Positions 1-50,014 of a DNA stretch of 50,014 bases are shown here, one piece after another (positions within the stretch are counted from its first letter, which is position 1; every line of letters begins with the position of its first letter). The DNA is taken from positions 1 through 50,014 of the forward strand of contig CAYWJO010000024.1 of NCBI GenBank assembly GCA_964458565.1. Direction: 5' to 3'. Position numbers and translations under genes: made by a program. The notes under the pieces are model-generated. The model saw only the letters and a program-made list of their open reading frames with translations, searched no databases and was not told the DNA's origin. The DNA is from an uncultured archaeon. GTDB lineage: Archaea > Asgardarchaeota > Thorarchaeia > Thorarchaeales > Thorarchaeaceae.

Positions 1-786
1 TGCATCATCACACATGTAACAATCAATAGGACCTCCAAAATATTTTCCAAAGAGTTTCTTGTACTCTTTCTCAACTTCATCATAGACTTTCAATGCATTC
101 AAGGTTCCCTCATGCATTCCATACCTGAACTCTTGGTAATATTCAGGGAACACAATATTTCCATGAGAGACCGGATTGTTAGGATCCATTACCCAATGGG
201 GTGGTTTGTAGGGAGGAAGGAATGTGTCAACCTCTTCAGGCTCCAAATAATCAAAGGTTGAGAGAGTATGACTCAACACAAATCCATCAGAGTTGACCAT
301 CACCGGCATCAGTACGCGTTCATCCTCAGCCAATTTGAAAGACTGAATAATTGTGTGATAGAGTTCATCAACACTTGAAGTGTAGAATTGGACCCAACCT
401 GTATCGCGTTTGCTCATACTATCATCGTGAGTTACATGGATATTCCAGCTTGGTGATACTGAACGGTTGATATTGTTGAGTACAATAGGTAGTCTTGCTG
501 CTGCTGCCCAATGCAAAGCCTCATCCATTAGAAGAAGTCCATTTGAAGATGTTGCGGTAAATGCGCGAGCACCTGTTGAACTTGCGCCTATGCAAGCAAA
601 CATCGCAGAGTGTTCTGACTCCACTCGAATGAATTGACCCTTGTAGACTCCTTCTTCATTGAGAAGAGCAATCTGCTCGGGAACAGTAGTAGCAGGTGTA
701 ATAGGATATGCTGCAACCACCTCAACACGAGAAGATACGACTGCTCGTGCTGAAGCGTAGTTCGCACTCATGAGTTCTGTCTTCAT
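1..786 (-). CDS. porA: 2-oxoacid:ferredoxin oxidoreductase alpha subunit (pyruvate/2-ketoisovalerate type), runs off the left edge
   Basis: Not in the ORF track. My minus-strand translation from ATG at 786 gives MKTELMSANYASARAVVSSRVEVVAAYPITPATTVPEQ...VESEHSAM...ATSSNGLLLM, which carries the typical YPITP and ESEH motifs. It overlaps the upstream delta subunit by ATGA and has an AAGGAGG SD. Substrate specificity (Por vs Vor) cannot be determined. Confidence 0.88.
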   Translation of the reverse strand, partial: MKTELMSANYASARAVVSSRVEVVAAYPITPATTVPEQIALLNEEGVYKGQFIRVESEHSAMFACIGASSTGARAFTATSSNGLLLMDEALHWAAAARLPIVLNNINRSVSPSWNIHVTHDDSMSKRDTGWVQFYTSSVDELYHTIIQSFKLAEDERVLMPVMVNSDGFVLSHTLSTFDYLEPEEVDTFLPPYKPPHWVMDPNNPVSHGNIVFPEYYQEFRYGMHEGTLNALKVYDEVEKEYKKLFGKYFGGPIDCYMCDDA

Positions 787-1109
787 TCCTCAGCCTCCTT
801 GCGACGCTCACTTGTTCGCATCATCTCGATGCATTTTGGTGGACATACCTGAGCACAGATTCCACAACCTTTGCAATAATCATAATCAATTCTTGGAAAT
901 CCTTCCTCATCGATTTCTATCGTAGCCTCAGGACAGTGTAACCAACATGTTCTGCACTTGTTACAATTTTCGTAGTCGATGACAGGATCGAAAGTACGCC
1001 AACTCCCAGTCTTACCTGTAGAACCAATCTGAGGACTAGAGTAGGATGTTTTTGGCATATCTTTTCTGCTTTTAGGCTCTGTGTCTATTTCGTTGACCAC
1101 AAGAAACAC
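783..1109 (-). CDS. porD: 2-oxoacid:ferredoxin oxidoreductase delta subunit (2x[4Fe-4S] ferredoxin-like)
   Basis: KTGSWRTFDP motif plus two CxxCxxCxxxCP clusters (CNKCRTCWLHCP, CKGCGICAQVCP); translationally coupled to the alpha subunit. The true start may lie a few codons downstream. Confidence 0.88.
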   Translation of the reverse strand: MFLVVNEIDTEPKSRKDMPKTSYSSPQIGSTGKTGSWRTFDPVIDYENCNKCRTCWLHCPEATIEIDEEGFPRIDYDYCKGCGICAQVCPPKCIEMMRTSERRKEAEE

Positions 1110-1240
1110 GTCCAGCGAGAATACTTACACAAACGACCCCTAAGCTCACGATATTAAGATTTGCCATTTGACAAACTTTTGCAAGTGAATGAATTCTTAA
1201 GTGATAGAAAATACAAATCTCGCAACCCTGGTGATGACTC

Positions 1241-2044
1241 GTGGAATTCAGAGTATGTCTAGTGCAAATGCCATGTATCGAGGGAGAGCGAGAGAGGAAC
1301 TACGAACGGGCGAGATTCTTAGTTGCGGACCTAGACAAATATGAAGGTCCACAATTCATTGTCCTGCCTGAACTCTTCGCAATAGGGTTCAGACATAGCG
1401 ATTATGAGAATAAAGAAGATGGTGTACCACCAGAGACCATCGACTTTCTGGAAGAACTCGCGAAGGAGAAGGAGTCCTATGTGGTCACAACTGATATAGA
1501 ACCACACAATGGGATGTACTATAACACACTCTTGATGGCCAGTCCAGATGAGAGAATCATTGGCGCATATAGGAAGATGCATCCATTTCAAGCAGAGAAG
1601 GATGTATTCAAAGGAGGAAAGAAGTTAGCTGTTTTCAATCTGAAAGACATTAGGGTAGGCGTACAAATCTGCTATGATTTAAGATTTCCAGAGGTCTCAC
1701 GCCAGTTGTCATCATATGGGGCTGAACTTATCATTATCCCTGCAGCATGGCCAGACCCCCGAGGGCATCATTGGGACACACTGCTTCAAGCCCGAGCTAT
1801 TGAGAACCAAGTATATGTTGCAGCATGCAACAGAGTTCTCATGGGATTTGATGGAAAGACATACTTCGGTCATAGCCAACTTGTTGATTCCTGGGGACTC
1901 AGATTGACTCGGATAAACTCAGAGGAACGAATCGTTGTAGAAAAAGGAGATACGGTCATGATGGATTCAATCAGAAAAGAGGTTACTTGTTGGGAAGACA
2001 GGTCGCAAGAAGGTTATGATCGTGTGACTATTTTTAATGAGTGA
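1241..2044 (+). CDS. carbon-nitrogen hydrolase (nitrilase/omega-amidase family)
   Basis: Catalytic triad motifs LPELF, YRKMH and ICYDLRFPE, plus ARAIENQ; GGTGA SD before the GTG start. Confidence 0.92.
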   Translation: MEFRVCLVQMPCIEGERERNYERARFLVADLDKYEGPQFIVLPELFAIGFRHSDYENKEDGVPPETIDFLEELAKEKESYVVTTDIEPHNGMYYNTLLMASPDERIIGAYRKMHPFQAEKDVFKGGKKLAVFNLKDIRVGVQICYDLRFPEVSRQLSSYGAELIIIPAAWPDPRGHHWDTLLQARAIENQVYVAACNRVLMGFDGKTYFGHSQLVDSWGLRLTRINSEERIVVEKGDTVMMDSIRKEVTCWEDRSQEGYDRVTIFNE

Positions 2045-2096
2045 ACACAACCATTAAGTGAGGTCATCATCAGCCAAGAGTAAGAAGTGATAGCAA

Positions 2097-2612
2097 ATGT
2101 CAGAAGACATGTCAGCACTAATGAAAGAACGAGTTCGAGATTGGTTTTCAAGAGAAGGGATCAAGGTAGAGAGTATCACCAATCCGAAGGCTGAATTTGT
2201 CTTCAAAGTCAAGTTTCAGAGGTTTTTCTTCACAGTTGTGAGACCAAATGATCAGCATTATGTTCAGATTGAGTCTCAAATTATCATCTCACCACAGCAT
2301 CTGCAAAGATTATCACAAGAGAAGATGCAGGAGTTTCAGATTCATGCGATGCAATTTGGATGGGGTCAGGATGTGAGTATGGGTTTCATAAGACCTCAAC
2401 CAGGAGCACCAGGTCCTCAACCCCCAGGTCCCGGATTCGTGGTATCCGACAGGATTTATGATGATAGTTACAGTGACGATACACTCTGGAGAACTATCAG
2501 AAAACTTCATTCAACTGTGGATATGGCAATCTCCATCCTCAATGAGATAACAGGAAATGGTGGGGGTAAAGTTGAACCTTCATCAGATGCAGGACCATCC
2601 TATTACACATGA
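2097..2612 (+). CDS. conserved archaeal protein, DUF2299/YbjN-like fold
   Basis: The N-terminal 'VRDWFSREG' and C-terminal 'DRIYDD' patterns resemble archaeal DUF2299 proteins; Pro/Gly-rich insertion. Confidence 0.55.
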   Translation: MSEDMSALMKERVRDWFSREGIKVESITNPKAEFVFKVKFQRFFFTVVRPNDQHYVQIESQIIISPQHLQRLSQEKMQEFQIHAMQFGWGQDVSMGFIRPQPGAPGPQPPGPGFVVSDRIYDDSYSDDTLWRTIRKLHSTVDMAISILNEITGNGGGKVEPSSDAGPSYYT

Positions 2613-2768
2613 GTCCGTCGATATTTCGAAAGACATTGGATGAAGATATCTATATATCACCACTAATTACAAAAATACACATACTAACATCATAGATTAG
2701 TCTATTTACAAACTCTACAAGAGTATCAATTGCCCCCCACAGAAGATTTGATAGATTGAGGTAAGCAG

Positions 2769-5700
2769 ATGAAGAGGCTGTCCTATATTGCCATTGTCAT
2801 CTTATTGGTGATAATGGTGTTACCAATCCAAACAACCGATAATCCTAGTTCATCCCGAGTGAGTAATGTCGCAGGTATAAGAAATCAGGGCGGATATCAG
2901 TTATCTTCAGCAGGAGGAGAAGGCAATACAGCGACTGCAACTGCTTATTTTAAACACAATGTAACAAACCAAGAAGCGGTTCTGTACAATACATATGGAG
3001 ATACTAGCACTCATCATTCCGAAATTAGCCTTGCGCCTTATCATATAACGGGCTGGACTTTATACCGTGTCGAGGTTAACATGAATGACATGATGGCAGT
3101 CCCTGAAAGAGCAGTCACTGCTACAGGATCAACATTAAACAGCTTCTTAATTGAAAAGTACCTAAGCTCTCCAGATTATTACTATGATATTCTTGCACAG
3201 GGTTTCTCCAGTCCCAATTTTGATGCTCAGCTCTTAAACTACACTGTATATTATTATACGGATACCGGTGGATGGGCGATGAGTGACTATGGAACTCTAA
3301 ATCTTGAAATTAGAGAAGATAATGAGAATGCGACAACAGCCATTACAACCCCAGTTAGTCTATCAGAAAAAGCATCTCGAACATGGGTAACTGTTGCAAC
3401 CTCAACAAATCTAACAGCTGCAACAGAATACTATGCAGTAATGGATGGTACTGGACTATCAGATTTCAGTGGTTCCTTTCCAAACATCTATTGGCAAGCC
3501 GAGGCAGGTGGAGGATCCTATAAATCGGCAAGGCATGACACATTTGATGATAGTTGGGCAACTCGCCCTTATGAAGCATATTTGAATTACACATATCTCC
3601 CATGGAATATGACCACTAACTCTGTACTGCATTTCAACACACCAGAACAAATAGGACTACAGGTCAACAGTACTGACCCAATTGGAGGGACGTGGGATGT
3701 TGAATCAGCAACTAACATACAAAGTATCACATTTGACTCAAGTCAATCCACACAGTTGGATTACAATCTGACGCTTTGGTTCAAGAAAACAGAAACCACA
3801 ACAAACAGCTGGAATATTGCTACATCTGGTGGCACAACTATATGGAATTCAACGACATCCATTTCATATCCAAAGGTTATCCATGCAACGTCAAAATATC
3901 TGAATCTTACAAAGATTTCAGATTGGGCTGTAACAGGTTTCTATAATGGTTCATCTTCAACAGATTATTCCGGAAATACTGTATCATATCCACTCTCTGT
4001 TGTTTGTAGTACCATGACAAACGGTACTTGGACTCTGCAATCTAGTGCAGACAATTATGTTGCCACTCTCACTACCTTAGATTCATCAGATTCATCTCTG
4101 TTGACCTCAAATGTCAGCATTAATACGGATGTAGATGTAATTTCATTAATTCGGGACACGCTAGGCAATAATGCGACAACGGGTACCACTAATCTGACAA
4201 TATGGGAGGGAGTAACTTTAACATGGGCAGATTCAATAAATCAAGCCGTATCTAATGGAGTAACTCAACATCTATGGGATGTGAGCACAGACACACCAGA
4301 TAATGTAAGATATAGACTAGAAATCTTTTGGACAAATGGTACAGAAGCAGGTTATCGAACAAAGGAAATGGTAGTCTGGTATCCCACCACTTTGACACCT
4401 CAACAGCCCATCATGTCAGACTTCACGAATGATAATTTCGAAATTCGGGTTGATTTCATTGAAACATTCTACTCCACTGGTTTAGACTTAGCAAATTCCA
4501 CTGTGAATTGTTCACTCTCAGGAGGTTACTCGTACGACTTCGACTTATTGATGGATGATGGTTATGGCAACGGAACTTGGACGAAAGCAATTTCCACAGC
4601 AGGGTGGGAACCGGGAACCTATGTAATCAATATCGATGCTCGAGGGTTTGCGTTGGAGAATATGTCAACAACAGTTACTGTTAGCTTGGTCCATGATACA
4701 GATCCGCTCACGATACAATGGACTGCTGGTACGAACATCTCTTACGTTGAATCAACGGTGTTAAAGGTGACATATGAGAATGCAACCGGTTCAATACCTG
4801 GAGCGACGGTAAATGTGACAATAGGAGCTACTCCGTATGTTCTAGCCTGGAATTTATCCACAGGAACCTATGATTATACATTCTATGGGAATAACCCCCA
4901 TGGATTTGATACTCACGCGCTCTTCATCTCTGCATGGAAACAAGGATATGAAATCCAAACCGACTCAACTGAATCGCTTACCATCCATTTAGATTCTCCT
5001 ACACTGACCCCTAATTGGTTCACTCAAACACTGAATTGGACTGAGCAAAGTGTACTCAGTATAGAATATAGAGACTCACTGGGTAGTCTAATATCTAATC
5101 CCGATCTAAAGAACGTGTCAATTGATGGAATTCACTATCCCCTGTCAGGAGTTGCTGGTATATATACCGTGATGATAAATAACACATGGGACTTAGGATA
5201 CCATAATGTGAATGTCTTTTTCTCAAAATTTGGTTATGTTGACAGATCCATCCTCACAATTAATTTCACAATCATAAAATCAAATACTACTTTAGAGTTA
5301 ATATGGACTTCAACTGAGATTGATTATCTCGGTCAAATTGATTTAACTGCAAATTATTACGAAATCGGGAGTGGTACTGCAGTTCCGATTACTATTCCTA
5401 TGTACGCAAATATAACCATAGACGGGCTTACTACACTGCCATTGAATATATCAGGGTCGCAATGGACTGCTAACTTTACAGGAATATATCTTGATTTAGG
5501 ACCTCACAACGTTGAGATAAGTTTCTGGGAGTATGGGTACGTTTCCAGATATGAATTAAGGATTTTGACAATCACAGAAGCAAACACTACATTAGCGATA
5601 ATTTGGAGCGAATCACCAATCGATTATTTGGGTCAATTTGATTTGACGGCTAATTACAGCTATGATGGAGATGGACATCCTGTTGCGGCTAGCACTGCAG

Positions 5701-8700
5701 AACTTGTTATCGATGGAGGCAGTCCAATTTCATTAACACCTTCCGGTAACCTATGGATTGCAAACCTTTCTGGTTTGTTTCTAGACTTAGGACCCCACAA
5801 TGTTCTGGTGAGGTTTTCGGAATATGGTCATGAGTATCAAGAAAATACAACGATTTTGATGGTAAATAATGTCACCACCTTTCTAAGCGTGGTTTGGACG
5901 CCAGCTAATCTGACAATTGACTACACCGGATCATTTGATGTTGTTGTTGAATATACTTTCTGGGGAGGAGATGTGCCCTTTGCGAGTACAAATGTAAATG
6001 TGACTATTAACGGACTTCTAACTGAGCTGGCATACATTACAGGAGCTTGGAGAGGGACGATAACAGGGGATGATATAGGAGTAGGATTTCACACTGCAGT
6101 TATTGATGCTTGGTCCTATGGTTATCAATGGAACACAACAATAGTTCCAAATGTCAACGTCACACTTGCAGCGAATTCATTCCTGGTTGGTTGGAATGGA
6201 GGTGGAGTTTGGAACAACCGCAACATCACGTATATTGAGATGCTCTACATCAATGTGACATATACACATGATTATACTCCAGTACTCGGAGCGACTGTAA
6301 ATATCACATTCAACGGGATTGATTATTATGATTTAACATACAATGTAGTCTCTACATATTATGAAATATCAATTCCTGGATATGTAATTGATGTTGGTGT
6401 ATGGAATGCCACCATTACTGCATGGAGTCCAGGTTTCGATAAAGGGGCAGGCTGGGAGTGGGTCAGCGTCGAGAATGATGACCCAATTATAACGCCATCG
6501 TGGACAACGAATTCAACCGACTATGTCACGTCAAAGACCATTACTATTATGGTGACTGCATCGAATTTCTCACTCCTTACGGATTGTGATATTTCATATG
6601 ATGTATCAGGCCAGAATGGTAATGGCTCCGCTATCAGCGATGGAATTTATGAGATGACATTAGGACCTTTGTCAAATCTTGGGAACCAAACTGTTACTAT
6701 CACAATGAGTAAGCACGGATACAGCACGACAATTCACTTAGTGTACATTAATGTCATTGAAACAGAGTCGCAGCTAGTAGGTACACCACCAGATAGTACC
6801 AGATACTACGACCAGAATTTAGCAGTAGACATCTACTATGAGATGTGGAACAGTACAGTCATTGATGGAGCGTCAGCGTCCTTATGGATCAATGCAATTC
6901 CACGGTCAATCACATGGGCTAGTGACCATTGGCATGCAATCATCCAAAGCTCTGACTTCGGAGTTGGCATCCAAACGTGCTATATTGATATTTTCGCATA
7001 TGGATTTGAGAGCCAGAATTACACGTTTACACTAACTGTATTAGCCATTCCAGTCGACATCGTTTTTCCAGCAGGGAACCAAGTTTATGTTAACGATTCA
7101 CTCCAGATTATCTTCAGTTACCTTGATACGCGTACATCTGGAGGAATCATTGGTGATTCGCTAAACATTTCTTGGGAAAGCAATAACTACGACTTGGTAA
7201 TGATCTCACCAGGACAATATAATCTAACTATCTACACAGAGGCAGTTCATGTAGGAACGTACAATCTCGAGGCTTTTGTAACAACGATTGGTCATCTAGA
7301 TATAACAGAGAATATGAGTATAGTTGTCAATCCGATACTAACCGAACTAATCTTCATCCCACAACAGGTTGAGCAATATGAGAATGAGAGTGTACGATTC
7401 ACAGTCCAGCTCAACGATACAATTCACAATCTATTCATAGGGAATTCTAATGTAACATTGATGTTTGAAGGAACCTACTACAATATGACCTACCTTCCCG
7501 GATCAATGACATATGTAATAGATATCAGACTCGATAATATAATTCCGGGGTCCTATCAAGTCCAGGTCATAGCAAACACAACAGACGCCACAGATGCTGA
7601 TGGTATCATAGAACTAGGTGTACTTGCGAAGCTAGACTACAGTTTAACACTCACTCTGAGTGAACAAGTAACTGCTGGTGGAGACCTGGTTGCAACAGTT
7701 GAGGTTAAGCGCGGTGATGATCTGGTTGTAGGAAAACAGATATCATTTCAGGCTACTTTCATTATCCGCGAGAGTGCTAGAGAGAACTCAACAGAAGTAA
7801 GGACTCTCTCTGCGTTTTCCAATACAGAAGGTATCGCAGTAGTCAATTTTGAAGTCCCAGTAGAAGCTATTGAGGTTGCAGTCTGGGCGGAATTCACTGG
7901 GTCAGTATCAGAATGGGCTAGAGTAACGGGTCAGGTCGTAAGAGAAATCAATCCGCCTGCAGACCTACTAAGTTTGATTCTGCAAATCTTCATGAGAAGT
8001 GATATCCAAGTACTCATTGTAGTTATCGTGATGTTAGGTATTGTGGGTGCAGCGTATTCCAAACGGGTTAGGCCCAAGAAGCGAGAACGACTTGATGAAT
8101 TAAACAGTCAGTTGAAGGAGTTTGAGAGCCTCAATGCTGTTAAACATTTTATGGCAGTATATCTTGAACAAGGTACATGTGTGTTCTATCATCCGTTTGC
8201 TGAGGGTAGAATTGAACCAGACCTGATTTCAGGATTCATTGCAGCAATCACAAGTGTATACGGTGAAATCAAGGGAGACGGCGTAAAGGGAACTCTGGAA
8301 GAGATTCATTACCAAGGATTACGATTGAATAGTTATAGCGGAAATTACATTGTTGGCATTCTGATTCTTGAGGGCGACATAACCAAACTCCTTAGAGAAA
8401 GACTACAGGTCTTTGTTGAGCTATTTGAAAGTCAATACGCAGATGATTTAGAAGGCTGGGTAGGTCACTATGGATGCTTTGAACCGCAATGGGTAGTATC
8501 CCATCTGAATGATACCATTCATTATTCGTGGCATCTTCCACATAGTGTCAGCACTAAGAAGAGCCTTAGTAAATCAGAGGAGAGGTTGGTAGAGATTATC
8601 AGTCGTAATTTCGATGAAAATAAGGAATTCCGAATTAGGGATGCCATTGACCCAATTTCAGAGGAGTTAGGTATACCCAGGGCTGCTTCACTTCATTACC

Positions 8701-9140
8701 TCTTGAGATTACGAAGGGATGGGTTAATCAATCCCATTAGTACACAGGAAGTACTAGCAAGACAGGGATTCGGCTTAGCAGGCGATAAACGTGATATTGG
8801 CTCAATAATGGAGAGAATTCCGCCTGCAAAGGTGAAAGAAGAGGTTGATGACGAGGAATCAGACGCAGATACTGATGAGGAAATCGAATGGGAATCACCT
8901 CAAGAGGCTGAAGAAGGAATTGATGCAGAGGTACAAGTAACTGAAGAACCAGAACCAGTTGAGGAGGAACCTGAAGCTTTAGCACCGGAAGAGGATACAA
9001 CAACAGTGGAATCGGAAGAAGTCATTGCTGAAGAAAAAGAGCCTGAAGAACCTAAGGACGAGTTAGAGGACTTTGTGAAAGATGTAGAAGCACTTCTCAC
9101 GAAGGAAGAAAAGGAAAAAAGCAAGGACAAATCGGATTGA
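2769..9140 (+). CDS. giant single-pass surface glycoprotein: signal peptide, Ig-like repeats, TM helix, cytoplasmic longin-like and winged-helix domains, acidic tail
   Basis: 2123-aa ORF with an N-terminal signal peptide, dense N-x-S/T sequons and ~100-aa beta-rich repeats. TM segment VLIVVIVMLGIVGAAY is followed by KRVRPKKR, then a GTCVFYHPF...PDLISGFIAAI...EIHYQG longin-like region. Confidence 0.85.
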   Translation: MKRLSYIAIVILLVIMVLPIQTTDNPSSSRVSNVAGIRNQGGYQLSSAGGEGNTATATAYFKHNVTNQEAVLYNTYGDTSTHHSEISLAPYHITGWTLYRVEVNMNDMMAVPERAVTATGSTLNSFLIEKYLSSPDYYYDILAQGFSSPNFDAQLLNYTVYYYTDTGGWAMSDYGTLNLEIREDNENATTAITTPVSLSEKASRTWVTVATSTNLTAATEYYAVMDGTGLSDFSGSFPNIYWQAEAGGGSYKSARHDTFDDSWATRPYEAYLNYTYLPWNMTTNSVLHFNTPEQIGLQVNSTDPIGGTWDVESATNIQSITFDSSQSTQLDYNLTLWFKKTETTTNSWNIATSGGTTIWNSTTSISYPKVIHATSKYLNLTKISDWAVTGFYNGSSSTDYSGNTVSYPLSVVCSTMTNGTWTLQSSADNYVATLTTLDSSDSSLLTSNVSINTDVDVISLIRDTLGNNATTGTTNLTIWEGVTLTWADSINQAVSNGVTQHLWDVSTDTPDNVRYRLEIFWTNGTEAGYRTKEMVVWYPTTLTPQQPIMSDFTNDNFEIRVDFIETFYSTGLDLANSTVNCSLSGGYSYDFDLLMDDGYGNGTWTKAISTAGWEPGTYVINIDARGFALENMSTTVTVSLVHDTDPLTIQWTAGTNISYVESTVLKVTYENATGSIPGATVNVTIGATPYVLAWNLSTGTYDYTFYGNNPHGFDTHALFISAWKQGYEIQTDSTESLTIHLDSPTLTPNWFTQTLNWTEQSVLSIEYRDSLGSLISNPDLKNVSIDGIHYPLSGVAGIYTVMINNTWDLGYHNVNVFFSKFGYVDRSILTINFTIIKSNTTLELIWTSTEIDYLGQIDLTANYYEIGSGTAVPITIPMYANITIDGLTTLPLNISGSQWTANFTGIYLDLGPHNVEISFWEYGYVSRYELRILTITEANTTLAIIWSESPIDYLGQFDLTANYSYDGDGHPVAASTAELVIDGGSPISLTPSGNLWIANLSGLFLDLGPHNVLVRFSEYGHEYQENTTILMVNNVTTFLSVVWTPANLTIDYTGSFDVVVEYTFWGGDVPFASTNVNVTINGLLTELAYITGAWRGTITGDDIGVGFHTAVIDAWSYGYQWNTTIVPNVNVTLAANSFLVGWNGGGVWNNRNITYIEMLYINVTYTHDYTPVLGATVNITFNGIDYYDLTYNVVSTYYEISIPGYVIDVGVWNATITAWSPGFDKGAGWEWVSVENDDPIITPSWTTNSTDYVTSKTITIMVTASNFSLLTDCDISYDVSGQNGNGSAISDGIYEMTLGPLSNLGNQTVTITMSKHGYSTTIHLVYINVIETESQLVGTPPDSTRYYDQNLAVDIYYEMWNSTVIDGASASLWINAIPRSITWASDHWHAIIQSSDFGVGIQTCYIDIFAYGFESQNYTFTLTVLAIPVDIVFPAGNQVYVNDSLQIIFSYLDTRTSGGIIGDSLNISWESNNYDLVMISPGQYNLTIYTEAVHVGTYNLEAFVTTIGHLDITENMSIVVNPILTELIFIPQQVEQYENESVRFTVQLNDTIHNLFIGNSNVTLMFEGTYYNMTYLPGSMTYVIDIRLDNIIPGSYQVQVIANTTDATDADGIIELGVLAKLDYSLTLTLSEQVTAGGDLVATVEVKRGDDLVVGKQISFQATFIIRESARENSTEVRTLSAFSNTEGIAVVNFEVPVEAIEVAVWAEFTGSVSEWARVTGQVVREINPPADLLSLILQIFMRSDIQVLIVVIVMLGIVGAAYSKRVRPKKRERLDELNSQLKEFESLNAVKHFMAVYLEQGTCVFYHPFAEGRIEPDLISGFIAAITSVYGEIKGDGVKGTLEEIHYQGLRLNSYSGNYIVGILILEGDITKLLRERLQVFVELFESQYADDLEGWVGHYGCFEPQWVVSHLNDTIHYSWHLPHSVSTKKSLSKSEERLVEIISRNFDENKEFRIRDAIDPISEELGIPRAASLHYLLRLRRDGLINPISTQEVLARQGFGLAGDKRDIGSIMERIPPAKVKEEVDDEESDADTDEEIEWESPQEAEEGIDAEVQVTEEPEPVEEEPEALAPEEDTTTVESEEVIAEEKEPEEPKDELEDFVKDVEALLTKEEKEKSKDKSD
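5280..5870 (+). repeat. internal tandem duplication of an ~100-aa Ig-like module within the giant surface protein
   Basis: NTTLELIWTSTEIDYLGQIDLTANY...LDLGPHNVEISFWEYGY versus NTTLAIIWSESPIDYLGQFDLTANY...LDLGPHNVLVRFSEYGH; similarity is also visible at the DNA level. Confidence 0.85.
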
Positions 9141-9247
9141 TATTCAATGGGTCAAAAGACTCAGAGCAAATAACACTTATCAATTGGCTCTCAAGGATTT
9201 AATTCAATTGCATTGGTGAAAATGGAAATTATTCTGAGGTTGAATAA

Positions 9248-9625
9248 ATGGTTACATGGGACATCGAGAACTATTACATAGCTGGTGGGCGCGTCCTGAC
9301 CGTTGAGTTCAAGACGCCTCTCATTTCCTTTCTTATGGTTGAGATTGATGATGTCAAAGAGGCATGGACGGACATGCTAGGTGAGTTGGTCGATGAACAG
9401 CCAGGGTATGAGATGTCCTGGGAAATGCTTCCAAAAAGTGATGATGCAATCGTAATTGTTAGGATTGCGAAAAAAGGGGAGCTAGAAGAGTTCACTTCAG
9501 AAGAAGCAGCTGCAGCACTCGAGGCAGTGGATGCTCTCTTTGAAGAGGAAGAGAAGAAAAAAGCCGCAAAGAAAACAAAAGGTTCTGCCTCAAGTAAGAA
9601 GAAGGCACCGCCAAAAAAGAAATAG
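9248..9625 (+). CDS. hypothetical protein with Lys-rich C-terminal tail
   Basis: 125-aa ORF with GAGGT SD; acidic body followed by a KKKAAKKTK...KKKAPPKKK tail. Confidence 0.7.
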   Translation: MVTWDIENYYIAGGRVLTVEFKTPLISFLMVEIDDVKEAWTDMLGELVDEQPGYEMSWEMLPKSDDAIVIVRIAKKGELEEFTSEEAAAALEAVDALFEEEEKKKAAKKTKGSASSKKKAPPKKK

Positions 9626-9635
9626 AATGTAAACC

Positions 9636-10868
9636 CTATTTGTAGATGGGATGAATCCAAGTTGCTTCAGGTATAGACATGATTGAAGTATTACCTTTTA
9701 CGAAACTCATTGATTCTTCTATGTGGTTGGTCAGAGAACAGTAGGTTTCTAATTTCGATGGTTCCTTGAGATGTTTTGAGAGAATCATAACATCGCGTGA
9801 TTCCAATATTTCGTGAAATAGCATAGCCCGTTCCATTCCGAGTTCATAATTTTCACGTGATTCTCCGATCAATTCAATTCTATTGTAATCTGTAACTCCT
9901 CGTGAAAATCCTGGCATTCCCAGCCCTTCTGAACAGTCAGCGACCAACAATATTTTTCCATTCTGACGAGTGACCTTATGACCCACAAAGAGTGCATCAA
10001 TGCAAGATTGTAGACTTGTATCTCTATTCTTGCCTGGACTGACAATAGTAATATCATATTTTCTTTTTAGAATTGTTTTAGCAAGCCGTTCAGCTGTCTT
10101 GAGACCAATAGTCCATGCTGAAATAGGATCACCTTGAGTAACATTTGCAATATTCCCCTGGTAATCCTGAATTGATATGATTGCATAATCCAAACCACAC
10201 AGCCTAATACTATCTAATCGGTCAATACAAGATGGATTAGATAAATCAAATGCACCTCTAGTAGTTCGCTGTTTTTTATAATAGCGGAGGATTGATTCAG
10301 TAGAAGATATACCAGGTAGAATAGTCATATTGCCTGTTCCAGACATTATGTGATCAGGAACAATAGTTCCCAGAGATATTGAAAAATCAGATTCGATAAA
10401 ATCTCGACGGATTGAGAGTGGTATTCCGGAGGTGGTAGTCGTTCCGACATGAATACAATCTGAAGATGAGGGATCATGTGAATGGAAATGCTGAATTGCT
10501 CCTATTTCTGACAGGTGGGAATGTATAGCATCTATAAGATTGGACATTTCAGGTTGATAGGTTATAATTACCTGAACTCTAGACATGGGTATGGCAGTAG
10601 ATTTTATCAATTTGATTAGACCTGAAATTACCGATTTATAATCAAAGGCGATATCCGAAGCCTCAATTATAATCATAATAGATTCTGCTGTGGTTATACC
10701 TCGAATGAGTGTCTTGTCAGACATATCAATTTGGGGGCTATCGGTACCAATCAGAGAGCTTTGAATGTTTCGTGGTTCTAATACATTAACCAGTCTGTTT
10801 TTGTCTAATTCAAATTCTAAAACCTCTGCACCATAAGGCATCTCGATTTTCATTCCCACACACATCAC
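9636..10868 (-). CDS. lactate racemase LarA-like (DUF2088) protein, apparently degenerate
   Basis: N-terminal MPYG, HDP...VGTTTSG, TILPG, YDITIVSPG and LVADCSEGLG follow LarA-family architecture; the catalytic motifs have diverged. Confidence 0.75.
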   Translation of the reverse strand: MMCVGMKIEMPYGAEVLEFELDKNRLVNVLEPRNIQSSLIGTDSPQIDMSDKTLIRGITTAESIMIIIEASDIAFDYKSVISGLIKLIKSTAIPMSRVQVIITYQPEMSNLIDAIHSHLSEIGAIQHFHSHDPSSSDCIHVGTTTTSGIPLSIRRDFIESDFSISLGTIVPDHIMSGTGNMTILPGISSTESILRYYKKQRTTRGAFDLSNPSCIDRLDSIRLCGLDYAIISIQDYQGNIANVTQGDPISAWTIGLKTAERLAKTILKRKYDITIVSPGKNRDTSLQSCIDALFVGHKVTRQNGKILLVADCSEGLGMPGFSRGVTDYNRIELIGESRENYELGMERAMLFHEILESRDVMILSKHLKEPSKLETYCSLTNHIEESMSFVKGNTSIMSIPEATWIHPIYK

Positions 10869-10963
10869 GTAGTATTATTTGAAACACTTAAGCATACCAG
10901 ATTTGACTAATTTTGGCGGGAACCTTCATAATCAGTTTTGACTATTCATAATCTGATGAAATA

Positions 10964-11668
10964 ATGAATAGGTCAGAGATAATACTTCTATCAGTGTTGA
11001 CTATTCTTGGTATTTATTGGGTACTCATTCTTTTATTACCTGAAATACTCAGTCCAATCACTCTGACATTCTATGCATTCCAAGATTTCACTCTATTCAT
11101 TGGATATCCGGGAGTGTTTCTGATTTCACTGATAGGGAATGCAACAATTTTAATTCCATTTCCATACATCGCTGTACCATTCTTCATGGGAGTTGATCCC
11201 TTCAATCCCTGGATCACTGGAATACTCGCAGGATTTGGAGCCATCATTGGGGAAATGACGGGGTATATTGCAGGTTATTTCGGAAGAGAGCTGATTGACA
11301 GTGAAAAAGCTGAATCCTTTAGTAATTACATAGAACACCACGCACATTCTACACCAATAATAATCTGGTTTCTGGCAATAACACCAATTCCTGATGATTT
11401 CTTTATTGTACCACTAGGTGCTGCTAGATATCCTTGGTGGAAGGTATTTGTCCCTGGCTTCATTGGGAAAACAATGTTTCTAACAGGAATTGCTTGGGCA
11501 GGTAGACTGGGACTCAATTGGATCGAGATGTTCTTTGCTAATGGAGATTCAATCATATCAAGAAGTGTTGAGGTGATAGCAGTTATTTTAATAGTGATTG
11601 CCATTTTTGCAGTGACAAGGGTTGATTGGTCAACAGTGACTGAGAGAAAAATCATTGATAGTAACTAA
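10964..11668 (+). CDS. DedA/VTT-domain membrane protein
   Basis: GNATILIPFP, GAIIGEMTGYIAG and ITPIPDD...G...GK motifs of the DedA/SNARE-associated family; several TM helices. Confidence 0.85.
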   Translation: MNRSEIILLSVLTILGIYWVLILLLPEILSPITLTFYAFQDFTLFIGYPGVFLISLIGNATILIPFPYIAVPFFMGVDPFNPWITGILAGFGAIIGEMTGYIAGYFGRELIDSEKAESFSNYIEHHAHSTPIIIWFLAITPIPDDFFIVPLGAARYPWWKVFVPGFIGKTMFLTGIAWAGRLGLNWIEMFFANGDSIISRSVEVIAVILIVIAIFAVTRVDWSTVTERKIIDSN

Positions 11669-12642
11669 TCATCAGGAGGTTTTCCTTGCAAACCCTCAAA
11701 GAAAGTCTTGCCTGCATTTGTCAGCGATACAAATCCATCCCGTAGCAAAGTGGGAAGGTTTCCAAGTCCAATTTTCTCCAGTGACGCTGAAAGTTGAATT
11801 AGACCAACCTGATCCATCTCACCTAATAGCTGGATAAATGCGCCCAATCTATAGAGAGCTAATATCCCAACACAACGTGAGAAGGCACGTTTTATCCCCT
11901 CAACGATGGCTTGTCGTGGATCTTCAAATTCCGCCAGAGCTTTTTCGAATTCAAGAAATGAGCAGCACATAGTGCGTGCATTCTCATCAGGATTTTTCAG
12001 AAAATGACCGGGTGCTTCAATCTGAAATGGGTCACGAATGAAATCATCAATTTTCAATCTTGCTTCCTCATCAGGGATTTTCCACCATGTATCCAGATGT
12101 TGATCGCTCAAAGGTTGTACAGAGAGATTTCTGTCAAGTAATTCGTTGTTTAGATTCTGGGTGGGAATGAATGAATGCCAGCCAGGAACCATGTTTAGAC
12201 CAGGTCCATTGACATCAGGTGCGTTCAATTGAAGACTACGTGTACAATAATGGATTAAATCATAGATAGCAGTCCTTCGGTTTTTTTCAAGATAGACAAA
12301 AACCGGTTCATAATCTGCTTCATGTGCAGGTACAGCTTGGTAATCATAAATGTAAAGATACTGTAGACATGTTCTTCCCTTGGGACCACCATGTACTACA
12401 CGACCGTACACTCCAACAAATTCGGTTGATTCCAACGCAATTCTGGTGGTTTCTGGTATCACAGTTCCCAAACTACGAGCAAGAATCATATCACTATTTG
12501 CAATGCCATTTGTTGGCGGGAGATGCAACTGAAGTAGTTCGGAATCAAACTCTGCAGTAAGAGACCCATCTACCTTCTTGAACGTCATTTCAGAATCAGA
12601 GAATCGTGCTCGTAAATGGTCTCCAAAATTCTTTTCAACCAA
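11665..12642 (-). CDS. hypothetical protein with a Vps62/NPP1-like core motif
   Basis: VYGRV...LQYLYIYDYQ...HEADYEPVFVYL resembles the 'QYWFFY...HEGDWE' motif of Vps62-related proteins; TTG start preceded by AGGAGG. Confidence 0.5.
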   Translation of the reverse strand: MVEKNFGDHLRARFSDSEMTFKKVDGSLTAEFDSELLQLHLPPTNGIANSDMILARSLGTVIPETTRIALESTEFVGVYGRVVHGGPKGRTCLQYLYIYDYQAVPAHEADYEPVFVYLEKNRRTAIYDLIHYCTRSLQLNAPDVNGPGLNMVPGWHSFIPTQNLNNELLDRNLSVQPLSDQHLDTWWKIPDEEARLKIDDFIRDPFQIEAPGHFLKNPDENARTMCCSFLEFEKALAEFEDPRQAIVEGIKRAFSRCVGILALYRLGAFIQLLGEMDQVGLIQLSASLEKIGLGNLPTLLRDGFVSLTNAGKTFFEGLQGKPPDD

Positions 12643-12735
12643 GCTTGCAGCCTCCTATTCTTGGAATCAGTTTGCAATATCAGATTTGTGGCAGAGAAAA
12701 TAATGGAGAGAAGGTCTCTAAGTGCGACCTAGCTA

Positions 12736-13125
12736 CTAGATGGGACTAAAACAAAGATAGGTGTTGCCAGACTTGCCTTTCTCATAACCCAGCTTCATGT
12801 CAGTTCCGAGTACTACTTGTTCAGGATGTTCTGGATCGTAACCTCCCAAACGAGTAGTCACACTTGTCCCTTCCTCAAGCTCGACTATTCCGAGGTAATA
12901 CGGAGCCTCTTCTTGGAACTCTTCTGATGCAATATGAATAACTGTGAATGAAATAAGCTTGCCTTTGCCGCTCACATCAGTCCATTCCATGCTACTACTA
13001 CCACATGAATAACAACTGCCTGAAGGAGGCGCAATAACGGCACCGCATTCAATGCATTTGAACGCCTTAAAATCACCATCTGCTATATTTTGCTTGTATT
13101 TTTCGATTGTTGGTTTCTCACTCAT
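12736..13125 (-). CDS. Zn-ribbon/OB-fold DUF35 protein (thiolase partner)
   Basis: CIECG...CYSCGS zinc ribbon followed by GKLISFTVIH...PYYLGIVELEEG; ATGA overlap with the thiolase gene. Confidence 0.93.
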   Translation of the reverse strand: MSEKPTIEKYKQNIADGDFKAFKCIECGAVIAPPSGSCYSCGSSSMEWTDVSGKGKLISFTVIHIASEEFQEEAPYYLGIVELEEGTSVTTRLGGYDPEHPEQVVLGTDMKLGYEKGKSGNTYLCFSPI

Positions 13126-14294
13126 GCGTCAGCCCTCCTTAGAATATTGACCACACATGATGCTCCGGTTCCACCAAAATTATGAACAACAGCTGTATCA
13201 TGATTTGGCACCTGGTTAGGTCCTGCTTCACCAATCAGCTCTTTATATGAAACGACAACTTGCTTCACACCAGTAGCGCCAACTGGATGTCCAACTGCTT
13301 TAAGACCACCCATTGGATTTATTGGAAGGTTTCCATCAATCGCTGTGACACCTTCTCGTACTGCTTTGGCACCTTCACCAGGTTTGAAAAGTCCGATATC
13401 TTCACTAGCGATGATTTCAGCAATAGTGAAACAGTCATGAACAATAGCAAAGTCGATATCTTTTGGAGTAAGACCCGCCATTTCGTATGCGGTTCTGCTA
13501 GCTCTGACTGAAGCTTCAAATGATGTTAATTGTTCTCTATCACATAGATTCATCGAAGCTGAAGCTTGCCCGGAGCCAATAATTTTAACTGGAAGATCAG
13601 TATATTCCTTCGCCTTCTCAGTAGAAGTAAGTACGATTGCAGCTGCACCGTCGGATATTGGGGAACAATCGAAAAGCTTCAATGGCCATGCAATATAGCG
13701 CGGAGTCAAAGCCTTCTCGAGACTGATTTCCTTCTGAAACTGTGCGAACGGATTTGTTGAAGCATTCCGATGAGCCTTAACAGCAACTAAACCCATATCC
13801 TCTTCGGTAGTGCCGTACTTGTTCATGTGAGCCACTGCAGCAATAGCAAAAACACCAGGAAATGTTAATCCGACACTAGCTTCAAATTCATCATCTGCCG
13901 CAGCTGCTAATGCTTCGGTTGCACGATTTGTGGATACCGAAGTCATCTTCTCTGCTCCAGCAACAAGAACTGTATCATAGAGTCCAGATTCGATCGCCAT
14001 CATTCCTGCACGAAGTGCAGTTGCTCCAGAAGCACATGCAGCTTCATGGCGTGTTGCTGGGAGACCTTTCATACCAGCGTAATCAAGAAGCAGTGGAGCA
14101 GTATGGCCTTGATGATTTAGCATCTCTGGAATGAATGTCCCAATGAAGGCAGCTTGAATGTCTTTTTTGGGAATACCAAATCCAATAGTGGCACTATCAA
14201 CTGCTTCGGAAAACATCTCTCTGAGTGTTATGCCATCTAGCTTACCAAATTTGGTCTGAGCGGCACTCACTATATTCGTATTTTTAAGCGGCAC
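13122..14294 (-). CDS. thiolase (acetyl-CoA C-acyltransferase, archaeal SCP-x-like type)
   Basis: EAACASG, HDCFT and GHPVGATG motifs. I moved the start from 14381 to the in-frame GTG at 14294, which follows a GAGGAG SD. Confidence 0.93.
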   Translation of the reverse strand: MPLKNTNIVSAAQTKFGKLDGITLREMFSEAVDSATIGFGIPKKDIQAAFIGTFIPEMLNHQGHTAPLLLDYAGMKGLPATRHEAACASGATALRAGMMAIESGLYDTVLVAGAEKMTSVSTNRATEALAAAADDEFEASVGLTFPGVFAIAAVAHMNKYGTTEEDMGLVAVKAHRNASTNPFAQFQKEISLEKALTPRYIAWPLKLFDCSPISDGAAAIVLTSTEKAKEYTDLPVKIIGSGQASASMNLCDREQLTSFEASVRASRTAYEMAGLTPKDIDFAIVHDCFTIAEIIASEDIGLFKPGEGAKAVREGVTAIDGNLPINPMGGLKAVGHPVGATGVKQVVVSYKELIGEAGPNQVPNHDTAVVHNFGGTGASCVVNILRRADA

Positions 14295-14476
14295 TTGATT
14301 GTAACTCCTCACTAAGACTGTGCTGCTCAAAAAAATGCACAATATAAAACGTGTGGGTTCCGGCCAATGTTGAGAAACCATGTTTGATAGACTGTTTCGG
14401 TAGAAAAGATACTAAAAAGGGGTTTTAATGGCAGTCTCCAAAGGTATAAGAGTACCAGTGAAAGTTCGCATCGGGA

Positions 14477-15688
14477 GTGACTATAATGGATTTCGGATTA
14501 TCTGAGAAAGAGCAGAAGATGTTCGATAGGGCCAAAGAGTTCACACGCGAACACATTACTCCTAAAGCACATGACCTTGAGAAGAAAAACGATTTTCCAA
14601 AGGAAGTTGTTCAGAAAGCATACGAAGCAGGTTTAATGAACCTTCATATCCCAAAGGAAGCCGGAGGTCCTGGACTATCCCTCCTCACTGAAACGCTGGT
14701 TTCAGAAGCAACGGGATATGGTTGTGCAGGTATTGCTACATCGATTATGTGTAACAATCTTGCTTTTGCACCATTAGTCATCGGTGCGACTATAGAGCAA
14801 CTTCAGACGCATGTTCAACCGCTTATTACAGGAAAAGAAGCTAAATTTGGTGCATTCTGCCTCACCGAAAGGAAAGCAGGTTCAGATGCTGCAGCTGTTG
14901 CGACAAGAGCGGTCCGTGATGGTGATGAATATATCATCAATGGGTTAAAGTGTTTTACCACAAATGGACCTCAAGCATCTCTTTTCACCGTATTTGCATC
15001 AACACAACCTGAGTTAAAGCACAAAGGACTCTCTGTGTTCATGGTTCCGAAAGTAAAAGGTGTGAAGATAGGGTTAATTGAGAGCAAGATGGGACAGCTG
15101 AATTCTGTTCAAAGTGAAGTGATTTTTGAAGATGTACGAATTCCAACAGATTGTCTTGTTGGAAAAGAGGGTGATGGATTCAAGATTGCCATGATGACTC
15201 TCGATAAGACCAGAGCAGGAATAGCCGCTATTTCAACGGGTGTTGCCCAGAGAGCACTTGATGAAGCCGCTAAGTTTGCAAATATTCGTCATCAATTTGG
15301 ACAGCCGATAGGAAAGTTCCAAGGAATCGGTTTCACACTTGCAGAAATGGGAGCCCGAACTTCAGCAGCAAGGCAACTTACTCGTTATGCTGCATGGCTT
15401 GCTGATAGAGATGAACCGGTATCTAAAGATTCTGCATTTGCAAAGTTTGTTGCTTCAGATGCTGCAATGCAAAACGCCATTGATGCAGTACAGATTATGG
15501 GTGGTTATGGGTACATATCTGAATATCCTGTTGAGAAATTAATGCGAGATGCAAAACTCCTACAGATCTATGAAGGTACAAACCAAATCCAGCGCCTTGT
15601 TGCTGGAGGAGTTATTCTAAAGGAAAGCGTCAACTTGGATACTGGATTCCGTGTCAAGTACGAAGGTCGAGATGCCCCACTCATGTAA
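14477..15688 (+). CDS. acyl-CoA dehydrogenase
   Basis: CLTERKAGSD, QFGQPI, QIMGGYGY and IYEGTNQIQR motifs. Confidence 0.95.
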   Translation: MTIMDFGLSEKEQKMFDRAKEFTREHITPKAHDLEKKNDFPKEVVQKAYEAGLMNLHIPKEAGGPGLSLLTETLVSEATGYGCAGIATSIMCNNLAFAPLVIGATIEQLQTHVQPLITGKEAKFGAFCLTERKAGSDAAAVATRAVRDGDEYIINGLKCFTTNGPQASLFTVFASTQPELKHKGLSVFMVPKVKGVKIGLIESKMGQLNSVQSEVIFEDVRIPTDCLVGKEGDGFKIAMMTLDKTRAGIAAISTGVAQRALDEAAKFANIRHQFGQPIGKFQGIGFTLAEMGARTSAARQLTRYAAWLADRDEPVSKDSAFAKFVASDAAMQNAIDAVQIMGGYGYISEYPVEKLMRDAKLLQIYEGTNQIQRLVAGGVILKESVNLDTGFRVKYEGRDAPLM

Positions 15689-15703
15689 GCTCAGTCAATG
15701 ATT

Positions 15704-15741
15704 AGAGGGTTCTCACCAAATTCGAGATTCTAGAACCCTCT
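15704..15741 (+). terminator. inverted repeat downstream of the acyl-CoA dehydrogenase gene
   Basis: Perfect 10-bp stem AGAGGGTTCT / AGAACCCTCT with an 18-nt loop, starting 16 nt after the stop codon. Confidence 0.5.
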
Positions 15742-15835
15742 TATCCAGCGGTCAGATGAAGATGGGACTGAGAGGATTACTTCATCGATTCATCCAATTA
15801 TATAGAATTTTAGTCCATGAGTTACTTACTTAAGA

Positions 15836-16630
15836 GTGAACCTCAAGCCCAGAAACATCACTGATTGGAGGAAAGATACCTTGGAGGACAATGAAACACT
15901 AAAAACGATAAAGAATCGGAGAGCAATCCGTGATTACGACACTTCAAGAGAAGTCTCTGATGAACTAATCTACAAAATTATCGAGGCAGGGGGTTACGCA
16001 CCAAGTGCTGAGAATCAACAACCATGGAGAGTCATTGTAATTCGTGATAGAGAATTGCAGCAATTCATCGGGCATTTAGCTATAGATAGAACAATACTTC
16101 TGTTTGGTAGAGCCACACCTAGAGAGGAGCTAGAACGTAGATTAAGCTATATTAAGTCAAAATCTAGCTTGGAACGAACCATCGATATTCTGATAACTGG
16201 AGAGAGGTTTGAATATATCAAAGGTAATCCTGAAACCAATGGAGCGCCCGTATTGCTTGTCTTAGCTGTTGACCAAACGCATGTAGGTGAATCACAACCA
16301 ACTTTACGCGGCACAGGAGGGGTTTACGGTTGGTCAGCCCCACGCCATGCAGTAATTGCAGGTTCTATGATGATGCAGAACATGGCCCTTGCGGCTGCGT
16401 CTCTTGGTCTTGGATCGTGTGTATCTTCCGTACAGCTAGACCATTTTGATGATGTAGGTCTTGTTTCGGAAAAACTCGGTATCCCATATCCACATTGGCA
16501 GCCAATTCTCTGTCTAACGATTGGGTATCCAAAATTTGAGAGAACGCTTGGTCCACCTAGAATGAGGCCAGAAGAATTCGCGTTTTTGAATAAGTGGGGA
16601 ACTCCATTCAAGATGGAGGACGAAATATGA
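15836..16630 (+). CDS. nitroreductase family protein
   Basis: RRAIRDY, APSAENQQPW, QNMALAAASLGLGS and IGYP motifs. The likely start is TTG at 15881, after GGAGG. Confidence 0.92.
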   Translation: MNLKPRNITDWRKDTLEDNETLKTIKNRRAIRDYDTSREVSDELIYKIIEAGGYAPSAENQQPWRVIVIRDRELQQFIGHLAIDRTILLFGRATPREELERRLSYIKSKSSLERTIDILITGERFEYIKGNPETNGAPVLLVLAVDQTHVGESQPTLRGTGGVYGWSAPRHAVIAGSMMMQNMALAAASLGLGSCVSSVQLDHFDDVGLVSEKLGIPYPHWQPILCLTIGYPKFERTLGPPRMRPEEFAFLNKWGTPFKMEDEI

Positions 16631-17175
16631 ATGAAGTACAAATTCTCAGAACCAGCCTTATCGCATTCTTAGATGGTTTATGGTGGGGATTAAGAGACTC
16701 TACTGGTGCGCTATCTATGTATGAGGGATACCAGGGAGGATTCAGACAGATGGGGCTCGAGCTCGCTGAAGCGGCTGGTGGAAAAGGTGCAGAGGACGCA
16801 GCATCAATTGCAGGAAGTATACTCGAAGCAATTGGTCTTGATGTAGAGGTGGATAAATGTACAATTACAGTCAAATCATGCCCATTATGGAACAGAATAC
16901 TTGAGAGAGGTCTTGAGTATTCATTCCATGTTGAAACCATATGCTGGAAGCCACTAATGGAAGGTATTGGGGAAAAGATAGGGGCAACACCCAAAGTTGT
17001 ATCTTCACTTCGCTTGGCACATCTTGCTCAAACAAGGGCAGAACATAAAATGAAAAAGGCTAAGGATATGCTTGACATGGGTTCAATTACCAAAGAAGCG
17101 TATGATAGACAGGTCAAAGATTTAGAAAATGAACTTGACAAAGGAGTAAAGTTCGGTATATACCATTTCGAGTAA
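16627..17175 (+). CDS. hypothetical protein, V4R/H-NOX-like sensory fold with short C-terminal helical (SHOCT-like) tail
   Basis: LDGLWW...ITVKSCP...IC pattern and the tail MLDMGSITKEAYDRQ. Start placed at ATG 16627 because of the ATGA overlap with the nitroreductase stop and a GGAGG SD. Confidence 0.55.
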   Translation: MNEVQILRTSLIAFLDGLWWGLRDSTGALSMYEGYQGGFRQMGLELAEAAGGKGAEDAASIAGSILEAIGLDVEVDKCTITVKSCPLWNRILERGLEYSFHVETICWKPLMEGIGEKIGATPKVVSSLRLAHLAQTRAEHKMKKAKDMLDMGSITKEAYDRQVKDLENELDKGVKFGIYHFE

Positions 17176-17193
17176 AGACTGAGGAGAAATAAT

Positions 17194-18459
17194 ATGGAAT
17201 CTCTGGAGAAGGCAGGATTGGCTGTTAATTACAACAAGCTAAAAGAAACCAAATCAAAAGACCTTCCCTCTAGAGTTTTCATTTGGGATGAAACACTCAG
17301 AGATGGGGAGCAGACACCTGGAGTAGCCCTTACGCTGGATGAGAAAATTGAGATAGCAAAAATGCTGGATGAAATTGGTACTGCAATAGTGGCAGTTGGA
17401 TTTCCAGCCGTATCAGCGGGTGAGAAGAAAATCGTAGCAACCATAGCACGTGAAGGACTGAACAAAGCAGTGGTTGCGGCACCAGCAAGAGCAATATTAT
17501 CAGATATCGATGCATGCATAGAAGCTGATGTTCAGGAGGTTCCTATCTTTATTGCTACTTCGGATTTTCGCTTGAAATATCAATTGAAGATGTCTAGAGA
17601 GGAGATGTTGGAACGTCTTTCTGAATGTGTTCAATATGGAAAGGACCACGGTCTCATAGTAGATTACATCGCAGAGGATTCTACAAGAAGTGATATGGAG
17701 TTTTTAACGAAGGCATACAAAACAGCCATTGATGCAGGAGCAGACAAGATTTGTGTAGCTGATACTGTTGGGTTCGTTAGGCCACAAGTTATGAAGTACA
17801 TCATGCGAGAAATCAAATCACGTCTTTGGGTGAATAGTAAATACAAGGTTCCAATTGCAGTACACTGTCATAATGACTTTGGCCTGGCAGTAGCTAACAC
17901 ATTGGCTGCGATAGAAGAAGGAGCATCATACCCACATGTGTGTGTGAATGGATATGGGGAACGGGCTGGAAACGCAGCCTTTGAAGAGGTCGTAATGACA
18001 TTAGAAGAGTTGTACGGTATTAGTACAGGCATAAACACTGAGCGACTTTATGCACTCTGTACCTTGGTTGAACGCAACTTCGTAATACCCCTTCCTTTGC
18101 ATAAGGCAATCTCTGGAGGAAATGCATTTAGACATTCTAGTGGAATCCATTCGCATGGGCAACTAACACATTCAATGACCTACGAACCGATTAACCCACT
18201 AGCAGTAGGTAGAAGACGTGAGTTCCATCTAGGTAAATTTGTTGGACGGCATTTCATTGAATACCTACTTAGAATGGGAGGAATTAAAGCTACTCCAGAC
18301 CAAGTTAGAGAAATTACAGATCGAGTGAAACGTACTCATGAGGATTTGAAACTGGAACAGACTACAGACAGTTTTGACGAAATTAAGAGTAGTCTACAAG
18401 CCTTAAGAACAGGGATAACTGAAAGGGAATTTTGGTCCATAGTATTCGATATCATCTAA
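17194..18459 (+). CDS. 2-isopropylmalate/homocitrate/citramalate synthase family (DRE-TIM), no C-terminal regulatory domain
   Basis: DETLRDGEQTPG, HCHNDFGLAVAN, GERAGN and HSSGIH motifs; 421 aa. Confidence 0.9.
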   Translation: MESLEKAGLAVNYNKLKETKSKDLPSRVFIWDETLRDGEQTPGVALTLDEKIEIAKMLDEIGTAIVAVGFPAVSAGEKKIVATIAREGLNKAVVAAPARAILSDIDACIEADVQEVPIFIATSDFRLKYQLKMSREEMLERLSECVQYGKDHGLIVDYIAEDSTRSDMEFLTKAYKTAIDAGADKICVADTVGFVRPQVMKYIMREIKSRLWVNSKYKVPIAVHCHNDFGLAVANTLAAIEEGASYPHVCVNGYGERAGNAAFEEVVMTLEELYGISTGINTERLYALCTLVERNFVIPLPLHKAISGGNAFRHSSGIHSHGQLTHSMTYEPINPLAVGRRREFHLGKFVGRHFIEYLLRMGGIKATPDQVREITDRVKRTHEDLKLEQTTDSFDEIKSSLQALRTGITEREFWSIVFDII

Positions 18460-19169
18460 TCAGAAGTACGTACTTTCTTCGCTAGTTTATAACGAAGGTA
18501 TACACCTAGATCAAGAGTTATTGTACCAATTAAGAATCCTAATCCGAAGATACTCAAGATAATCAAATCAAGCAACCATTCACCTACAATATAGCGATAT
18601 GCCAGCTCAATTACTAGAATGAGTGTGGCGATTACCAGAGATTGATAGATTCCAATCTGGAAAATTCTCGTTGCACGTGTCGAGGATTTAGTTAGATTAT
18701 CGAGGTCTCTAGATGTTGCACCTGGATCAATTTTTACAAAATACCCTTTCGAGAGGTTCTCCATAACAAAAGATTCGATTCCTTCATAATTGACATTTTT
18801 CGGGTCCGCAGCCATAAAAGTACCTCGAACCGATTTTAATGCAGCACCACCACTAAGAAGAGCAAGAATCGCAATCACAATCAGATAAATCGTAACCTGC
18901 CAGAAAGCAAATAATACAAGGATTAAGCATAAGATAACGAACATAGCAATGACATCGAAAATGCCCATTGCCCCCTCTACTCCACCAATAAATAGAAATT
19001 GAAGGCGTTTCATAGCACCAACATTGACCCAAGTATGATACATCACGGTATCATCGGAAGTACCAAGGTTTCTCTCTATTGATTCGAAAACATCATCCCT
19101 TTTACCTCCATAGACTGAAACACGAAACGGATTTTCGGGCAAGTTTTCATATTCGGGGTCTGTGGCCAT
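18456..19169 (-). CDS. hypothetical membrane protein
   Basis: 237-aa ORF with four hydrophobic helices in two pairs; GAGGT SD. Confidence 0.7.
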   Translation of the reverse strand: MATDPEYENLPENPFRVSVYGGKRDDVFESIERNLGTSDDTVMYHTWVNVGAMKRLQFLFIGGVEGAMGIFDVIAMFVILCLILVLFAFWQVTIYLIVIAILALLSGGAALKSVRGTFMAADPKNVNYEGIESFVMENLSKGYFVKIDPGATSRDLDNLTKSSTRATRIFQIGIYQSLVIATLILVIELAYRYIVGEWLLDLIILSIFGLGFLIGTITLDLGVYLRYKLAKKVRTSD

Positions 19170-19307
19170 ATCTTCATACCTCGATATTCTGAAGATACAG
19201 GGGCTTATGGATTTAATGGGACCATCAATATTTCATCACACTGAATCGCACTATTAAAAAACAAGTTACTAACTGATTCTACTTAATTCTGTGAGGTATA
19301 AGCAGCA

Positions 19308-20018
19308 ATGCCAGACTTATTTGGAGAAATAATGAAAGATGCAGTGAATGGAGACCCTGCATATCACTCGACTGAAAGAGATGATGGATATATCACAGAG
19401 AGTTCAGGTGTGCAATATGTGGCTTCTTTTGAGGATTGGCACGAAGCTGAAAAACTAGCGATTGATTATGTGAGGGGACGCGTTCTGGATATTGGGTGTG
19501 GTGCAGGGAGAGTTACTCTTTATTTGCAAGACAACGGATTGGATGTTATTGCAATCGATGTATCGCCTGGAGCAATTGAAGCCTCAAAAAGTAGAGGTGT
19601 TGAAAATGCGCAGCTAATGGATGTTAAGAATTTAGAATTTCCGGATGATACATTTGATACAATCATTCTGTTTGGTAATAACTTTGGAATCCTAGGGGAG
19701 CCTTCGAATGTAGTGCAAATGCTAAGGAAACTGCATCAAGTCACAACAAAGGATGCTATTGTCCTTGCATGTTCAATAAACCCAGTTATTACAGAGAATC
19801 CTCTACACCACAAATATCATGAGAATAATAGAGCAAGAGGAAATCCACCGGGTCTTATAAAACTTCGACTAAACTACAAGGATGCTGTTGGAGATTGGTG
19901 GGAACTTCTATTGGCAGAACCTCAGCTTATGTCAGATATAGCAGATCAGGCAGGATGGAGATTGGATGAATCTCTGGGACCTCCAGAATACTATGTGGGC
20001 GTTCTGCGTAAGAGGTGA
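19308..20018 (+). CDS. class I SAM-dependent methyltransferase
   Basis: VLDIGCGAG motif I, followed by FDTIILFGNNFG. Confidence 0.92.
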   Translation: MPDLFGEIMKDAVNGDPAYHSTERDDGYITESSGVQYVASFEDWHEAEKLAIDYVRGRVLDIGCGAGRVTLYLQDNGLDVIAIDVSPGAIEASKSRGVENAQLMDVKNLEFPDDTFDTIILFGNNFGILGEPSNVVQMLRKLHQVTTKDAIVLACSINPVITENPLHHKYHENNRARGNPPGLIKLRLNYKDAVGDWWELLLAEPQLMSDIADQAGWRLDESLGPPEYYVGVLRKR

Positions 20019-20027
20019 GACCAATCT

Positions 20028-20738
20028 TTGAATGATATTATTGGAGAAATAATGAGAAATGTCTACAGAGGGGAAGAGGGTATACACATAATTGAACGTG
20101 ACGATGGATTTGAGTCGCAGGATCTTGGTTCATGGTTTGATAGTTCATACGACGATTGGCCAGATTGCCAAAAGGAACCATTGCGATTTGTGAAAGGGAG
20201 AATACTGGATATTGGCTGCGGGATGGGAAGGGTAGCACTTCATCTGCAAGCGCAAGGACATGATGTAGTCGGGATTGACATCTCACCAACAGCAATTGAT
20301 CTATGTCAGCAGAGAGGACTTAGGGATGCAAGAGTAATGTCAGCAGCGGAATTAGAGTTTCCAGAGGAGTATTTCACTACTATAATTCTGTATGGTAACA
20401 ATTTTGGGGTATTAGGTGAACCAAAAGCAGTAGTGAGTATGTTGAAGGAGATTCATAAGATCACTACGAAGGACGCAGTGATTCTCGCTGAAACAATTGA
20501 CCCAGAGAATCTGACTAACCCAATTCATGTCAAATACCATGAAAGCAATAAGAACAAGGGCAATCTTCCAGGATTGTGGCGAATTCGAACAAAGTATAAG
20601 GAAATGGTAGGCGATTGGCACAATATTCTTTTTGTCAGTCCTGAACTGATGAAAGAAATGGCAATAGAAGCAGGCTGGCTGCTTGAACAAGTGATTGGAG
20701 AGAGAGATTTGTACGTTGGAATATTAAAGAAGGTGTGA
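20028..20738 (+). CDS. class I SAM-dependent methyltransferase (tandem paralog of the upstream gene)
   Basis: ILDIGCGMG and TIILYGNNFG motifs; same length (236 aa) and colinear with 19308-20018. Confidence 0.92.
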   Translation: MNDIIGEIMRNVYRGEEGIHIIERDDGFESQDLGSWFDSSYDDWPDCQKEPLRFVKGRILDIGCGMGRVALHLQAQGHDVVGIDISPTAIDLCQQRGLRDARVMSAAELEFPEEYFTTIILYGNNFGVLGEPKAVVSMLKEIHKITTKDAVILAETIDPENLTNPIHVKYHESNKNKGNLPGLWRIRTKYKEMVGDWHNILFVSPELMKEMAIEAGWLLEQVIGERDLYVGILKKV

Positions 20739-20744
20739 AGTAAC

Positions 20745-21278
20745 ATGGCAGTTTACGCATATGGAGATAAAATTCCCAAGATTGCAGATTCCGCATTTAT
20801 TCATCCTCAGGCAAGTGTAATTGGAGATGTTGTTATTGGGGAAAGGGTGTTCATCGCACCAATGGTATCAATTAGAGGCGATAGAGGGCCAATTGTGATC
20901 GGGGATGAATCGAATGTTCAGGATGGTGCAGTGATTCATTCCGAACCGGGTATGACTACTGAAATCGGAAAACGAGTAAACGTCGGGCACAATGCATCGA
21001 TTCATGCCAAGTTAGTTGGTGATGATGTAGCTATAGGAATGGGTGCAGTACTCATGCTTGGGAGCGTTGTAGCAAAAGGAGCTTTGATTGCCAATTCTGC
21101 GCTCTTACATCCCAAGACTGTAACTGAACCATTCAAGGTCTACGCGGGAGTTCCAGCTAAATATCTTAGAGACCTCAAGGAAGACGATCCTGCTCGCAGA
21201 GCTGTAACCGAATATGTAAGGTCATATGTTGAGTTCTCTATTCGATATCCAAAGGAACTGAGAAAACTGAGGGATTAA
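20745..21278 (+). CDS. gamma carbonic anhydrase / hexapeptide-repeat family protein
   Basis: IRGD, SNVQDGAVIH, VGHNASIH and AGVPAK motifs. Confidence 0.92.
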   Translation: MAVYAYGDKIPKIADSAFIHPQASVIGDVVIGERVFIAPMVSIRGDRGPIVIGDESNVQDGAVIHSEPGMTTEIGKRVNVGHNASIHAKLVGDDVAIGMGAVLMLGSVVAKGALIANSALLHPKTVTEPFKVYAGVPAKYLRDLKEDDPARRAVTEYVRSYVEFSIRYPKELRKLRD

Positions 21279-21287
21279 GGAAGACAT

Positions 21288-21929
21288 CTAGAGCAAAACT
21301 TCATTGAGAATTGTCACAAAAATACCTTGAACCTCATTTTGTAGATCTTCATTTTCAGATAGGTTATACCATGGGCGCTCAAGCTGATGTGGTCTTATTG
21401 TGACTTTTGTAACTTTTTTATCATCTTTGGAAAATTGAACATGAACCAGTGTTTTGAGATAGTCAGTAGCTAAAAAGGATGCAATCATCGGTGCAACTGG
21501 TACCAATAAAACTGTCAGTAGTAGTGCTATGATTAATGCATAATTCGTGAAAGTAGCAAGTGTATTGGTCAATAAGTATGTCGCAGCTGCAAAGATTAAA
21601 CCAGATGCAGTCAAGGCATCAACCAATGAATCCCATAGCTCAGCAGGTCTCAGAAAAAGCATCTCGATTGATTCATCATTCACTATGTATTCCAACTGAC
21701 TCGCCTTCAGTATAGTGAATCCAAATACAATAATTACATAACCTGCAAGAAAAACGAAAATGGGAGGTCCAAAGACAGCGTATAGTTGGACAGACCATAC
21801 AAAGAATAAACAGATTGCAAGAACAGCACCCCCAATTCTCCAATTATAGTTAAAGCCTTCTAAGAATTCACTTTGACGTATGTGATGTTTGTATTTACCG
21901 CGGGGGATTATCTTAGATGAGGAACTCAT
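21288..21929 (-). CDS. hypothetical membrane protein
   Basis: 213-aa ORF with four predicted TM helices; GGAGG upstream. Confidence 0.7.
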   Translation of the reverse strand: MSSSSKIIPRGKYKHHIRQSEFLEGFNYNWRIGGAVLAICLFFVWSVQLYAVFGPPIFVFLAGYVIIVFGFTILKASQLEYIVNDESIEMLFLRPAELWDSLVDALTASGLIFAAATYLLTNTLATFTNYALIIALLLTVLLVPVAPMIASFLATDYLKTLVHVQFSKDDKKVTKVTIRPHQLERPWYNLSENEDLQNEVQGIFVTILNEVLL

Positions 21930-22033
21930 GTATCTAAATTCACACTTTCCTCCTGATATACCATTCTGCTTGAGTCATCCATCAGACTTTTAGCAAGATA
22001 GGTAGTGTCCAAAGATATACCGGAGGAGATTAA

Positions 22034-22414
22034 TTGCAAGAACTGAATCTCAGATACTATTGCTATGTCTGTGGTCATCCAAATGAACTGAAACCCAAAG
22101 TGCCTGAAGCACCAGAGATGAGACAAGAGGATATAGCCTGTGAGCAATGTGGGGATACAACACATGTTTTACTTACAAGTTGTCCTTCATGTAAGCAGGA
22201 GTATCGCTACTTTTTATCAGACCTCGACTTTCCAGAGGAGTTGAATTCCCTCGCAAAAACCTACTTGAAAATCATTGAAGGCATTAAGGAATCACTACAA
22301 GGTCATGTTGAAGAGTTTGAGGTTCTCGTACCAAAACGGTGGTCAGTGCATTTCGAATGCTCTTGTGGTGAAGAGTATGATGCTGAACTCCAACTACCCA
22401 AGAAAGCAAAATAG
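22034..22414 (+). CDS. hypothetical zinc-binding protein
   Basis: CYVC, CEQC, CPSC and CSC motifs; GGAGG SD before the TTG start. Confidence 0.75.
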   Translation: MQELNLRYYCYVCGHPNELKPKVPEAPEMRQEDIACEQCGDTTHVLLTSCPSCKQEYRYFLSDLDFPEELNSLAKTYLKIIEGIKESLQGHVEEFEVLVPKRWSVHFECSCGEEYDAELQLPKKAK

Positions 22415-22434
22415 TTGTCTGAAGGCGTTCACGT

Positions 22435-23277
22435 TTGATAATCCGACCTATGCGTCAAAATGATTTGACATTTGCATTATTTTTGACGAACTATGAGAAA
22501 TGGTCGGATATTGCATTCGATTTTGAAACACTTATCTCATATCCAAAACAGGCGGCCTTCATTCTGGAGGCAGATGGAAAAAGAGTAGGAATGATTGGTA
22601 CTGTGAGCTATGAGCATATGGGATTTATTGGTTCTTTCATTGTTCATCCGAACTATCGTGGTCAGGGATACGGTACTGCGCTTTTTGACCATGGGATAGA
22701 TCATCTCAAAAAAATGGGGACGGAGTTAATTCTACTGGATGCAGTAGAAGAGGCTCAGTCATTTTATGAGAATAAGGGATTCAAAACTCTCTTCACATCC
22801 CATAGATTTCGTGGAACGCTTAGGGGCAAAAATAGTGATTATTGTCGGGTGATGAAGAAAGCAGATTTCAAGGATGTAGTATCAGTAGATAGTGAATGCT
22901 TTGGTGAGGACAGGTCTCACTTTCTCAAGAGTTTGTTGACGAATCATCCATTTCATGCACGAATCCTAGAATCATCCGAAGGAAACATCATAGGATTTGC
23001 ATTTGCAAGTGAGAGAAGTGAGTTCTTTAGAATAGGTCCCATGAATATACTTAGCAGGACAAACCTTGCAAGGGATTTGGTACTTAGTATTCCTTTGCCT
23101 AACCATGAAATTGAAGTAAGAATAGGAGTGCCAGGCTATAACGAAGAAGCTCTTTCGATGTATAGAGACCTAGGAATTCCAGAGTCAATATGTTCAATTA
23201 GAATGGGATTGGGAAATTTGGAGAGCATGAGAATGCACAAGGGACAATATGCTATTGGTTCACCTGCGAAAGGGTAG
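22435..23277 (+). CDS. GNAT family N-acetyltransferase (two-domain, YitH-like)
   Basis: VHPNYRGQGYG acetyl-CoA motif, FYENKGF, and a second domain containing FGEDR and IGP. Confidence 0.88.
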   Translation: MIIRPMRQNDLTFALFLTNYEKWSDIAFDFETLISYPKQAAFILEADGKRVGMIGTVSYEHMGFIGSFIVHPNYRGQGYGTALFDHGIDHLKKMGTELILLDAVEEAQSFYENKGFKTLFTSHRFRGTLRGKNSDYCRVMKKADFKDVVSVDSECFGEDRSHFLKSLLTNHPFHARILESSEGNIIGFAFASERSEFFRIGPMNILSRTNLARDLVLSIPLPNHEIEVRIGVPGYNEEALSMYRDLGIPESICSIRMGLGNLESMRMHKGQYAIGSPAKG

Positions 23278-23596
23278 AGTCGCATTCAGTTCTAATAAGA
23301 TCTCGAATGATAAATAGAGGAAGTAGACTCAACAGCACAAAATAGATGTAACCATAGATTATTGGAATAAAGATACTTCCTTCCCACACGTTAGATCCAT
23401 TGAGAATCATAGCCAGCACTAATGGAAAATAGGATATTAGAGTAGGTGCATAGAGAGTAAATGCTACAAAATAGAGAATATACTTTTCGAATAGGACCTT
23501 AACATTCCTCGATGTATAATAAATCAAACCTAATGATATGAACAGGAGCAATGCATTGCAGCAACTGAGCCCATATAGGTATCCATAGAAACCCAT
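23252..23596 (-). CDS. small hypothetical membrane protein
   Basis: 114-aa ORF with three hydrophobic segments filling an otherwise empty gap; GGTGG upstream. Confidence 0.5.
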   Translation of the reverse strand: MGFYGYLYGLSCCNALLLFISLGLIYYTSRNVKVLFEKYILYFVAFTLYAPTLISYFPLVLAMILNGSNVWEGSIFIPIIYGYIYFVLLSLLPLFIIRDLIRTECDSTLSQVNQ

Positions 23597-23698
23597 CCAC
23601 CAATATCAATTCATGATATTCTCTTGGTAGGTAAAAAGGTTCTTGTGTTAGAAATAACACACCCTCCCGGTCCTATACTGAGCATCTAGGGAGTGTTT

Positions 23699-24138
23699 CT
23701 ATACCACAGTAATCTCATAGGTTATTTCAGTCGGAATCTCAATGCTATATGCAACAGGACATGACTTGTGAGCAAGATCGATTACTCGCTCAACCTTTTT
23801 ACGTTCTTTCTCATTTGGAATGGTCACTTCAAGATGAAGTAAAATTCTATCGAACTTCCATACCTTGTCATCACGTTCACACATCTCTGCGTTAGCGGAA
23901 ACCTTACATCAGTGAATTCAGTACGCATTGCGGCGGCGGCTTTAAACATTGAAAGCACTATACATGATGCAGAAGCAGAGATAAAGAGTGTCTGCGGTGA
24001 GAAGTAACCCTCAGGTGCATCGGGCCACCAATCTGGTGCGGAGGTGACCTCGAATTCTTCCATTCCTTGAAGCTTGACTCCCACGAACATTGGTTTAGTC
24101 ACTCGAACTTCGAGTTGATAGTGATGGTTTTCGGACAT
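23699..24138 (-). pseudogene. OsmC-family protein split by a single-base frameshift
   Basis: The N-half (SPQTLF...ASC) is in one frame and the C-half (HKSCPVAYS) in another. At ~23904 the coding strand reads GAT GTA AG GTT TCC GCT AAC; adding one base restores DVKVSANAEM and a full-length paralog of 24189-24632. Confidence 0.85.
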
Positions 24139-24188
24139 GGTTCTATCACCAACTTTTAACTAATAGTTGACATAAAACTTGAGAACCT

Positions 24189-24632
24189 TCAATCTCTCAA
24201 AATAATCTCATACTCAAGTTCGACGGGATTCTTCATCGAATTAGAAACGACGCAATACTGATGTGCACGTTCTGCGGCTTTTCTCATCTTCTTTTTATCT
24301 TTGGATGATGAAACCCAGATCTTCACAGACATGTGTATCTTATCAAATTCCCAGCCATATTCACCCTGAGCAAGAGTTCCATAGGCGTCAATCTCGAAAT
24401 CGTCAAATTCCGCATGATAGCGTTTTGCTACACCTGAAAGCGATACACCATAACATGTCACTGCCGATGCTAAATACAGCTCTTCAGGGGATAAAATTCC
24501 AGGAGGGCTATTTGGCCAAAAGTCAAGTGGAGTCGCGACTTCAAAGTCTGATTTTCCATTTATCCTGACATCGACGATTTTCTCACGCACCCATGTGGAT
24601 TTCATCTCGTATCTATGCTCTTCATTTGTCAT
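24189..24632 (-). CDS. OsmC/Ohr family protein
   Basis: SPEELYLASAVTC and AHQYCVVSNS carry the two conserved Cys. Confidence 0.92.
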   Translation of the reverse strand: MTNEEHRYEMKSTWVREKIVDVRINGKSDFEVATPLDFWPNSPPGILSPEELYLASAVTCYGVSLSGVAKRYHAEFDDFEIDAYGTLAQGEYGWEFDKIHMSVKIWVSSSKDKKKMRKAAERAHQYCVVSNSMKNPVELEYEIILRD

Positions 24633-24661
24633 TGTATATCACTCGAAAGTGACTCCCAATC

Positions 24662-24678
24662 ACACAATAGTATTGTGT
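24662..24678. promoter_or_regulatory. perfect palindrome, candidate operator upstream of the osmC pair
   Basis: ACACAATA-G-TATTGTGT, 30 bp upstream of the osmC start codon. Confidence 0.5.
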
Positions 24679-24729
24679 CGTGGCAAATCTTCAAAAAAAG
24701 AGATTACGCGCTCACTCTCATTCTTTGAG

Positions 24730-24743
24730 GAAGAGGTTTATTA
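24730..24743 (+). promoter_or_regulatory. candidate archaeal BRE/TATA promoter for the downstream structured RNA
   Basis: Purine-rich GAAGAGG followed by TTTATTA (24737-24743), about 25 nt upstream of the hairpin's 5' end. Confidence 0.5.
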
Positions 24744-24764
24744 GGAAAGAGTACTAATACTTGC

Positions 24765-24860
24765 TCGGTGGTTAGGTAGCTATCAGGGCACCTATATTCT
24801 GTAACATGCCCTCATAACTCCCCCCCTCCTACCAGTTGCCTTGATGGTACTAACCACCAA
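24765..24860 (+). ncRNA. putative structured non-coding RNA (long terminal stem, C-rich loop)
   Basis: GGTGGTTAG-G-TA-G-CTATCAGGGCA (24767-24790) pairs with TGCCTTGATGGTACTAACCACC (24837-24858), giving 22 bp with two bulged G and two G-U pairs that only form on the + strand. No ORF covers the region. Confidence 0.65.
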
Positions 24861-25002
24861 CTCATAGAATTGTTCTAATGACAAAATATTAGAGGGGAGG
24901 TATGTTTCAGATTAACTTTACAATTTGATAATATATCCAACAATGATTTGGCCCTGTAAGTTTTATACCTGCATTCGATAGTATTTCGTACATCCCAAAA
25001 GG

Positions 25003-25911
25003 TTGCTAGAGATGAAAATTGAATTACTCACAAAGGAATACACGAAAGATTGGACATCTTTCATCATCCAAACAAATTGGAAATTACCATGGAATCGAGA
25101 TACATATCAAAAACAAGTAATGCAATTCCTTGACGACAGTCAGCGTTATCATCCATACCTAATAAGAAAGGATGACAAACTTCTAGCTATCGGTACACTT
25201 GAAATTCTGAACGAGAAGGAAGGTCGCCTGGATCATCTAGCACATAGAGAAGGAGAAGATAAATCTCTAGGACTACTGATTGACCATTTATTATTGAAAG
25301 GTCGCAAGTATGAGATCAAAGAGATTTCGGCCTGGCTTTGGGATTCAGAGAAGGAGAAGATTCGAATAATAGAAGAAGTTGGATTCAAATCTACAAAAGA
25401 ATTGGCGTTAGTAGTGCGTAGATTATCAGACAGCATCGCAAAACCCATTTCGAAGAGTTTAACAATATCATCATTGAGAAATGGTGTTTCAATTGAGGAG
25501 TTTGTTACTGCTAATCGTATAGCATTCAGAGATGATGATTCGAGCCTGCTAAAAGTGGATGAACTAAATGAATGGTTGAAAGAAATTCCTGGATTTTTAC
25601 CTGAGCTACAGTTGGTTGCACTATCAGATGGAATGATAGTAGGTACTGTCATGTCTGAGTTTTTTGAAGTCATCACGAAAGAAGTGGTAATAGAGCGAGC
25701 ATGGGTCTATGGTCTAGGAGTCATTGCTGAATGGCGTAGAAGAGGAATAGGAACATCTCTTTTATCGGAGTTGATGAAACGACTCAAACATCTCGGTGTT
25801 GAAGAGTTATGGGCATTAACGGATACAGAAGGAGGGGTAAGGGAATTCTATGATGAGTTGGGATTCATTGAGAAGGATAGGTGGAAAGAGTTCGAACTCA
25901 AAGTTCAATGA
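25003..25911 (+). CDS. tandem GNAT family N-acetyltransferase
   Basis: C-terminal LGVIAEWRRRGIG and FYDELGF motifs, with a degenerate N-terminal GNAT. Likely start is ATG 25012. Confidence 0.88.
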   Translation: MLEMKIELLTKEYTKDWTSFIIQTNWKLPWNRDTYQKQVMQFLDDSQRYHPYLIRKDDKLLAIGTLEILNEKEGRLDHLAHREGEDKSLGLLIDHLLLKGRKYEIKEISAWLWDSEKEKIRIIEEVGFKSTKELALVVRRLSDSIAKPISKSLTISSLRNGVSIEEFVTANRIAFRDDDSSLLKVDELNEWLKEIPGFLPELQLVALSDGMIVGTVMSEFFEVITKEVVIERAWVYGLGVIAEWRRRGIGTSLLSELMKRLKHLGVEELWALTDTEGGVREFYDELGFIEKDRWKEFELKVQ

Positions 25912-26142
25912 TAGTTGATAGAGGAAGCAATGAGAGAGCTCGTCCTTTTTCATGCATTTTATGATTACTTGCTTCCACTAGCCACTACCGTATAGGATAA
26001 TAAAACTGACAGCTATTATTGGTGGATGAGCATGATTCATAGATTTCCTTAAGCAAATTGGCATTAGCATTAGGAGGCACCTATAGTCAACAAAAACATA
26101 GCTTTTTCTCATAGTGTCGCATAGATTGCTCAAGGTGATAAT

Positions 26143-26430
26143 TTGCCAATAAGATTCATCGCACGACTCTCAAATATCGATAAGAATAATATCGGATTCT
26201 ATGTGCCAAAATACGTGAAGGAGTTTTACGGATTGAAACCTGGTCTCTATAAGGGCGGAATCAGTTCAACCCATGGAGAGGTTACCAGCAGTTCGATAAA
26301 ATTGAAGAAATATAAGAAGACATTGACAGGAGTGTTAAAAAAAAACATTGGAGAGCCGGGAAAGATATCTGAGGTTTGGATATATCGGGATACATGGACT
26401 CCACCAAAAACACCTGTCAAGAAACCATAA
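26143..26430 (+). CDS. small basic protein with AbrB/MazE-like swapped-hairpin motif
   Basis: GFYVPKYVKEFYGLKPG resembles the AbrB 'IPK..R..LGLKPG' motif; AGGTGA SD. Confidence 0.5.
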   Translation: MPIRFIARLSNIDKNNIGFYVPKYVKEFYGLKPGLYKGGISSTHGEVTSSSIKLKKYKKTLTGVLKKNIGEPGKISEVWIYRDTWTPPKTPVKKP

Positions 26431-26453
26431 TACGAAATAATGAGGATGTCAGG

Positions 26454-26996
26454 ATGGCGGACGAATTAATCCCAAGATGGATCAGATACATGGACATTGC
26501 AATAGGACTGGTCACAATCATTACAGGATTATTCATTATTGTGAGTCCAGCTCTTGCTCGTTATACCATGATTCTTGTGCTGACAATAGCGCTATTTGCT
26601 GTAGGACTTGCAAGGGTATCAAGAGCGGCTTCAGTGAAATCAATTGGTAAACCTAGACAGGCGATAAATCTCATCTCCGGTATCACCATCCTCATTATTG
26701 TCTTCATTCTATTCTTCACTCCTGCAATGATCTCGCATCAAGCTGAGATGATAATTTTAGTTGCCATAGCGTGGATTATTACAGCATTAGCTCGCATAAT
26801 AGTGACTCTATTAGACAAGGAGATTACTAGACCATTATTCTACTTTCAGATTGTTATAGGCATAGTAACGATACCTCTGGGAATTTGGGTTCTTCTCTAT
26901 TCAGCAGGTGAGGATACTTTGTTATTGACCCTCTTAGGAATCGTCGCATTATCTAATGGGATGGCAAGAACATCTAGAGGGTATGCAGGTGTTTGA
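26454..26996 (+). CDS. HdeD/DUF308-like membrane protein
   Basis: Six TM helices in three repeated hairpins. I moved the start from 26376 to ATG 26454 to remove the overlap with the upstream gene. Confidence 0.75.
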   Translation: MADELIPRWIRYMDIAIGLVTIITGLFIIVSPALARYTMILVLTIALFAVGLARVSRAASVKSIGKPRQAINLISGITILIIVFILFFTPAMISHQAEMIILVAIAWIITALARIIVTLLDKEITRPLFYFQIVIGIVTIPLGIWVLLYSAGEDTLLLTLLGIVALSNGMARTSRGYAGV

Positions 26997-27110
26997 AACG
27001 AAGAGAATGGAACATCATTTTCCCGAGCATTTATTGTTATTTTAGTAAATGTCAGTTTGCTTAAAAAAGAAGATAAGGAAGAGAGTACAATCTATGATGG
27101 AGGAGATGAT

Positions 27111-27548
27111 ATGACAGAACACGTCAATATCAAAGCTACCAAGCCAATGACATCAATCTATGTTGCATTACTGCTAGCAGTGATTGCATTGCTTATCATG
27201 AGCAATATGTTTGCAGCTGAAATTTACGACTTCAGGCTAAGAATCGTTATGTTGGTTTTCTTTGCGTGTGCACTAATGATGATTATTGGAGCTGAAATAG
27301 GACGACTCATATTCAAGGCAGGGATTACTCCAGTTGGATTCGTTGCATTCATCTTTACAAACCTATTCTTCATAGAACTTCTGTTTGCCTCATTCGTCGA
27401 CCAGATGGGAAATGACCTCACAGAACCTACAGGTGCAATGATTGGCACACTCTTGCTAGGAGGAGTGGTTTGGTATGCAATTGTCGTTATTTGGTCACTG
27501 ATTATGTGGATTCGTGATTGGAGGAAAGCAAAAGAGTCCCAAACTTAA
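27111..27548 (+). CDS. hypothetical membrane protein (4 TM)
   Basis: Hydrophobic ORF; start placed at ATG 27111 after GGAGGAG (the track start is 27057). Confidence 0.72.
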   Translation: MTEHVNIKATKPMTSIYVALLLAVIALLIMSNMFAAEIYDFRLRIVMLVFFACALMMIIGAEIGRLIFKAGITPVGFVAFIFTNLFFIELLFASFVDQMGNDLTEPTGAMIGTLLLGGVVWYAIVVIWSLIMWIRDWRKAKESQT

Positions 27549-27591
27549 TTAGACTCTCATCGAAAGAACTCATGAATGGATGTTGAGAACA

Positions 27592-27756
27592 ATGGGAACA
27601 CATTGTCATGATTTAAGGAAAGGATCTATCCTATACTGCTCTGATTGCGGCCTTGAACTCCAAGTGCTATCAGAGTGTAACTGTGAAGATAAGGAAGCGT
27701 GTAGTTGCGACTGCGGATTTAGCTGTTGCGGAGAGGAACTTAAAGTAAAGAAGTAG
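27592..27756 (+). CDS. small Cys-rich metallothionein-like/desulforedoxin-like protein (54 aa)
   Basis: Not in the ORF track. My translation is MGTHCHDLRKGSILYCSDCGLELQVLSECNCEDKEACSCDCGFSCCGEELKVKK (10 Cys, 2 His). A hairpin and T-tract follow the stop. Confidence 0.85.
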   Translation: MGTHCHDLRKGSILYCSDCGLELQVLSECNCEDKEACSCDCGFSCCGEELKVKK

Positions 27757-27782
27757 GGAGCACCCCCACTTCTTTTTCTTTC
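27749..27782 (+). terminator. hairpin plus T-tract after the Cys-rich ORF
   Basis: AGAAGT...ACTTCT stem with internal GGG/CCC pairing, followed by TTTTCTTT. Confidence 0.55.
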
Positions 27783-27806
27783 ATTGAGCGATTTTATTAG
27801 TAGGTA

Positions 27807-28709
27807 TTATTTTTCAGACTTCTTCTTCAATTGGCGAACAGCTTCTCTTATGTCGTCCTCTGAAACAGCCTCACTCTCTTGAACCACTTGTTCAGGTGCA
27901 CCAGCAGCACTAGGAGCCGCACGAACTGCCCGTTTTGATACCCCTAGGTCGCGCATCTTAGCGGTCAAAGAAGCGATTTTCGATTCGTCAATCCCACCCT
28001 CAGCATCAGAGAATTCCTCCATACTAACTCCAAGTTCTTCAAGGATGGATTGCTGTATTGCGAGCTTATCAATCTCTTCCACGGCAATTCCTGTGATAAG
28101 TTCGACAAGCAAATCAGCCTTTTCTAGTGGAAAGAATTTACCTTCTGAGATTTCTGCAATCTTCTGATAGGTCGCGACGGCATTTTGATAGTTGTCAATC
28201 TCGGGATAGCAGCCTACTGTATGAATGACAATTCCACGATCGTAGGCATCTTTAGCTTCAGTTTTCCAATTATGACCATCGGGACAACCTCTAGCGAAGC
28301 TATCGCCACCTGGTTCTACTCCATGCGGTGGTGCATCACCGATTAGAACCATAATCTTTGCTGACTCATTGAGATACTCCATTCGGTTGGCAACATGCAG
28401 CCCATCACAAACCGCTTCTGGCCCATCTCCGCCCCCATATGCGTCCATCGAACGGATTCCATTTTCGATACTCTCAATATTTGGAGTTAGCTCTGTTTTC
28501 TTGGTGACAAACGTTGTTTCCTCAGGGGGATGGTCTCGATAAGACACATAGCCAACTCTAAGTCGATGACATAGTTCTTCTTTCTTTATTGTTCGAACTA
28601 TTTCCAAAATCTTTTGCTTCACTGCTTGAATGTACGGACCCATTGAACCTGTGTTATCAACTACAAATACTAGATCTAATTGTCCAAGTTTTTCTGACAT
28701 AATATCCAC
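27807..28709 (-). CDS. von Willebrand factor A domain protein (VwkA/alpha-kinase-type vWA)
   Basis: LDLVFVVDNTGSM MIDAS motif, plus YRDH, GGGDGPEAV and IGDAPPHG. Confidence 0.9.
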   Translation of the reverse strand: MDIMSEKLGQLDLVFVVDNTGSMGPYIQAVKQKILEIVRTIKKEELCHRLRVGYVSYRDHPPEETTFVTKKTELTPNIESIENGIRSMDAYGGGDGPEAVCDGLHVANRMEYLNESAKIMVLIGDAPPHGVEPGGDSFARGCPDGHNWKTEAKDAYDRGIVIHTVGCYPEIDNYQNAVATYQKIAEISEGKFFPLEKADLLVELITGIAVEEIDKLAIQQSILEELGVSMEEFSDAEGGIDESKIASLTAKMRDLGVSKRAVRAAPSAAGAPEQVVQESEAVSEDDIREAVRQLKKKSEK

Positions 28710-28795
28710 TCACTGTTTGCGAACAAACATCGATATTATTTGAAGCGAGATAAGTTTGATGCGGATGAAATGTCCCCTATTCCTTATGAGGAGGA

Positions 28796-29509
28796 TTGAC
28801 ATTCTTGAAACAAGGTGAAGGAATGCAAGTATTACTTGATAAAACAATAAGAGACCTTATTCTAGTTCACATCATCTTTGCTATTGTCTGCACCATAGCT
28901 CTGCTAATACCTATTGATATTGTAGTGGGTTATAGGCTCTTATTCATTGTATTGTTCTATAATATCCTTCTAGTTTCATTCGCTTATTACCGAGAGTATA
29001 AACAGTGGATTGATATCTGGATGTTTGTTGCTCCACTAAGTGTATTGATGATATTTCCAGATTGGTTTTTATCAGCACAATTACAATCTCTCATCTTTCC
29101 TGTTGATGGCTCACCCATGATAGGTGACATACCCATATACATGGCCGGTCTCTGGGTCATTCCGTTATTTGCAATAATCTACATTGGGTTACTCCTAAAG
29201 GAAAACCAGAATGATTTCGTAGTAATAATTGGAGTGGCGATGATATCTCTGATAATATTCGGAATCGCTGAGGAGAATCTCTGGCGCTTATCATGGTATG
29301 CAGTTGCAGATGTCGCGAAATTTGGACATGTCGCTCTTTACATAGTTATACCAGAGATTGCATTGGGCGCGTCAGCATTCATAGCATATGACATGGTTAA
29401 GGAAAAAATGATTATTTGGAAAATTGTGTGGGCATACATAGTCATGATTATGTATATTGGAAATGCGAGCTTCTTCTACTTTATTGTGGAAACGCTACTC
29501 GTTCTATAG
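28796..29509 (+). CDS. hypothetical multi-pass membrane protein
   Basis: About seven TM helices with a PDWFLS...IP.YMAGLW.IP motif. Confidence 0.75.
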   Translation: MTFLKQGEGMQVLLDKTIRDLILVHIIFAIVCTIALLIPIDIVVGYRLLFIVLFYNILLVSFAYYREYKQWIDIWMFVAPLSVLMIFPDWFLSAQLQSLIFPVDGSPMIGDIPIYMAGLWVIPLFAIIYIGLLLKENQNDFVVIIGVAMISLIIFGIAEENLWRLSWYAVADVAKFGHVALYIVIPEIALGASAFIAYDMVKEKMIIWKIVWAYIVMIMYIGNASFFYFIVETLLVL

Positions 29510-29530
29510 TTTGAGGAATCACTTGCCATA

Positions 29531-30388
29531 TTGTGTGGAAGACATGAAAGAATTACCTCACAAGTAATCCTGAAAAGGAAACGATATGGAAGAATCATGG
29601 CGACAACCATGAAATTCCCTGAAGACCTAGTTATTCAAGATTTAGAAAGACCTAGAAAGATAATCGTGAATTTCATTCGAGATTATGTTGAGAAGACAGG
29701 TCTAGAAGGCATCATCCTCGGCCTCAGCGGGGGCATAGATTCTGCGTTGGTAACCACACTAGCCACAGAAGCACTTGGACCAGAGAGAGTTCGAGTTATG
29801 CTTATGCCAGTCCAAAAGGAGAAAGATGAACATAATATCAAAGATGCCACTCAATTAATCAAGCAACTAGGGATATCATTTGAGATGTTTGAGCTTAAGC
29901 AAGCAGTTGATGCATTTCATCCTCTTAATCTGGACAGAGTTGCTTTGGGAAATGTTGCAGCACGATTGAGAATGATCACCTTGTATTCTCAAGCCAATCA
30001 ACACAAGTTGCTTGTGGCAGGTACCGGGAATCGGAGTGAGATCCTAACAGGATATTTTACCAAATATGGTGATGGTGCTTGTGATTTGTTGCCAATAGCA
30101 GGTCTCTACAAGGCAAATGTGCGACTCTTGTCAGAACATCTAGGGATTCCAAAATCAATCATTGAGAAAGTACCTTCTGCTGGGCTTTGGGCTAATCAGA
30201 CTGATGAGGGCGAACTTGGAATTACATACAATGAACTTGACATAGTTCTTTTCTTGAGATTTGATAGAGAATATACCGCTGACCAAATTGTAGATTGGGG
30301 AATAGAGAGAAAAAAGGTGGATAGAGTATATCATCTAGTCAAAGCATCTCAACATAAGAGAGAACCAATTCCCTCTCCAGATATTTGA
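29531..30388 (+). CDS. nadE: NH3-dependent NAD+ synthetase
   Basis: GLSGGIDS, GNVAARLRM, GYFTKYGDG, PSAGLW and QTDE motifs. The true start is probably ~29597 or ~29609. Confidence 0.95.
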   Translation: MCGRHERITSQVILKRKRYGRIMATTMKFPEDLVIQDLERPRKIIVNFIRDYVEKTGLEGIILGLSGGIDSALVTTLATEALGPERVRVMLMPVQKEKDEHNIKDATQLIKQLGISFEMFELKQAVDAFHPLNLDRVALGNVAARLRMITLYSQANQHKLLVAGTGNRSEILTGYFTKYGDGACDLLPIAGLYKANVRLLSEHLGIPKSIIEKVPSAGLWANQTDEGELGITYNELDIVLFLRFDREYTADQIVDWGIERKKVDRVYHLVKASQHKREPIPSPDI

Positions 30389-30442
30389 TCTATTGAGGTT
30401 CTGGACGGCAAGACTCATCTCATATGAAGCTATAGTTAGAGA

Positions 30443-31177
30443 TTGTTAGATTCAATTAGAATCGTATTGGGTGACGCTAGTTTGATGTATATTCAGCCCT
30501 CAATGTGCCTAACTAAACTCGATTTTCTCTTTCCTGGTGTTAATTGGATTTTTGAGCTTATATTTTTAATATTCTTGGCACTATTTCTATGGGTATGCGT
30601 TTGTTTGAGATCAATACGATATTTCTGGAAATTCCCTGCCCCCGCATCCGCAGGCAATCTAATCGCCGCTGGTCCGTATAGACGAAGAGTTCAACCGCCA
30701 TCAATGATAGTTAAGGCATTAGATTGTAAACCTGGAATGATTATTGTAGAGATTGGTTGTGGTTCTGGATTATACACAGTTGCTGTCGCGAAAGCAATCC
30801 AACCGAATGGTATAGTTTATGCTGTAGACATCCAAGAAGGGATGCTTGAAAAGCTAACAGCACGTATGAACCGGGAGGGTATAGATAATATCAAACCTAT
30901 CCTTGCGGATGCAGAAGGAGTCATTCCATTAAATGATGGTATAGCTGAGGCGATATTTTCTGTAGCTGTACTTCCAGAGATACCCGATCCAATAAAGACC
31001 CTGGTGCAAGTTAAAAGATTGCTTTCTCAACAGGGGATATACGTCGATGCAGAGTTGCTTTTCGATCCTGATTTCCCATTAAGACGCACTGTTAAAAAAT
31101 GGGCTAAGACAGCAGGATTAGAATATGTAGGACAATTTGGTCATGCAGCAAGGTATGTGCTTGTATTTCAGAAATGA
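30443..31177 (+). CDS. class I SAM-dependent methyltransferase with N-terminal TM anchor
   Basis: VEIGCGSG, VYAVDIQ and VLPEIPD motifs; start position uncertain. Confidence 0.85.
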   Translation: MLDSIRIVLGDASLMYIQPSMCLTKLDFLFPGVNWIFELIFLIFLALFLWVCVCLRSIRYFWKFPAPASAGNLIAAGPYRRRVQPPSMIVKALDCKPGMIIVEIGCGSGLYTVAVAKAIQPNGIVYAVDIQEGMLEKLTARMNREGIDNIKPILADAEGVIPLNDGIAEAIFSVAVLPEIPDPIKTLVQVKRLLSQQGIYVDAELLFDPDFPLRRTVKKWAKTAGLEYVGQFGHAARYVLVFQK

Positions 31178-31193
31178 GGCGCTGAACCGAAAC

Positions 31194-32834
31194 CTATGGT
31201 TTCTTATTCCTGATAATTAATACTATGAAGATAATGATGACAATCCCTGAACCTATTGTTACGGTATAGGATATGATTAGTATAATGTTACTGAGTTGAA
31301 TAGATGTTGTTCCATTGTCAGTGATTGTATTGCTGATTGATGATGAGGAGGTTGGTGAAGGATTTGTTATCGTTGACAAAGAAGATTCGGTTGTGATTGA
31401 TGTTTGTATAGTAGTTTCGGTCGTTAGATTGGTCGCCTTTAGGAGATACTCCATTTTAATACTATGAATTCGAAGATTTTCATCATTGTATGGATAATCA
31501 TTCCTTCTTGACGGACTAAGTCCAATGTATTTTATGATACGATTTGAATCGAAATAACCGGATTCTTTTAGGGTGGCAGAATTAGAAGACCCATCATAAA
31601 TCTCACCTTGCAGAGATTCACTCGATGAATCATACCAAAATCTAACAAAACCACGCCATGAATCAGTCTCGTCTTGGTAAAGAATCGAAACATCACCATC
31701 TAATGGATAATATCTACATTCGGGACGCATTAGATTGGCAGCCCAACTGTCTCGTGCACGAATATACGCTGAAATAGTCTTATTATCGTCAAATAAGAAG
31801 ACTCTGAAGAATCCAAGACAATCAGGTTCGTAAATCCACTCGAATTCAACTTCAAAAAGGAGAATATTGGTGATTGGTATCGGTGTATCAAGCTCCTTAA
31901 CAAAGGTCGCCCCAGAATAATAGTCCTCCACTAAAGGAAGTGATTCTGCAAAAATATAACCGGATTCCGAGGTTAGAGAGATATCTTCAGAGAAATAGGT
32001 TCCTGTAAAACCAGATTCGTTCCCTTGATTGATCCAACCTTCAGTTGAAGAACAATCATCATACCAAAGGTTAACATTGAGATTCTCATGTTCGAGGTAG
32101 ATATTATCAAAGTAACAAGGAAGTAATGTTCTCGATTCGTAACGAGCCATACCAATACCCACGTAGAAAATCTCCCGGTCCAACTCCACATCGTCGAGAG
32201 GAATTAGGGTGTGCTCACCAATGCCTTCCACACTCCCCACTATCCCACTAAAAGGATCAAAACGTAGTGACATCAAACCTTCAAATCCAGTCCAAGTAAC
32301 TGGATATCCAGATCCCCACATGATTTGAGTGCCATTCGCGAAATGATAGCGCACTCCATAAAAACCCTTACTGTAATCAACCCAGGCATCATGTATATGG
32401 ATAAGTAAGATAGGATTACGATTAGCATCACCTAAGACAACGGAGCCACTTCCCACATAGGATGAAAGACTGTTGTCAGCAGAAAAATTCACTTTAAAGT
32501 TCTTCAAATTTTTGACTGGAAAGGGTGATGCTAATTCATATTCAAAGACAGGTCCATGCCATTCAGCACCTGAACCTATATTTGTTATCTCTATTTGAGA
32601 GCCATCTGACTGGATTGTTCCTTCTGCAGCACTCTGCCATAGAGTCCATTGGTCGCTATAGATGAAACCTGTTGTGTTTGAGCAATCGTGATTCCACTGT
32701 GTAGATATTGAATCAGATAACTCAAATGCAGAATCAGAAGGATTGTTTAGTCCAGAGGGGTTTGAAACTACGTTTGAAGTAATTATCAATGTAGAGATAA
32801 TCAAACTGAGCACAACTAGATTTCGTCTTTCCAT
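31194..32834 (-). CDS. membrane-anchored surface protein with two tandem ~200-aa lectin-like repeats
   Basis: Signal peptide; repeats begin WNHDCSNTTGF and WYDDCSSTEGW and share (H/R)D(A/S)W and R.I.Y.G motifs; Ser/Thr linker, C-terminal TM and RNKKP tail. Start moved from 32864 to ATG 32834. Confidence 0.8.
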   Translation of the reverse strand: MERRNLVVLSLIISTLIITSNVVSNPSGLNNPSDSAFELSDSISTQWNHDCSNTTGFIYSDQWTLWQSAAEGTIQSDGSQIEITNIGSGAEWHGPVFEYELASPFPVKNLKNFKVNFSADNSLSSYVGSGSVVLGDANRNPILLIHIHDAWVDYSKGFYGVRYHFANGTQIMWGSGYPVTWTGFEGLMSLRFDPFSGIVGSVEGIGEHTLIPLDDVELDREIFYVGIGMARYESRTLLPCYFDNIYLEHENLNVNLWYDDCSSTEGWINQGNESGFTGTYFSEDISLTSESGYIFAESLPLVEDYYSGATFVKELDTPIPITNILLFEVEFEWIYEPDCLGFFRVFLFDDNKTISAYIRARDSWAANLMRPECRYYPLDGDVSILYQDETDSWRGFVRFWYDSSSESLQGEIYDGSSNSATLKESGYFDSNRIIKYIGLSPSRRNDYPYNDENLRIHSIKMEYLLKATNLTTETTIQTSITTESSLSTITNPSPTSSSSISNTITDNGTTSIQLSNIILIISYTVTIGSGIVIIIFIVLIIRNKKP

Positions 32835-33013
32835 AAAACCCCCACATCTGAAGATTTGTTTCATGTTTAATAGTAGTTATTCTAGATAAATAATACGGAT
32901 TTCTCATGGGATAAAAGATTTGAAACACTATTATTGAGTTATTCACATGAGATATATTAAGAGGGGTGTAGTCTGCAACTACTCAGTACGACCATAAATG
33001 GAGTGAATTTGGA

Positions 33014-33370
33014 TTGATGGAAATTGAAATTGCAAGCTACATAATCTGGTTACAGAAGGACTTACGGAATTACGGTAATGACAAAAACGTATCAGTAATG
33101 GGGATAATCACTGCTATACCAAAAGATGAAACCGTGGCAGGAAGACCCAACAGGGTCTATTTTGTATTTGTCGACTCGGAAAAAATTCCAAAGGATTATC
33201 TCACCGGAAAGGAAATTTTTGCATTTAGAAAGGCGGATTATTACAATCACTATATAGATTTGTTGAGGAATGAAAAGCCCATCAAGGTGGTATTTGATAG
33301 AGATTCATCAACTTGTCAGCTAGCAACTGGAAGAAGAGAACCAGTAGGAGAAGGTCCTGGTGAACTTTAG
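33014..33370 (+). CDS. conserved hypothetical protein
   Basis: 118 aa with an IDLLRNEKP...EPVGEG motif that I recognise from uncharacterised prokaryotic proteins. Confidence 0.7.
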   Translation: MMEIEIASYIIWLQKDLRNYGNDKNVSVMGIITAIPKDETVAGRPNRVYFVFVDSEKIPKDYLTGKEIFAFRKADYYNHYIDLLRNEKPIKVVFDRDSSTCQLATGRREPVGEGPGEL

Positions 33371-33385
33371 GGGTAAGACCCTTCA

Positions 33386-34327
33386 ATGAAGGAAGTTATT
33401 CAGAAAATCCAACCATATGCAGCAGCTGATGGGGAGTATACTGCACTAGTTGATTTCATCCTTCAGGCAGTAAAGATACTCCACCCAGAGTTTAAACCTC
33501 CAAATCAGTGGTCGGAAAAAGAATTGGAGAGAGAGCCATATACAGTTGATTGTACCAGGTCTAATTATGGAGATTCTAGTAGTGGAATAACAGTAACTCA
33601 TAGGATTGAGTATGAGCAAAAAACATCGGGTCATGCAGTTGATGAAGTGACTGTGAATTGTTACGGTCTCCCTGAAGAAAAACTCTTGGAATTAAAAGTT
33701 ACTCGATCCTACCATGATCCTAGATTCATAGAAATTAGAATTCGTGGAACAGAGGAAGAGTGTGAATCAATAACTGATGGATTTGTATCCGTATTCAAAC
33801 AAGGGATTATTACGGACACTGAAACTATAATGATGTATCTCAAGAACGCCAAATCTGCAATCCGGATTCAAGCTTGGAGAGCTGCAGAATTCAATGCTTT
33901 GGAATACCTGAAATATGAACCTAATAATCCCGAAGCGCTGATGTATCTAGGAGTAGCTAGATCAGCTCAGGGATTTGAGCCAGAAGGCGAGAATCTACTC
34001 TTAGCGTCATTGACTCTTGATCCCAGGAATCATGAAGCATATTACAATCTGGGCGTCCTAGTAATGAAGCAAGGTCGTTGTCTCCTTGCGCGAGATTCGT
34101 TTCAGAAGGGATTGGAAATCAGTCCTAATAATCATCCATTGCTTTATCAGCTAGGTTTAGCACAGGAGAGGTTGAATGCGTTTTCTGAAGCACTTGATGT
34201 ATTTCAAAATGCGCTTGAAAATAGTCCAAATCCAGATCAAACATGGGGATTTTCAGGCATGGATTATACTGAAGAAGCAAAAGAAGCTATTGAACGAATC
34301 AATAGTAAACTGAGGGAATCCATGTAA
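33386..34327 (+). CDS. tetratricopeptide repeat protein
   Basis: C-terminal TPRs: PNNPEALMYLG, DPRNHEAYYNLG and PNNHPLLYQLG. Confidence 0.88.
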   Translation: MKEVIQKIQPYAAADGEYTALVDFILQAVKILHPEFKPPNQWSEKELEREPYTVDCTRSNYGDSSSGITVTHRIEYEQKTSGHAVDEVTVNCYGLPEEKLLELKVTRSYHDPRFIEIRIRGTEEECESITDGFVSVFKQGIITDTETIMMYLKNAKSAIRIQAWRAAEFNALEYLKYEPNNPEALMYLGVARSAQGFEPEGENLLLASLTLDPRNHEAYYNLGVLVMKQGRCLLARDSFQKGLEISPNNHPLLYQLGLAQERLNAFSEALDVFQNALENSPNPDQTWGFSGMDYTEEAKEAIERINSKLRESM

Positions 34328-34410
34328 TCTTAGTGAAATTTAATTCTCTTTGCAAAGCCAGGTAATCCAGAATGTATTCTTCGCTCTCACCCTATATTGC
34401 CAATTTTGAT

Positions 34411-35091
34411 TCATTGTTTCCAGGTCCATATATCCTCAATAATCGATTCTTGTCGAAGTTTTCCACTTGTATTAATTAGATTCCGGAGTAGCTCCGAAGA
34501 TGTCTGATAATGTTTGAAGGCGTTATCAACTGATGGTTCATCATCAACATCAAAATTGACAATCATATGTTGAAATATCTCTTTATGTTCCGATATCTGC
34601 GGGTGAAGGCCATGAAGAAAAAGGATTGTTTCTGAAGCATGATTTCTAACAAGATATTCGGAATCTTTCGCAACTGACTCGAATAAAGCCTCCACGACTT
34701 CTTCAGTTGGAAATCTTCTCAACGCTCTAGCTGCATCAATTCGATATGACCAAAATCCTCCAGACCTAAGCACATCGATGATATGTGGTAGATAGACTAG
34801 ATTGTACTCAATCAGACACAATGCGACTGCGATTTCGACCTTTAGTGTGCCACCACCTGATTCAAGATTATCAATTAGAAAAGGTATGGCTTTCTTCGAC
34901 CTTAGTTCCCTGAGACCTATTGCTCCATAATGACTACCATCTTCGAGAGACTGAATGAGCATATCTTCTGCCTTCTCTCGCTCTTCATCGTTGAGTTTTG
35001 TAACTGACTTCTCATCAATCCCATCATGCCACATCATGTAGGAATCACCGTAGTAATTATCCATAAAACGGTTCCATTCTGGACTCGACAA
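34411..35091 (-). CDS. HEAT-repeat (PBS lyase-like) protein
   Basis: KAIPFLI, RIDAARAL and DSEYLVRNHASETI helical repeats. Confidence 0.8.
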   Translation of the reverse strand: MSSPEWNRFMDNYYGDSYMMWHDGIDEKSVTKLNDEEREKAEDMLIQSLEDGSHYGAIGLRELRSKKAIPFLIDNLESGGGTLKVEIAVALCLIEYNLVYLPHIIDVLRSGGFWSYRIDAARALRRFPTEEVVEALFESVAKDSEYLVRNHASETILFLHGLHPQISEHKEIFQHMIVNFDVDDEPSVDNAFKHYQTSSELLRNLINTSGKLRQESIIEDIWTWKQ

Positions 35092-35269
35092 TTTCGATAC
35101 CCTCTCAAAAGGCCTTCAATATATTCTTCGAACGATATTTGAAATGACTGTACATTCCAAACTATTAGCCGTTTCCAAGACAGATTCCAACAAATTCCAG
35201 AAGTAGGAACACTCTAATACAGCGCCGCATATCGTTTACGTTGCAACCTTAAACATTGAGGAGAGAGAA

Positions 35270-36517
35270 ATGGAAGGTTCGGAATCAGCAGCTGCTACAC
35301 CAGCAGCCGTAAATAAGAGATACATGATATTTCTTGTAGTGGTCATGGGTCTCGTAAGCCAAATGGATAGTTGGCTATCGTTGATTGAAACAAAAAGTGT
35401 GACCTACATAGTTGCAGAATTCTGGGGTGCAAATACGGAAGCAGCCCGAAGTGAGTTCTCGCTATTGCAGGGTATCTTTGGAATCATCGTATTTGGAGTT
35501 TTCTTCATCGGTTGGTTCGCAGACGCATATGGAAGAAGAAAAGGAATGATGGTTCTAGTACTCACGATGGGTCTACCCACTATTCTAATTGTATTCTTGT
35601 CACTTGATGTATTCTGGTTCTTACTATTCTATTCATTAGTAATTATGGGAACTACATCAAATCTTTGGGAGGTTCCAATCTCCGAAGAGGCTCCAGCTGA
35701 AAAACGTGGGCTCTATGGGAGTATAGCATTCCTCATTGGCGTGATCCCACTATATGCTATCATCGGAGCACGTATAGTGGATATAGATTGGCGCTGGGGA
35801 TATGGTGTGATGTTCTTTTTCATGATTGCACTCTTAGTTATGCTCTATTACATGAAAGAGCCTGAGAGATGGAAAGAAAAGCATGAAACTCGTGAAAAGA
35901 AAATTGGAATTATGGAAGCACTTAGGAAACTAAGTAGTAGAGACAGGAAATACATTGCAATTGCAACATTAGTTTACCTCACATGGACTATTTCCTTCAA
36001 GTTCGCTACAACTTGGGGAGGTACCTATTTTGAAGAAGTACTTGGTAATTCTCCAGATGCATTCAACAGCATACTAACTGTTGCAGGACTACTGCTACCT
36101 GTTAGTGCACTCATCTCAGGATTCCTTCTGGATAGGATTGGAAGGAACGTGGTCCTTGTGATTGGTTCTCTAGGTTCAATGATTTGCTACATAGGATTAG
36201 GATTTCTCAGCATGAGTGTATTCTATTGGGGAATGTACTTCTTTATGGCAATGGTATTAGCCTGGATCTATGTCTACTTGGCAGAGATATTCCCAACTGA
36301 AATCCGCTCTACTAGTATTGGGGTCTGTGTTACAGGTGCACGATTTGGTTATGTCATAGGACCACTAGCAGCATCGGTCCTACTTACCCTGTTTGCAGAT
36401 ATGGCAGGATTCTGGATCATTGGAGGACTTCTAATGCTAATTCCTCTACTATCACTTGTAGCTAAACCATTTGAGACCAAAGGTAAGACCTTAGAAGAAA
36501 TAGAAGTTGAGAGATAG
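35270..36517 (+). CDS. MFS transporter
   Basis: ADAYGRRKG and LDRIGR motif A, AEIFPTEIRS and ETKGKTLEEI; 12 TM helices. Confidence 0.93.
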   Translation: MEGSESAAATPAAVNKRYMIFLVVVMGLVSQMDSWLSLIETKSVTYIVAEFWGANTEAARSEFSLLQGIFGIIVFGVFFIGWFADAYGRRKGMMVLVLTMGLPTILIVFLSLDVFWFLLFYSLVIMGTTSNLWEVPISEEAPAEKRGLYGSIAFLIGVIPLYAIIGARIVDIDWRWGYGVMFFFMIALLVMLYYMKEPERWKEKHETREKKIGIMEALRKLSSRDRKYIAIATLVYLTWTISFKFATTWGGTYFEEVLGNSPDAFNSILTVAGLLLPVSALISGFLLDRIGRNVVLVIGSLGSMICYIGLGFLSMSVFYWGMYFFMAMVLAWIYVYLAEIFPTEIRSTSIGVCVTGARFGYVIGPLAASVLLTLFADMAGFWIIGGLLMLIPLLSLVAKPFETKGKTLEEIEVER

Positions 36518-36533
36518 AATTTTAATAGGCGAT

Positions 36534-36572
36534 TGAGGGCCATTGATATTGGTCCTCAGTCCACCGTTTTTT
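36534..36572 (+). terminator. hairpin plus T-tract after the MFS gene
   Basis: TGAGGGCCA / TGGTCCTCA stem (one G-U pair on the + strand), followed by a T run. Confidence 0.55.
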
Positions 36573-36673
36573 CCATATCAATATATTTAGACAAAAAGGA
36601 CTCTTAGTTTTCGATTTAATTTATATACAGGTTCAACAATTCTTGACCAAATCGTAAATCGGAGGAGATATAG

Positions 36674-37237
36674 ATGTACAGGTCTGTAAGATCGGAAACA
36701 AGTTTTAAATTGTATATTGCAGCGGCGGTCCTGCTTTTTATTCAAGCGGGACTTGTTTTTGGGTTTATGCCCAATCCCACTGCGGGATTTTTGACATTAG
36801 TCATTGGCGTTCTGTTCATAGTTGGAGCTGCTATGGCTAAGATTGGCTTTGGAATTGCAGCTCGTACTGAGAGATCAGTGGGAGGAGGATACGTCGTATC
36901 TAGTGTGGAAACAGCTGATGCTATCGCCTGTGGATGCATGACGGGATTGGCGGTTATCATTTTGACATCTACACAGATTGTGATGGCTATAAATGGTGGA
37001 CTCCCTCAAAACGCAGCGATGTCCATTCCTGGATTATTAGCTGGATTAATTGGAATGGCAGCTGGTGCGACTGCGTTGAATCAAGGACGTAAACAGGGTA
37101 TGTTTGATACACCAACTGCAGCCCCAATACCCCCAGAACAGATACCTGAAGGCTCGGTGACATGTCCATATTGCAATAAGAGAGGTATATCACCACACGC
37201 TCAATCCTGTCCTAGTTGTGGTCAACCACTAACGTAG
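36674..37237 (+). CDS. membrane protein with C-terminal zinc ribbon
   Basis: Four TM helices, a Pro-rich linker and CPYC...CPSCG; GGAGG SD. Confidence 0.8.
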   Translation: MYRSVRSETSFKLYIAAAVLLFIQAGLVFGFMPNPTAGFLTLVIGVLFIVGAAMAKIGFGIAARTERSVGGGYVVSSVETADAIACGCMTGLAVIILTSTQIVMAINGGLPQNAAMSIPGLLAGLIGMAAGATALNQGRKQGMFDTPTAAPIPPEQIPEGSVTCPYCNKRGISPHAQSCPSCGQPLT

Positions 37238-37376
37238 GATTATAACGTAATCATCAAGGTTCACTGATATCATAGATACGTGAATCATTTCGAGCAGTGG
37301 GGAGAATCATATCCCATAAATCCCTTGAAGCAGATGTATTCAAAGACTATACGCTAACTAACGTATCTTGTTCCTG

Positions 37377-38420
37377 TCATTTCTTAGCTAAACCAGAGAA
37401 AAGCGGATGGGGTGACGAGTGGAGATCCTCATTCATCGCATTCCAGGCTCTCGCATGATAGGTCTTCGTGTCAATATCAGGTTCACCAGAGATGATATCC
37501 TTCGCTACTTCAGCAGCAATAATTCCAGATTCAATCCCATAGGATATTCCTTCACCGGTTGTAGTTCGCACGAAACCAGCAGCATCACCAATCAACATGA
37601 TTTTTTTGGAACACGTGTTCTCAATTATTCCACTTACAGGAATTCTCGCGGCAGTCTGGGACGAAAGATCGCATTTGACACCCTTAGTTTCTTCAAAGAA
37701 CTTGACAAATTTCTTCCAATCACCTTTCAAATCTTCAAGCTCACTGATAGGTGCACCTAGTCCTAGACTGATTTCATTCTTCTTTGCAAAAGCCCAACCA
37801 TATCCATTGCGGATGAATCCAAAATAAAATTCAAGGAGGATGCGCTCAGACCCCTCGGGGTCACCCACCATGGCTAGGATATCCGATGAATCCATTGGTA
37901 CTGCGGCCTCAATGCAGAGAGCGATCTCATCATCATCCCACCGGGGCTTTAAACCGGTTTTACGAGCTATAGTACTGTTTGGACCATCAGCACCGATGAC
38001 GATATTTGCAGAATATCTTTCATGACCAGCAAACACATGCACATTTTCAGAGTCTTCTTCAATGTCAGTGACACGAACACCTTGTTGAACTAAAGCCCCA
38101 GCTTCTTCTGCTTTCTTTAGAAGGAAGTGGTCGAAATCATCTCTTTTCACGGTATACCCTGTTACACCGGGTCTTGCGAAGGTTGCCAGCATACCCTTTG
38201 GAGAAAAGAAATTCTGGCCACACTGCTCTCGTTCTACAACGTCTGAAAAATCAAAGTCTAACAAATCTTTAACTCGTGGCGTGAGGCCACCACCACACGC
38301 CTTGCGTCTTGGATGGATGGCTTTTTCTAAAACTAGTACATCCAAATCAAGTTGAGCTGCTTTTTGTGCACATATAGAACCAGCAGGACCTCCACCAACA
38401 ATGACAAGATCATGAGTCAT
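37377..38420 (-). CDS. geranylgeranyl reductase family FAD-dependent oxidoreductase
   Basis: VGGGPAG, RRKACGGG, GADG, GYGWAF and GDAAG...GEGI motifs; somewhat short at the C-terminus. Confidence 0.9.
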   Translation of the reverse strand: MTHDLVIVGGGPAGSICAQKAAQLDLDVLVLEKAIHPRRKACGGGLTPRVKDLLDFDFSDVVEREQCGQNFFSPKGMLATFARPGVTGYTVKRDDFDHFLLKKAEEAGALVQQGVRVTDIEEDSENVHVFAGHERYSANIVIGADGPNSTIARKTGLKPRWDDDEIALCIEAAVPMDSSDILAMVGDPEGSERILLEFYFGFIRNGYGWAFAKKNEISLGLGAPISELEDLKGDWKKFVKFFEETKGVKCDLSSQTAARIPVSGIIENTCSKKIMLIGDAAGFVRTTTGEGISYGIESGIIAAEVAKDIISGEPDIDTKTYHARAWNAMNEDLHSSPHPLFSGLAKK

Positions 38421-38480
38421 GAAATTATTCCTCAGGCAGATTAGTAAATGATAAGCTTTCTTTTTATTCTATTGTAAGTA

Positions 38481-38524
38481 AAAGAAAAGGAAAAATAATG
38501 AGTTGGAGATCATCCAACTCATTA
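38481..38524 (-). terminator. intrinsic terminator downstream of the heliorhodopsin gene
   Basis: Perfect 12-bp stem TAATGAGTTGGA / TCCAACTCATTA with a 5-nt loop, followed on the minus strand by TTTTTCCTTTTCTTT. Confidence 0.75.
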
Positions 38525-38560
38525 GTTAATTATACCTCATTGATTCTATCTGCTCAATCC

Positions 38561-39388
38561 TCAAAATGGTGCAAATATTCCAGCGAATACAATCCATGCT
38601 AGTAGTGTCTTTGCGATCAGACTGAGTACAATGTACATTCTTTCTCCGTAGAGATAATCCTTCCATTTACTCACTTTCTTGTATTGAAGGAGCATGTTCA
38701 ATGCAAAGATGTTGAAGAGGAAGAAATACATGAAAATGATGATGTACACAAATGTTGGTGGTTGTGCCTCTGCGACGCTGAGTGAGGCAGCAAAGTATCC
38801 AAACAATACCACCCAAGGAGTCGCACCAGATATGCATCCTAAAATGAATGGACTCCATTTTGTCTTCTCTGTGTATTGATTGAGCACTTCCATTAGATAT
38901 CCAAACATTATCAACATATCATTTAGAACGACTATCATCACTAGAGACCAGATGTCCCATATGCCTAAGAGAAATGTGATTAGGAAGATCATCACTGAAC
39001 TGGATACAGAATACTCGTACCATCGATACGGATTCATACCTTTCTCCAAGTTTGCAATGTATTTTTCATTCAAAGGATACGCAATTAGAAAATGAGCCAA
39101 TGCGGACATTAGGGGGAATGATGCAAGTATGACTCCAATGTTGGTCAACGTGAATAGAATTGCGGGTGTTGGTTGTACCAAAATAAAGGGTTCTACGGGA
39201 ATGATTTGAAAATCGAGGTAAATGGTATAGACTTTTTGTGACCATTCCAGAGTCAGACCAAGAAAGAGCATTAGAACTCCTGTAATTAGATGGAGGACTC
39301 CAGCGTATAGATTGAACTTCTTTAAGTACGAATAAGAAATTGGAGATCCACTACTGGGGTATACCTCCGGTGTTGATTCTGAATTCAT
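38561..39388 (-). CDS. heR: heliorhodopsin
   Basis: TM1 His (GVLHL), TM2 His (SALAHF), NPYRWYEYSVSSSVM with the counterion Glu, and YLYGERMYIVLSLIAKTLLAW with the SxxxK retinal Lys; 7 TM helices. Confidence 0.95.
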   Translation of the reverse strand: MNSESTPEVYPSSGSPISYSYLKKFNLYAGVLHLITGVLMLFLGLTLEWSQKVYTIYLDFQIIPVEPFILVQPTPAILFTLTNIGVILASFPLMSALAHFLIAYPLNEKYIANLEKGMNPYRWYEYSVSSSVMIFLITFLLGIWDIWSLVMIVVLNDMLIMFGYLMEVLNQYTEKTKWSPFILGCISGATPWVVLFGYFAASLSVAEAQPPTFVYIIIFMYFFLFNIFALNMLLQYKKVSKWKDYLYGERMYIVLSLIAKTLLAWIVFAGIFAPF

Positions 39389-39674
39389 AATAATCGTATT
39401 AATTCATATTGGTAGAATATAAATTATAGGAATTATACTTAATTTCGTCCCATGCCTATAACTCCTGAGGAATTAGTCTGAAGAGATCCAATATGGTTGG
39501 TAGAGAGGATATCATTTAGCGATTTTTCTCAATATGTGAGCTGATTGTAGCATATCAAATAATACGTGGATTTTGATGAATTCTAAAGAGAAAGTATTGG
39601 TCAATCAAGAAGCCATTGCGTTCACCTGAGATATAATATCAATATAATGAGATTATTAGTTGAGGTCGTAGTGT

Positions 39675-40475
39675 ATGAATACATCTGAAAATGATTCGGT
39701 ACTGAATCCCAAAACATGGGGAACTTTTTGGGATATCTTTGGAGAGATGTTAATCGGATTTCTGGATGTAGCAGAGGGTGCTAGGGTTCTTGATGTGGGT
39801 TCAGGAGGTGGTTCTGTTCTCTATCCATTAACCAAGAGAGTTGGATTAAAAGGCTATGTCATCGGTGTTGAGCTCTGTGATCACTGTGCCAAGAAAACAG
39901 CTGGTGAGATAGAAAGATGCAAGATAATGAATGCTGAATCAATCTACTTGGATGCCAGGGATATCAAATTTGCAGACGAATCCTTTGATTGTATCACTGC
40001 AGGATTCATTGGATGGGATGATTACTTCGATTTTCAAACAAATGAGTATGTCAAAGAAGACCTCTTGATGAAAGAGATCACAAGATTACTAAAACCAGGT
40101 GGCCAGTTTGGAATGAGCACCTGGTTATTACAAGAAGATCTTGATTGGATGTATCAGTTCCTCACATCGCAGTCAATTAAGAGTAAGAAGAATTATCATA
40201 TTGAGAATGAGAGGGGCTGGAGGAAGATACTGACTAATTGGGATTTCACTGACATTAAGGTCTACGTTGAGTCAGCTAAATATGCCTATGCTTCTGTTGA
40301 TTTTTGGTGGAAAGAAATGACGGACTATACTTGGGTGGAGGATGATAGTGAAGGTATTGTTGATTCTCTGAAAGAACTTGCATATCAAGAAATCAAACCA
40401 AAGATCAGTCAAGGGAAAATATCGTTTACTAGAAAGGCAATATTTGTTATTGGAAAAAAAGGTGAAGTGAGTTAG
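39675..40475 (+). CDS. class I SAM-dependent methyltransferase
   Basis: VLDVGSGGG, SFDCI and RLLKPGG motifs. Confidence 0.9.
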   Translation: MNTSENDSVLNPKTWGTFWDIFGEMLIGFLDVAEGARVLDVGSGGGSVLYPLTKRVGLKGYVIGVELCDHCAKKTAGEIERCKIMNAESIYLDARDIKFADESFDCITAGFIGWDDYFDFQTNEYVKEDLLMKEITRLLKPGGQFGMSTWLLQEDLDWMYQFLTSQSIKSKKNYHIENERGWRKILTNWDFTDIKVYVESAKYAYASVDFWWKEMTDYTWVEDDSEGIVDSLKELAYQEIKPKISQGKISFTRKAIFVIGKKGEVS

Positions 40476-40503
40476 AGAGAATATCACTAACTCTGTTCTA
40501 ACT

Positions 40504-40836
40504 TCACTCTACAATTGGATTTCTTTCACTAAACCCAAGTCCTCGAGCAATCATCATGTAGTACTTTCCTACTGTACCAGACGATACTCCAGCAGCATAT
40601 CCAATCGCATCGAGGGTCATTCGATCGTGAGACAGAATTGCAGCTATATAGATGATACCTGTTGCAAGACTTTTCGGGTTACCTTTCGATAGGAGTCCCG
40701 CATCGTCAGCGCGATTGATTATGGCTAAGGTTTCTTTCTGCACGACATCAGTACAATCCAGTCTTGATAGAAAGTGGATTGCGTTTTCAATCACGCATTC
40801 TCGTGGAGTTTTCGGTTCGGATATGGAATTTGTCAT
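40504..40836 (-). CDS. stand-alone TFB/TFIIB-type cyclin-fold domain protein
   Basis: KGNPKSLATGIIYIAA...TLDAIGYAAGVSSGTVGKYY matches the C-terminal cyclin repeat and BRE-binding HTH of TFB; no Zn ribbon or first repeat. Confidence 0.8.
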   Translation of the reverse strand: MTNSISEPKTPRECVIENAIHFLSRLDCTDVVQKETLAIINRADDAGLLSKGNPKSLATGIIYIAAILSHDRMTLDAIGYAAGVSSGTVGKYYMMIARGLGFSERNPIVE

Positions 40837-41060
40837 GATAGAAACTTGTCACGAAATACTATATAATATGTGTAAATTTGAATTATCTATCCAGTTCTTG
40901 CCAGAAACCCTCAGGAGGGTTCTTCGTCTCTTTCTCGATAGAGATTGGATTTCAGGTTGCTTGCAAAGTGACATAATCAAAGCGATGCATAGATTCAGCT
41001 CGCCAAAATTGAGTGAAGAAATGAAATATCGGCAATTCTCATATTTGACGGGTTTAATCA

Positions 41061-41858
41061 ATGGATGCACCTGATGAAATTACACTCTCTAGAGCAGAAG
41101 TCGAAGATGCTGAGATTCTAACAGAAACATGCAAGAGAGCATTTGATTCCGATTCAGAGGTAGGAGAGCCAGGTCCGGGAGGTCCTCCAGGCTACGACTC
41201 AGTTGAATGGAATACTAGCCAAATTAATAACCGCTACCTGCAATATTACAAGATCCTTCTTGGAAATGATATTGTTGGTGGATTTATTGCAGGAGATCGA
41301 GGCGTGGGATATCAAGTATGTGAGAGAATTTGGATTAATCCTGAATACATGAGAAGGGGCTTCGGGGTGAAAACCTTTGAGTTGATTTGGGAAAAGTATC
41401 CATCAGCTGACTTATGGGTATTGGGAACCCCTGAGTGGAATGTAAGAACGAAACCATTCTATGAGAAAGTTGGATTTACACAAATTGGAATAACCCGAGA
41501 CTATCCTCAATGGAATGGAAGGTATTACGAAATGAGATTTTTAGATGGATTTCCAAGAGCCATGTCAGATCTCGGAGACCTTCACAGAGGTCAAAATTAT
41601 GTCGTTGTTGAAGGGCGAGTGAAACATCTCTCTAATCCACGCATAGTTACATCAAGAAAAACAGGTGAAGAACTAAAGGTAGTCAACGGGCTACTGACCG
41701 ATGAGACAGGCTCAATCAAGCTTGTTCTCTGGAATGATCAAATAAGACAAGTTGATGAGAATTCGAGAATCCGGATTGAAAATGCTTACGTTAAGGAATT
41801 TAGAGATGAACTTCAATTAGGTGTCGGTGAATGGGGAATGATAATCACACTACTGTGA
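41061..41858 (+). CDS. GNAT acetyltransferase fused to a single OB-fold (SSB/RPA-like) domain
   Basis: N-terminal INPEYMRRGFG and FYEKVGF motifs; C-terminal VEGRV...LTDETGSIKLVLWND...IRIENAYV...LQLGVG. Confidence 0.88.
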   Translation: MDAPDEITLSRAEVEDAEILTETCKRAFDSDSEVGEPGPGGPPGYDSVEWNTSQINNRYLQYYKILLGNDIVGGFIAGDRGVGYQVCERIWINPEYMRRGFGVKTFELIWEKYPSADLWVLGTPEWNVRTKPFYEKVGFTQIGITRDYPQWNGRYYEMRFLDGFPRAMSDLGDLHRGQNYVVVEGRVKHLSNPRIVTSRKTGEELKVVNGLLTDETGSIKLVLWNDQIRQVDENSRIRIENAYVKEFRDELQLGVGEWGMIITLL

Positions 41859-42066
41859 GAAGATACGCTCGTTCCATTCAATATTGTTGAAACTGAAGTG
41901 ACTATGTTAAACATGTCATCAATTTTGGAACGGAGTCACTGATTTATGTGGACACACAATGTGACATTGAACAATACATCACAGTTGTTTGAGCTGACCG
42001 TAGATTATTATCGGAATAATGAGAACTAATGCAGTTTGTTCGACGACCGTCCTAGAGAGAACGGCT

Positions 42067-42765
42067 TTATTCCAAGGTGTAAGTGTCACCCTCTCCCAAG
42101 ATAACGACCTTTGTTGAGGACTTTCCCTCAACTGCGCTCTTGAAGGGAGCTGGGTCTGCTCCTCTGAGATGCATTGGAATTGCCACGTCTGGATTGATAA
42201 GAACAGCAGCCTCTGCAGCCTCAGCCATATCCATCGTGTACATGTCACCACTAGGTAGCAGTGCAACATCAATCATCTCTACATTCTCCATCTCTGGAAT
42301 CAGGTCCGTGTCCCCGGCATAATAAATCCGCTTCCCTTCTACGGTTATTATATAGCCCACACCAAATCCTTTTGGATGAAATGGCTCTCCTGGTTTACGG
42401 AAACGCTTCACATTGTAGGCCTCTACTGCTCTGATTTTTGTCTGATTACTGTCAGCCATCTGCATAAATTGTCCGGCAGCAATATCCCAGACAAGCCCAG
42501 CCTTTCCAATCTTTTTCTTACAGTTTTCTGGAGCAATAATTGGATGCCCAAACTTGCGTATTTTCTTGATCAGGTTAGGATCACAGTGATCATCATGAGC
42601 ATGGGTGATTAGAATCAAGTCAGCAGGTTCTAGACCCTTATCACTGAGACCTGTCCCTTTTGATGAGGGGTCAATATAGATGACCTCATTATCGCTCTTG
42701 ATTTGAAAGCTCGCGTGTGCCAGTAACTTAATCGTCACAGTCATTGATTTCACCAGCATTTTCAA
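42067..42765 (-). CDS. MBL-fold metallo-hydrolase (UPF0173-like)
   Basis: HASF, THAHDDH, YYAGDT and IPMH motifs. Confidence 0.92.
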   Translation of the reverse strand: MKMLVKSMTVTIKLLAHASFQIKSDNEVIYIDPSSKGTGLSDKGLEPADLILITHAHDDHCDPNLIKKIRKFGHPIIAPENCKKKIGKAGLVWDIAAGQFMQMADSNQTKIRAVEAYNVKRFRKPGEPFHPKGFGVGYIITVEGKRIYYAGDTDLIPEMENVEMIDVALLPSGDMYTMDMAEAAEAAVLINPDVAIPMHLRGADPAPFKSAVEGKSSTKVVILGEGDTYTLE

Positions 42766-42889
42766 TTACATGGTGGCGTATATATCTTTTATATTACATA
42801 GAATAGAGACCTAGGTGTATTTGCTAGTACAGTACAAGTATACTCGTGAAATAAACGGTAGATTGAAAGTCTTTCAGGTAATTCTCTGA

Positions 42890-43204
42890 TTGAGTGAGAT
42901 GAACGAATCTAACCCGAAAATAAGGCTCTATGAGATGCGAGGTGAAACCTCTATCTTCATCGATGTCGAGATTGACGAAAAGGGTGCTATCATTATGTCT
43001 GGTCAAGACCTAGGCAAAGCGCCACAGGAGTTTTGGGGTGACTCAGATTATGAATATTGGATTACTATCAACGAAGAGCAGAAAGATACTCTGCTTTTAT
43101 CACTTGTACATCAGTTTTTTGGAGGGACGCATGAAGCGTTCTCCAAGTTTCGGGAATTTCTCAACGAGCGAGATATACCTTATGAATTTGACTCGTGGGC
43201 GTGA
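42890..43204 (+). CDS. conserved hypothetical protein
   Basis: 104-aa acidic ORF with GQDLG...WGDSDYEYW and a C-terminal F.SW. Confidence 0.7.
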   Translation: MSEMNESNPKIRLYEMRGETSIFIDVEIDEKGAIIMSGQDLGKAPQEFWGDSDYEYWITINEEQKDTLLLSLVHQFFGGTHEAFSKFREFLNERDIPYEFDSWA

Positions 43205-43422
43205 TGGATGTAAGACAAAATGAGAAAGAATTGGTCAATTTATTCAATTTTCACATACCTCGTCGACATGGCACATATGTAAACGGGTTTGTATAGATTC
43301 TCTCGCTTGTTTGCATTGTCGTTGTTTGATAGATGAGTGCTATTAAATGAGGACTCTGATTTTTCGAGCTACAGAATAATAAATGAAATCACCATATCAT
43401 CACAAATAACAATCACATATTT

Positions 43423-44067
43423 GTGGAGGTGACCGACATGAAATGGTTTGTAAGATTCGCTGAAAGTGTGAAACATTATTTGGGAAAAAAAACAAGTACA
43501 ACTGTAACCAATGGATGGGAAGACCTACCAACCGGCTCGAGTAAGCGTGCAAGAGATGAATGCATCAGATGGATTAAATCATCCTTGGACACACTAGACG
43601 ATATTTGTGACGAGAGAACAAGAAATCAGATTTTGGTTGAAACATGCCCTCATACTTATCCAAAGACACGAATCAAGAAGATGAGAGCAGAGTTTGAACG
43701 ACTTGGAAATATAGATGACCTCGTAGAATTGATGCGTAACGACACTTCGTGGGGTGGCGGTTCATATTACGACTATCCTGTCAGAAAGAGTGACGAGATT
43801 CATATCACAAAGGTCCCGTTCAATCCAAAGACATTTGAAAAAGCTGTCAGCGATGACGAAAAACGCCAAGCATATTGTCACTGTACACTAGTGAAGCATA
43901 GTAAAGTACAGATATCATCAACGTTCTGCTGTTGTTCCGGAGGCTGGATAAAACAACTCTGGGAGGGCATTTTTGGACAGCCAGTCCAAGTCAAGTTAAT
44001 TGAGTCACTCCTTTCGGGAGATACGCGGTGTACTCACTCAGTGCAGATCCCAAAAAAGTTCCTATAG
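43423..44067 (+). CDS. Cys-rich DUF6144-like (V4R-related) protein
   Basis: YCHC...TFCCCSGGW...PVQVKLIESLLSGDTRC pattern; likely start is ATG 43438 after GGAGGTG. Confidence 0.7.
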   Translation: MEVTDMKWFVRFAESVKHYLGKKTSTTVTNGWEDLPTGSSKRARDECIRWIKSSLDTLDDICDERTRNQILVETCPHTYPKTRIKKMRAEFERLGNIDDLVELMRNDTSWGGGSYYDYPVRKSDEIHITKVPFNPKTFEKAVSDDEKRQAYCHCTLVKHSKVQISSTFCCCSGGWIKQLWEGIFGQPVQVKLIESLLSGDTRCTHSVQIPKKFL

Positions 44068-44130
44068 ATTGTGGCTATTCCAAGTGTTATGATTGTAATC
44101 ACCAAAGGGTACTATTTGCGTTTGTGAAAG

Positions 44131-44150
44131 GAGGAGGCAAAAACCTCCTC
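44131..44150 (-). terminator. hairpin between the convergent amt and DUF6144-like genes
   Basis: 7-bp stem GAGGAGG / CCTCCTC with a 6-nt loop. Confidence 0.5.
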
Positions 44151-44172
44151 TCTTAGTTTGAATTGAAAGGGC

Positions 44173-45426
44173 CTATATTTTGCCTACGTCTTCAATATAT
44201 GCATCTTCGCCCAGTTGTTCTTCGTCAAGAGAACTCTCTTCTATATCAGTTACTCTGACGGGAGTTATCTTGTTAATTACCAAGAGCATAATGTAAGTGA
44301 ATGCAAATGCCCAGACCATTGCTAGTGCTACAGCAGCGACTTGGATCCCAAAGAAACCAAAACCACCAGCAAGAAGCCCATTAGTACCGTTTGCGTTTAC
44401 TGTTGTTGTCGCGAAAACACCTAGAAGAATTACTCCAGTTGCCCCGCCAATACCATGCACACCCCACACATCGAGGGCATCATCCCAATGTTGCCTGTTC
44501 TTGAAGGTGATTGCAGTATAACATATTATTCCTGAAAGCATCCCAATAATGAAAGCTGAACCTGGTGTGACGAATCCTGCAGCAGGTGTGACTGTAGCAA
44601 GCCCAGCGACTGCTCCCGTTAGAAAGCCGACAAACTTTGGTTTCTTCTCGAGAATCCAAGCAAGTGCTAGCCATGTCGCCCCAGCTACTGAAGCTGCAAT
44701 GTCTGTGTTGATGAAAGCTATAGCAGTCACGCTATTGACTGCAAGTTCACTTCCTGCGTTGAAGCCGTACCATCCAAACCACAGGAGTCCAGTACCAAGA
44801 GCAACAAGAGGAATGCTATGAGGACCTCTATCTTGTATCAATCGCGGGCCTACAAAGAATACAGAAGCTAATGCAGCGAATCCTGCTATGCAATGTACTA
44901 CTATCCCTCCTGCGAAATCTAGTACACCTAGTTGATAGAGTATTCCTCCTCCCCAAATCATGTGAACGAATGGGAAGTATACAAAGAACATCCAAGCAAC
45001 GAGAAATATTAGATACGCCTTAAAGTCCACTCGGTTAGCAAAAGCCCCAGTTATCAAGGCAGGAGTGATTATTGCAAACATCATCTGATAAGCGATGAAG
45101 ACAATCTCAGGGATTTGCCCGTTTCCAGTGTAGACATCCGTTGGTAACACACCATTCAGGAATGCTTTATCGAGATTCCCTATTATTCCGAATGTATCAC
45201 CACTGAAACAAAGTGAGTATCCAACAAGAAACCATATGATAGTCACGACAGACATAGAAACAAAGCTCTGAATCATTATCGTGAGAACATTCTTCCGTCC
45301 AACTAATCCACCATAAAAAAATGCGAGACCAGGAGTCATCAGCATCACGAGACTAGTTGCCAGAAGCATAAACCCGGTATTTCCGGTATCAATCTGCAGC
45401 ATCTGCAATGCTGCTTCTTCAATCAC
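44173..45426 (-). CDS. amt: ammonium transporter (Amt family)
   Basis: MTPGLAFFYGG, DFAGGIVVH, LWFGWYGFNAGS and DDALDVWGVHG motifs; both pore His residues present. Confidence 0.96.
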   Translation of the reverse strand: MIEEAALQMLQIDTGNTGFMLLATSLVMLMTPGLAFFYGGLVGRKNVLTIMIQSFVSMSVVTIIWFLVGYSLCFSGDTFGIIGNLDKAFLNGVLPTDVYTGNGQIPEIVFIAYQMMFAIITPALITGAFANRVDFKAYLIFLVAWMFFVYFPFVHMIWGGGILYQLGVLDFAGGIVVHCIAGFAALASVFFVGPRLIQDRGPHSIPLVALGTGLLWFGWYGFNAGSELAVNSVTAIAFINTDIAASVAGATWLALAWILEKKPKFVGFLTGAVAGLATVTPAAGFVTPGSAFIIGMLSGIICYTAITFKNRQHWDDALDVWGVHGIGGATGVILLGVFATTTVNANGTNGLLAGGFGFFGIQVAAVALAMVWAFAFTYIMLLVINKITPVRVTDIEESSLDEEQLGEDAYIEDVGKI

Positions 45427-45588
45427 TATCGTGGTAAAGCACCAGCTAGTTCATTTTTGATGAATAAAAAAAAGAGTGTATCATATACATGTTTTGCAGC
45501 AGATGAGGGAAACCGCGTTTACAATATACACATTGCAGCATTGACTATAGCAGTGCGTCAAAACATCGCGCATTATAACAGACTAGAA

Positions 45589-46470
45589 CTATGAGTTAGT
45601 TTTTTTTTTTTTGCCAATTATCTGAATGTGACCTGCAAAATTCACAAGAGACTTGTCAGTACAATATTCAAGCTCCATCTTGAGTAGCCGCTTTCTAGTG
45701 TCTGGATTTTTCTCAAGGGATTCCATAATCTTCTCATTAACCTGATGCATGAAGACAGGGGCACCTATGATATCAATAACAGCGAGACCACTCTCTTCAA
45801 AATATTTGTTCAGTTCTTGCCATGTCAGATTATATTGGGAAAATTTAAAATCATATGACACATTAGTCCTAAGGAGATTTTCAGCTTCATCGATCTTTCC
45901 TGCTTCAATCAATTCTGGTACACGGCGGAACTTAGTGTCCATAGTAAGAACTACATAACTACCAGGTTTAGCGACACGAGCTAGTTCTCTAACTGATTCT
46001 CTAGGCTTCATTGAATATGAAACAGCATCATACTGAGAGAAGACAAAATCGAACTCCGTCGAAGGAATCCCATTCATATCTGCAACATCAGCTTTGACAA
46101 ATGAAATGTTGTGGTCCTCTATAGAGGAGAACCTCTTTTTGGCCTGTTTCAGCATACCTGCAGAGATGTCCAATATCACTATATTGCGATAACCCAATTC
46201 GTGGATCTTTTGAGACCAGAAACCATCCCCACCGCCAGCATCAAGAATCTTGATGGAGGTGTCTTTCGGAATATACTTCATGATGAAGTGCCATGTTATA
46301 TCATCTGCAAAGCTCAATGCAGTCCGTGCAGTTCCATCCGTTGTCGAATCAAGCGGATCGGAGGAGTAATCCTCAGCAATCTCATCATACACATCTTCTA
46401 CCTTACGACCACGCATGGTCTTGTCAAAGTAAACAGCTTGGATATTAGTCTTATTTATAATGTGAGTCAC
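45589..46470 (-). CDS. class I SAM-dependent methyltransferase
   Basis: ILDAGGGDG, LDISAGML and RVAKPG motifs; start position uncertain. Confidence 0.9.
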   Translation of the reverse strand: MTHIINKTNIQAVYFDKTMRGRKVEDVYDEIAEDYSSDPLDSTTDGTARTALSFADDITWHFIMKYIPKDTSIKILDAGGGDGFWSQKIHELGYRNIVILDISAGMLKQAKKRFSSIEDHNISFVKADVADMNGIPSTEFDFVFSQYDAVSYSMKPRESVRELARVAKPGSYVVLTMDTKFRRVPELIEAGKIDEAENLLRTNVSYDFKFSQYNLTWQELNKYFEESGLAVIDIIGAPVFMHQVNEKIMESLEKNPDTRKRLLKMELEYCTDKSLVNFAGHIQIIGKKKKTNS

Positions 46471-46659
46471 TCACAGATGATCATTGTCAGAAGGAATAAT
46501 TCTATCTTCAACTCGTTCCCTCATTAATGCTATTAGTAATGACTCAAGCTTGATTCAACCTCATAGGCTTTACGTAATTTGTTGGAAACCACAGGTCATC
46601 CCAAAGAAGTTAACCAGGAATCGCTGATAATGAGATACCCAATTGATAAGAGCTAGCAC

Positions 46660-50014: not shown

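Follow-up and report, generated by a model that had tools for sequence, protein, structure and literature searches.

Evidence for a Thorarchaeia-specific family of small non-coding RNA genes built around an invariant C-rich loop

In the Alphaproteobacteria, the cuckoo RNAs (CcsR1-4 / RSs0680, alpha-r14) are formed of two to four adjacent short hairpins, each carrying CCUCCUCCC in its loop; anti-Shine-Dalgarno (anti-SD) pairing has been proposed for these CCUCCUCCC RNAs, and RSs0680a was reported to be bound by Hfq (PMC4615179). The intergenic sRNA41 and sRNA154 of Methanosarcina mazei likewise possess anti-RBS loops, which mask ribosome binding sites in trans (PMC5867862). A third architecture to be considered is that of the Y RNAs of animals and their bacterial counterpart YrlA, in which a large loop rich in pyrimidines is closed by a long terminal stem with bulges, within an RNA of ~100 nt that exists as several paralogs.

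The locus described here lies in a stretch of 50,014 nucleotides (the window; contig CAYWJO010000024.1 of assembly GCA_964458565.1) from an uncultured archaeon of the Thorarchaeaceae, a family of the Asgard archaea, which are the closest known prokaryotic relatives of eukaryotes. We conclude with high confidence that positions 24767-24858 of its + strand constitute the type-A paralog of a Thorarchaeia-specific family of small non-coding RNA genes, and it is very likely that this is a stand-alone, structured small RNA gene on the + strand which would work via its loop. Like the cuckoo RNAs, the Thor RNA is multi-copy, combines highly variable stems with an invariant anti-Shine-Dalgarno-like C-rich loop motif, retains conserved synteny in a subset of its copies, and has links to stress genes. 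Unlike the cuckoo RNAs, it forms a single long panhandle, in whose loop of 46-60 nt there are two different invariant boxes, the second of which, CUCCCCCC(C)UCCUACCA, contains CCUCCU rather than CCUCCUCCC; moreover, the family is archaeal, possesses a promoter for each gene, and has neither an Rfam match nor sequence homology to the cuckoo RNAs. With M. mazei sRNA41 and sRNA154 the Thor RNA has in common an archaeal intergenic origin and an anti-RBS sequence in the loop, whereas the targets of the former are experimentally defined and the latter shows no sequence or structural homology to them, has no extended target that could be found, and exhibits a loop invariance exceeding the needs of RBS masking. 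A resemblance to Y RNAs had been raised in a preliminary description of the locus, which was made from the DNA letters without database searches. All the architectural features of Y RNAs given above recur in the Thor RNA, yet its orthologs read GGUGGUCAG[GUG]GCUAG instead of GGUCCGA, so that the Ro60-binding helix motif is missing, and ARAGORN detected no tRNA-like module. Membership of the Y RNAs was rejected, given that no Y_RNA model matched at E <= 10 and that PF05731 (TROVE/Ro60) was unmatched in the 93%-complete genome, in which positive controls were detected.

The suggestion that the RNA falls outside known families was borne out by Rfam 15, which gave 0 matches at the gathering threshold across the whole window and, at E <= 10 on 24600-25050, only the chance-level H19_2 (11.7 bits) and Atu_C9 (7.6 bits). 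Literature searches on Thorarchaeota or Asgard ncRNA returned neither a description of a Thor C-rich-loop RNA family nor any lineage-specific non-coding RNAs described for Asgard archaea. The family is thus uncatalogued, being absent both from Rfam 15 and from the literature searched.

Folding of 24762-24865 (+) with RNAfold gave an energy of -31.8 kcal/mol (z = -3.3), which none of 200 dinucleotide shuffles matched. The gene in the window, a type-A copy, is ~95 nt long, and its terminal stem P1 is made up of two segments of 9 bp (24767-24775/24850-24858) and 12 bp (24779-24790/24837-24848), amounting to a stem of 9 bp + 11-12 bp, or ~21 bp overall, which closes a 46-nt loop (Table 1). The stem had been recognised beforehand, with slight differences in detail: in place of two bulged Gs and two G-U pairs, there is a 3-nt 5' bulge GUA (24776-24778) facing a single A (24849), together with three G·U pairs.

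Table 1. Coordinates of the RNA gene, its predicted signals and the adjoining gene in the window.
Feature	Position	Strand	Description and basis
OsmC-family gene	24189..24632	-	Divergent, outside the RNA; Pfam PF02566, E = 3e-18
Promoter	24730..24745	+	Purine-rich BRE-like GAAGAG, then TATA box GTTTATTAGG; YTTAWTAR at fixed distance
P1 5' strand	24767..24790	+	9 bp, bulge GUA 24776-24778, 12 bp; top is AGGGCA; fold and covariation
Variable U-rich joiner CCUAUAUUCUGUA	24791..24803	+	Tract and spacer pairings compared across copies
Invariant box 1 ACAUGCCCUCA	24804..24814	+	Same in all exact-pattern copies; at least 97% conserved in all-type alignment A3
Spacer UAA	24815..24817	+	Marks paralog type A; spacer classes
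Invariant box 2 CUCCCCCCCUCCUACCA	24818..24834	+	C-rich, predicted unpaired, includes CCUCCU
P1 3' strand	24837..24858	+	Lone unpaired A at 24849; fold and covariation
3' tail AACUCAUAG...	24859..24873	+	First bases A-A/C-C-U semi-conserved (alignment A2)

The same two-part P1 was recovered by RNAalifold from a MAFFT alignment of 25 distinct type-A orthologs, in which 9 of the 20 P1 pairs displayed compensatory double changes. In this alignment 93.6% of the cells were paired, as opposed to 86.7% in column shuffles (0/500 reaching the observed value) and 28-53% in slid controls, where the 3' partners were moved by 1-3 columns. Extending the comparison to 101 copies of all types, in an alignment that was model-guided and hence fitted to the model, raised the proportion to 94.1% against 70.2% in shuffles (again 0/500) and 39-49% in slid controls, with double changes at 20/20 P1 pairs. 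Homologs with compensatory stem changes, by which the preliminary description had set store, therefore exist, and the P1 sequence drifts provided that pairing stays, the structure being far beyond chance once relatives are included. In addition, G·U or U·G occupied 229 P1 cells of the all-type alignment versus 35 for A·C or C·A, an excess indicating that it is the + strand that is under selection to fold, as had been proposed from the single copy in the window.

Within this drifting stem, the 5' GG(G) that tops P1 stands out as fixed, its 3' partners alternating between C and U, and a 3x1 internal loop (GUG/A, GUA/A or GCG/A) recurs in types A and C. An inner hairpin, P2, with box 1 as its loop, is possible in types B and C and in the sister family; its 5' strand in types B and C is formed by the tract matching the joiner at 24791-24803. 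The P2 strands read UUUCGU/ACGAAA or GUAA/UUAC, and compensatory variants were noted in L151 (UUUUGAA/UUCGAAA) and L189 (UUCGU/ACGAA). In type A, P2 is vestigial at ~3 bp (UGU/AUA). Box 2, CUCCCCCC(C)UCCUACCA, is predicted to be unpaired in types A, B and C alike.

The gene is preceded by a promoter, in agreement with the preliminary description. The TATA box GTTTATTAGG at 24736-24745 fits a motif, YTTAWTAR, whose distance to box 1 is 64-70 nt in 24/27 type-A copies, corresponding to 27-33 nt ahead of P1, and 60-67 nt in 22/31 type-C copies. The type-B copies have it further upstream, at 75-113 nt, from which it follows that type B probably possesses a 5' leader. The combination GAAGAG-GTTTATTAGG in the window also resembles the promoter of the relatives' rRNA operon, GGAAAGGTTTTTATT. 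By the usual archaeal spacing between TATA box and start site, transcription in the window should begin at about 24764-24767. At the other end, the first bases of the 3' flank, A(A/C)CU, are semi-conserved and the flank is rich in pyrimidines, runs of T4+ being found in only ~30-46% of copies; the pyrimidine/T-rich tail at 24859-24873 is likely to be the termination zone.

With 24740-24930 as the query, seven further places sharing the loop centre were found in the assembly from which the window comes (3.7 Mb, 93 contigs). The constant core, which as DNA reads ACATGCCCTCA - 3 to 14 nt - CTCCCCCC(C)TCCTACCA, is flanked by long arms that are wholly different between copies, yet complementary, and the corresponding RNA core (ACAUGCCCUCA-spacer-CUCCCCCC(C)UCCUACCA) is present in 1-8 copies per genome. 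The exact core was found in 23/24 further genomes from the GTDB family to which the window belongs, spanning 16 genera, and in 0/16 genomes of other families, the reversed-pattern control yielding 0 matches. At least 117 core loci were located by exact-pattern scan in GTDB species genomes, a family-wide count in which, as in all such counts here, related genomes are not independent samples. Among the matches listed, the titled records were Thorarchaeota, 'Promethearchaeota' (Asgard) or archaeal MAGs, one being labelled Hermodarchaeota. A covariance model built from the type-A orthologs matched 26/26 genomes sampled from this GTDB family and the 1/1 genome of the sister family, whose copy has a slightly diverged core (UUGCCCUCA...AACUCCCCCCUCCUAACC), and 0/124 genomes from 25 other Asgard families; this range is drawn from samples of genomes, and absence means not found in those searched. 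The RNA family is found, among the genomes searched, only in Thor-type Asgard archaea, and across three paralogs and at least 16 genera the same 28 loop bases (17 + 11) remain invariant while all else drifts. It also provides a clean covariance model for the annotation of Thorarchaeal genomes.

The copies fall into three types by their spacer, each of which keeps its own neighbours across genera. Type A, to which the window copy belongs and of which there is usually one per genome, has a UAA spacer; type B has the spacer AUUACGAAA and a shorter, GC-rich stem of 14 bp; and type C has the spacer UUACA(C/U)AA(A). A divergent OsmC gene is encountered less than 400 nt upstream in 21/26 distinct type-A copies, at a distance of 100-185 nt, versus 0/64 type-B and 0/33 type-C copies. 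Type B is flanked by genes for the tetraether lipid synthase Tes (radical-SAM) and a PhzF-family protein, and type C is divergent from an unannotated protein of 448-475 aa. Such conserved neighbours, particular to each type, point to orthologous genes and not to mobile repeats. That type A and OsmC are kept as a divergent pair may be a sign of stress regulation common to both. Among the neighbours of all three paralogs, no conserved gene for RNA binding or RNA biology was found.

Drawing on the above, we propose that a TATA promoter of its own drives the gene, with the transcript beginning at 24764-24767 or a few bases away, and that this RNA would fold into a panhandle in which P1 displays an invariant, mostly single-stranded loop composed of ACAUGCCCUCA and CUCCCCCC(C)UCCUACCA with a spacer that differs by type between them. 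P1 would most likely act as a scaffold or stabiliser and the loop as the working part, its action most likely being exerted in trans through the binding of a G-rich partner by the exposed C-rich loop. Occurrence in all the genomes sampled from an entire order, three syntenic paralogs, an rRNA-like promoter, and 28 loop bases left unchanged while the stem has been turned over together imply a conserved and probably abundant partner. Two kinds of partner may be envisaged. One consists of AGGAGG SD-type segments of mRNAs, whose translation would be masked as it is by M. mazei sRNA41 and by C-rich-loop sRNAs of bacteria; the other is a protein or RNP, itself conserved, that would recognise the 28 invariant bases. 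The most likely identity is hence that of a stand-alone RNA, acting in trans or as part of an RNP, that would use its exposed C-rich loop.

The former option has its basis in the 16S rRNA. The 3' end of the relatives' 16S rRNA reads ...GGAUCACCUCCU, and the CCUCCU in box 2 is identical to its last six bases; being exposed, box 2 can in principle pair with AGGAGG segments. The window genome uses SD sequences, with AGGAGGUGA peaking at -15 to -8 before start codons. Should the loop act on SD sites, the family would represent a global translational regulator in an Asgard lineage. Against this, near-complements of the loop in two complete Thor genomes showed no excess over the reversed-pattern control, loop complementarity of at least 7 nt within crude start regions of the window genome was counted 53 times versus 78 for the reversed loop, and the start region of osmC is not complementary to the loop. 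Within the small-RNA reading, base pairing of the loop with G-rich or SD RNA is rated at somewhat short of an even chance.

Generic SD pairing would not need as many as 28 invariant bases, which makes a protein or RNP partner a serious alternative. The RNA may accordingly be bound by protein, whether in the manner of Y RNAs or vault RNAs or as a decoy that draws off a factor binding to the 3' end of 16S rRNA, with the loop serving as a protein-recognition surface, and the binding of a protein would define a new RNP. Invariance across three paralogs and at least 16 genera is in line with such a role, as are the 3x1 internal loop recurring in P1 of types A and C, the CCUCCU common to the loop and the 16S 3' end, and the failure to find an extended RNA target in either the two complete Thor genomes or the start regions of the window genome. 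On the other hand, no partner was found, TROVE/Ro60 being absent from the window genome; a tandem G·A K-turn signature could not be read from the sequence; and no conserved RNA-binding gene adjoins any of the paralogs. We regard the RNP reading as possible but doubtful. A more elaborate version is unlikely, in which the RNA would be a Thorarchaeia-specific RNP subunit that imitates the 16S 3' end through its CCUCCU loop and globally tunes translation initiation or small-subunit maturation under stress, the family being at the same time the first among archaeal regulatory small RNAs to have BHB-type spliced introns. The stress component of that version rests on the OsmC pairing.

The preliminary description had left the choice between a trans-acting sRNA and a switch or pseudoknot acting in cis. 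In the latter, the loop segment 24813-24825 would pair with a downstream SD plus AUG at 24892-24904 and thereby control the GNAT gene or a mini-ORF, and AGGGCA would switch from one of two helices to the other. The sequence elements cited for it all check out, namely the loop CATAACTCCCCCCCTCCTACC at 24813-24833, GAGGGGAGGTATG at 24892-24904 and the mini-ORF MFQINFTI* at 24902-24928, as do the positions of AGGGCA (24785-24790), TGCCTT (24837-24842) and TGCCCT (24807-24812), either of the last two being able to pair with the first. The complementarity to the downstream segment is also real in this window (11 nt at 91%, 24813-24823 with 24894-24904), the duplex amounting to -15.7 kcal/mol versus -8.4 for shuffles. 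Among the 25 type-A orthologs, however, the duplex has a mean of -9.2 kcal/mol, where shuffles give -8.9 and upstream DNA gives -10.3, which leaves the value of the window as an outlier. No sequence conservation extends more than ~10 nt past P1, the mini-ORF region included; the genes downstream of type-A orthologs vary or are convergent; types B and C hold the same loop in unrelated contexts; and the neighbour that is conserved is the divergent OsmC gene upstream. Control in cis is consequently very improbable, and it is the trans alternative that survives. The alternative helix by itself may form; the partner of AGGGCA in it, UGCCCU, belongs to the invariant sequence and so can show no covariation.

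Still less probable is an element functioning as DNA, such as a mobile hairpin, MITEs included, or a site at which integrating elements attach. The occurrence of several copies per genome is compatible with it, as is the state of the window genome, which harbours extra lineage-specific copies, two of them on contig C12 and two 5'-truncated (C16:857-925 and C2:971-1057) and fused to a truncated membrane-protein gene, and in which contigs break within one copy of the RNA gene. The orthologous copies at three syntenic loci across genera are at odds with a MITE, however, the copies are not near-identical repeats, given the compensatory changes that distinguish their stems, a single-stranded + strand is indicated by the G·U bias, the promoter stands at a fixed distance, and the one tyrosine integrase of the genome is on another contig. 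Least credible of all is a micro-ORF on the minus strand, where the loop of types A and C, read as its reverse complement, gives GGAGGGGGGGAG-UU-AUG-AGG-GCA-UGU..., an SD followed by a peptide MRAC..., since the peptide has only 7 aa, type B has no AUG there, the distance from SD to AUG varies (9 to 15 nt), no codon position is less invariant than the others, and both the G·U bias and the conserved promoter indicate the + strand.

Several established identities were also tried and rejected. ARAGORN finds no tRNA or tmRNA in the window, the genome having 32 ordinary tRNAs, three of them with a CAU anticodon. K-turn/L7Ae, C/D and H/ACA RNAs are inconsistent with a P1 in which GUA (or GUG) faces a single A and is followed by G-U/C-G pairs with no GA/AG tandem; nor, for the latter two, could a RUGAUGA/CUGA pair or an ACA box placed after the stem be read. 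A cis-regulatory leader or riboswitch was discarded, there being no constant co-directional gene downstream of type-A orthologs and no conserved pairing between loop and downstream sequence. Fragments of SRP RNA and RNase P RNA were dismissed with the detection of a full-length Archaea_SRP match on C47 (87.9 bits, model positions 1-317) and of RNaseP_arch elsewhere, on C1 (142 bits). An origin as a 'mini-16S', with P1 as the relic of an rRNA processing stem and the loop as that of the 16S 3' end, fails in that the leader/trailer stems of relatives (GCUCAACAGUGC/GCACUGUUGAGC) are unlike P1 and that just UCGUAACA (type C only) and CCUCCU are in common, which was treated as chance-level; SSU rRNA gave no Rfam match in the window genome and two complete genomes, rRNA being partly N-masked in the loci. 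Mimicry of the initiator-tRNA anticodon loop (CUCAUAAC) applies to type A only, a switch pairing the loop CUACC with the 5' GGUGG is broken in type B (GGCGG), and a + strand ORF from the loop AUG would encode MPS* in type A, its frame varying between types.

Last, some orthologs contain ~30 extra nt inside the otherwise invariant loop, with P1 intact, at three sites. The first, following CUCCCCCCUC(C), is occupied in a type-A, a type-B and a type-C copy, each from a different genome (L011, L014 and L039); the second follows CUCAUAA, in L176, and the third CGUA(A), in L038/L121. In each case the insert pairs by its 3' end with exon bases in a 4-bp helix (CCCC/GGGG, CUCA/UGAG or CGUA/UGCG), which is accompanied by a 3-4-nt bulge on the 5' strand, an inner hairpin of 7-9 bp, and three unpaired nt on the 3' side (AAC, AAU or GAA). 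These are the features of the archaeal BHB introns of tRNA and rRNA, which likewise combine a 4-bp central helix, a 3-nt bulge with a 3-nt unpaired segment, and an inner hairpin. Unlike canonical BHB introns, the inserts lack an outer helix, thus conforming to the relaxed HBh' form, and unlike those of tRNA and rRNA they are hosted by a small RNA of regulatory type. For L011 and L039, cuts at UC|A and AA|C would give exactly the intron-less CCCCUCCUACCA.

The tRNA genes of the window genome are themselves intron-rich (~20/32 ARAGORN predictions, with introns typically of 10-64 nt), in agreement with an insert size of ~30 nt, and two separate EndA-domain proteins are encoded there; in archaea it is the heteromeric splicing endonucleases that tolerate relaxed motifs. 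No second copy of the paralog type in question was found beside the insert-bearing gene in G008 and G015, either by the exact-pattern scan or, for G015, by the covariance model. The inserts are shaped like relaxed archaeal BHB introns and may be removed by splicing, in which case archaeal splicing would reach into the small regulatory RNAs as well. The additional sequence in L177, L178 and L180 is of another kind, consisting of a plain 17-nt hairpin expansion of the spacer that is not intron-like.

On its minus strand, the invariant loop of the small RNA (window 24804-24834) is GGAGGGGGGGAG-UU-AUG-AGG-GCA-UGU, a reverse complement which reads like a perfect translation start. Judged by sequence, the RNA loop is thus an "anti-start-region", in which CAU comes after the anti-SD CCUCC at a distance that differs among the paralog types. 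In the 16S rRNA of relatives, UCGUAACA and then CCUCCU occur within the final ~50 nt (L194:1500-1660, L197:1500-1680, and L205, loci where N masking covers part of the rRNA). This order is also that of the type-C core, UCGUAACA...CCUCCU, a likeness judged to be at chance level because the 16S processing stems differ from the terminal stem P1 of the RNA.

Type-A orthologs of one genus (L177:1501-1633, L178, and L180) carry a 17-nt GC-rich hairpin, UCCCGCAUAUCGCGGGA, in the spacer between the invariant boxes 1 and 2, which is a spacer expansion and not an intron-like insert. In type-B genes, a G-rich leader, GGTGGGTGTGTGGGA..., is conserved between the TATA box and P1, 40-110 nt 5' of the latter (e.g., L053, L060, and L080), which suggests that this paralog has an additional 5' element of its own.

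Two 5'-truncated type-C copies in the assembly, 92% identical across 253 nt, are both fused to the opening 26 codons of a gene paralogous to a tandemly repeated family of 187-aa membrane proteins. The intact type-C gene is broken at a contig boundary because of this repeat.

Features of the Thorarchaeaceae assembly (G000)
Feature	Location	Strand	Remark
Locus of truncated type-C copy, L003	C16:687-938		core + 3' stem only
Locus of truncated type-C copy, L004/L010	C2:971-1222		core + 3' stem only
Intact type-C gene	C14 end 76196-76240; C52 start 1-85		two pieces
OsmC-like tandem pair	window 23824-24138; 24189-24632	-	
GNAT acetyltransferase genes	window 22435-23277; 25003-25911	+	one each side of OsmC-like pair
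Additional RNA copy	C12:60744-60836	-	lineage-specific
Additional RNA copy	C12:65187-65294	-	lineage-specific
EndA-domain gene 1	C1:27246-27500		
EndA-domain gene 2	C5:17476-17736		separate

The second member of the OsmC-like pair beside the window copy is shorter and a weak match; the duplication is seen again in relatives, with a second match of 30-35% identity lying 600-860 nt off. Two additional RNA copies lie 4.4 kb apart on C12 (region C12:57500-68500, L209). Between them are a second OsmC-like gene (L209:4725-5171, minus strand) and several ORFs giving no Pfam match.

Across the whole genome, ARAGORN predicted only 32 tRNA genes in the 93% complete assembly, tRNA-SeC among them, with introns (typically 10-64 nt) in about 20; two EndA-domain genes are present.
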